Assembly (NCBI RefSeq): GCF_044704955.1 | Contig: NC_091984.1 | Location: 210,924,001-210,988,000, forward strand | DNA: 64,000 nucleotides | Source: Pristiophorus japonicus | Taxonomy: Eukaryota | Direction of reading: 5' to 3' | Shown: positions 1 through 64,000 of the stretch, piece after piece | Numbering within the stretch: the first letter of the stretch is position 1 | How the letters are laid out: every line of letters starts with the position of its first letter | Notes under the pieces: model-generated | What the model was told of the DNA's origin: nothing | Seen by the model: the letters and a program-made list of their open reading frames with translations, nothing else | Database searches by the model: none | Position numbers and translations under genes: made by a program

Positions 1-824
1 CAGAGATGCGATAATTGTAATACAAGTGGTCTCAGCAGCTTTGGGCTGGAAGAATTACTCCTGTGGAAAGTTTGTGTGTGGGGACATCGAGTACAGACAG
101 GATTGCATTTGACTCTGATGCTTTCTCCTGATGAGGAACATGTGAATACTTACCATTTAGGTTCACACAAATAATGACTATTTGGCCGAGGTCCCAGCAT
201 CCTGGAGACATACACTAGCTTGAATTTCACCTTCAGAGGTGAGAGAACATTGAAAAAATAAAACAAAAGCATTAGACTTAAATATGTTATTGCGGTGATG
301 TCAATTCCTGGTCGTCTCCCCATTACTCTCACAAAATAAGGTACACGTTTCTTCATCCTTTTTCAGTTTGCTTGTGAATTTTGCATGCATCAAGATAAAA
401 TGATGGGAAATCGACCATTTTCTGTTTTGGGCACTATATTAGCATTAAGCACTCTTAAGGTCAGGTATAATATGGTTAGATGCAGAATGAAACTATTCTC
501 CCATAACATTCCTCAGCTCCAGCCCACGACCACTACTGTTTTGATACCAGCCTCTGTGCTCCATACAAGTATCCATACTGAACTCCATTGCTCCCCAATC
601 TCCAAGTACATTAATTTCAAAATCCTTGTCCTCATCTGCAAATACTTCATGACCTCACTCCAGCCTACTTCCACCCTCTTTTCATCCAGTGGTGCTCTAC
701 TGTCTAAGCCCCCTCCCTCTGCTCAAAGTGGCAGAGCTTTCAACCATTTCCCCCCCCACCCCATCCTCGACTGTTCTAAGTGACAGTGCCCTCAACGAGT
801 TCCCCTTGCTACATTTCTCCTAAG

Positions 825-1241
825 AAACTTGCATTTATATAGCGCCTTTCACAACCGTAGCCTGTCCCCAAATTGCTTTTGAAGTATAGTCAGTTGTAAT
901 GTCGGATACATGGCAGCCAATTTGCACAGAGCAAGGTCTCAAATAGGAATGATATAATGACCAGATTTTCTTTTTAATGACATTGCTGAGATAGATATTA
1001 GCCAGGATACCAAGGAGAACTTGCTTGCTCTTCAAATAGTGCCATGGGATCTTTTAACACCTATCGGAGAGGGCAGATGAAGCCTCAGTTTAATATTTCA
1101 TCCGAAAAACATCCAACGCTTCCTTAGTGCAGTACTGAAGTGCCAACCTAGATTATGTACTCAATTCTCTAGAGTGGGATTTGAACCCACAATCTTGTGA
1201 CCCAGAGGTGCCAGTGCTACTATTTAGCAAAGGCTGACACC
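825..1241 (-). mobile_element. DeuSINE-type SINE (SacSINE1/AmnSINE1-related), near full length
   Basis: tRNA-like head (gggttcaaatcccact), Deu-like core (aaaagatcccatggcactattt...aaattggctgcc) and tail gaaaggcgctatataaatgcaag. Confidence 0.75.
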
Positions 1242-1999
1242 AACTTTCAAACACATCCCTGAAATCTTTTTAGTCACTATCCTTAATTTTCTTTCCTACT
1301 TGGGTCTAATCCCCGAACTATGAAATGCCAAAGGACATTTTGCTGCATTAAGGGTGCTGTATATAAATAGAAGCACTGTACTTTAACGGCAGTTGTCATC
1401 TGAGCTGAATTTTAACTAGGTTCTTAATCTACAGTACCACTCAATCCACTTTTTGCTATGTAGTTTTCCAGGCAAACACGTTACTTGCAGGCCTCTCACA
1501 GCACTTACAATTGCTTTGCAGTATGTGAGAGCAGTATGTGAGAGAAGCACTAATGAATTTCCTCTTCCTCTACAAGCAAGGTTGTTAATTTGGCACATGG
1601 AAAATTATAGGCACAAATCACATTAAACTTCATTTCAGCAATTTATTAGAAGTGCTAGTGTGCTGATCGATGTGGCAATCTGTGACATTTGGATGAAACT
1701 CTCATATGAAAGAAACTTAAATTTTTAAAGATGCACTAGATCAACTGTACACCGATGCCCATTTTAATCTGATCTTTAAAGCATTTAATAGTACCAATAA
1801 CTGTATAATCCAATAATTGCACACTGGTGCCCCCACCGTAATGTCCCATTATTGCTGTGCAAGCTGTTAAAGCACTGAGCTTCAATAAATAGTCAACAGC
1901 GCTTTTATTGGTATAAAAATGGAAGCTGTAAAGATTTAGTTTTCATTATTTAAATTTATGATTCAAACAAATAGCCAGAATTGAGAAAGATATAGATGC

Positions 2000-2554
2000 A
2001 GAAATCCTGGTTTAGGAGAAAAGATGCGCACTTACCTTTTGGTCGACTGCTCATCAGAGATTCCGGACTCGTAAGTCCGAAACTCCTATTACTATGAATG
2101 AGAAACACCCCCAAACACTACATAAAATATAAACACTTCACAAATACATTGTAGAAATTAAAGTTGATAGACAATTTGAAAAAAAAATTTGCCGATTTTT
2201 AACAAAGTTTAATTATGGTTTAAAATAAAATTACCTGAGTGGGTATGTATTTTCAAATTTTATTCTTATATGTTTAATATGTTTTTAATCTCTTATGCTG
2301 GTAAAAGTAGGCTATGCTTTTACCAGGCACAAGAGTTTTAAGGACATTCGCAGGGCAAGAGATGGGCAAATAGCCCAATTTCTGCCGTGGGAATGTCCCT
2401 CTCCCAGAGATGCAGCCATCTGTCAAGCCAGAAACTTGACAGATTGGAAAAGCCGGTTTCGGCACATGCACATTCTGAAAACCAGCTTTTCCTGATGCCT
2501 TCCCGGGTCCATACACACTCCGTACAGACCCAGGGAGGCTGGAATTTCAAGGCC
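2000..2554. mobile_element. Probable non-autonomous DNA-transposon (MITE-like) remnant
   Basis: CpG-containing block ending in ggaatttcaaggcc, similar to the termini of other MITE-like elements here; left end unclear. Confidence 0.35.
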
Positions 2555-3096
2555 ATATTTATAAGTCTCACAGGTAGTTGGACTAGAATGAACTCGAAAT
2601 TCCAATTCACTAATGGTTACGATATAAGGGGTTATCATACGACTCAATTCTTAATGTCAACTGCAGAGTACTCACATGTTTTCTTCCAAAAGTCAACAAA
2701 AATAGCACGGCAAAGGATATTTTAAGTCAAATATTAAAACTGTTGTAGAAACTATTTAAAAGTAAATTGAGTAAGTAGTTGAAAAAGGAAGAATAGAAAA
2801 GGATGGAGAGAAAAGGCAAAGAAATGGGGATATCTCTGGTTGAAAAGTTAGCACCAGCACAAGTGAAGTGGCTGAATGGCTTCTTCCCATGTCGTAAATT
2901 TGATGATTCTATGGCATACTCATAAACATACAGATGATGAATGGGAGGAAGCAACCAGATGAAATTGAACTTTCCTGAGCAAGTTTATACTGTTTAAGAA
3001 AAGAGAGCAGTCTCTGAACCAAATTGGACCTTTCAAGCACAATTCCAAATGTTTCTGCTGTATGCAATACTACAAATTTAGATTCTACTGGGCTGA

Positions 3097-3903
3097 AATC
3101 ATAGAATAGTACAGCACAGGAGGCCCTCAAGTCTGCAGCACTTCTTTCAAAGAGCAATCCAGTTAGTCCCACTCCCCTGCTCTTTCCTCATATCCCTAAG
3201 TATTTATCCAATTCCCATTATGCTTTAATCTGTATCCACCCCACTATCAGGTAGTGTATTCCAAATCCTAACCATTCGTTATGTAGAAAGTATTTCATCA
3301 TGTTAACTCTGGTTTTCTTGCCAATCACTTTAAATCTGTGCCCCCTCATTCATTGGAAACTGTTTCTCTTTATTTACTCTATCTAAACCGTTCATGATCT
3401 TAAATCTCCCCTTTGCCTTCTCTGCTTCAAGAATAACTCCAGCTTCTCCAGTCTATCCACATAACTGTAATCCTTTATCCCTGGAACCATTCTCTTCTGT
3501 ACTCTCCAAAACTTTCATGCCCTTCCTAAAGTGTGGTGCCCAGAATGGGACACAATACTTCCACTGGGGCTGAACAATTGTACAATTAAGCGTGTATTGT
3601 CTCTCTTCATTCTTCCTACAAAAATGTATCACTTCACACTTTTCTGCATTGAATTTCATCTGCCATGTGTCCATCTATTTGAGCAGCCTATGTCTTCTTG
3701 AAGTCAATTACTATCTTCCTCACTGTTTACTACATTTCCAAGTTTTGGGTCATTTTGAAATTGTGCCCTGTGCATCCAAGTCATTAATGTATATCAAAAA
3801 CAGCACTGTTCAGAGCACTGAATCTTGGGGAATGCCACTGTATACCTCATTTCAGTCTGAAAAACAGCCAGTCACCACAACTCTGTTTGCTATCCCTTAG
3901 CCA
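3097..3903 (-). mobile_element. Old CR1 LINE 3' fragment
   Basis: ORF 3453..3674 WQMKFNAEKCEVIHF...YCVPFWAPHFRK; atcatagaat tail. Confidence 0.85.
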
Positions 3904-4294
3904 AGGAGAATTGTAAGATTGTGGCCAGCACCTCTGCAACCTAGGTTGCATCTCATTTGGACCAGGTAACTTACCAATTTTAATTACCGCCAGCCTTTCT
4001 TGTATTTCTATCTATATATTTTAAAAAATCTCATCCAGTATCCCAGCAATCTCCTAGTCTACTTAAGCAGTATGACTCAAGGTTGGATGGGCCTCAAAGT
4101 AAAATCAGAGAACAGGCTGACATTGAGAAATTGAACAAAATTCTCCATGGCCCAGGAAGGAAAAAAAACGGATGAAAAAGAAAGCAATACTAAGACCAGT
4201 CCAACCTTATAGTGTACTTCCTGTTAATTTATTGTAGAGTAGCAAACATGACGACCAGAAAATCCAGTAGATCTCTGATGTAAAGAATAAATAA

Positions 4295-5862
4295 ACTTGT
4301 ATTGATATAGCATCTTTCACGTCCTCAGGAAGTCCCAACCGCTTTGCAACCACTGTAATGTAAGCAAACACAGCAGTCAACCTGTGCACAGCAAGATTCC
4401 ATAAACTGCAATAAGTTAAATGACCAGTTAACCTATTTTGGTAACCCTGGGCACCAGAACTCTTTTAGGAATCTTTTCTATCCACTTGAACTTTTTTTTA
4501 AAAAATGTCTCATCTGAAAGGTGGCACCACTGAACCTCAGCACTTCACTGGAGAGTCAACAACTTGCATTTTTGTAGCACCTTTAACAGAAAAACATCCC
4601 AAGGAGCTCACTGGTGTAATCAGACAAAAGTTGACACCAAGCCAAAAGAGGGGATACTAGAGGGTCAACTAAATGCTTCTCCAAAGGGGTGCTTTTTAAA
4701 GATGGTCTCAGGGGACGCGAGGGAGATGGAGAGGTGGAAGGGTCGAGGGAGGGAATTCCAGAGCATGGGGCCTAGTCAGCTGAAGACAGCCACCATGGGG
4801 CAAAGAGGATATACAAAAGGCCAGAGGAATGGAGAACTCGGGGGAGGGTTGCAAGACTGCAGGAGGTCAGAGAGATAGGGAGGGGCAAGGTCAAGAAGGG
4901 ACTTAAACATGAGGATGAGAATTTAAAAATCGGAGGACTGGGGAACAAAGGGCCAATGCAGGTCAGCAAGGACAGCAGTGATGGTCGAGCAGGACCTGAT
5001 GTAGAATAGAAAATGTGCAGCAGAGACTTTGATGAGTTGAAGTTTACAAAATGTGGTGAATGGGAGGCTGGCTAAAAGAACATTGGATTAGTTGTGTCTG
5101 AAAAATATAGGATGAGTGTTTCAGCTGCTAATGGGCTGAGGGATGGATAGAGGCAAGTGAGATTACAGACGTGGAAGTCTACAGATGTAGACAGGGTGGA
5201 GTCAGCTTTGAGCATCGACCAACACTGTCCAGGTTCAGAGACAGTTGTGGTGAGTGAAATCAGGAGCTCTAGAATGGGCAGAGCATCAATGGGTGCATCG
5301 TTGGAGGTAGTGCTGTGGAAACAGAGGGCTGAGGAGTGGAATGTTGACCCAAAGCCAGAAGTTCATTCAGTGGTCCAGCTGAGGTGTACAGTGTTCACCA
5401 GCAGCTCTGGTGTACCAGCAGAGGAATGAGGAGCACCGAGTGAAATCCAAGCACCAAAAGCAGTGAAGTGCAGGGAGCCAGAGAGAGGTGAGGAGCCCAT
5501 AAGATTGGAAGCAGCAGTAGGGACTGAGGATCTGATTCAACCCAGTCCACCAAAGTTTGATGGATGGAAGTTTGAAGAGTGAGTGACTCAGCAGCTATTG
5601 GGAAACAAGTGGAGATCATTCAGCAGCAGGGAGTAGAATCCAGAGCAGGATGGGAACCAGCAGGAACAGATCAAAGCTGCTCAGCATAGTAAAATAATTG
5701 CCAGTGGAAGAACAGAAAGTGGAGCCTGAAGAAGCAGACTGAAAGAAAAGTCCAGCAGACTAATGCCCAAGTAAGGCTAAATTTCTGCTCAGGTACCTGG
5801 AATGGGACTTGAACACATGATCATCTGGCTCAGAGGCAAGACTACGAAGTCAAGCTGACACT
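4295..5862 (-). mobile_element. DeuSINE split by an L2 3' fragment (about 4561-5170) and further decayed sequence
   Basis: SINE tail/core at 4295-4560, tRNA-like head at about 5790-5862; L2-type 3' end starts at aacttgcatttttgtagcacctttaac. Confidence 0.55.
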
Positions 5863-6532
5863 TGGTGAAAGATGGTCAAATGACTTTAGTCAGCAATTAC
5901 TTTAACAGAAATTAGATTTGTTACTTATTACAAGGTTTAAAATCTATACCCTTAACATACATTTCTAATTCAGACTGTTCAAGAATTCAAGCAATGTATA
6001 TGATATAACTTTTTCATTGTTAAAATTGCTGCAATGTAATGTAATTTTGTTTGGGTCCCTGGTGGTTCAATGCATTAGTGTGCAGTATCAGAGATTGAAT
6101 CTGGATTTGAATTCCAGCCTGAACTCACATTTATGCTCATTTCCTCCAGCTTACTTTGAGACACAAAGCATTTGAACAGCTCAAGGGTGGAGAAGGATAG
6201 ATGTTCCTTCTCAGGTTGCACTTTATTATTCACCAACTGATTGACCATCATTGAGATAAAAGATGCATTTCCATTCCTCTTTCCATCTCGTTCTCCCAAC
6301 CAATCACAATCACTAGCTATACTCTCAAGGATTGTCTTGTGGCCTGCAATCCTCAAAAAGTGTAACAGGATTGAAAGAATGTGTATCAAGTTACTTTTCG
6401 TCAATCATATTTTACATTGTATTCCTGTAATGTGTTGTGATTTTAAAAGCACAGAACAAATATCTTAACCTGAGAATTAATTTGCTGTCCAAAAACTAGG
6501 ATTGAAACCGTAATTGCATATTTCAAACCTGC

Positions 6533-6810
6533 GACCTCTACCACCAAGAAGGACAAGGACAGCAGGTGCTTGGGAATACTATCAACTGCAAGTTCCCTCC
6601 TGACTTGGAAATATATCGCCATTCCTTCATCGTCATTCCTTCATCGTCACTGGATCAAATTCCTGGAATTCTCTCCCCAACAGCACAGTGGGAGTACCTT
6701 CACCTCATGGACTGTAGCGGTTTAAGTCGTCGACTCACCACCATCTTCTCAAGCGCAATTAGGGATGGGTAATAAATGCCTTGCCAGCGATGCTCACATC
6801 TCATGAATGA
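6533..6810 (+). mobile_element. LINE 3' end (CR1/L2-group) with atgaatgaa tail
   Basis: 3'-terminal LINE-like sequence ending gcgatgctcacatctcatgaatgaa; family recognised from memory only. Confidence 0.55.
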
Positions 6811-6825
6811 ATTTTTTTTTTTTTA

Positions 6826-7810
6826 AAGTGTAGAAAAATGTCCAAAGGCCCTTTACAAAGATGTAATCAAAAAACAGACACCAAACTAAAGGAGATATAA
6901 GTCGGCCTTGTCAAAAAGAGGTGGATATTAAGGAGGATCTTAAAAGGAGCAGAGGGAAGTGGAGAGGCACAGGGATATAGGGAGAGAATTTCAGAGTGCG
7001 AGGTTTAGGTGGCTGAAGACATGGCAGCAAATAGGGCAGATATACAAGAGGCTCGAGTCAGAGGAATGAGGGGTGGGGTGGGTGCAAGAAGTTTGAGGGA
7101 GAGGCAAGACCATAATGATATTAAAACACAAGGACGAGAATTTTAAATTTGATACATTGGGGAACCAGACACCAATTAGGTCAGCAAGGACAAGTGATTG
7201 GTGACTGGGAATTAATGTGGGATAGGATACCAGCAGCAAAAAATTTGGATGAGCTAAGGTTTAGGGGTGCCAATCCAGAGGGCATTAGAATTGTTGTACC
7301 TGGAGGTGACAAAAGCACAGATGAGCATTTCAGTGACAGATGGACTGAGGAAGAGTTGGATGTGCAAATAGGCAGTTTTTGTGATGGATTGGTAATGGGG
7401 TCAAACAGGATGTTGAGGTTGCAAACAATATGGTTCAGCCTGAGACAGTCGAAAGCGAGGTGGCAAGGATCAAAGACAATGGCTTTGGTCTTCCCAGTGT
7501 TTAGCTGGAGAAAACACTGTCTCATCCAAGACTGGATATCAGAGAAACAGTCCGCCAACACGAGAGGCAGCGGAGGTGTTGGGAGGCGCAGTACAGGGTG
7601 TCATGAGGATGATGGCCCCATGATTTCAGATTCTATCACCAAGGAGCAGCATGTAGAAGAGGAAAGGGTACTTGGGGAACTCTGGAGGTAACTGTTAGGG
7701 CTGGAAGTGAAGGCATTGCTGGAAATGCTCTGGCTATAATTGAATAGGTAAGAGTGGAATGAAGCAAGGACAGCCCCACTGAGGTGGACAATAGAAGTAG
7801 GGTGATAGGG
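6826..7810 (-). mobile_element. L2-clade LINE 3' fragment
   Basis: ORF 7181..7561 LADCFSDIQSWMRQCFLQLNTGKTKAIVF is typical of the L2 RT C-terminus. Confidence 0.8.
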
Positions 7811-9525
7811 GAGGTTTGTGTGGAAACATAAATTACTCCATTGTAACAAAATCCACTAGAGTAAGATTAGAGGACACACAACAGCAAGTACAAACAGATG
7901 AACAATGACAAGACAGGAAAAGACCTATCAGTCTGTCCCACACAACTGCAATGCCTTGTGCTTCACAATATATACACTGTTCTGCCGTGCCCCGCCCCAC
8001 CCCCCAACAAAGCTATCTAATCTACCAGGAGGCAGAAAACCAGATGGGCCAATTGGAGGGGGTTGGGGGGGAGGAACTTAAATTCCTCTCCAGCCATTTT
8101 AGGCAATTGAAACTCTGGTTCTGATTGTTATACAGTACCTACCTTTTATACGAGGTGATCTCCTCCCCAGCCAGAAACATGTCCAGCTTTCATTTAAAGA
8201 AAATCAGGAAATCAGCATTCACTGCATGAGCCAGCAGCCTGTTCCACAGATCCACTATTCTCTGGGAAAACAACCATCTAACCTAGTTCTGGTCTTACAA
8301 ATCATGAGACTGTGACCCCTGGTCCTCCGTAACCTATTTAGTTGGAACAAAATGTCTACAGAAACACCATCATCTTATAAATAGATCAATCAATTTTCTT
8401 TCTAGGTATTTTATCAGTGTCGAACTTCTTTGATGCAAGAAACATTACATAGAATAGGAATACATCATTGTTCGAAGGCTTAACAAAAGTTTTTAATTTT
8501 CAAGGTTTATAATCACTCTTAGCTAATTTGGCCTATGTTTATTTACAATATCAAGGGTTAAATATTTTTTGTAAAGCCACAACAGTTGCAAGAATTAACA
8601 AAACTATTAAAATTAAATTGAAAGATTGAGAGTGTAAACTTTACTAACTTTAGGAATATTTCTTCTCACTATCCCTTCTTCTAAAGAAATATTAGTCACA
8701 TTTGGACTTGGGGCCCAGCAGTTACACACCCTTAGTGTGTCTCCTACTTTTCCACTTGTTAAGTTCACAAGATAATTTTAGATAAGGAAAGCCATTTGGT
8801 CCATTTGATTCACACATTCAGAGATCCTAATGCTTCTCTCCCATTGTAGCATCCAATTATTTCTTGAATGATTTATACACTTTGTAAACATCTTGGGGTG
8901 CTGACGAAAAATTTGAAGCTGGTCAAGTTTGTAATTCTTCATTTTTTTCTATCTTCTACAGACTTCATCAATGGGAAGATCTGGCCCATGGTTTGTGTAA
9001 GAGACCTTTGGTGAATAATATATTCTTCAGTGCAAAGCCCAAACAAACCCCCCCCACCCAGGGCGACATCATTTTTCGGTGTAACTATACTGCAAGAGCA
9101 GAGTTACATGCTTTCCTCTCCCCCCACCCTGCCAAGAAATTTGTGCTTAACTGATTTACACTGGTTTTATGCCAAAACATCACTATGAATTTTCTTGAAC
9201 GTTTGTGCCTCGAGATGTCTACTGAAACGTTCTGCTGCTCATTTACATTTGCGATTTAAAAGAAAATTCTTCGAGATTTGCACTATACTTAACCAAAGTT
9301 CCATCAGTGCAACCCGCTGATATGTTCAGAAGGACAATGCAGCTGAAATGGCCTTCCCAATAGGCGTAATCCTGTTTTGGATAATAATGGAAGAGGAGCA
9401 GAAGAGGCTAGCGGCTCAGAGTAATGTAGCATGGCAGAAAACAGCAGCCAAAAATCTTTCCTCTATTGATGGCACTGCACTTACCCCAGTTTTTATATGA
9501 TGAAAATCTACTCAACTTTGCAATT

Positions 9526-12500
9526 AGAACATAACATAAGAAACAGGAGCAGGGGGCCAGTTGGCCCCTCGAGCCTGCTCCGCCATTCAATAAGATCATG
9601 ACTGATCTGGTGTCTTGGCGCCCACTCCCCAAAACCCTCGACACCTGTGTCATTCAAAAATCTGTCCATCTCCACCTTAAATGGGCGACCCCTTATTCTG
9701 AAACTATGCCCCCGGTCCTAGATTCCCCCACGAGGGGAAACTTCCTCTCAGCATCTACCCTGTCAAGCCCCCTCAGAATCTTTGTTTCAATGAGATCACC
9801 TCTCATTCTTCTAAACTCCAATTAGTATAGGCCCAACTTGTTCAACCTTTCTTCATATGACAACCCCTTCATCTCAGGAATCGACCAAGTGAACCTTCTC
9901 TGAACTGTCTCCAATGCAAGTATATCCCTCCTTAAATAAGGAGACCAAAGTGTGGTCTCATCAACAGTTGTAGCAAGACTTCCCTACCTTTATACTGCAT
10001 CCCCCTTGCAATAAAGGCCAACATTCCATTTGGCTTCCTAATTACTTGCTGCACCTGCAAGCTAACTTTTGCATTTCATATACAAGGACCCGGAGATCCC
10101 TTCAATGCAGAATTTTGTCTCTACATTTAAATAAGAATTTGCTTTTTTATTTTTTGTACCAAATCTCACATTTTCCCACATTATATTCCATCTGTCAAAT
10201 TTTTGCCTACTCACAACCTATTTATATCCCTTTGCAGATGCTTTGTGTCCTCTTCACAACTTGCTTTCCCACTTATCTTTGTTTCATCAGCAAATTTAGC
10301 TACATTACACTCAGTCATTTCATCCAAATCATTAATACAGATTGTAAATAGTTGAGGCCCCAGCACTGATCCCTTGGGCACCCCACTAGTTACAGTTTGC
10401 CAACCTGAAAATTACCCATTTATCCAGACGCTAATGTTTTCTGTTAGTTAGCCAATTCTTTATCCATATTACCCCCAACCCCATGAGCTTGTATCTTGTG
10501 CAGTAACCTTCTGTGGCACCTTGTTGAATCCAAATATACCACATCTACTGGTTCCCCTTTATCCATCCTACTTGTTACATCCTCCAAGAACTCCAGCAAA
10601 TTTGTCAAACGTGATTTCCCTTTCATAAAATCATGCTGACTCTGCTTGACTTATGATTTTCTACATGTCCTGCTATTACTTCCTTAATAATGGACGCCAC
10701 CATTTTCTCAATGACAGATGTTAGGGCCAACTGGTGTATAGATTCCTGCTTTCTGTCTCCCTCCTTTCTTGAAAAGGGGTGTTACATTTGCGGATTACCA
10801 ATCCGCTGGGACCTCTCCAGAATCCAGGGAACTTTGGTAGTTTATAACCAATGCATCCACTATCTCTGCAGCCACTTCTTTTAAGACCCTAGGATGCAGG
10901 TCTCTGGTCCAGGGAAATTGTCCACCCTTAGTCCCATTAGTTTGCCTGATACAACAATCACTATCACTGGAGAAAAAGTAAGTTCCCCTCTCCCTATAGC
11001 CCCTTGATTATCTATTATTGGAATGCTTTTAGTGTCTTCTACTATAAAGACAGACACAAAATATTTGATCAAATTCTCTGCCATTTCCCATTATTAATTT
11101 CCCAGTCTCATCCTTTAAGGGGCCAACGTTTACTTTAGCTACTCTTTTTTTATATACCTGTAGAAGCTCTTACGATCTGTTTTTATATTTCTTGCTAATT
11201 TACTCTCAATCTATCTTCTCTCTATTATATTTTTTAGTCGACCTTTGCTGGATTCTAAAACTTTCCCAATCCCCTGGCCTTTGCATCATTGTATGCCTTT
11301 GTTTTCAATTTGACACCATCCTTAAGTTTCTTAGTTAGCCACGGATGGTTCATCCGTCTCTTAGTGTTTCTTTCTCACTGGAATATATCTGCTGAAAGTT
11401 ATGAAGTATCTCCTTAAATGCCTACCACTGCTTATCTACCATCTTACCCTTTAATTTCTTTCCCGAATCCACTTCAGCCAACTGTCTTCATACCTTTGTA
11501 AATTGCCTTTATTTAAGTTCAGGACACAAGTTTGAGACCCAAGTTTCTCACCCTCAAACTGAATTTGAAATTTCAACATGCTATGATCACTCTTCCCTAG
11601 AGGATCCTTTACTATGAGATTAACTAATCCGATCTCATTATACATTACCAAATCCAAAATAGCCTGCTCCCTGGTTGGTTCAACAACATATTCTTCCAAG
11701 AAATACTCTTTGAACTCTGCCTTAAGACTACCTTTGCCAATGAGATTCATCCAAGCTATATGAAGATTAAAATTGCCCATTATTGCAGTACCTTTCTTAC
11801 AAGCCTCCACAGTTTCTTGATTTATACTCTGTCCTACAGTGTAACTATTAAGAGGCCTATAGACTACTCCCACCAGTGATTTATTTCCCTTATTTCGTAT
11901 CTCCATCCAAACTCATTCTATATCTTGATCTTCTCTGAGCCAATATAATTTCTCACTTCTGCACTGATCTCATCCTTTATTAATAGCGTTACCTCACCTT
12001 TTCCTTTCTGCCTATCCTTCCGAAACGTCAAATACCTCTGAATATTTAGTTCCCAGCCTTGGTCACCTTGTAACCACGTCTCTGAAATGGCCATCAGATC
12101 ATACCCATTTACTTCTATTTGTGCTGTCGGCTCAACTATCCCGTTACGAACGCTGCATGCAATCAGATAAAGAGCTTTTAATTTTGTCTTTTTATCTACT
12201 CCGACACTACTTTCTGATGCACTCTTATGTTGATATGCTCTGTCCCTTCCGGTCACATTCTGGCAATCATTATCCCCATCACTACCCTGCACTACTGCCT
12301 TCTCCTTTCTCTTTGACTTTTTAAAATTTCCCCTCACCTGGACCCTCCTCCCCTCTATTTAGTTTAAAGCCCTAACTACAGCTCAAGTTATTTGATTAGC
12401 CAGGGCACTGGTTCCAGCATGGTTCAAGTGAAGCGTGTCCCAATAGAACAACTCCCTCTTTCCCCAGTACTGGTGCCAGTGCCCCATGAATTGAAACCCA

Positions 12501-12545
12501 TTTCTCCCACACCAATCTTTGAGCCACGCATTCATCTCTCTTAGG
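9526..12545 (-). mobile_element. Long decayed CR1 LINE: ORF1 esterase C-terminus, APE endonuclease, RT and tail
   Basis: ORF 12383..12592 (NAWLKDWC...LHLNHAGT, SGNH-like), 11451..12337 (ISETWL, VGVVYRP, MGNFN, SDH), 10444..10626 (RT); (cttatgtt)-type tail; many frameshifts and deletions. Confidence 0.93.
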
Positions 12546-12759
12546 ATGTGAATTGATATACAAAAGCAGTTTAAAAATAAATGGCAGAACAATTTAACCT
12601 AACATAAATGGTCACATCGAACCAGTTGAAATATTACTCCTCTCCAAATTAGTGCACTATCAGATACATGATGGGAAAAAAAAACACAAATGAGATAAAA
12701 ATGGCAGTGTGTTACACATTTAAATCAGCCTCCTGGGTACTTTTTCCCCACAAGTCCAG

Positions 12760-12765
12760 TTTATT
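12760..12765 (-). promoter_or_regulatory. Candidate AP1B1 polyadenylation signal AATAAA (3' UTR about 0.6 kb)
   Basis: tttatt on the plus strand; the first canonical hexamer I found downstream of the stop codon and before the CR1 at 12545. Usage is not shown. Confidence 0.4.
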
Positions 12766-13337
12766 TCTGATATGACTATTGATCAACACCTTAACATCAG
12801 CTGCAATGGTGGAACCCAAAGAGCATATTATCAGCATGAACCATATTACTAGTGTACAAATACACATAAAATGTCATACCACAAAATTTTAAAGTCACAT
12901 CACACATTATGAAGAGGATACAAATTCAAAGGACAATTACCCAACAGTTGGAATGGTGGTGTATTGAGCACAGCCTCTTCACATACTAGGCAATTCACCA
13001 TGTCATGATATTACATTACATTCATATGACCAGGTTTCGAGACAAATCAACATAGCAAATATCTGAATCTTGTATTTAGAGCTAGATATTAGCAGAATAA
13101 TGGATTTAGATATACTAGGATTATACAATAGACTTTAGTGTCAATGGGTCAATATACTCTGAGATCTTGAGTATACAATAAATACCCTTCACAATAATGC
13201 AACTTCTTCAGTGGCACCAGGGTGTCACATTTATAAATTCTGTCCATTATCAGTGCTTATAGGCTTCTGAAATAAACAAGGGAAATTAACCACCACAACT
13301 GCAGGGATCTTCTGCCAGACTTATGTCCTCAAATTGC

Positions 13338-13412
13338 TCAATTCTTCAAAATTATTTCATATGCCTGGAAAACATGTTGGGCTACCTCTGGGGCTCTGCA
13401 TTTCAGCGATAA
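13338..13412 (-). CDS. AP1B1: AP1B1 last coding exon: [24 protein letters not shown]-stop
   Basis: ctttgttgcag| acceptor; TGA at 13338-13340; matches the beta-adaptin C-terminus. Confidence 0.97.
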   Translation of the reverse strand, partial: LSLKCRAPEVAQHVFQAYEIILKN

Positions 13413-16400
13413 CTGCAACAAAGAGAAAGGTCAATAGCACAACCGTGTAGGGCCAGAGTTACATATTGCATTGTATTGCAATGGCTGTGCTGCAAGAGCA
13501 TCTTGTAAACTCGAGCTTGTCTGAAACTGCACGCTTACATTAGAAAAATGGTGTGCGCCCATTTCAGTGAGGACATCACATTTCAATGTGCATTAATTAC
13601 ATGAAAATATGCCCATTGAAATATATAACCATTACTTCCAAGAATTATGATTTTAATTAACTCTGAAGGTATTTAAAAAAAGATTTAGTCTTTACAATCA
13701 CATTGGTTTGAAAAAGAGCATTTGGTACTTCATGAACTTAACATTGATCAAACCAGCAGAGCGTTGAATATGAAGCCACTGGGTGATTGTAATCTGCTCA
13801 TTCATACCAGCAGACAAATACAAAAACAGCAAGTGATGAAACACAGCCTCTTCAAACAAAAGGCTCCATTGAATAGCAATGAAGGTGAAAACCACTCTAC
13901 TTCATTAAATTGCATGAATAATCTACTTTGTAATCAGTAATGGTCACAGCTACAGGTTCTTTGAACAGATAGAGGATGTGTGCGAAAGGCACCTGTAGTT
14001 TTATGTAACAAATCCTTTCAAGTAAAAGGATAAAGTAAATACCCAATTTACACTTTGAGGATGCATGAAGATGATTTTTCAACTTGCACAGCACTGATTT
14101 CCAGAGACAAGGCAATAATTGCCTGAAATCTCCCTCTGGACCTCACAATAAATGCAAGAGTGGTTTTCTAATTAGCAAGCAGAAAAGACATGAAAACTGA
14201 AAAGAATGAATAAATTGATGTAAAGAATCAAGTTCATCCCCATAGAGAAGCACACCCTACATAACATTGCTTTGGGATAAGTACCAGGGGTGTTTTACAA
14301 TGGCACTGCTGCATTATTGGTACAAATATTTTTGAACATTCATACTTTACCTGGTGGCTTCGGAATTATGACATTAACCACATAAAATTGGTTCACAAAT
14401 ATTTAAGCAGCAAGTTATACAACATGTTATCAGCTTTGGGAGTGGCTTATGGCCTGTACACAACACTGTTGGAACAATGGTGTCCTGTTGGCACACAGCA
14501 TCAAGTTCAGCTGCTCACCGAGAGGGGGTACCAATTTCCCCTCCCTCATCTCAAAGTTTATGGTAATTAAATGTGGAGTGTTGCAAGCAAGACATGTTGT
14601 ATAAAAAGATAAAGGGATTGATAGTTTGGCCAAAAATGAAACATCCATGATGTCAGGTAACAATGCAATTTGTACTTAAAAAAAAAAATGTAACAACTCT
14701 GTAGCCTCCATCCCCTGTTCAATTTATAATTAATCACAATTCTCAATTTATGAGGAAAAATGATAAATTTTCATGAGAAACACACAGGTCTAAGGAATTC
14801 TGACCACAAATATATTTTTAATTATAATTCATAGTTCAGCTCTTGCAAGTAGCATTGGAGTTTATAACAAAGATAAATCGCAGTGCTAAGAATTTCCTGA
14901 AACCAGAAATAATTTCTTGAAAATAATTTCAGCATCCTCCAAAGCAAATCAAATCCTGAATTTACGACAAAGTTCTAATCAGCTATTTCATTGGGGAGTG
15001 GACGGTAAAAGGCCGATCCAGTCATCATGGGATAGTGAATCAGCGACACTGAAAATAGGCATCAGAAAAAAGCTAGCCAGCAAAGCATAGCAAAAAAGAC
15101 ACTGCACAAGCATAGGGCAAAGAATGGAAGTGGCAAGTTTTTGCAACTGACTAAAATTAAATGAATTGCTAACCTCCAAATCCTGACCCGTAGTACAAAA
15201 CCACCATGGCAGGCATGCAACAAAGGAAAAAAAAACGTAACTATAAAATACTACAGCTTTTCCCCAACAGAAATAGAAAAAAAACCTAATCTTGATTAAT
15301 ATACAAATGGCATGTAGGGACATAACACTGCAAAACATTAACACACAGGGAAGACTACACAATGATGCATATTACAGAACAAGACAAAATAATTTAAACT
15401 AAGATACAAAGTACATTATTGTATTACTAAGTTTAATACTAACAGTAATGAAGTTCACTTCTAAACAGTGGACAATTTAGAAGTACAGTAAGTGGTAAAA
15501 CTGAATTGTATGCAATACATGATGGCCATAGAACATAGAAATGTTACATTCTGAATAATTTTTGAAAGCTAGCAATACAAAGTGTTTCCACTGCCCTGAT
15601 CTTATTCCACCAAGTAGAATGAGAAAAGTTGAGGGGAACCTCTGTATAGTTGCCAATAAATATAGCAGGAATAAGTAATTTGTGAACAGGTTTTGTGATT
15701 CTGTATTGGTTTCTGTTAAATAAACACTAGCAATAAACTGAGTTGCAGTATCTGGAGTACAGTAAAAACACAGCACATCACAAAAGGAAAAAGTACAAAA
15801 TATAGTCCACCCCCACCTTCTCAATAAAATATTCAGCTTTATTACAAAAAAATAAGAATTTCAAATATCAAAGAACAAAGTAAAACTTTTAAAAGTATAA
15901 AAGGAGACACCACAATGTTCAACACTTACCGTGTAATTGGAATTGCCAGGTTGGATCCTTAGCTCTGCCAAAACCCAGATTCCATTGGTCAGTTTTAAGG
16001 ACTGATACAACATATCTTGCCCTTCAACATTCCTCTTTGCAACAGTGAAAATATTATTGCTTTGAAGCTTATTAGTGACTGCATCTGCAAGTTTAGAAAA
16101 CAATCAGCAGCAAACTTTTAATCAAAAAAGTACAAAAACTGGAAAAATACTATTATTCAAACTTAAGTGCGTAAGTTTGCAGCATCAGTATTTAACACCA
16201 AAGAGCTCTGGATCATCAGCATGGAAAATTATTTTAGGTCAGCCTCTATAACTGATTTATATTGGCTAAAAAAAAAAACTGAATAGACACGAGATGCAAA
16301 TTTAAAATGTTGTTTGACTCCTTGGTCATTGCCACAAAGGTTTCAAATTACTGAATATCCGAAAGCAATGCACCATGAAGCAGTGTGATAAACCTCGACC

Positions 16401-19400
16401 GCCCACAGGTATCCTAATTTCATCTGGCCACCTGAAAAGAGAATAAGTGGAAGATGCACATCGAGTAGAAAATTGTAGAGATGAAGCCAGCCAATTTGCT
16501 CTTGAACAGCTACTTTCACCCAATTTCATACACTGGAAACAGGACACTTGTATGTTCCCTTAATCAGAACAGTTCAAGATGAAGTAAAAACATTCAAATC
16601 TAATAAAATTCAATGAAATGCAACTCGAAATTTAAATCTACAAGTACAATATTCTTGAGATTGCTTCTGACTCACATTGCACAAGGTGAAATTGTACCAA
16701 TAGAAAATTATGATTTTCTTTCCTCCTACGCGAGATGGCATAACAGAGTGCAGTTTCAGAAGACAAAAAAAATCAATCTAGTGATGGCTTCTGTACTGTA
16801 CTTTCAATGGTCAAGTCAGATTTTCCATAGCCTAATGCAGTATATCTATTAGTTAACTTCGAACAAGGTTTATACTGCAGTATGACAGGAGTAAGATTTT
16901 AACCTGTTTCATACTAGCCTTTGATGCCAACAAAGGCTTACATAATCTATTTTAATTTAACAATCGAGATTGTATTATTTATTAAATGTTAACAATTTGA
17001 AGCTACAAAAATTTCATTTTATGGATTTAAAACAATTCATAAACTGGTATGTTAATCAAGTTTCCACATACATTCATTTTAATTATATTTCATGTTCAAT
17101 GCAAAGCATTAAGATCAACTCTAAGGATTTCCCAAATAAGAAAAAGGTATCTTAACATTACTGCTTAGAATAAATTCTTCTATTTGGAACAACAACTTGT
17201 TCAACAGGAATTTTAAATGCAATTAACAGACAAGGAACTATTTTGCTTCAATATCAAACCCTTGATAATGTTCAAAAACCATTAGAGTTCTAGCACAGAG
17301 GTTTCTGCTGGTGCAATAGCTGAAATTATATTCAGATCGGTTTTGAAAAGAGACTGTTGCAGTTTAATGGAAGTAAACCAGTCAAGACTGAATAATTACT
17401 AGGTAGTTTTCAAAATTAAATGTTGGTGTTTCTTTGCTTCATTTGTTGCTTCACAAATACTCTTTACTGATTAAAGTTAATGGCTTCAAACAACCTAGCC
17501 TAAAATTATTCATGGAAGAGAGTAATGGACAAAGCAGAAGCTCAAGATCCAAATTCAGAAGGTTATGCATGTTATCCAAGACCATCAAAGGAAAACCAAT
17601 TCCTGCAGCACAGTTAACGATGCAAGGCAGAATGATTCACTTCAGAAAGCAGATATGAGCGGCCTAAAGCAATATTGAACTCTACTATTGAACTCTACGG
17701 AGAGGGATCAAGAATTTTGTTGATTAAACTAACAGGGTAAAGCACTGAGCCAGAGATTGTACATCAACTCTCCTGGAAGGAAATAAATTGCCACATGTCA
17801 TGTCCCGCCATCAGACCAGATAAGTGGAGAAAAACAAACAATATGGTCTCACTTTTTTTCCCCCTTTTATAAAATAAACTCAAGACAGGATAGATGGTGG
17901 CATGCATGTTAATTAACTTGAAATGTCACCGTTTAGATTATTTTTAGGTTTTCTAGATTAGATTCCATTCCTACACAATACTAAAAAAACAGTAGTTTAG
18001 CCTGTTAATTCTACAAGATGTTACAATACATCAAACTACTGTCCCTATACACTTTCAGCAAAAGCCAGTCAAGTCAGAATTACTAGGTAGTTTTTGTAAC
18101 TACATTTTGGTGCATGAGCTTTTGTTAATAGCTATCAAGATCACAAGCAGATTTCTGGAAGCAGGATTGGAGGATTATATATTGTATTCACAAAACAGTT
18201 AAATATCCAGTTGCAGAAATACTAGACCCAAATCTTAGTTATGCATCAGAAGATTCATTGATGTATTTAAAGAGTGGTTACCTGGTGCAGTGTTAGTTAT
18301 ACAGTCGAAAATCAGTTTATCACAAAAAATAAGCAGTTATAAGTGTCTAGTACTCCACTTGTGAGTAATCAGATTTTAAATCATTGAAAATGACAAAAAA
18401 AACAGAACCATACACCAGTTTCATTGGTGCATGCTAGTCAGTTTCTTAATGAAATACTTAGTGTGAAACTTTTTAAACGTGCCTACTAGTGCCTGTGCAC
18501 CTAAAAAACTAAATTCCGTGAGCCTCCCTCAAACAGTCGCAATCGGCAGAAACTCGCCATGCTCATTATTTCGATCTAGGGTGTGGGCGGTTTTGCGTGG
18601 GGCTAACTTTCAGCACAATACTTTTAAAACCAGCGTTAAAAGATTGCAGAAACTCAATTTACGCTTTATGTAACTTGCGTTTAAAATTCCCCATGTTTTG
18701 CGCTGGTTTGGATGATTTCAGCTGGATTGATTTGATAAAATCAGCGGAAACTCTAGCCAGTTATCATCCATGCAATAATTTTACCTTTTCTTGGTTGGGC
18801 CACTAGAAGACGATGAGTAGCATATACCTTATGTTTCAGGAAGTAGGCACTAATCTCCCGAGTGACACAAAATTGTGAAAACACCAGGTAGACATTAGGA
18901 GCAAGGGTGAAAGTTGGTGCTATTGTCATGCTAAAGAAAATCTACGAGTAAATGGCTGAGTTTAAAAAAACCAACTTGTAGCAGAAACCATGTCTTATGG
19001 CAGAACTGTTTACTATTACACCTTCAGGCCGAGAGTATTCACAGGCTCAAAAGCCAAAATATTTTAGCTAGCAAGACAACAACAACCTTCTGCAGGCAGT
19101 GTAATGGTCGATCCACTAGTTGTGCCTCAAGGAGGAACCTCCATATCGATGGTAGTTGACTGTTGTCAGTATTGCAAACTGACAGCAACACACATTCAGA
19201 TTAAGTTGATTCCATTGTGAAGACAATGCTGATCACAAAATTGGTAACAATTTAAACACTGCAATTTAGAGATGCCAAGGATTGGATATATTCCATAATC
19301 AAAAAAAATTGCATATTTACCTGCATTAAGATGGCAGTCTTTAATTTGGAATTGTACTTCATTCTCATTGGGAATGTCTTTCCAGGTTGCCAGAAAGATC

Positions 19401-22400
19401 TGTCGATCTGCACAGAAAATAAATGAGTGCTACAAGTTAGTCACAACTTGCATTGAATCTAAAATTAAATTAAGAAAAAAAAATCTAGTGTTTTCATTCT
19501 AACAGCTTCATAATAGCACCCTACCTGAAGTCAGTTGACAACCTGAATTTAGTTTTACACAATTCAAGTCGCTTAGAAAGCACACACCTATGCAGCTACA
19601 GATGCCAGGAGCTTCTAGTATACCTAAATGGCTGGTGAGCATAGAAATGATCAGCAGGCTATTTGATCGTGGAACACAAAGTCCCATTCTGTCTTCACCT
19701 CACACTCATATCAGCACGCCCAGTTGGGATATTTTCCCATCCTAGTTCAGAAACATTGAGGCTCATTGTAGAATTATGAAAGCTCACTTAGATGTCAAGT
19801 GAGAATATGATCAAGCTTGGCCTTCATGCCTGCTGATGCTGTCTAGGCTCACATGAAGAATGAGCATTTTGGTGCTGTGGAGGGTGTTGCCACCCATGGA
19901 TGCATGCCCCAGCAAGAGGTGGCACTTCCAGAGATAAAAGGAAAATGTTAAGAAAGTAGTTGAGCACTAATTAAATACTTTACATTTCAATACATTGTTC
20001 TGTTTAGTTACTATTGTATTGTGTTGTCAATCAATAAAATTCAATACCCTAAAAGCAAGTTGAGATACTGGAGGTCCATCTACACCTATCTTGGTGTAGT
20101 CCATCTGGATGCCAATGAGCGTCCAGAGGAAACCAGGCCATGTCTACTCATCCAGCTCATCTACCTAGAAATGTTAATTTAGCCAGTAAACACCCATACC
20201 AGGAAATGCATTTGACTGCTGCAAGAAAATGTTTTTACCAAGAACTTGTTTTTGACCTCCAATAGGGACTTTAACTGACACTATGTCTGAGGACCAGAGC
20301 GCAGATAGACACTTGGGAAAGACTAGAAGTCAAACCATTTCTAATAACTAAGCTTTTTATCTTGACAAGCTCATTATTGGACTAATATGAAATATGTGGA
20401 ATGGTTATATTGGGGCTTCAAGATTTACCAACAATCCTAGCTACTTGGAATAGAGGGTAGTGTGCTTGCCAGTCCTCCTAGGAAGGTGGCCCTCAGCAAA
20501 TTTTCCACAAGGAGCCCTTTAAAAACACAGATGCACTACCACCCTGCCAGCTACTTGAAGATGTATTTTTGAATTTTATGATCGCAGCATAGGTCACTAA
20601 ACCACAAGAATAATGAGTATAGTCACCGTTCTGACCTGCACAGTTTTGAACAATAAAGTTTTAGGTCCACCATTTAGATCCCTCACAGCTGCTCAGGCAT
20701 TGCAAGCAAGGATCAATTTAGTCACATTTAAAACCAGAGATCAGCACAAATTCAAATTCCGATTTGGGTTTAGCTCCATGGTAGCGGTTTGTTACAACAG
20801 AGGGCAGTTAGGAGGCAACCACAATACTGTGGGTCTGGAGTCACATATAGGCCAGGCAAGGATGACAGATTTCCTTCCCTAAAAGGACATTAGTGAACCA
20901 GATGGGTTTTTATGACAATCCTGCAGTTTCATGGTCACCATTACAGATACTAGATTTTTATCCCAGATTTATTTAATTAACTGAATTTAACTCAGCTGCC
21001 GTGGTGGGATTTGAACTCGTGTCTCTGGATCATTAGTCCAGTAACAACCACTTTGTTACTGTTCGCATAGTCAGGGATAACCTATTTACACTAGCCAGTG
21101 TGTCAGTAACTGGAACGCATGTGTATAAAAAGAGTAGATATATTTTTTTTTAAATCACAGGACTGTTAGGACATGGAATGCCTACCAGAAACAGTAGTGG
21201 ATGCAAAATTCGTAATAGGTTTTTAAAAAGGTACTTGGATAAATATTTGAAAAAGAAAAATTTAAAAAGGGAGGGGAATGGGACCAAGTGGAAAGCCGTT
21301 TGAGTTCCAAACAAAGCCAGATGGACTGTTGCCTTCAGAATTCTCTGATTCTAGCTAAAATTAAAGCCCATGTGCCAAAAATAGAAGGAAGATTTCTCAC
21401 TAGTTGCAATCAAATTTGTTACTCTAAAGCATGGAAAACTGTATAAAGCAGAATGCAATTTTCAAAAGGAAGGAACATTTCCCCGAATATAGAATGTGGA
21501 CGATGAATAGTAGTTAAATATAATTTCCAATACAAGGCATGTTTGAATTTTTTAAATCAACTTGCAACAGAAAGGTTAAGGTACACTGAAATACCAGCAC
21601 AGAACTGTGCAAAAAGTTATTATTTCCAATCAGCTCACACATATTCCGATGCAGCGCACAGAATTCAGAGATACTATTCCAAGTAAACTAAGCTTTGTTT
21701 TCATCTCCAGGGGATTTTTAAAATTTTTTTTAATGCCTGCAACTGGTAATTAGTGCCTTTGTTCATCCATCCTAAGCAACTGCACTCGGAATACGGAAAA
21801 CACTCACCCATCTTTCCATCTTCCACAAACAACATATTAATTGGGTACAGGCAACTGAAGTAGAAGACATCAATATTGTTCTTTACTGCAACCTGTTCAC
21901 AAAAGAAAGAATTAGAATTGTGTTTTAGCTCTTTTAAAATGTCAGTGATTTTCCTGCATCATTTGTTCTGTCCTTGTCAACAAATGCCACAGTATATAGA
22001 TGTGCTACAAAGTTACTTCAATTGTTTAAAATAAAAGCATTTAAAACACCATGTAGAATGATTGACAGCCAGACTGTGCTGTAATTTTTGAGTACCCTCT
22101 ACTTCCAGCCATTCACAATTATTTTACTTTGAAACAGGAGCTCAGGCACAATTTTTCCCCAAAATTTATAAGACAAAAGCTGTAGCAGCAGATTCTAATA
22201 AGCTGGGCTGAATTACAGCAATGTTATAGGAAAAAATGTAAATATAGTTTTATGAAAGTTCATCACAGAGAGCATAATCTGAATTCAGAGGAAAAGTAAA
22301 AAAAATGTGATCTGCAGAGGCAAGCCAATTCCAGTTCCATCTGCGTAGTGAATATCTGCATCTGCTCCAGCATTACCACGGACAGAACAGTGCCGCAGAA

Positions 22401-25400
22401 TGGGAGGGCACGAGGAGTCTGGTAAGTAAAGATGAGCCAGTTTGCCACAAAAGTGGCCGAGTAGATAATCACACCTCTTATAAACCAGTTACAATCGAGA
22501 GATGAGTATTTGTTTACATTCATTTAGGGAACATTGCAGAATAACCTCAACATGGAAAAAAAATCAAGTGGGGTTGGAGCACGACAAAGCGACAGTCCGG
22601 TTGCACCAATGATCATGGAATATTCATGACTCCAATGACACAATCTTAGATTAGTTTGTGAAAGTTTCAAACACAAGAGTTAGGGCAGATCTCATGAATG
22701 CTGTTAAGTTTGAAAAGACTGACTTTGCAGTATTTCCTTTCAAGATACTGCTGACATTAAAAGTTCTGCTGTAGAAACTGAAATGTGTTGAAAACTGGCT
22801 TTACATTGCCATAGGTATGAAGCATTCATTTTAGAGCAGTTTGAATGGAATTGGAAAAAAATCCCGACTACAAAAAGATTGTTATTTTCATCTTGCAATT
22901 AAAACACTCTGTTCTGCGTGTATGCAGTGGTAATGGATTACTTAGTCTGGATTATGTTGCATCATGGGAAACTGCAGTCATTTGCTGCTTGCATGATTGC
23001 TTTAGAGACTTGGACAGAATTCATTTTTGCCTCTGCCAGGAGACAACATTACTAAGAGATGGGAGGATGGTGCGTGGCATTACATTGGGCCAGATTTTGC
23101 TGTCAAAATAAGGTGAGGCTTACGGTGCTTGTCATTATTTATGCGCAAATGGCACAGCAACTTCAGGCGAGGGGCAGATATGCAAAAATTGCTGCCATTA
23201 GCTTTGCGAAAAAAGCATCTTGATGTCTGCTTTACTCTTGAAATGCATTGAATGGCATGAAGTTAGTTTATTTGCGCAATAGATACAAATTACTCACCAC
23301 GGAAAGTTAAGCCTCATCATTTAAAGTGTCAGTACCCTTTTAAGAACATAATAGGAGGAGTAGGCCATTTAGCCCCTCAAGCCTGCTCCACCATTTAATA
23401 AAATCATGGCTGATATGATCTTGAGCTCAGCTCCACTTCCCCGCCCGCTCCCCATATCCCTTTACTCCCTTATTGTTCAAAAATCTGTCTATCTCCACCT
23501 TAAATATATTCAATGACCCAGCCTCCACAGTTCTCTGGGGCAGAGAATCCCACAGATTCACAACCCTCAGAAAAGAAATTCCTCTTTCTCAGTTTTAAAT
23601 GAACGACCCCTTATTCTTAAACTATGCCCTCTAGTTCTAGATTCCCCCATGAGTAGAAGCATCCTGTCTGCATCTACCCCCTCAGTATCTTGTGTTTCAA
23701 TAAGATTACCTCTCATTCTTCTAAACTTCAATGATTATAGGCCCAACCTGCTCAACCTTTTTTCATCAGTCAACTCCATCTCAGGAATCAATCTCGCGAA
23801 CTCTCTCTGAACTGCCTCCAATGCAAGTATATCCCTCCTTAAATAAGATCAATGTCTCACCAATACCCTGTACAGTTGTAGCAGAACTTCCCTGCTTTTA
23901 TACTCCACTCCCCCTTGCAATAAAGGGCAACAATTTCCAGTTGCCTTCATGATTATTTGTTGTACCTGCATACTAACTGTGTTTCATGCACAAGGACCCC
24001 TAGGTCTCTCTGTACTGCAGCATTTTGTAATCTCTCTCCATTTAAATAATAATTTGCTTTTTTATTTTTCCTGCCAAAGTGGATAACCTCATACTTTCCC
24101 ACATTATATTCCATCTGTCAAATGTTTGCCCACTCACTTAGCCTGTCTATATCCCTTTGCAGATTGTGTGTGTCCTTTTCACATCTTGCTTTCCCCACCC
24201 ATCTTTGTATCAGCAGCAAACTTGGTTACATTACACTCCGTCCCTTCATCCAAGTCATTAGTATAGGTTGTAAATAGTTGAGGCCCCAGTACCAATCCCT
24301 GTTGCACCCCACTAGTTACCAACCGGAAAATGACCCACTTATCTAGACGGGTCATTGACCTGAAACATTAATTGTTTTTCTCCCCACAGATGCTACCTGA
24401 CCCGCTGAGATTTCCGGAATTTTCTGCTTTTATTCCAGATTTCAGCATCCGCAGTATTTTGCTTTTGTATCCCGACTTTAATGTTTTCAGTTAGCCAATC
24501 CTCTATCCATGCTAATATATTACCCCTAACCCCATGAGCTTGTATCTTGTGCAGTAACCTTTTATGTGGCACCTTGTTGAATACCTTCTGGAAATCCAAA
24601 TACACCACATCTACTGGTTCTCCCTTATCCACCCTGCTTGTTACATCCTCAAAGAACTCCAGCAAATTTGTCAAATTTGATTTCCCTTTCATAAAACCAT
24701 GCTGACTCTGCTTGACTGCATTATGATTTTCCAAATGTCCTGCTACTGCTTCCTTAATAATGAACTCCAGCATTTTCTCAATGACAGATGTTAGGAAACT
24801 ATAGACCAGTTAGCCTGCTTTCTGTCTCCCTCCTTTTCTTAAATAGGGGTATTACATTTGCAGTTTTCCAATCTGCTGGGACCTCTCCAAACTCCAGGGG
24901 ATTTTGGTAGATTGTAACCAATGCATCCACTATTTCTGCAGCCACTTCTTTTAAGACCCTGGGATGTAGGCCATCGGGTCCAGGCGACTTGTCCATCTTT
25001 AATTCCATTATTTTACCGAGTACTTTTTCTCTAGTGATAGGTAATCAAGGGGGAGCTTAAAACTATTATTGGGATGTGTCTTCTACTGTGAAGACCAATA
25101 CAAATATTTGTTCAAAGTCTCTGCCATTTCCCTATTCACCATTATTAATTCCCCAGTCTCATCCTCTAAAAGGACCAACATTTATTTTAGCTATCCTCTT
25201 CCTTTTTATATACTTGTAGAAGCTCTTACTGTTTTTATTTTTCTTGCTAGTTTATTCTCATGATCCACCTTCTCTATTATTTTTTGAGTTGTCCTTTGCT
25301 GGTTTCTAAAAAGTTCCCAATCCTCTGGCCTACCACTAATCTTTGCAACATTGTATGTCTTTGTTTTCAATTGGATACGATCCTTTACTTCCTTAGTTAG

Positions 25401-28400
25401 CCACGGATGGTTCTTCCTTCTCTTAGTCTTTCCTTTCCATTGGAATATATTTTTGTTGAGTGTTATGAAATATTTCCTTAAATGTCTGCCACTGCTCATC
25501 AACCGTCTTACGCTTTAATCTATTTTCCAAGTCCATTTTTAGCCAACTCTGCCTTCATATTATAATCACTTATTTAAGAGCAGGACACTGGTTTGAGACC
25601 CAACTTTCTCACCCTCCAAGTGAATTTGAAATTCAGCCATGCTATGATCACTCTTTCCTAGAGGATCTTTTACTATGAGATAATTTATTAATGACATGAT
25701 AATTGGTAATTACTGGCAATCAACCTCTGTGGCACTGAAAATTAAGTGGGGAGTCTCACTTCATCAGCTATTAATTATTGAAGATTTTTAAAATAAATGT
25801 TGCCGTTGTCTCTTTTTTCTCTCTTAATCCAATCTCTCTTTCCCTTTCTATTTCTCTTTCTGTACCTGATTTGACATTCTAATTTACACTTCCTCCTCGG
25901 TCTTTGTACTGTTTATTTCCCAATCCTTCAATCTGATTGGTTAAGGAGATACCCAGTTGCTGGCCTTGTTCACTCAGGGCCCAGATGCCCAGTTTCCCTT
26001 GCTGCGCCATCAGCTCGCACTTTCAGCAATTTGAAGCGCAAAAAATTAAAAAACCTAGACGTGCAAGGGCACGTCTAACTAATGGCAGATACCATTAGAT
26101 GCCCTGCTACAGCAAAATATGGCCCAATGTCTACTGCTTGGAATGAAATTTTTCTTGCTTTCCATTCAGTTTACACCTAGCACAGGAGTACTAGGATACG
26201 GATTCACCGAGACCAGCAACAAACCCTTTGGTAAACAGTATAGCAATTTCAAAACTTTGAAAATGCGACATTGCTATCAGAAAAATAGCTGTACAGAGCC
26301 TATTAGAAAACACATACATAATTCACTTAGGTGAAACTTTAAGTTCAAATTTCCTCAAGGACTCGATCAATCAAGCATTTTTGAAAGCAGATTATTAAGC
26401 AGGACAAAAGGCACATCAAAAATAATTCAGTATATTTTTGTGCTTGTCTCTCTCCATGCTCCTCACACACAGACAGCAAATGAAATTTAATGATGGGGAC
26501 AAGTGATTTTGTTTTTAACATTTGTTCAAGTTGGCAATTAAATAGGGTTGTACTGAAGTCACTGATAATCCTTTGATCCAGGCAAATGCACCAAGTTGAA
26601 GATAAAAATATGCAGTGATTTTCTATTATACCAGATACAAAATGAAGATACGGCTCGAAGCATAAATTATGGCTGGTGGCCACTCGTTACATGGTTGGCA
26701 TACACATTTCAAGAGTCAATTCAATCTGTTTGGTAATCAACTTAAGTGCTGCTTTCAAAACTCTTCAGAAAATTGAACATGGTCATCTAGTAAAAGAGCC
26801 TCTTTCTTCATCAAGCATTCATAACCCTTAAAACCTAAATAAATGTTTGTTACTTCAAAGCTCAAATTTTTGATTGTTAAAGTATCCTCCCCCCCTCAAA
26901 TTAAGCCATTTCATGAACATTTTAGGGAGATTAATGTGCAAACTAAAATTAATGGGAGTTGCACAACTATTCAACTATAAATGAAGTCATCGGGCAATCT
27001 CCATAAATAGATCTCTAATCACCCCTTTACTGAAATCTTGACTTTTGCTGGCATAATGAACGAACTAAAATTACTGTTTTGCTTGCATTAGTTCAATGTC
27101 CCAATGTTTACTCAATTAATTTGACCTCATTACACACCAAAGCCAATGTTTGCACTGATTTTTCTATCCCCTTCCATTCTCACTGAAACAATGCAGGTCG
27201 GGGGTAAAGGAGAGGAAGGACAGGAACAGCAGTGGTAATAAAAATTTCACAAGAGTTAGTTGCAGTTTAATTCAGACCTGTAGGTTGGTGAGAGGATCCA
27301 TCTTCATAACTGGACCAACTGTGTTCAAAGGGAGAGAAGCTTCAATTGTCTGGTTAGGAGTAAGTGGGGCATTGACCTGCAGGGGAGCAGCTGGTGCCAT
27401 TCCAAAGCTATGAAACAGAGAAAAGAAAATACAAAGTTAACAAAACATTTGTAATTCACATCATCCTTAATGAAAATAAGACTAGGCTTCCTGATAGCGC
27501 TGCAGGTAAAGCATTACCCAATGTAGCAATGAGCCATAAAGTCCAGGAAAATCCTTGTTCAATTCCTGGTCTATGCTGAATTAGCTAGTTTCAGCAGGGG
27601 CGATAGTGGCCCTCAACCTCATGCTGGGTTGGGATTGTGCCGAGGTGGTGACGGGTAACATGCTGTGGGATGGATAAAGGACACTCACGTGAAAGATAGA
27701 GTTTTGGTTAAGATCATCGAAGTGCTCCTTCCAGGGGACACGGACTACCTCTCTGTGCTTGATGAGCACCTCTCCTTTCTTGACTCAGTGGAATAGTACC
27801 TCGATGCTTGGGCCATAGGTGGACTTGACTTCGCTAAAAAATCCACGCATGTCCTGATTGTTGGCAGGATGCTGGGTCTCCTGCACCTTTTCGATCAACC
27901 ATTTGTTCTTAGGTCATGCCTTTTTCGTTGGACCTTGGCCTTCAGCTGTTTGATGTCTGCTTTCTTTCACTTGAATTGTGGAGTGGTTTCCAATTCAGAA
28001 TTGCGTTTGTGGTTTATTAGCTCCTGGATCTCCTGGTTGTTCTCATCAAACCAGTCTTGATGTTTTCTCGTAGAGTAACCAAGAGTCTCTTCGCAGGTGC
28101 TAAGTATGGCGGACTTGAGGGCAGACCAGGCACTGTGGACACTCTGCGGCCCCGGTTCATTGGAGGTCATCAGGTTGTCTGTGAGGCGTAGGCTGATTAG
28201 GGCTTTCTTTGCAGGGTCTTGAGTGCTTCAGCATGGACTTTCTTGCTCAGACGATGACGTAGTCTAGCAAATGCCAGTGCTTGGAGCGATGGCGTTGCCA
28301 GGAGACCTTATACTGGTCTTTCTGATGAAACAAGGTGTTGGTTATGACAAGACCATGTTCTGAGCATTTCGCCAGGAGGAGGATACCATTGGAGTTGGTT

Positions 28401-31400
28401 TTCCCTACTTCTTCCCTGCCAATGTGGACCACTTCCCATACCTTGGGACCTACTATCAGCAAGGGCAGACATCGATGACTAAGTCCAACACCGTCTTCAG
28501 TCGCCTGAGGAAAAGAGAGCGTTCGAAGACCAGGATCTCAAACCCAGCACCAAGCTCACGGTCTACAAAGCAGTAGTGATACCCACCCTCCTATCTGCTT
28601 CAGAGACATGGACTATGTACAGTAGGCACTTCAAAGCACTGGAGAAGGACCAACACAGCCTCTGCAAATTCCTGCAAAATCATTGGCAGGATAGGCGTAC
28701 CATCAGCGTTCCCTCTCTCTCAGGCCAACATCCCCAGCAATGAGGCATTGACCACGCTTGACCAGCTCCGGTGGACAGGCCACGTTGTCCGCATGCCTGA
28801 TGCTAGACTCCCGAAACAAGTACTCTACTCGGAGGCTATGTCACGGCAGGCAAGTCCCAGGAGGGCAGAGAAAACGCCTCCTTGAAAAAAATGCAACATC
28901 CCCACTGACTCTTGGGAATCCCTGGCCCAAGACTGCTCAAAGTGGACGAGGAGAATCAGAAAAGGCACCGAACACTTAGAGTCTCTTCTTCGGGTGCACG
29001 CGGAAGCCAAGCACAAATAGCGGAAGGCGGGTACAACAAATCAAGCACCCCATCCACCCAACCACCGTCCACCCCATCTGTGACAGAAACTGTAAATCCC
29101 ACATTGGTCTCATCAGTCATTTAGAACTCATTTTAGTGTGGAAGCAAGTCACCCTCGATTCCTGGGGACTGCATAAGAGAAGATAGTGGAGCCACAACTA
29201 ACTGCGTCACTCCTGGGCTAGGTGAGGGCACTATCAAGCTGAGGCACGATGCACTTCAGTACCTGCTTCTGCCAAGCCGCTGCAGGTTCCCCGCTCAGGC
29301 CCCAATTAAAATTGCATCAGGATCCTATTGATAAATTGGATAAATTTGAGGCACCTGCCTGGATGTCTCAACTGCCTGCAATACCCTGCAGGTTAAAACT
29401 GGAAACTGTTGGGATCGGAGCAGGCGCGTAACCTGCTCGTTTTTAAATGTGCACCTACCCGGTGGGTAGGATTAAAAATCGATCCCTTATCCACTCTCAA
29501 ATTCTACAGTTTATTATTCTACAGCTTCAACATTAAACAGTATATATAATGCTATGTGTAGATAATGCTTTGAAAATATATTAGCTTGGTAGGCAGTATG
29601 TGTGTACAATTCCAGTATTGTCATTTGATCAATCAGTACTGAATTACTAATGCAATTGTCTAAAGGGTATTTAAAGCAGCCACACTATTAAGTATTTCTA
29701 AAGAGCAAGGGTTGACTTGCACAAGTATAATATACAAAATAATTTTAAAGCAAAAAATATACTGCTTTCCATTGTTCATTAATGGTCTGATGAGAGTTTA
29801 AACACATCAGCATCATACAACACAGGGATTACAAGTACATATCTTCCACACGATTATAGAATCATAGAATTATAGCGTACAGACAGAGGCCCTTTCAATC
29901 TGAGCCGGCTATTTGAAAGAGCTATCCAATTAGTCCAACCCCCTTGCTCTTTCCCCATAGCCCTGTATATTTTTTCTCCAAGTATTTATCCAGTTCACTT
30001 TTGAAAATTATGAATCTGCTTCTACTTCCCTTTCAGGCAGCACATTCCAGATCACAACAATTTGCGCATTAAAAACAAATGTCCTCATGTCACCTCTATA
30101 CTAACATCTGGTAAATACATATTTTGTGGGGGCAGAATGACGACTATGTAAAATGGACATAAAAGGTAGAAAATAATTAGCCAAGGAAAAAAGCAAACCA
30201 GAAACAGTGAACAAAGTGAGATGGATATTAAAGCAGTGAAGACACATGAACTCATTCTTCTACAAACAAACATAGAAACATAGAAAATAGGTGCAGGAGT
30301 AGGCCATTCGGCCCTTTCGAGCCTGCAACACCATTCAATAGGATCATGGCTGATCATGCAACTTCAGTATCCCATTCCTGCTTTCTCTCCATACCCCTTG
30401 ATCCCTTTAGCTGTAAGGGCCACATCTACCTCCCTTTTGAATATACTTAACGAACTGGCCTCAACAACTTTGAGGTAGAGAATTCCACAGGTTCACAATT
30501 CTGAGTGAAGAAGTATCTCCTCATCTCAGTCCTAAATGGCTTACCCCTTATCCTTAGACTGTGACCCCTGGTTCTGGACTTCCCCCAACATCGGGAACAT
30601 TCTTCCTGCATCTAACCTGTCCAATCCCGTCAGAATTTTATATGTTTCTATGAGATCCCCTCTCATTCTTCTAAATTCCATTGAATATAAGCCGAGTTGA
30701 TCCAGTCTTTCATATGTCAGTCCTGCCATCCTGGGAATCAGTCTGGTGAATCTTCGCTGCACTCCCTCAATAGCAAGAATGTCCTTCCTCAGATTAGGAG
30801 ACCAAAACTGTACACAATATTCAAGGTGTGGCCTCACCAAGGCCCTGTATAACTGTAGTAAGACCTTCTTGCTCCTATACTCAAAACCTCTTGCTATGAA
30901 GGCAAAAATGCCAGTTGCCTTCTTCACCACCTGCTGTACCTGTATGCCAACTTTCAATGATTGATGTACCATGACACCCAGGACTCGTTGCACCTCCCCT
31001 TTTACTAATCTGTCACCATTCAGATAATAATCTGCCTTCCTGTTTTTAACCAAAGTGGATAAGCTCACATTTATCTACATTATACTGCATCTGCGATGTA
31101 TTTGCCCACTCACCTAACCTGTCCAAGTCACCCTACAGCCTCTTAGCATCCTCCTCACAGCTGACACTGCCACACAGCTTAGTGTCATCTGTAAACTTGG
31201 GAGATATTACATTCAATTCCTTCGTCTAAATCATTAATGTATATTGTAAATAGCTGGGATCCCAGCACTGAACCTTGCGGTACCCCACTAGTCACTGCCT
31301 GCCATTCTGAAAAGGACCCGTTTATTCCTACTCTTTGCTTCCTGTCTGCCAGTTCTCTATTCATGTCAATACATTAGCCCCAATACCATGTGTTTTAATT

Positions 31401-34400
31401 TTGCACACTAATCTCTTGTGTGGGACCTTGTCAAAAGCCTTTTGAAAGTTTAAATACACCACATCCACTGGTTCTCCCTTGTCCACGCTACTAGTTACAT
31501 CCTCAATAAATTCAAGATGATTTGTCAAGCATGATTTCTCTTTCAAAAATCCATGCTGACTTGGACCTGTCACTGCTTTCCAGATGTGCTGCTATTACAT
31601 CTTTAATAATTGATTCCAACATCTTCCCCACTACCGATGTCAGGCTAACCGATTTATAATTCGCTGTTTGCTCTCTCCCTCCTTTTTTAAAAAGTGGGGT
31701 TACATTAGCTACCCTCCAATCCATAGGAACTGATCCAGAGTCGACAGAATGCTCCACAAAACTCTTACTGGTTTACATGGCGTTTTCTCCCAAAAAAGTT
31801 AAATTAGCTGCAGGATATCGCATCTACCAAATGATTAAGCTCACTACATAGTCTCTTCAGTCAACTTCTCAGAGGTTTGAAATATCATGCATTTGTCAAC
31901 TATGGAAGGAATCATCATCAGAGACTGCTGAAAATGCTGGAACCTGTAAACTAAAATTAATCATTCATTCAATCAGCCACTTTAAAGTGATGAACAAAAA
32001 TGTTAACACTTATTTAGTTTAACATTTTTAGATTCTGTTTCTACTTTAAATTGTAAATACTTCTGGATGACAATCATGCTAATTGATTAATTTGCACTGG
32101 TGAAGATTTGATTCCTGGTTAGGCTGTGGTTATTACTGAGCTACAATAGCTATATTATTCATCCTCTGTGTGGTCCTTCCATTTAAAGTTCATTATCTAC
32201 ATGGTATGTCCACCAGCAAATGGGGAAAAATCACAAGTTAATTTAAGAGCTTGGCCTTTTAGGAAGCAAGGTGAACAAAGTATATTTGATCCTGATTACT
32301 TGTATATGCTGAGACCAGAAAATGCTCAGCTATTTTGAGTGTAAGAAACCCACTACCAGCCCAAGTGGATACTGCTCTGTGGCACTGCATCATACAAATC
32401 CAGAAAGAAAGGTTCAATGCCCAATCTATGCAATTTTGTCTGCTGCAGGAGTTGGGGTGCTTTGAGGATAAGGGTAGGAGAGGGAAGCAGGGGGGAAAAA
32501 AAAAAAAGAGCAAGGTTCCTGCTCCTGACTGTTCTCCGGTGATCTCTCCTGAGCAAGGTACCTCAATTAGATCACCCTTTAATCTTCTATATTCAAGGGA
32601 ATACAACCCTAATTGGTGCAACTTCTCAATTTAACCTTTTTTATCCCTGGTATTGCTCTGATGAAACTGTGCTGCACCCACTCCAAGGCCAATATATCCT
32701 TCCCGAGGTGCAATGCCCTGAACTTAATGCAATATTCCAGATATAGTCTAACCAGAGCTTTATACAACTGTAGCATCTGGTGACTCCCTTTGAAGCTTCT
32801 TTTGGTCTTCTAAATAATTAACTACACCTCCTATTTTGGTATCAGCATAAATTTTTGACAACTCCCTCTAGGCCTATATCCAAATCACTGATAGTGAACA
32901 AATCACCTTCTGGAACACTTCCAATCACTCTGTAAAACTGCCCTAGACTCCAAATCTTGTTTTTGTTAAATCCAGTTTGCTATTACCACCCCCAAATTCC
33001 ATATCCCTCAATCTTCTCCAATAACCTTCTGCCTGGTACCACGTCAAAGACTTTTTTTAAAGTCCATGTGCACCATCTATACTGCATTTGCTTCATCCAC
33101 CATGTCTTATTTCCTCAAATGAATCTGATCTTAACCATTTTTATGCATGTTCACTCAATGTGAAATAAAACAGATTCACTATTTGTAATAAGCCTCACTT
33201 CAAATGTTAATGCTGTGCACTCAGAGATTGAAAGAGTACATGTGCAAAAGACATGAATATCCAGTCCAGGTCACGAAGGGGTATTATTGGTACACCACAG
33301 AGTTAAGCTATTGTGGCAAGTAAATATAGGGCAGTGAGAGTCAACTCCAATTATAGTAAGATGCCCAATCTGCTTACGGGGGTAACAGATGCCACAGGTC
33401 CAGAGAAGGCATGTATTGTAGACTGGAATTTATAACAATCCCCACTTTTAATTTTTTTTTAAACTATATTGACAACTATCCATTGCAACCAACTTTCTAT
33501 CCTAAATTTCTAGGAAATGCTACATTATCACAAAGCAGCTGAAGCACTGGTACAGGTTGAAACTCCCTCATCCGAAACCACCCCTCGTCCAGAACCATTC
33601 CCGGCCACCGGGTGGCGTATGCACAGAACTCCGACATGAACAAATTGATGTCCTTCCTTGCTGCCGACTCCCGCAATCACTGGTCTGCGCCCCCCCCCCC
33701 CCCCCCCCCGCATGATCTCTCTGCCACACACCCAGCCCCAATATCCCCTTGCTCAGTACCTGTACTATCCAATTTAAGGTGACCACACCTCGTCCAGAAA
33801 AATCCCTAACCAGAACAGGCCAGGCCGAGGGTTCCGGATAAGGGAGGTTCAACCTTTGTACAATGTAAATAGTCTGAAGGAAGGATGTAAATTGATATCA
33901 CATATAGCTTGAGTAAAAGCAGAGGATTTAATGCAAGTAGATAATATGGTAAAAGGATCTTCTGTATACAAATATATTGCTTTTCAAGCACCAGCTGAAT
34001 TCAATTCTCACCTATTTCTGTTAAACTGGATTGCAAAGTCAGTCATTACTTGCATGGCTTTGTTCATCAGAGAGATATCCATATAGATATGACCCATGCG
34101 ACGTGAAAATGTGCCAGAAATTTCGAGACCTTTGGCCTTTGCAGCAGGCAACCAAATCTGGTGGAACAAAAATAAATAAATGATGAATTAAAATAGTTTA
34201 ATTGTGGCATTTTTGGGCACCAACAAGGAAAACAAAAGTAAAAGAAATCTTAAATTGTGTTGCATGTCAGTTTTCCAGAAAACATAGTAAGATATCCTGG
34301 AATGCACAAATAATTACAATTATGGAAGTGCGAAAATAAGTTATGCAGTGTATTCTGATCTACTAAAGGCTAAAATTAACTTTCTATATCAAACCAACAC

Positions 34401-37400
34401 CAAATGTATCTGGGTTTTTTTGAAAATTTAGTGGGATTTCTTATTAAAATAGGGCTAATTTCAGCTAAAAATTATTGCATTTGAATTAATGTAAATGTAT
34501 TAGTCAGTCAAATGAGTGGCATGTTAGTTTAACTGACAGCAGCTCAAGATATAAATACCTGTAAATATATTTAATTCCTTAATATTCAGGAGGTGCAAAA
34601 TGACATTTGTTACAAAGAAGCGTAAAACATAACAGAAAACCAGCCTATTTTCAATAGGCCACTGGAATGGGAGATACATTGTAGACAACGTGATTATTAG
34701 GACAATCCTACAATCATGGACATGCATTAAAAATGATAGATTTTCAGAGACACCAAAGATAATACAGCTCAGTACAGTCATTTATTTTCTGATGGTGCAC
34801 TTGCAATCTCATGTTTAAATAAGATATATAGCAAGAACGGCATAACATTACTAATCGTATAGTTCACAGCAATTCACCCTGGAATAAAAGTATACAGTAT
34901 GCATATTGCAAAGGAAATAAATGCTTAAAGCTCCTCAGTGGCTAAATACACCACATCTTCATAATTTACATCCTTGGAAAGGAGCAGCAAAAAATCTCAC
35001 AGCAAGTGCGCCCAATTGTTAGTTAGTGTTCCCTGCTATAAAGGAGCATCTGTTAATGTCTGGAGAGAAGAAAACTAGGTTTGTTGTGATGCCCTAAAGT
35101 TATATAGCCTATGATACTAAGCCACTATCTTAAGAAAAGTAGCTTGAGGGGGGTTGGGGCACACACCATGCAAAACATAGCTCATTACCACATTACATGG
35201 AAATGAGAATGCACAAAAGAGCTGTAAAATGACATGTTATAAAGAAGCGTAGTGATACTGAAACCTATCCACAGCACTTATGCATTTTGCATTCACTTGT
35301 CCTGAATGCAAGAGTGCACTTGTCAAATTGCCAATATTTGTTAGTTCACACCTTCATCATTGTGCAATGTTAAGCCAAGATTAACAAGGCACAAGAAAAA
35401 AATGTGCAATTACATTATAAATGCTACATCTTCTAATTCAAATGGCTTCATCAGGTGGTAAACTCACAATTAGCATTATGGAGCATCGTGTACTATAAAC
35501 ACTACCATTAAAACTCCATTATTTTGCATTTAGCAAGTTTAATAGAACCACAAGGACAAAACAGAGTAAAATGGAAATAAAGCATCACTGGGCATATTTA
35601 AAATATCAAACAGTGTTAACTACCAGTAGTTCAAACCAGATTCATTTGTGGTAGATGTAACTATAGAATTTGGCACTTACAAGCAATGTGGTGGTGCTGA
35701 GTGTTAGAGTACTAACACTCAGAGCCACAGAGTGAGGATGAACGCAGGTTTGATTCCTGCTCCACTCAGTTCCTGATATGAGCCATACTGAGTGGGGAGG
35801 TAACCAGTGAAGGCTGTGTCATCTCCCTGCAGGGGGAAGAAAACAAAATCAGAGGGGATAGCCACACCTGGGCAGACACTTGTTTTTCCTCATAACCAGC
35901 TACAGGGGGCATTGGTGTGGGTGCGGGAGCGGGGCAACAGCTGCTCTCAGCAGTGAGGCACCTAGGCCAGATAGTAAGGAGATAGTATAATCTTTCCTTC
36001 TTGGAAAAAGATCAAAAACAAATAAATAATGCTTACAGTTTTAGGTGCCACATAAGAACCAGATGACATGCCTATTCCACCAGCAAGATCAAACAGGTCA
36101 CTTAAGCCGCCTCCAACTGTTGCATTCAAGGATGCTGGCATGACTGCTGGAGTCCCATAGCCAGCACCAATCTGTATGGATAGCAAAAGATAAATTGGTC
36201 ATATTTCACACAGAACGGGCTCAATTTTCCAGTGATGTGTGTCATTTTTTTGGCACAGGCTGCTATTTTTGGCCGAAGTTTAAAAAATTCAAGTTTCCCC
36301 GATCAATTTCCACCAGTGTAACTCAGTTCCGATTTTTTAAAGGTTTTTTTTTTACAGCCAAAGGGGCCGTACACTGCCACCCGCAGCAATTCTGGCCAGT
36401 TAGGCAAGTTTGGCCAGCTGAGTTACTCCAATTCTTCTTAGGTCAGCATATGTGGCCTCTGTAGAAAAACCTTCTGGTGAGGTAAGGAAATCTGCATAGG
36501 CAAGTGCAGCAGATGCCCGGACAGTAGGAGAGGCAAGAGAGAAGGGGAGAGGGAGAAGCCTTTCGGGTATAATTAGTTGGGGACCAGGAGGGAGGAGGCC
36601 ATTCGGCCTGGGATAGGTGCGGCGGAGCAGGCCAGGAGGCCTTTCGGCCTGGGATAGGTGCGGTGGAGCGGGCCGGGAGGCCATTCGGCCTGGGATAGGT
36701 GCGGTGGAGCGGGCCAGGAGGCCATTCGGCCTGGGATAGGTGCGGCGGAGCGGACCGGGCTGGGAGACAGCCAGCCACTCGGCCAGGGCTAGGTGCGGAA
36801 CCAGGAGAGAGAGGAGGCCACTCGGCCAGGGTTAGGTGCGGGACCAGGAGGGAGGAGGCCACTCTGCCAGGGCTAGGTGCGGGAGGCCCTTCGACCTGGG
36901 ATAGCTGCGGATTCCGGCATCAGGGGGTGGGGGTGGGGGTGGGGGAGGGGCACTTTAATAATTTAATGGTGGCAAGTTGTTCCAATGTATTTTAAGCTGC
37001 TTGTAAAGTTGCTGTAATGTATTTTAATGTGCTTGTGCAGGTTGCAGGCTGGTTGTTCCACTTTTTCAGCCTCAGCCCGCATTTGTGTCCCCGTTTACCG
37101 TGGCAACCCGATCTTTTTGGCACAGATCAAAGCTTCACCCCCCAAAACTAAAGGACAGGCTAGGCTGCGCCAAAATGAAGAAATCAAACCGGGAAACTAG
37201 GAACATTTATTTTTGGCGTACTTGGACCCCAAATAAACAGGCGTAACTTTTCAAGTACGCCAAAAAAAAAGCTTTGGGGAAAATTGAACCCTATAAAACT
37301 AGTTGCTTATTTGCTCTTACTCGTGTGCACTTTTGAAAAAGCAAGGCATTATTACAGGTACTTGATCAGTTTATAGATATTGATGTGTACAAATAATTTC

Positions 37401-40400
37401 AATTTGCTATATTTTATGTATATTCGAAAGAGAAAGTCAAAACTCAAGTTACCAAAAAAAGTTATGCGTGAATGTAGTGAGTTATTAAACATTTTTGAAA
37501 TTCAACTATACCCATGTATACTTTTTTTTTTAAAGTATAATATGCATACTTTTTAAAAAAAAATCACAAAACCAATTCTGTCGTAATGGATTGTGGGCTT
37601 TTCCAATGCACTCAAATTAGACTTGACTTGATGAATGGGCCAAATTTAATTTTACCTGATACCACTTTAAAATGGAAATAACCACCTTCACGAATCATGT
37701 AAATTACTAGCAGATGTCATCATGTCACTGCTCATAGTAAGAAGTAGATGCTGTTTCGTAAGGACAGGAACATTAATATATTATGTATTACATCGTGTGT
37801 TCTTGCTACTAAACTGTAGATGTGTTTCAGGACATTACAACATTCCATAGACTCTGGATCAGTTCCTGTGGAGTGGAGGGTAGCCAATGTAACCCCACTT
37901 TTTAAAAAAAAGGAGGGGGAGAGAAAACAGGGAATTATAGACTGGTCAGCCTGACATCGGTAGTGGGTAAAATGATGGAATCAATTACTAAGGATGTCAC
38001 AGCAGCGCATTTGGAAAGAGGTGATATGATGGGTCCAAGTCAGCATGGATTTGTGAAAGGGAAATCATGCTTGACAAATCTTCTGGAATTTTTTGAGGAT
38101 GTTTCCAGTAGAGTGGACAAGGGAGAACCAGCTGTTGTGGTGTATTTGGAATCAGAAGGCTTTCGACAAGGTCCCACACAAGAGATTAATGTGCAAAGTT
38201 AAAGCACATGGGATTGGGGGTAGTGTGCTGACATGGATTGAGAACTGGTTGGCAGACAGGAAGCAAAGAGTAGGAATAAATGGGGACTTTTCAGAATGGC
38301 AGGCTGTGACTAATGGGGTACTGCAAGGTTCTGTGCTGGGGCCCCAGCTGTTTACATTGTACATTAATGATTTGGACGAGGGGATTAAATGTATCTCCAA
38401 ATTTGCGGATGACACTAAGTTGGGTGGCAGTGTGAGCTGCGAGGAGGATGCTGAGGCTGCAGAGTGACTTGGATAGGTTAGGTGAGTGGGCAAATGCATG
38501 GCAGATGAAGTATAATGTGGATAAATGTGAGGTTATCCACTTTGGTTGTAAAAACAGAGAGACAGACTATTATCTGAATGGTGACAGATTAGGTAAAGGG
38601 GAGGTGCAACGAGACCTGGGTGTCATGGTACATCAGTTATTGAAGGTTGGCATGCAGGTACAGCAGGCGGTTAAGAAAGCAAATGGCATGTTGGGCCTTC
38701 ATAGCGAGGGGATTTGAGTACAGGGGCAGGGAAGTGTTACTACAGTTGTACAGGGCCTTGGTGAGGCCACACCTGGAGTATTGTGTACAGTTTTGGTCGC
38801 CTAACCTGAGGAAGGACATTCTTGCTATTGAGAGAGTGCAGCGAAGGTTCACCAGTCTGATTCCTGGGATGGCGGGACAGACATATCAAAAAAGACTGGG
38901 CTTGTATTCACTGGAGTTCAGAAGAATGAGAAGGGATCTCATAGAAACGTTTAAAATTCTGACAGGTTAGATGCAGGAAGAATGTTCCCAATGTTGGGGA
39001 AGTCCAGAACCAGGGGTCACAGTCTAAGGATAAGGGGTAAGCCATTTAGGACCGAGATGAGGAGAAACTTCTTCACCCAGAGAGTGGTGAACCTGTGGAA
39101 TTCTCTACCACAGAAAGTTGTTGAGGCCAATTCACTAAATATATTCAAAAAGGAGTTAGATGAAGTCCTTACTACTAGGGGGATCAAGGGGTATGGCGAG
39201 AAAGCAGGAATAGGGTACTGAAGTTGCATGTTCAGCCATGAACTCATTGAATGGCAGTGCAGGCTCGAAGGGCCGAATGGCCTACTCCTGCACCTATTTT
39301 CTATGTTTCTATTACAATGTGTAATTGCCCTGCATTCTTGAATCAATGTTTGCATCAGTTACAGTTCAACCTGGCTTTCTTTACCCTTTTAAAAAAAAAG
39401 TGTTTAAGACCATAAAGTAAACTGTTAAGAATCAAGGCTGATGTGAACAAGAGTTCAACACTTTTTTTTTCTGGTCAGGGGATTGTGCAGACAGAAAGTG
39501 TGTTCGTTTCTGTTGTAGATCAGAAGCAAACAGTAAGTCTTGGGATTTTTTTTCTCTTTTTACAAAAAAAAGTGTGCATGTGGCATATCATTTTTCATAT
39601 ATTTGTGAAAGATATGCAACTTACTGCTGGACTTCCACTTAGATCTCCACCAAGCTAAAAAAAAGAGAAACATAAAATAGTTTGGTTACACAATGCATAT
39701 GAAAATAAAAATGATAAGTGCAAATATTATCCTAACATCTAAAACATTGATTTTCTCCACCAATAAGTTCAAATTATTGGAACTAGTGTGATAAGTTATT
39801 ATACAATCCATAAAACTATAATTAGCCTGCAATTTTAACTTAAAAACAAAAATCAACAGCCAAAAGGACAGAGGATCATACCCCTTCAGTCTCATCGCCC
39901 ATCTCCAGACACGAATACGCAAAGACAGAGGCAACGCAAGGACATTCACATGCAAGCAGAAGTGGAGTGAAAAAAAAGGAACAGCATAAATTCAAAGAAG
40001 AAAACACAGCATTAGTATACGTACATCAGCTATAGCTACTAAAAGCATATTAACTAAAAGGAAACATTAATTCAGTGTTGACTCAACAATGTCAAGTGTA
40101 CAATATTTCAGTGCATCTGTTGAATTTTTAAAGTTCTGTAATTTGTTAAAGCAGCTTGACATAACTGTTAAAATCTAAATGTCAACATACCAGCGATAGA
40201 TAACTATTAGCTAAGGCAACATTGGAAAAGAGGAGGTAAAATATTCTACAAAAACAATGAAAGTAAGTTGATTAATAATGTGTTCTAATTATTACATTGA
40301 AGACTTTTACGAAAATGTTGGACAGATGAAATTTAAAAAGTTATTCTGCTTTTAAGTCCTATGCAAATGTTACGCTCCAGAAATTCGAAGAGAGACTAAA

Positions 40401-43400
40401 ATCCTGAATAAACACTGCAACCAAATAAAAAACTAGTTAAAACTGACAGGTGCACTGACAATTTCTGGAAAAGGTTGAAAACTGAAAAGCTGAGAGCCCT
40501 GCAGTATTTGCCTACCAAACTGTCTAATCCACCACCAAGAAGGTCCATGGCTCCCATCTGAACTGTTGAAGAGGGGATCGGGGGAACACTGACTGGAGGA
40601 CCAAGGTCGAGATTCAGCAGATCACCCAAAAGATCACCCTGGGATGGAATGACGGCAGGTTGCTGCTCAGTAGGCTGTGCTGCAGCTGAAGGGGCAACAT
40701 CTGGACTCTCGGTACTTTCATTTCTAAGAGAGAACAGAGAATTGCAGGAAACTAGACATAGTATTGACACTATTGACATTACTGGGGAACAAAGTAGTAT
40801 CTTACATTTCTACTGCACTCCTCACAAGCAGGAAGGAGGGGGCAAAAAGTACAGATTCTGAAAGCAAGGAGGAAGATACTAAAGCAGAGATATAAAAGGA
40901 GGGGGATTCAGAAGATGGGAGTGTAAGTAGCTGAAGGCAGTGAGATAATAAGTCTGAAGCAAGTACCTACAGTGGCACAGAATGTTCTTTATTTCACAAT
41001 TCCCGATCTCAATCTAGTTGCTTGAGAAAGGTGTGAAGCAGTAGTTCGGCAAAATGAATGTTAAATAAACAAACATTGGGTGAGTCAAACTATAGCATTT
41101 TCTGGAGCCTGGTGCGAATGAACAAGAGATTTAGGAAAAAGTTATAAGAACATAAGAAATAGGACATAAGAACATAAGTAAGATCACGACTGATCTGATG
41201 ATCATGGAATCAGCTCCCATTCCCTGCCCGCTCCTCATAACCCTTTATTCCCTTATCACTCAAAAATCTGTCCATCTCCGCCTTAAATATATTCAATGAC
41301 CCAGCCTCCACAGCTCTCTGGTGCAGAGAATTCTATAGGTTTACAACCCTTAGAAGAAATTCCTCCTTAGTTCTAAATGGGTAACCCCTTATTCTTAAAC
41401 TATGCCTCCTAGTTCAAGATTCCCCTACGAGTGGAAATATCCTCTCTGCATCTACCTTGCGAGCCCTCTCATTATCTTTCAATAAGATCACCTCTCATTC
41501 TTCTGAACTCCAATGAGTATAGGCCCAACCTTTCATAAGTCAACCCCTTCATCTCAGGAATCAACCTCGTGAACTTTCTCTGAACTGCCTCCGATGCAAG
41601 TATATCCCTCCTTAAATGAGATCAATGGTCTCACCAATACCCTGTACAGTTGTAGCAGGATTTCTCTGCTTTTATACTCCATCTCCCTTGCAATAAAGGC
41701 CAACATTCCATTTGCATTCCTGATTACTTGCTGTACCTGCATACCAACGGAGTTTCACGCACAAGGATCCCCCAAGGTCCCTCTGCACTGCAGCATTTTG
41801 TAATTTTTCTCCATTTAAATAAGCGCTTTTTTATCTTTTCTGCCAAAGTGGATAACCTCACATTTTCCCACATTATATTCCATCTGCCAAATTTTTCCCT
41901 CTCTTAGCCTGTCTAAATCCCTTTGCAGATTTTGTGTCCTCCTCACAGATCATCAGATCAGCCATGATCTTCCTCCTCACAACTTGCCTTCCCAAACATC
42001 TTTGTATTATCAGCAAACTTGGCTACATTACACTCGGTTCCTTCATCTAAGTCATTAATATAGATGTAAATAGTTGAGGCCCCAGCACCAATCTCTGTGG
42101 CACCCCACTAGTTACTGTTTGCCAACCGGAAAATGACTCATTCATCCCGACTCTGTTTTCTGTTAGTTAGGGGAAGTCCAGAACCAGGGGTCACAGTCTA
42201 AAGATAAGGGGTAAGCCATTTGGCAGGTGGAATATAATGTGGGAAAATGTGAGGTTATCCACTTTGGCAGAAAAGATAAAAAAGCTTATATTTAAATGGA
42301 GAAAAATTACAAAATGCTGCAGTACAGAGGGACCTTGGGGGGTCCTTGTGCATGAAACTCCGTTGGTATGCAGGTACAGGAAGTAATCAGGAATGCAAAT
42401 GAGATGAGGAGAAACTTCTTCACTCAGAATTGTGAACCTGTGGAATTCTCTACCACAGAAAGTTGTTGAGGCCAGTTCATTAGATATATTCAAAAGGGAG
42501 TTAGATGTGGCCCTTACGGCTAAAGGGATCAAGGGGTATGGAGAGAAAGCAGGAATGGGGTACTGAAGTTGCATGATCAGCTATGATCCTATTGAATGGT
42601 GGTGCAGGCTCGAAGGGCCGAATGGCCTACTCCTGCACCTATTTTCTATGTTTCTATGTTAGCCAATCCGTATTGGGCAAACACAAGGACTGAACAGAAA
42701 TGCACAAATTGGAGTTGAAAACAAACTGTTAAAGAACTTGACAACATAGGGGGAAAAAAAAAGTTTAGCTTATGCACAATCCTTCAGTTAAAGGTCCTTC
42801 ATAATCACTAAGTCAGGCAAATTTTGCACATTAAATGGGTTTATTACACAAGATGACAGTGACAGAGATTGCTCTTCTTTTCATTGAGTAGGTCCTACAC
42901 ATTACCAAGCTCCAGTTGTGTGATGACCCAGATGTACCTCAAGCTTTAAAGATCTGGCTGGTTTGAGAAAGCAGAAATTAATGCCCCAAGAGTTGTATTA
43001 ATTTGCCCGGAGCACAATGTTGGAGAAAGGAAAGTTAGGTAGAATCTTTGAAATTTTCACTTACGATCCAGATCGTGGCGGCAGCCTCTTGTGCTGAACA
43101 CCTCTGCTGCCTTCCACAAATGCACTGGGTGGCTTATGGTATACAGAGGCCAGTGTTCCTATGTGGCAAATTAATTCATCAAGGAGGGTTGGTTCTATTA
43201 GGTCAGTTTCTTCTGAAATCAAGGGTTTCTCTGCCAATACAACTTCCTTTGCTGCCACTGGATCTGTAGAAAGTAGACGCCAGTATATGTAGCCACGGTC
43301 TCTCAGATCAGGGTTGTCAGAATCCTGCAATATCAAAGATATCACTGAAACAGTAATTATGTCCAAGGTACAGATCAATGGTCGTGGTACACAATACTTT

Positions 43401-46400
43401 GCTGCCGATAGCTATATCTGGCTAACAAAAATCTGAATAAAGAACACAATCTAGGAAAACACCCATTGACAGTTACTGTTTTATCAAGAAAGAAACTATT
43501 GTTCTGGCAGAAAATGTTTGTTAACTAAAACATAACCCTGTAAGGACTGCAGCATGAACCGAATAAAAAAACACAGTAAACTGTAAATTAAAATATATCA
43601 TGGTGCCTTCAGCTTCTGTTATTCTACTTTAGCTGCTCTTCAATGCAACATTGCACAGCTAAGAGGGAGGTATTCAGTTGACTTGTTCAATGACCTGCAC
43701 TGATTTTGGTATGCATCTTCAAGATGGCTGGGAGGACTGGAGTGGAGAAAATATCTAGCCTCGCTCCCCATTAAGTTAGGGTGCAAACCCATTTCTACCA
43801 CCCTGTATCATGGCAATGTGCTGCATCACCAGACTATTGTGTACACATGACCATTATAAGCAGTATTTCTAGCGGATTTCTTGTGGCATTGTTCACAATA
43901 GGTCAGCAGTTATGTTGCAAGCAGGGGAGGGTGCAGGTAGTTTACAGCTTCAAAGATTACAGAAATGAGAGATCTCCTCACAGATGGTGCAGTAAATTCG
44001 TTTTTTCTGTAAATGATTAGGTATTAATATTTTTCTTACCCATTGCAAGTAAATAACGACCAAAAGTTACCTAAATATGTTTTATGTAACATTTGGAAGA
44101 AGCTTTCTACCTGTACGAGTTTGGGATTTTATAGCAAAGGCCAAAAACTAAAGTAATGAAAATAATTAGCATTTTCCCCCTTTGCCAAATATCACTGCAA
44201 TAGTCTTTCGCCTTATCAAAATGTTCGACTAAAAAAATTAAGGGAAGATAGACTATGAAAGTAAACAAGCACAAAATATAAAAACAGATACCAAGAGTTT
44301 CTATAGATATATAAAAAGGAAGAGTGGCTAAAGTAAATGTTGGTCCCTTTAGAGGACGAGACCAGGGAATTAGTAATGGGGAACATGGAGATGGCAGAAA
44401 CTCTGAACAAATATTTTGTATCAGTCTTTGCGGTAGAGGACACCAACAATATTCTGACAGTGGATAGTCAAGGGGCTATGGGGGGAGGAACTTAACGCAA
44501 TCACAATCACTAAGGAGGCGGTACTCAGTAAGATAATGGGACTAAAGGTAGATAAAACCCTTGGACCTGATGGCTTGCATCCTAGGGTCGAGAGAAGTAA
44601 CGGCAGGGATTGCGGATGCATTGGTTGTAATTTACCAGAATTTCCTGGATTCTGGGAAGGTCCCAGCAGATTAGAAAACTGCAAATGTAACGCCCCTGTT
44701 TTAAAAAAAGGAGGCAGACAAAAAGCAGGAAGCTATAGATCAGTTATCTTATCAGTGGTTGGGAAAATGTTGGAGTCCATTATTAAAGAAGCAGTTGCAG
44801 GACATTTGGAAAAGCAAAATTCGGTCAGACAGAGTCAGCATGGATTTATGAAGGGGAAGTCACATTTGACAAATTTGCTGGAGTTCTTTGAGGATGTAAC
44901 AAACAGGGTGGATAAAGGGGAACCAGTGGATGTGGTGTATTTTGACTTCCAGAAGGCATTTGACAAGGTGCCACATAAAAGGTTACGGCACAAGATAAAA
45001 GTTCACGGGGCTGGGAGTAATATATTAGCATGGATAGAGGATTGGCTAACTAACAGAACAGAGAGTCAAGATAAATGGTTCATTTTCTGGTTGGCAACCA
45101 GTAACTAGTGGGGTGCCACAGGGATCAGTGCTGGGACCCCAACTATTTACAATCTATATTAACGACGTGGAAGAAGGGACTGAGTGTAACATAGCCAAGT
45201 TTGCTGATGATACAAAGATGGGAGGAAAAGCAACGTGTGAGGAGGACACAAACAATCTGCAAAAGGACAGACAGGCTAAGAGATTGGGCAAAAATTTGGC
45301 AGATGGAGTATAATGTTGGAAAGCGTGAGGTCATGCACTTTGGCAGAAAAAAAAACAAAGATCAAGTTATTATTTAATTAAAGATTGAAAAGTGCCACAG
45401 TACAGCAGGACCTGGGGGTACTTGTGCATGAAACACAAAAGGATAATATGCAGGTACAGCAAGTGATCAGGAAGACCAATGGTATCTTTATTGCAAAGGG
45501 GATGGAGTATAAAAGCAGGGAAGTCTTGCTACAGCTATCTAAGGTATTGGTGAGGCCACACCTGGAATACTGCGTGCAGTTTTGGTTTCCATATTTACGA
45601 AAGGATATACTTGCTTTGGAGGCAGCTCAGAAAAGATTCACAAGGTTGACCCTCTACTCATTGGAATTCAATGAATGAGAGGTGATCTTATCGAAACGTG
45701 TAAGATTATGAGGGGGCTTGACGAGGTGGATGCAGAGAGGATGTTTCCAGTGATAGGGGAGACTAGAACTAGAGGGCATAATCTTAGAATAAGAGGCCGC
45801 CCATTTAAAACTGAGATGAGAAATTTCTTCTGAGGGTTGTGGATCTGTGGATCCTCAGAGTGCAGTGGAAGCTGCGACATTGAATAAATTTAAGACAGAA
45901 ATAGACAGTTTCTTAAAACGATAAGGGGATAAGGGGTTATGGAGAGCAGGCAGGGAAGTGGAGCCAAATCCATGATCAGATCATGATCTTATTGAATGGC
46001 GGAGCAGGCTCGAGGGGCCATATGGCCTACTCCTGTTCCTATTTCTTACGTTCTTATGTTCGTAATACAGGTTTATATTTAAAAGTTCTTTTAAGTTCAG
46101 AGATAAATAGAAATAAAAGAAATGCAGCTGGTTTAACTACTTAGAATACATAAAAAATACAAGCATCTTAAGAGTTGTTCCCACCTGCTCATCATCTCCT
46201 GAGCTACAAATGGAGTTTGGCTCTCTTAGAAGAAATCAGCTCCTATTGTAGTATACGTTAGTTTTCCTTTCAAAATTATTAGAGGAAAGCTTAGGTTTCA
46301 GCCTCACAGCATTTTTGATGGGTGTGTTTTCTTTTAAAACAAAATATATATTTTCACTACTCCTAAAAAGTTTCCAGCGGGAAGAGATGAGGCAACGATC

Positions 46401-49400
46401 TGCATTGATCTTCTATTGATCCCAGGAGTGCAGACTGGGACAGGGTTTATAAACAGCAAATCCTTGCCGTTCTTCCAGTCAACAATTAAACAAAAATCTA
46501 AGAGTTGGAGGCACAAATAAGCATGAAGTGTAATGTGCTATGTTGTAGAGGCTTCAGTTGAGAGTGATGACCTGAGGAACACCCATGAACTCAAGACTCA
46601 GGCTTCCGAGACAGTCCTGAAAAATGTTGTCAGAGGCATTTTTGAAGACAGAAAATGCAATTATTAAGTTTGATAATTTTTATACATTTTGTAATTTACG
46701 TCTGTTACAAACAGTAGTAAATGCTCAGCTTAATAAAGAATCCAAGATAGTGAAAACTCAACTGGTGCAATTTCATTGGCTCTCTTTCAACTTCTTTCAA
46801 TCAGTAGCTATTTTATTTACTGTGGACTTTTGTTTGCAAGTTTTGTTTTGGAAATTGCTGGATAGTATTTTTTCTTCATTTTACTGCATGTTGCTTGATG
46901 CATTCCATTTCTGTTCACTTGTGATTTACTGCTGTTTTCTCAACATTAAATTTCAGCCAAATTTGAATATAGAAAGACAGACAAGATATTTTCAGATCTT
47001 ACAATACGAGATTTCTCTACAGAACAGTGACTATACCTCAAAAGTAATTTACTGGTTGGGAAGTTCTTTGGGATGCTTTAAGGACTTGATAAGGTGCTAC
47101 ATAAATACAAATTTATTCCTTCATTCAACAAAGCAGGGATGAATTTTAAGAGCTGCAACTCTGAGTCAGCACTTGGCATCGAATGCATAGAATCACACAG
47201 CACAGGAAGCCATTTCGCCCATCGTGCCTATGCCAGCTCTTTGTGAAAGCAATCCAATTGATCTCACTACCCCACCTTTTTCCCCATAGCTCTGCAATTT
47301 TTCCTTTTCTAGCATATATCCAATTTCCAGTGGAAAGTTTTTACTGCATCTGCTTTCAGGCAGTGCATTCCAGATCATAACTCGCTGCGTAATTGTTTCC
47401 CCGACACACCTCCCCCTGGTTCTTTTGCCAATTATCTTAAATCTGTGCCCTCTGGTTACCGACCCTCCTACCAGTGGAAACAGTTTCTTCCCCATCTACT
47501 CTATCAAAACCCCTCATAATTTTGGACACCGCTATTCAATCTTCCCATAGCCTTTTCTGCATAATGGAAATCTGTGTCAATTGTGAACTTATCAGTTCAC
47601 CAATGCAAAATAAATCTACACAAGAAAAGATTGTAAAATATGATAAATGCCCCAGTGACAGGGTTTAAAAGGGACTCTCAGTCAACATTATAATGAGCAA
47701 TTGTTTTGGCTGCAGGGTACTGCACTAAAGTCACTGGACAGATTTATTGCAGTTCTTAGTCTTGGAAGACAAAATGATTTCAATTATGATAAGTGGATAT
47801 ATGCAAATACAGAAAGCGATCGCACAATTGTAATTACATGCAAATCAATGTTACATGTCACCTCTCTCTTGCAGACAACCAACTTTTAAATTAAAGGTCA
47901 GCATTTGAATAAATGCTGTGGATCAATTTAAATAAAACCACGATGGACCCAATTTCCCAGTGGACCAAAATGCTAAATTATCAAATCACTTATGTTGAGA
48001 AGTCCTATATTTTTTTTTAAATGTTCAAATATTTGACAGATTTTTAAAAAACTGCAAAAGTAGTTAGCTTTGGTGAATTGGGACAAAGTGCGAGTTGCAA
48101 GGTGGCCAAGAATATGGAGTTCCAGTCTACCCATCCACAAGGGGCAATGTCACCTTGGAGTGGAAACATTTCCTTTCATTGATTAGCTATTTTTATCTAG
48201 CAGATTTAACATGAAAAAAGTCTGTCAACACACAGGCAAATTAAGGACCAGAGTTCTACTGTTGGCACAAGGCTTATTTATAGTATTGGCATCAATTTGT
48301 TGGAGGGGGGAAAAAAAAAAATCAGACTTAAACCAATATACTTATATGAACCTCCTATTTCATCTTCTCCTGTCATTATCACCACCAGTGACAGCTATGT
48401 AACCATAAGCACTTCATTCTAGCAGTTTCTTGCATGAAGCAATGGGAAGTGACCTGTAGTAAGTGATATTTTACACGAGAACATCTAGCCTACCTTCTCA
48501 AACTATCAGTTTCCTTACCAGAATTCTCGTAAATTACTAGTTCCATTCCAAAACTTTCCAGTTTTCTGTTTCACCAACCGTGAGTAATTTGTTCCACAAT
48601 TCAAAACAATCTTCATTTTCTTCTGACATCCTTAACTTTAATTTCCCCATGTTTGTGCCCAACAGAAATACTTCCCTGGATCCAAATTCTCCATAACTGT
48701 GAAAATCTTAAAGGTCTCTATCAAGTGCTATGCCTCTTGCGCAGACAAGGCCCCAAGATAGACAATCCTTCCCCATAACACAGCCTTTTAACTTTGGTAA
48801 TCAGTCTTGTAGCACTCCTCGACTTCCTCCATCAAATCTAAGGGCTAGAAATTGCAGTCAGAGGCTTCCTGTGGGCGAATGCCTCCGAACCGCAAGAAAA
48901 ATACGCACCTATCTGGTGCCTCTGTATCTGCTAAGACTTGCGTGAAATCATTAGTTATACATCCCAATATTTTCTTTGCTTTCTTCACTGCCTGAAGTAA
49001 TTAGGTTTTTAAAACATTCACCCTAGATCTCTGTCCTACTCCGTAACCTCAGGCATATTGCCGTTTAATATGAAATCCACATTCTGGCTTCTTCCACCTA
49101 ATCTCATGATTTTACACATATCCGTGTTGAATCCCATCGATCACCTTCCTGTCCATTGGCCTCGTCTGTTCAGATGCCTTGAAATTATTGCACATTGGCA
49201 AGCAATGTTGGCAACTACATATAATTAGGTGACATCACAAGTTAATATTCGGCAATATTTCATTACCCAATTAACTTATAAAAATTAACAACCTTATCAT
49301 TGATCATTGTGGGACTCCATTGACAACCAGTTTCACTGACACTCTCCATCCACCACGATCCTTTGTTTCAGGCATGGACCAATCCAACCTAATACTATCC

Positions 49401-52400
49401 CACACAATTTGCGAACCAAACTTTTAAATAGGAGAATATCAAATGCAAGCATTAGTATACAACTCTCCAGATGTAACCCGAGTTTGGAAGGAAAACAAAT
49501 CCACAATTATACTCCCGAGTGTTTTTCACAGTTCAAGTGACTATGGTATGCAAATTTCACAGGTCCCTGCATTACACTTTATTTCAATCCTACTTTCATT
49601 GAGTTTCATTAAGCTCCTGAAAAGGGAGGTAAAAATTTGAAGCAAATTCAACCCAGTCATATATATTACTTCCAATATTGTATTAAAACAGATTATCTTG
49701 TCATTACCACATTGCTGTTTGTGGGAGCTTGCTGTGCACAAATTGGCTGCCACATTTCCGACATAACAGTGACTGCACTTCAAAAGTACTTCATTGGCTG
49801 TAAAGCATTTTGGGATGTCCTGAGATCGTGAAATGCTCCATATAAATGCAAGTCTTTCTTATTAAAATATGTGTGTGTCTAGAATATTGCTGTGGAAATA
49901 GTGGAATGTGAAAAATAATAAAAATTTGAATGAGGGAGAAGGATTCATTAACTCAGGTTACAAAATTTTAGAAGCAAAACTATTGAAGAAAACTCAACAT
50001 TTTGTATCTGTGTCAAGGTTAAAATTGAACCAAGCCAGTTGGTTTCACAACCATAAAAAAACATTATGGGAAGGAGGGTAAAAAAGTGCAACTGCAGTAT
50101 TCAGTTAGCATTTGGCCAAAATCATGCAATGTAATTCAAAGACTGGTACACTTTAGAGCATTTTTCAATTCCAGAGATTGGCTAGAGGTCATGTTATTCG
50201 TAATCTAATCTTAAGTTGCAGCTCAGAATTTTTAAGGATGCGAAACATGAAAAGTGAAGAACTCTGGCTGGTTGCTATGGGCTCAAGTTCCCCTTCCCCT
50301 GCAAAAACGGTGCACCATCTGGTAGAAAAAGTGTGCAGAAAAATTAACTCACGATTCTGGCCGATCCTCGCAGCATGGCGCAGCACAATGAGAGGGGGCT
50401 GAGCTAGGGCCGTGCTGGCTAAACAGAGCCGACGGGGGAGCGGGGCTAGGGTCCAGCATCTGTTTGTGCCGGCAATGTTGCGCATGCGAAAAGGGAGCAG
50501 TCGCGCATGCGCAATGGTGTATTAACATTGGCAATTTATTTTAAAGGGAAAGCCTCGAGTGATTTTTGGTGCCAGATTGATTTTTGGAGCCTGAAGGCAA
50601 GACACCCAAAGGTCTTTTGTTCTTTCCCTTCAGTCATGTGACTTCTCTCTCTCCTCGTTACCACCCCCACCGCCGCCCCCCCCCACCCCACCACCGAGTT
50701 TAGCCTTCTCCTTCCCTCCCCTTAAAATGCCACATTTAGCACTCACCCCCCTTACCCCAGCATGCTGCATTGAGCATTCTCCCTCCCTCCGAGTTCAGCC
50801 TTCTCCCCTCTCCTCCCCCCCCCACTTCAGATGCTGCGTTCAGTACTCACCACCACCAGACCCCTCCGCCCCACCCTGCCGGGTTGAGCATTCTCCCTCC
50901 CTCTCCCCCACTGCAAGTCGAGTTCAGCCTTCTCCGCATTCAGCACCCACCACCCCCAGCCCGCCGCAGTAAGCATTCTCCCTCCCTCCCTCAAGATGCC
51001 ATGTTCTCCCGCACCTACCCCAGGCTGAAGAGACGCCTGCACGGAATGCCACTGCTGACTTCAGTTCTTCATTTTTTATTCAATGCTTATTACTTTTTGT
51101 GCTTTGTTTGGTGCTTTAAATGTAGTTACTTGCACAGATTCCTTAACTCTAGGTAAGGTTTTTCTGTGCGGACAGAAGTGCCAACATACGCTGGCCTAAG
51201 TTAGTTTGGAGCAACTATTTGCTGGCCAAACTTGCTTAAATGGCCAAAACAGGCGTAAGTGGCTGGGAACACCCGCTTTTGAAAAAAATACCTTAAAAAA
51301 AACCTAACTAACTCACTTACACTGGCGCAAATTAAATGGCCAAAATTACAACTAAAAAGACGCTCCAGAAAAATCAAGTTGCTCCAAAAAAAAAAAGAGA
51401 GCAACTCTTGGGGAAATTTGGGCCCTTTATACCTGTACAAGGAAAACTGCTTCTGGTAATTTACACCATTTCAGTGGCTAAGCATAATTGTCTTACACCC
51501 AACCATGCCAAGTAATTAACTAAGAAAATTATGTTAATCATTTAGTCATATTTGTGCACTAAACTCAAATAGTAATTAACTTTTTCTCCCCCTCCATAAG
51601 GAGTCCTTCCAACAATTCTACATAAATCTTTCAGAGTACTATAAAAAGGGCTTCAGCAAAAAAAATTATGCAGTATTAGATTACAATCTACAGCAGGGTT
51701 ACAATCTACAGATTCATGCCATCTTCAGTTGCAATTTTTTCCTAATCCCACGGAAAAATGTAAACATACCTGCGTGGCCAAGCTGAGAACCTGCTGCACC
51801 AGTTCTTGTGTCTCAGTCGGTTTTTTTAAGAACAGTTTCACAATAGCCGTCAACAGCTGGAGTTGAACCTGTCACAAATGATAAAAATGCCAAGAATCAT
51901 CAGGAACTGTATTTTCACTCGATATGCAGCAGTCAATACTTTGACATCCATTTCCTAGAAACAATGTTAAAAATTGTAATCTGCATTCAAAAGCTAATCA
52001 ACCTTTTGTGCATAACACATGAATCGCAAAACATCCCTAACACAGAAAATGCACATGCCAGTAATTAACAATCACACTTAATATTCTGCACATTTTCATG
52101 GGTGGAATTTATTTTAAAAAGGGAATAAATTTGTTTTTCAGGCAAAATTCTAACATTTATGAAAGCACCATCCTGGCACTGAACTATCTCAAGTCTCCTC
52201 CTTGGAAAAGATCTGTTCATGTAATATTTAGAAAATCTGTTTTTATCACATTAAGTATGCATATTTTATCAAAACAGGTCTTTCTGACCAGGAGGGTCCA
52301 CAACACACTGCTCTCCATAAGAAAACAATTTTCAAAAGTACGAATCATAAAATTTCCAGCAAAAATGCTGTTCAGAAATACAAACATCTTCCTAGCATTA

Positions 52401-55400
52401 AACATATCGAAAAATTTTGCATTACTTTATAGTGGAGCGCCTCCAATGGTCGAATTGGTTAAAGCAATGAACAGCTGAACCAGAAAGAACAGAAAAGTCC
52501 CAACAATCTCCAGTTTGCTCAGTTAGTTGACTACAGGGGAAAAATGGCAATTACTAAAAATGGCATAGACCTCTGTTGGACACGCTCATGTGTGGACATT
52601 AGGCAAAAGCAGGATCAGACTTGGCCCTTCTCAGTTGAACAGGCTGCTGACACTAAGACGGGTCTCTTGGGGAAGGCACAAGAGGCTGGCCCAATGGAAA
52701 TATACCCAACCAGGAGGTAAGAGATGGGGAGAAAAATGGAGAAGGGGAAGCAAAAAGTGTCATTTTTGTGCACATACTACTCTTATTCATGAAAGTGCAC
52801 TATAATCCAATGTTATTGAGGTCAGGGTAAGACTGGGAACAGTCTTGAGATTATATAGGAATTACAACACAGAAACTGACCTAATCAGCCCATGTTAGCG
52901 TTTATCTTCCAAATGAGCAGCAGTCATAATCCCATATGCCCACCTGGTTCCCATATCCCTTTAACAACCTATCTAATGGCTATTAAATGTTGACAATGTA
53001 TTTGCTTCATTTACTAGTTCCAGTAGTAGCATCCCACAGCCTCACATTTCTGTGCAAAAAAGTTTCTCCTGCTTTCTATCCTAAATCTCTTGCATTTAAT
53101 CTTTTTATGTCCTCTTGCTCCAAACCCTTCAACCACTAAAAGCAGTTATGTTTCTATCAACTCTATCCCATTCCTTCATAATTTAAACACCTCATCCAAA
53201 TCATCCGGTAATATCCTCGGTTCTAATTAAAACAGTCTTTCTTCGTATTTTCTTATACCAGGCAGCATCCTAGTGAATCTGCACTACCTCCTCTGTTGCT
53301 TCAATGTCCTTCCTAAAGTATTAAGCCTAAAACTGCACATATTACTCTAGCTATGACCGTAAGGTATTATAGATTCAGTACATCTCAGCTTTTATAATTC
53401 ATACTTCTTGCCATAAAACAAGTATTCCATTAACTTTTTTGTGGCGTTGTTAATGTCCCGAGTCTGAAACCCAAATGCTTCTGCTCGTCCACATCACGGG
53501 GACCGCATGGCCTGCTCCTGCTCCTAGTTCTCATCACTCAGGCGTACTCAATTCAAAGTATAATTCTAACATTTAAAATAAAACAAAATGTACCAGTTCA
53601 AATTGAATTGCATCTGCCACTTTTTCACCACCTCAATATCCCCTTGGACTTCAATTATTTGAAATGCCTCTAATTTTAGTATCACCTGCAAATTTGGACA
53701 CCACTCCCTTAGCCATAAACACAAATTACTAATGTACAACAGGAGCAGTCCAAGAACAGAACCCTGCAGTACGCTCAGTTAGTTGACAAGCAACTATTTT
53801 CATCCGAGAAACTGCTCTTAACTCCGACTCGGTTTCATCCCTATGAAGCAGTTTTATAACCACTGTGTTACCCTTCTTTAAATTTCATACCCCTCCAATC
53901 ATTAATAGTCTTGTATGGTACATTGTCAAAGACTTTCTGAAAGTGTGTGTACACCACATCCACTATATTTCTCACATTCACCAAATCAGTCACCTTGTCA
54001 AGCACAATCCTTCCTTTCTGAAATCAGAGTTGGCCACTTCTCATCCTTGAAGATTCCAAAAGTGTCCATATCACATAATTATCTGGGTTAGCTCTATCTT
54101 TTTTGAAATTAGGTTTATAATGCCGCTTTCTAGTCCTCCGGCACCCATTCACTTTCAATAGAACCATAAAATATAATTTCCTCCCCTATTTCCATCAGGA
54201 TTATTCTATTCTGAAATATAACAAACATTAAATCCTGTAATTTCCAACTGGTTTCTGCCCAAATTACATGTAAATCATGCAGATCCAATTAGAAATTAGG
54301 CAGAGTTTTGTCAAACCAGAGCTCTGTATCACATGGAATTACTTGGCAGGGAACAGTGGTGAAAGCACTCGCCTCAAATAGGCAGCTTAATTAAAATATT
54401 TTGTGGATGGGAATCCCTTGAATGCCACTTCCTGATGTCATTTCCAAATAATACTTATGAAATAGACATCCAAGGAATCAGCTACAAATGGAAGTTAATG
54501 TAAAGGGCACAGTAACTAAATTGATTCTTGATAGCTGACAGAGGCTCATGAAAACCTAACAACAACTCGTGTTTATATAGCGCCTTTAACACAGTAAAAC
54601 GTCCCAAGGCAGATACTTTGGTTCTGTCTTCTCGAAGACACAAATAGCCTTCCGGAAATACTAGGGGACCGAGGGTCTAGTGAGAAGGAGAAACTGAAGA
54701 AATCCTTATTAGTCAGGAAATTGTGTTTGGGAAATTGATGGGATTGAAGGCTGATAAATCCCCAGGGCCTGATAGTCTGCATCCCAGAGTACTTAAGGAA
54801 GTGGCCCTAGAAATAGTGGATGCATTGGTGATCATTTTCCAACAGTCTATCGACTCTAGATTAGTTACTATGGACTGGAGGGTAGCTAATGTAACACCAC
54901 TTTTTAAAAAAGGAGGGAGAGAGAAAACAGGGAATTATGGACCGGTTAGCCTGACATTAGTGGGGAAAGTGTTGGAATCAATCATTAAAGATGAAATAAC
55001 AGCGCATTTGGAAAGCAGTGACAGGATCGGTCCAAGTCAGCATGGATTTATGAAAGGGAAATCACGTTTGACAAATCTTCTAGAATTTTTGAGGATGTAA
55101 CTAGTAGAGTGGACAAGAGAGAACCAGCGGATGTGGTGTATTTGGACTTTCAAAAGGCTTTTGACAAGGTTCCACACGAGATTAGTGTGCAAAATTAAAG
55201 CACATGGTATTGGGGGTAATGTATTGACGTAGATAGAGAACTAGTTGGCAGACAGGAAGCAGAGAGTCGCCTTAAATGGGTCCTTTTCAGAATGGCAGGC
55301 AGTGACTAGTGGAGTGCCGCAGGGCTCAGTGCTGGGACCCCAGCTATTTACAATATAGATCAATGATTTAGATGAAGGAATTAAGTGTAATATCTCCAAG

Positions 55401-58400
55401 TCTGCAGATGACACTAAACTGGGTGGCGGCGTGAGCTGTGAGGAGGATGCTAAGAGGCTGCAAGGTGACTTGGACAGGTTAAGTGAGTGGGCAAATGCAT
55501 GGCAGATGCAGTATAATGTGGATAAATGTGAGATTATCCACTTTGGTGGCAAAAACATGAAGGCAGATTATCTGAATGGCGGCAGATTAGGAAAAGGAGG
55601 TGCAACCTGGATGTCATGGTACATCAGTCATTTAAAGTTGCCATGCAGGTACAGCAGGCAGTGAAGGCAGCAAATGGCATGTTGGCCTTCATAGCTAGGG
55701 GATTTGAGTATAGGAGCAGGGAGGTCTTACTGCAGTTGTATAGGGCCTTGGTGAGGCCTCACCTGGGATAGTGTGTTAAGTTTTGGTCATCTAATCTGAG
55801 GAAGGACGTTCTTGCTATTGAGGGAGTGTAGTGAAGGTTCACCACACTGATTCCCCAGGACTGACATATGAGGAAAGACTGGATCGACTGGGCCTGTATT
55901 CACTGGAGTTTAGAAGGATGAGGGGATCTCATAGAAACAAACAAAATTCTGACGGGACTGGAGAGGTCAGATACAGAAAGAATGTTCCCGATGTTGGGGA
56001 AGTCCACAACCAGAGGTCACAGTCTAAGGATAAGGGGTAAGCCATTTAGGACCAAAATGAGAAGGAACTTCTTCACTCAGAGTTGTTAACCTGTGGAATT
56101 CTCTACCGCAGAGAGTTGTTGATGCCAGTTCGTTAGATATATTCAAGAGGGAGTTAGATATGGCCCTTACGGCTAAAGGGATCAAGGGGTATGGAGAGAA
56201 AGCAGGAAAGGGGTACTGAGGTGAATGATCAGCCATGATCTTATTGAATGGTGGTGCAGGCTTGAAGGGCCGAATGGCCTACTCCTGCATCTATTTTCTA
56301 TGTTTTGTTTAAGGCTCTTCACAGGAGTATTATGAGCTAAAAAATTTGACAGAGAGCCACATTAACACAGGTGACAAAGGGGTATGTTTTAAGGAGCTTC
56401 TTGAAGGAGGAAAGAGAGGTATTAGAGAGGTGGAAAGCTTTAGGCAGGGAGTTCGAGTTTTGGGCCCCAAGCAATAGAAGGCATGGCCACCAATGGTTGA
56501 GCGATTATAATCAGGGATGCTCAAGAGGGCAGAATTAGAGGAGCGCAGACATCTCGAGGGGTTGTGGGGCTGGAGGAGATGAGAGATAGGGAGGGGCGAG
56601 GCCATGGAGGGATTTGAAAATAATTTTGAGAATCGAAGCTTTGCTCCACTGGAAGCCAATGTAGGTCAGGGAGCACAGGGGCGATGGGTGAGCGGGACTT
56701 GGTGCGAGTTAGGACACGGGCAGCCGAGTTTTGGATCACCTCTCGTTTACGTAGGGTAGAATATTCTAATAATTTGTTCCCTCATCCCTCCCAGTGCAAC
56801 TACTGGTGCCAACGTGTTTGCCAATATCTAACAAGTTTGTAAAAGGAGTATGACGACAAATGAAGGGATGCCAGACTGGTCAGGCTACCCAACTGCCAGT
56901 ACCCTGCAGACTGATGCCAACATATTGCATTTTGGCAGACAATTGATGCAGGTGGGGGCTTCTATTCGCAAAAGAAGCTAGGACAGCAGGCCCAATAGCA
57001 CAATTAACTAATCAATGCTGGATGCTTCTTCAGAAGCAGCCCAATCACTACATGTTATACTTTCAGTGGCACTGTATGAAAGGCAGCAGGATGCCAGAAG
57101 AGTCTGATAGGATTGGTGGTATCTTGTGTGCACCCAATGTACAGGCACCCAAAGGACATTAGTGAACCAGTGGACATTTAGGACAATCCAACAGTTTCAT
57201 GGTCATTCTACTGATAGAAGCTTAAAATATAAACTGAATTCAAAGTCTCAAACTGCCATCGTGGGATTTGAGCTCACGTTCTCTTATTAGTCTAGGCCGT
57301 TGGAATACAGGCCCATTGATATAATCACTACACTATCGCACCCAAGATGCCTTTAGCTTCAAAATTGTGTCATTCCATTCTACCACTTCCCTTTAATTGT
57401 TGTCCCATCATCTTAACTTTCATTTGAATGTAATTTTCCAGTCACAGCACTGGTGTGCTCCTTGCATGTCTGTACTTGGTACTATATAAATGAGATGCCC
57501 TCAGAAAATTGGGTACCAGCAGCAATCTGCCATTGGAGTCTTTCTAAAACCTACTAACCATTTGGGTCTAAACTGCACCTTGTTTGGGTATCTTGGCAAA
57601 TCTAAGTTGAACTTTTACCTGTGTGCTTTCATCATGGAATCCTTCCAGGAAACTCTCCAATAGCTCATCAGCATTGTCAATTCTTTCTGCATATTCACCG
57701 ACTATCCAGATCATGGCCGCTCGTGCTTCTGGCTCATCCAGTGAGTCGAGGTTTTCACAAAGTGTAGCAATAACACTTTCATACCTTGATGATAAACAAG
57801 ACTGGTAAAGTAGCTGGCAGTGGCATCAACAAATATAGCCGTAAAAAAAAAAACCATATTTCTAGAACACTTCAGCTACCTTTACACTTCAACTTCAGTA
57901 CATACATTGATTTACAAGCTATAATGGAAATCCTGAGTCAAGGTCGAACTTGACTCTGGAATGTAGAGCAAAACGCCGAGGAGGAAGTATGATCTGCTCT
58001 GTTTCAGTTAGATGGTGCCCTGTCTCTGAATTTACACTGCAACTTCTTAGCATCGTTATAACAATACAGGTGTGGGGTTTATGCAGCCCAAGATTCTCAC
58101 TTATTACAAACAATTATGTGCATTAGAATGTACTTAAAAGCATTTAATTATTCAAAATTGAGACAAAGATACAAAGTCAACCAATGGCTTCAATCAAAGG
58201 CTTAATAATGGGGAGAAAGGAAGAGAAGAGCAAAAATAATGTCACCATTCTGCTACAGATTCAAGTAAATGGTGCAAAACGGGTGTTAACAGAGGGCTCC
58301 AAGATTTAAAAGGGATGAGAAACAAAATAAAATAGCCAAAAATTAGCATAATTGTAAATTTAACATTCTATAATCTTCCAATGAACATAAGAAATAGGAG

Positions 58401-61400
58401 CAGGAAAGGGCCATTCGGCCCCTCAAGGCTGCTCCATCCACCATTCAATATGATTGTGGCTGGTCTATCCCAACTCCACTTTCTTGCACTATCCCCATAT
58501 CCCTTGATTGCCTTAATATTCAAAAGCCTATCAACCTCTGTCTTGAATATACTCAACGACTGAGCATTCACAGCCCTCTGGGGTGGAGAATTCCAAAGAT
58601 TCACCACCCTCTGAAGAAATTTCTCCTCAGCTCAGTCCTTAATGGCTGACCACTTAGTTGGAGACTGTGACACCCGGTTCAAGACTCGCCAGCCAGGGGA
58701 AACATCTTCCCTGCATGTACCCTGTAAGAAAGTAGCCCTTTTCTTGCAGCTATATATATTTTGTACATTATAGTGAGAACTCTTTCAATTCTCATTTGTA
58801 CCATAAACATGCCAAACTTAAGGCATGAAGGAAAAAGACAAATAAATATTGACTAGTTTCGCCTTATTAAACAGCAACATAATCTTTCTAATACTTATGA
58901 CTACAAATTACCATAGTTAAATTGCAATCACTATTGAGATTGATTTCAGCACCCACTCAATAGTTTTAGATTATGTATTTTTATTTATGAAGCATTTTAA
59001 ACAAATACTTAATCTATTATTGCTGGCAAGCTTTAGAAACCAATATAAAATAGAAAAACTTTAATATATTGTCTTCTGAAGAGGTATTACTTGCGGAAAA
59101 GTTTCAAATTGCACGAAAAATTTACAATATGGAATGAGTCAGTAGCTTTGTGTGTCTCAACTCAAGAAATAAATGTACACCATCACTGAATAAGTGCATA
59201 TGTGCAATTGGCAAATATATGCACACTTAATATCTGCACACACATTGCTTCTGGCTAAAGTGGAATTGAAAAAATGCAAGGACACAAAATAGATATCACT
59301 GGAGAGAGAATCAGAAATGGAACCTACTTGTTTGGGTATTTGCGGAAAATGTCCTTGATTACCACTATGGCTTCCTGCACAACGTAATTTACCTTTGTTT
59401 GAATGAGGTCAAGTAGTGTGCTCACGCAGCGCTCTGCTGATTGCTGCAACAAACAATCCATTAAGTTGGTGTTTACTGCAGATGTTTTTATTTCAAATAA
59501 GAAAAGGTCCTTAACTAGTTTTACACCACAATTAATGTTAATTTTCTCATCCCAACTCCCATAAAAAGATTTTTCCTAAAATTCGCCAATCAGTCTTAAA
59601 ACTGAACTAAATGTTCACGGAAACTTTGTGACAATCAATTCTGGCTGAGGTATTAGCAATTGTGATTTATAAAGAATTAGTTTATGCCAACTCACTGCAT
59701 TAACATAATTAAATTACTTCTTTAAAATTTGTAGCTAAGCATAGTACGAGTTAACATTATAGTCAAATTGAGGACTTGGCATTACATCAGTTAGCATAAT
59801 TGAATTCAGTCTTGACGTCAAACTAGTCAAATCTAGTCTCAGTAAATTATTCCTGGCTGGTGATGTGATAGGAAGCTCGTAACCATTTCGCAGCATGTGA
59901 AATCTTGATATGGAAAATAGAGCTAAGCTGTCATAGAAACATTAATATTTAAAATTCATTCTTTACCTCAACTTTAATGGCACATCGTCCAATTGCACGC
60001 ACAGCCTTCCGTACAAAGTCAACATCCACTTCTGTTGCATATTCCTTTAATTCTGCCAAAACCTGCAAGTTGGCATGGACAATTATCACAAACTGATCAA
60101 AAGCTGCATGCAATCATAAATCAATTGAAGAAATAGTTCAACATACCAGAAGACAATTGTGGCATTTTGTGGTAAAAACCAAAAAATGGGTCGGCCCACT
60201 CCACTTGGAAATTAATTTTGTCAATATTAAATTGGGATAGTGTGTAATCTCCAAAAGTGTATCAGGCGAGAGACTATATAATGATGTGTTCTCAAAGCAG
60301 CCAAGTAATACTTTAAAAAAAAAACACAGCCACTGATTAACACCAATGCTTATCTGGCCTCCACTAGGGTTACATTTCAGTTTAAGAGACAACCAGCCTA
60401 AACGTTTTAAAAAATGAAATACTGTCAGCTTTGGCACCTGCCCATTACGTCATATCACTAGTGCCTGCATGTGGATTTCCGTAACTTAAAACAGCAACAT
60501 TTGCTTCTCTTGTTTTTAGCGATAAACATTTGATTGTTAAAGTTCTTTGGAAGTGCGAAAATCTTTTATCAAGTTCACATTGCATTAATTTAGAGATCTT
60601 AGCATTTTCACTCAACCAAAAGACTATTTTGAGAGAGATTAGAACATAGGTCAAACAAGAATACATTCAATAAATAAAACCCAACTGCTACAGAAAGTGA
60701 TGTTGGACAATTATAGTTTGACATATGAAACTGGCAGTTTGTCATTGCTTTAGCGGAATGGATCAATTTATTAAAGGCTGTTGCAGTATCTAAGCAGAAG
60801 ATGTCAGGTTTGTGTCACGTAATTTTAAAATGAATGGAACTTTTGTACTGACATTCATTTTCAATTAAATATCGCACAATTATTCCAAAAGGATTTCAAA
60901 GCTGCACTCTATCACTGGGTTGAAAAAACAAGCCAAATCGCAGCATAAATATGCAGTTTCATTGGTAAAATAAAATAAAAATGTGAATAAATCAGTTACA
61001 AAATAAACTTCATAACAAGGAAACAATCTAATTTTATCGTAAACCAACATCAGATGCAGTCAAATGGCATCGGAGCAACTTAAAAATGAATACCAATTTG
61101 TAGCCAATACACTTTTTCTATCTGAAAAAATGACTCAGCCTCTCTACGAATACAGACCAGCGAAGTCTATATGTAATTACAGGCCACTCAACTTCACTTT
61201 GAAAATTATGCCAATGTTTATGACTAATAACAATATGCCCAAGGAGCACATGAAAAAAAGCATAACCTGTATGTAGGTTAGATATTTAAGAAGATTTTTT
61301 GTGTTTGTTTTGGGGGGGGGGGGGGGGCCGAGGCAGAGAGAAAGTGTTACAAAGCAGTTCAAACACTTACTGGGCTACAAGCATTAGATGCACATTAAGT

Positions 61401-62794
61401 ATTCCAAAAACACCCATTTTCTAAATCAAAGTAACATTACTGTACATTAGCAAAGTTTCCAACAATCATACACAAAACTTGCCTCTGTCTGAATAATTAT
61501 CCATTGTGCAAGCAATATACAATTTCATGCTTTAAAAAGTGGATATAAGAAATAGGAGCAGGAATCGACCCTTCGAGCCTGTTCCGCCATTCAATATCAT
61601 GGCTCATCTTCTACCTCAGCTCCACTTTCCTGCACTATCCTTTAATATCCAAAAATCTATCGATCTCGGTCTTGAGTATACTCAAAGACTGAGCCTCCAC
61701 TGTCCTCTGGGTTAGAGAATTCCAGAGATCCATCACCCTCGAAGTGAAGAAGTTTCTTCTCATCTCAGTCCTAAATGGCCGACTCCTTAGTCTGAGACTG
61801 TGACGCCTGGTTCTAGACTCCCCAGCCAGATGACACATCCTCCCTGCATCTATCCGGTCAAGCCCTGTAAGAATTTTACATGTTTCAATGAGCTCACTTC
61901 TCATTCTTCTAAACTCGAGAGAATATAGGCCTAGTTTACTCAATCTCTCCTCAGAGGACAATCCTCGCCTCCTCCCTCCTTCCTCCCCCCATTCCCATTC
62001 CAGGAATGTGTCTGGTGAACCTTCGTTGCACTCCCACTATGGTATGTATATCCTTCCTTCGGTAAGGAGACCAAAACTGTACACAATACTCCAGGTGCAG
62101 TCTCACCAGAGCCCTATATATAATTGTAGCAAGACGTCTTTACTCTTATACTCAAATCCTCTTGTAATAAAGGCCAACATTCCATTTGCTTTCTTAATTG
62201 CTTGCTGTACCTGCATGTTAACTTTCAGTGATTCGTGTACAAGGACACCCAGGTCCTTCTGAACCCCAACATTTCCCACTCACCCTTTAAAAAATACTCT
62301 GCTCTTCTATTTTTCCTACCAAAGTGGATAATTTCACATTTCTCCATGTTATATTCCATTTGCCATGTCCTTGCCCACTCACTTAGCGTGTCTATATTCG
62401 CTTGAAGCCTCTTTGCATCCTCCTCACAACTTACATTCCCACCTAGCCTTGTATCAACAACTTGGATATATTACATTTGGTCCCCTCATCCAATCATCTA
62501 TATATAGATTGTGATATAGTTGTTTCATTAGTGAACTCAATTTGTAAAATAAAGTATTGCACAGTTGGTGCATGGCCATAGATTAAAACATCGAACATTT
62601 ATTTAAGGTTATTTTCCCATAAAAGAACACCAACATAATTCAGACTTGAGCATAGCACATTTTAGTTACGAACCTGTGCAATGTTGGCTTGAGAAGCCAA
62701 ACGAATCATAATGTCCAGTTTTTCCAGTTTCACATAAATTGGATCATTGTATTTCACAAAGAAAACCTTCATTTCATGCTTAAGAATCTCAGGC
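13338..62794 (-). CDS. AP1B1: AP-1 complex subunit beta-1, partial gene (17 coding exons in window; 5' exons outside window)
   Basis: Exons splice in frame with GT-AG ends and translate to a beta-adaptin. Residues match AP1B1 rather than AP2B1 as I recall them: [47 protein letters not shown], and the DLE and MGDExEG microexons. Confidence 0.96.
15174..15182 (-). CDS. AP1B1: AP1B1 9-nt microexon DLE (alternative)
   Basis: gggtcag|GAT TTG GAG|gttagc, at the position of the DLE insert I recall in human AP1B1; upstream polypyrimidine tract with TGCATG and TGC motifs. Confidence 0.88.
15930..16084 (-). CDS. AP1B1: AP1B1 exon, 155 nt: [51 protein letters not shown]
   Basis: Within ORF 15861..16103; ttgcag| acceptor, |gtaagt donor. 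Confidence 0.97.
19321..19407 (-). CDS. AP1B1: AP1B1 exon, 87 nt: [28 protein letters not shown](D)
   Basis: gtgcag| acceptor, |gtaaat donor. Confidence 0.96.
20815..21062 (-). mobile_element. tRNA-derived SINE/LINE-associated repeat; second copy at about 57150-57340
   Basis: B-box-like gagttcaaatcccacc on the minus strand; both copies share aaggacattagtgaaccag...gtttcatggtca...gtgggatttga. Confidence 0.6.
21808..21892 (-). CDS. AP1B1: AP1B1 exon, 85 nt: [28 protein letters not shown](D)
   Basis: gaacag| acceptor, |gtgagt donor. Confidence 0.96.
23342..25691 (-). mobile_element. CR1 LINE, 5'-truncated, decayed
   Basis: ORFs 24393..24773 ([16 protein letters not shown]), 24799..25008 ([15 protein letters not shown]) and 25206..25502. 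Confidence 0.93.
24344..24467 (+). mobile_element. Penelope-like element terminal fragment inserted in CR1
   Basis: 124-nt block interrupting the CR1, flanked by a tatc duplication (24340-24343 and 24468-24471). Resembles the common elasmobranch PLE tail (gggtc..gacctgaaac...cacagatgct...cagcatccgcagt). Confidence 0.6.
27278..27407 (-). CDS. AP1B1: AP1B1 exon, 130 nt: [43 protein letters not shown]
   Basis: ttcatag| acceptor, CAG|gtctga donor. Confidence 0.95.
27490..29245 (+). mobile_element. Ancient tRNA-SINE (AmnSINE2-like, tentative) split by the RTE
   Basis: gttcaattcctggtctatgctgaattagct...ggggcgatagtgg continues after the RTE as agccacaact...cctgggctagg. Similar decayed copies at about 1-125, 19640-19920, 32370-32550, 34930-35170, 35690-35870 and 52430-52720. 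Confidence 0.5.
27610..29181 (+). mobile_element. RTE-clade LINE with inverted 5' segment, 8-bp TSD GATAGTGG
   Basis: 27610-28420 is endonuclease/linker on the minus strand ([26 protein letters not shown]; [10 protein letters not shown]). 28421-29181 is the post-RT 3' end on the plus strand ([17 protein letters not shown]). TSD at 27602-27609 and 29182-29189. Confidence 0.88.
30267..31755 (-). mobile_element. Young CR1 LINE, 5'-truncated (about 1.49 kb)
   Basis: ORFs 30541..31068 and 31361..31757 (RT and C-terminus); (ctatgttt)n tail; possible acaaa TSD. Confidence 0.95.
31850..31926 (-). ncRNA. SNORD125: Intronic box C/D snoRNA, SNORD125-like
   Basis: 7-bp terminal stem AGTCTCT/AGAGACT, C box ATGATGA (31912-31918), putative D' TTGA, putative C' ATGATAT, D box CTGA (31857-31860). 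The 3' end GAGAAGTTGACTGAAG resembles human SNORD125/miR-3653, which I recall lies in an AP1B1 intron. Confidence 0.85.
33553..33858. mobile_element. Tc1/mariner-pogo (Tigger-like) MITE
   Basis: TA|CAGGTTGAAACTCCCTCATCCGAAACC ... GGTTCCGGATAAGGGAGGTTCAACCTTTG|TA: roughly 27-bp TIRs with TA flanks. Confidence 0.8.
34012..34157 (-). CDS. AP1B1: AP1B1 exon, 146 nt, ear domain start: [48 protein letters not shown](S)
   Basis: ccaccag| acceptor, |gtgaga donor. Confidence 0.96.
36037..36171 (-). CDS. AP1B1: AP1B1 exon, 135 nt: [45 protein letters not shown]
   Basis: catacag| acceptor, |gtaagc donor; within ORF 35962..36186. Confidence 0.95.
36217..37291. mobile_element. MITE-like DNA element with internal minisatellite
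   Basis: TIRs GGGCTCAATTTTCC and GGAAAATTGAACCC; left arm is similar to the reverse complement of 51150-51425. Confidence 0.75.
36590..36910 (+). repeat. 41-bp GC-rich minisatellite, about 8 copies (4 near-perfect)
   Basis: Unit ggaggccattcggcctgggataggtgcggcggagcaggcca; attcggcc-like cores at 36601, 36642, 36683 and 36724, then degenerate copies. Confidence 0.92.
37841..39310 (+). mobile_element. Young CR1 LINE, 5'-truncated (1.47 kb), 7-bp TSD ATTACAA
   Basis: RT fragments ([19 protein letters not shown]); tail ctatgtttct; TSD at 37834-37840 and 39311-39317. Confidence 0.95.
39625..39654 (-). CDS. AP1B1: AP1B1 30-nt microexon [10 protein letters not shown] (probably alternative)
   Basis: tttctcttttttttag|CTT GGT GGA GAT CTA AGT GGA AGT CCA GCA|gtaagt; strong splice sites, phase 0/0; resembles the AP2B1 insert LGSDLGGGIGGSPA. 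Confidence 0.85.
39882..39902 (-). CDS. AP1B1: AP1B1 21-nt microexon MGDETEG (probably alternative)
   Basis: tctggag|ATG GGC GAT GAG ACT GAA GGG|gtatga; matches the mammalian AP1B1 MGDEPEG insert as I recall it; phase 0/0. Confidence 0.9.
40516..40723 (-). CDS. AP1B1: AP1B1 hinge exon, 208 nt, with clathrin box LLNLD: NESTESPDV...[12 protein letters not shown]...LLGGGLDSL
   Basis: Contained in ORF 40396..40779; ctcttag| acceptor, |gtaggc donor. Confidence 0.96.
41144..42669 (-). mobile_element. CR1 3' fragment (cttatgtt-tail subfamily) hosting a nested CR1
   Basis: ORF 41554..41742; host sequence resumes as ccaatcc after 42662. Confidence 0.9.
42171..42657 (+). mobile_element. Short young CR1 3' fragment, TSD GTTAG, with an internal 180-nt templated insert
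   Basis: TSD at 42166-42170 and 42658-42662; ctatgtttctat tail. Confidence 0.9.
43065..43324 (-). CDS. AP1B1: AP1B1 exon, 260 nt: [27 protein letters not shown]...[11 protein letters not shown](S)
   Basis: Contained in ORF 43061..43378; ttgcag| acceptor, |gtaagt donor. Confidence 0.97.
44216..46064 (+). mobile_element. CR1 LINE, 5'-truncated
   Basis: ORFs 44536..45108, 45113..45313 ([15 protein letters not shown]) and 45385..45678; ttcttatgtt tail. Confidence 0.95.
47185..47560 (-). mobile_element. Old CR1 3' fragment
   Basis: ORF 47193..47495 [16 protein letters not shown]...WNALP. Similar old fragments at about 7890-8405, 21140-21350 (+), 29855-30080, 32550-33130, 48440-49450 and 52850-54200. 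Confidence 0.8.
49685..49860 (+). mobile_element. DeuSINE 3' fragment
   Basis: cagattatcttgtcattaccacattgctgtttgtgggagcttgctgtgcacaaattggctgcc...tataaatgcaag; same family as 825-1241. A more decayed piece lies at about 47015-47112. Confidence 0.75.
50279..51425. mobile_element. MITE-like DNA element with degenerate C-rich internal repeats
   Basis: TIRs GGGCTCAAGTTCCCC and GGGGAAATTTGGGCCC; recurring gagttcagccttctcc and gagcattctccctccctc motifs at 50690-51000. Confidence 0.7.
51770..51868 (-). CDS. AP1B1: AP1B1 exon, 99 nt: [33 protein letters not shown]
   Basis: tgacag| acceptor, |gtatgt donor. Confidence 0.97.
54560..56760 (-). mobile_element. L2-clade LINE 3' fragment split by a CR1 insertion
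   Basis: ORF 56521..56739 [23 protein letters not shown]; the L2 tail is at 54560-54610. Confidence 0.85.
54611..56310 (+). mobile_element. Young CR1 LINE, 5'-truncated, candidate TSD AAGGC
   Basis: ORF 54723..55100 and downstream RT pieces; aaggc at 54606-54610 and 56311-56315. Confidence 0.95.
57619..57784 (-). CDS. AP1B1: AP1B1 exon, 166 nt: [55 protein letters not shown]
   Basis: atcaag| acceptor, |gtaaaa donor, phase 2/0. Confidence 0.97.
58381..58725 (-). mobile_element. CR1 3' fragment
   Basis: ORF 58368..58607 VNLWNS...; acataagaaataggagcagg tail. Confidence 0.88.
59328..59443 (-). CDS. AP1B1: AP1B1 exon, 116 nt: [38 protein letters not shown](K)
   Basis: gttgcag| acceptor, |gtaggt donor, phase 0/2. 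Confidence 0.97.
59967..60062 (-). CDS. AP1B1: AP1B1 exon, 96 nt: [32 protein letters not shown]
   Basis: cttgcag| acceptor, |gtaaag donor, phase 0/0. Confidence 0.97.
61545..62515 (-). mobile_element. CR1 3' fragment
   Basis: ORF 61635..61961 [12 protein letters not shown]...RNFFTSRV. Confidence 0.9.
62674..62794 (-). CDS. AP1B1: AP1B1 exon, 121 nt: (R)[40 protein letters not shown]
   Basis: Acceptor ttttttacag, donor CAG|gttcgt; manual translation matches beta-1 adaptin trunk. Confidence 0.96.
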
Positions 62795-63634
62795 CTGTAA
62801 AAAAGGAAAACCTTAGTACAAAAGTAACAGATTTTATTTTATTCTTAGCTCCTGCAATAACATTTTTCAATACCCATCTTCACTTAAGAAATGAAACCAC
62901 GAGCATTAGTAGATGGCATAAATAAATGTCACACTGTGTATGGACAATTAGGTTTGTGTGTATATTTAAGTAAGCAGAAACAGTGAATCATTTTGCAACA
63001 GGACCAGTGGGCAGCATGGATTAGTAAGACATCGCAGAGCATTTTTAAAATTTTATGCAAGTTTAAACTACTGTCGTCTACAGTATTAGCTTGAAAGTAG
63101 ACTTAAGCCCACTATATCGTTCCACCCATCCCTCATGCAATTGTCAGAGAAATTATAGCACAGGAGGCAGCCATTTGGCACCTGTATCAGTGCTAGTTCT
63201 TCAACTGGAGCTATCTATGCTAATATTTCAGATGGCGAATTACCACTGTTAGATTACACAACTACTGTAAGAAGAGCTACTTCAAACATCGATCCTGATG
63301 TTAACAATATTTCCACCTGGAACGCTAACCAGCCTTTATTCTTTCAGCTACTGAACTGATGCGTGTTTTTAGCATTTTGTGCTTTTATTTTAGATTTCCA
63401 GAATTTTCAAGAAAAAAAATTGCATTATCATCTATGTAGCCTTCAATGTAATGTCACTTGTGCAGTAGGTAGACATCTCATTGTGCAGACCAAGAAAGTC
63501 AGGAATCAGCAATTATATACTCAATCTTTCAGTTGGAAAATAAGGATTAAGCAGCTTAACAGCAAAGAAAAACCAAACTTTGTCTTCTGTCATTTTGTTA
63601 ATATTTATCCAATTCACAGAACGTGTGATTGAAA

Positions 63635-64000
63635 GACATAGAAACATAGAAAATAGGTGCTGGAGTAGGCCATTCGGCCCTTCTAGCCTGCACCGCCATT
63701 CAATGAGTTCATGGCTGAACATGCAAATTCAGTACCACATTCCTGCTTTCTCACCATACCCCTTGATTCCCCTAGTAGTAAGCACTTCATCTAACTCCTT
63801 TTTGAATATATTTAGTGAATTGGCCTCAACAACTTTCTGTGGTAGAGAATTCCACAGGTTCACCACTCTCTGGGTGAAGAAATTCCTCCTCATCTCGGTC
63901 CTAAATGGCTTCCTCCTTATCCTTAGACTGTGTCCCCTGGTTCTGGACTTCCCCAACATTGGGAACATTCTTCCTGCATCTAACCTGTCTAACCCCGTCA
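63635..64000 (-). mobile_element. Young CR1 3' end (continues beyond the window)
   Basis: ORF 63729..63968 is almost identical to 38982..39221; acatagaaacatag tail. Confidence 0.93.

Follow-up and report, generated by a model that had tools for sequence, protein, structure and literature searches.

The hinge of beta-1 adaptin in the sawshark Pristiophorus japonicus raises a threefold question: are the two very short exons lying side by side after its clathrin-box exon (here exons A and B) genuine, in which combinations are they used, and how do they relate to the hinge exons of the paralogue AP2B1? The explanation that we favor, with a probability of roughly 0.78, is that both are spliced exons, B being included in all transcripts seen and A likely a nerve/retina microexon controlled by SRRM3/4, and that both likely derive from a cassette older than the duplication separating the two paralogues.

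Two spliced exons in the AP1B1 hinge

The window (the entire 64,000-nucleotide stretch of DNA analyzed here) carries P. japonicus AP1B1 (beta-1 adaptin) on its minus strand. Residues 321-956 of P0002, the sawshark AP-1 complex subunit beta-1 isoform X2, match it one exon after another, with 100% identity in the exon at 40723-40516, and in a tree built with the hinge removed P0002 falls on the AP1B1 side of a split supported at 100/100. The genome yielded two beta-adaptin matches, namely the window gene on contig C8 and its paralogue AP2B1 on C16. The initial annotation had described two in-frame phase-0 microexons 227 nt apart, directly after the exon encoding LLNLD, and this layout is borne out by both coordinates and contig joints (Table 1). 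The 30-nt exon B exceeds the 3-27 nt range that defines the microexon class in PMC12626424. The reading frame stays open in all four combinations of A and B. However, the 4,344-nt hinge intron contains 71 open phase-0 candidates of 12-51 nt bounded by AG and GT, and splice signals by themselves are therefore weak evidence for the two exons.

Table 1. Hinge features of sawshark AP1B1 in window coordinates, and of the paralogue AP2B1 in contig coordinates
Feature	Coordinates	Strand	Basis
AP1B1 hinge exon with arrestin-box LLGDL and clathrin-box LLNLD, ends in phase 0	40516..40723	-	translation; 100% identical to P0002; contig cover
Exon A acceptor region: weak GAG site, 129 nt without another AG, pyrimidine tract shifted upstream, 5 TGC within 60 nt	39903..40031	-	
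Exon A, 21 nt, MGDETEG, phase 0, AG before and GT after, alternative	39882..39902	-	in X18 and X5, out in X19 and X20
A-B intron, 227 nt	39655..39881	-	sequence and contig joints
Exon B, 30 nt, phase 0, AG/GT flanks, strong TAG acceptor	39625..39654	-	in all shark transcripts seen
Downstream hinge exon IGAGYG...APKT, leads to appendage domain	36037..36171	-	sequence, P0002 match, contig joints
AP2B1 exon A-type candidate, 18 nt, MGDAER	G000:C16 55825228-55825211		intron search
AP2B1 exon B-type, 42 nt, LGGDLGGPTGGSPA	G000:C16 55816041-55816000		intron search

Contigs from four of the 23 listed sequencing runs (X5, X18, X19 and X20) were mapped on positions 36000-40800 of the window. These runs are assembled contigs with no tissue or RNA label on record, from which assembly drops rare forms, and a contig joint is read here as the presence of a form and as a measure of neither absence nor level. 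Contigs of X18 and X5 contain the joints 40516-39902, 39882-39654 and 39625-36171, which together make up an A+B form, and those of X19 and X20 contain the joints 40516-39654 and 39625-36171 of a B-only form. At the junctions named in the initial annotation (40516/39902/39654/36171), the 30-nt exon is joined in all four runs, each of which has the joint from B to 36171. Such exact splice joints rule out A and B being artefacts or chance exons. Furthermore, the contigs of X18-X20 cover the two long exons without differing letters and leave the unique intron stretch 40025-40507 uncovered, as expected of spliced RNA. Exons A and B are really spliced in shark AP1B1, in an A+B and a B-only form; B, found in every transcript seen, would be the fixed member of the pair and A the optional one. 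The intron downstream of B contains a high-copy repeat (37771-39380 of the window), over which contigs of each of the four runs pile up to very great depth.

A pair shared by AP1B1 and AP2B1

We tallied the two exons, scored by pattern, in named long AP1B1 records grouped by hand from several searches, among them three homologue searches that listed the best 120 of 920, 915 and 209 matches; the tallies exclude unnamed and short records, count isoforms rather than species, and come from searches that favor some forms. The 28 chondrichthyan NCBI/UniParc records listed comprise eight with A+B and 20 with B. Five UniProt models of chimaera AP1B1 are without B, and the chimaera RefSeq record P0125 has it. 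Among the non-teleost ray-finned fish records listed (n = 22) we counted eight with A+B, ten with B and four with neither, and among those of teleosts (n = 61) 55 with A+B, four with B and two scored as A-only in which B is present on inspection. Coelacanth and lungfish contribute five records with B and one with A (n = 6), and turtles and crocodiles two with A+B, six with B and two with neither (n = 10). All nine listed amphibian records, from caecilians and salamanders, have B only; A, which is present in frog AP2B1, may have been lost here once more or may be missing from the annotation. The 74 bird records listed divide into 23 with A+B, nine with B, seven with A, 32 with neither and three unscored; since birds are annotated with all four states, B is not constitutive everywhere. 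No B was found in the listed records of snakes (0 of 20, with A in eight) or of placental mammals (0 of 92, with A in 46).

Shark AP1B1 proteins are annotated with the same peptides as exons A and B of the window. The RefSeq isoforms X1 (A+B) and X2 (B only) of sharks, rays, sturgeon, gar, bowfin, teleosts, turtles and birds carry identical or near-identical peptides (P0131, P0003, P0002) and do not differ from the window exons; their annotation leaves the homology across paralogues unstated. Neither exon is new, and going by annotated proteins jawed-vertebrate AP1B1 commonly has the A+B pair, which is no shark peculiarity. The initial annotation had thought this lineage special in keeping both exons, which does not agree with A+B forms annotated for AP1B1 in sharks, rays, sturgeon, gar, bowfin, teleosts, turtle, crocodile and birds; its fallback of 'real but not new' is the apt description of the exons, given that fish AP1B1 annotation has both.

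The hinge intron of sawshark AP2B1 spans 32,307 nt and, compared with exons A and B, yielded one counterpart of each (Table 1), 9.2 kb apart. Exon B is identical to the 42-nt AP2B1 exon at 25 of 30 nt, the best of 984 candidates (score 35.5, the next being 20.0), and exon A to the 18-nt exon at 14 of 18 nt, again the best of 984 (22.0, the next being 12.5). The MGDAER exon had been selected on the DNA sequence before the same six residues were seen in isoform X1 of sawfish AP2B1 (P0487), where they precede the peptide of the 42-nt exon. For sawshark AP2B1, the evidence that the two exons are spliced comes from proteins annotated in other cartilaginous fish. In sturgeon, gar, bowfin, lungfish and two frogs, AP2B1 records have MGEDTQW together with B. 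Exon A was detected in one of 15 chondrichthyan, three of five non-teleost ray-finned fish, one of one lungfish and two of nine amphibian AP2B1 records listed, in none of 66 from teleosts and in none of 95 from amniotes (four unscored); the mammalian records listed have B only. A bird AP2B1 model (P0519) with an insert starting in MG was not counted as A: it is without acidic residues and without B, and looks like a modelling artefact.

The exons correspond in architecture as well. Homologous exons occupy a matching position and phase in both paralogues, for A and B alike. Both A exons precede B in phase 0, start with MG and an acidic residue, and have a GAG acceptor with a long region free of AG and an upstream-displaced pyrimidine tract, which in AP2B1 lies at -80..-46 in the same layout as in AP1B1; both B exons have ordinary acceptors. 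The 14-residue AP2B1 exon shares with shark AP1B1 exon B the junction, the phase and the pattern L-G-x-D-L...G-S-P-A. However, B of shark AP1B1 has ten residues and is in all transcripts seen, whereas for the AP2B1 exon sharks and rays have annotated forms with and without it (953 versus 939 aa), as its human counterpart distinguishes a long 951 from a short 937 isoform (PMC8488560). Given that some AP2B1 records carry an AP-1 beta label, the tree without the hinge served to sort them; in it 17 AP1 and 13 AP2 proteins (30 selected, midpoint root, no outgroup) separate at 100/100, and each side includes A+B forms. P0399, P0480, P0512 and P0516 are such records, labelled AP-1 beta at source and placed with AP2B1 in the tree. 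Short CCCCGGGGCG-type units, GC-rich and arranged in a long tandem array, also occupy part of the AP2B1 hinge intron on C16 (L003 4000-5760).

Origin and losses of the pair

The simplest history for these matches is likely a pre-duplication origin of both A and B as one ancestral cassette, which both paralogues would have inherited. Human AP1B1 and AP2B1 lie on paralogous regions (PMC13676984), and the paralogous expansion of endocytic genes has been placed in the vertebrate ancestor (PMC4824007). The proposal in the initial annotation that the B-type exon is homologous to the AP2B1 hinge exon and likely predates the duplication is upheld by the match over 25 of 30 nt. By naming B alone as ancestral it understated the case, as A is also found in AP2B1 (seven records and this genome), and the ancestor therefore likely had both. 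Placental AP1B1 records have only A, as it had stated for mammals, and mammalian AP2B1 records only B. The end state in mammals is thus reciprocal, as it had supposed, but a single mammalian event does not fit: the AP2B1 records of reptiles and birds are already without A, and those of snake AP1B1 are likewise without B. Instead, B would have been dropped from AP1B1 in placental mammals and snakes, and A from AP2B1 in amniotes and teleosts. These losses, read from annotated proteins rather than genomes and from AP1B1 records sampled without marsupial, monotreme, lizard or frog, were likely recurrent and of differing dates.

Two alternatives bear on this history and on how the pair is used. The initial annotation had allowed up to four hinge isoforms, and free combination of A and B into four sawshark forms would be compatible with the four open frames, the bird annotations with all four states and the chimaera UniProt models without B. 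We nevertheless consider it improbable, as only two forms are seen in shark contigs (A-only and skip-both joints are absent among the 15 joints listed for the four runs, 43 more being unlisted), B is present in 28 of 28 chondrichthyan NCBI/UniParc AP1B1 records including P0125, and the acceptor of exon B is strong. We likewise give little credence to the view that B alone is ancestral and that A arose after the duplication, either twice independently or once, with an early gene conversion then carrying it across to the second paralogue. In favor of this view, A is so short that its similarity (14/18 nt) has modest statistical weight, the hinge gains exons easily, as seen from the inserts of percomorphs, electric ray, bowfin and paddlefish and from a 66-nt zebrafish retinal exon, and the sequences compared include no pre-duplication outgroup: the best 120 of 920, 915 and 209 homologue matches include no cyclostome or invertebrate name, and a representative-protein search (109 matches, mostly short genomic frames ending at the exon donor) provided no outgroup hinge. 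Against this stand the placement of A before B in both genes with the same phase, MG[DE] start and GAG acceptor, its presence in cartilaginous and bony fish on both paralogue branches, and the location of the paralogues on separate contigs (C8 versus C16).

Among the hinge inserts themselves (records P0473, P0663-P0676, P0145, P0292, P0485), that of percomorph AP1B1 consists of 29 Pro/Ser-rich residues between A and B, that of the electric ray of 17 residues after B, and bowfin and paddlefish AP2B1 have further inserts at the hinge junction, where the 66-nt zebrafish retina exon (DreEX0013674) also lies. We found no homologues of the ray, percomorph, bowfin or paddlefish inserts in the hinge intron of shark AP1B1.

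Alternative exons may be split between duplicated genes, a form of subfunctionalisation of splice forms. The pre-duplication cassette resembles this in that mammals retain A in AP1B1 and B in AP2B1. It differs in that both paralogues would have kept both exons for long and the losses would be late, unequal in date and repeated, and there was accordingly no clean split at the duplication. In the open papers that made up the literature searched, we found no description of a cross-paralogue A+B cassette with staggered, repeated losses. The exons themselves are known, A and B being annotated and the 21-nt ap1b1 exon catalogued as neural/retinal and srrm3-dependent in zebrafish with a human orthologue, and there is therefore little gain for annotation; the addition made here, that A+B is shared by both paralogues, is a modest evolutionary note of a known kind. 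The mammalian AP1B1 neural microexon and the AP2B1 long/short exon now look like halves of one older cassette that is whole in both shark genes. A would be one more neural microexon that is likely older than the vertebrate duplications and was lost more than once from one paralogue.

Hinge properties and regulation of exon A

The adaptor hinge is unstructured and, together with the appendage, contacts clathrin at two points, and endocytosis requires both the clathrin box and the appendage (PMC8488560). Exons A and B sit in the linker between the two; the clathrin box and arrestin box are encoded in the upstream exon and are kept in all four forms. Inclusion of A lengthens the linker from 85 to 92 residues, adds three acidic residues and shifts its net charge from -4 to -7 (P0002 versus P0131). 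B contributes an SP site, and its direct junction with the upstream exon yields an SLL, which the inclusion of A interrupts. A motif scan of the four forms with clathrin-motif consensus patterns taken from PMC5182127 detected no new L-phi-x-phi-[DE] or [LI][LI]GxL motif. The most likely effect on the protein, judged from sequence, is a tuning of spacing and charge, by which the exons would modestly adjust the reach and charge of the neuronal two-point contact and would not act as an on/off switch. As naturally occurring variants, the forms lend themselves to tests of the effect of hinge length and charge on the assembly of clathrin coats.

Clathrin assembly is aided by (D/S)LL motifs. On a minority reading the cassette would be a clathrin-binding switch, in which the joint of B to the upstream exon supplies an extra SLL and A, by breaking it, weakens clathrin assembly in neurons. 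The SLL is found in the B-only form alone, all 167 pattern-matched records that skip A and include B have an S/T-L-L junction, and short hinge peptides bind clathrin in a degenerate manner (PMC5182127). Yet the shark junction fits neither the clathrin-box nor the arrestin-box consensus, every form retains three DLL motifs along with the two canonical ones, and AP1B1 of mammals and snakes manages without B; we regard such a switch as unlikely. An extension of it, in which the ancestral single beta-adaptin already had a hinge switch with A breaking the dileucine clathrin contact of B, sharks run it in both AP-1 and AP-2, and it was lost from AP-2 independently in amniotes and teleosts and from AP-1 in mammals and snakes, appears to us equally doubtful.

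SRRM3/4 microexons typically have a weak acceptor, a pyrimidine tract shifted upstream and UGC motifs. The exon A acceptor combines its GAG site with a 129-nt AG-free zone and five nearby TGC (Table 1); the AP2B1 downstream exon has as many, and the TGC count by itself is thus not discriminating. Exon A also has the size and behavior of a microexon, being 21 nt long, frame-preserving, and included in two of the four runs and left out in two. Exon B does not have the features of an SRRM3/4 microexon, with its 30 nt, its presence in four of four runs and 28 of 28 records and its strong TAG acceptor; in shark AP1B1 it has the behavior of a short but ordinary exon.

In zebrafish, the 21-nt ap1b1 exon DreEX0013673 is a conserved neural microexon with a neural dPSI of +33.3, which falls by 62.6 (dPSI -62.6) in the srrm3 eMIC mutant; its human orthologue HsaEX0004866 has a neural dPSI of +78.2 and hardly responds to eMIC overexpression (dPSI +1.87; PMC12626424). 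A second study gives the zebrafish 21-nt event a PSI of 77.2 in retina versus 2.2 in other tissues, with a drop from 65.5 to 2.9 in srrm3 mutant eyes (PMC9303857). By gene, length and the teleost MGDESEP peptide rather than by coordinates, DreEX0013673 is likely exon A. It and HsaEX0004866 match shark A in gene, length, optional use and the acidic seven-residue hinge insert; shark A differs in preceding an exon B, mammalian AP1B1 records being without B. The zebrafish data and the acceptor layout make it likely, by analogy, that A is also switched on by SRRM3/4 as a nerve/retina microexon in the shark. The supplement files searched for PMC12626424 and PMC9303857 have no ap2b1 row, which fits the A-less teleost AP2B1 records, and those searched for PMC12626420 and PMC12868881 have neither AP1B1 nor AP2B1 rows. 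The SRRM4 inclusion list of PMC7935315 has an AP1B1 event other than the human orthologue of A; a human AP1B1 9-nt event, HsaEX0004865, gains 45 PSI with SRRM4 (PMC7935315). Its likely orthologue in the window is a 9-nt exon encoding DLE in the AP1B1 appendage (15174-15182, minus strand), which has a TGC-rich upstream region and is present in the shark protein P0126 and the primate protein P0181.
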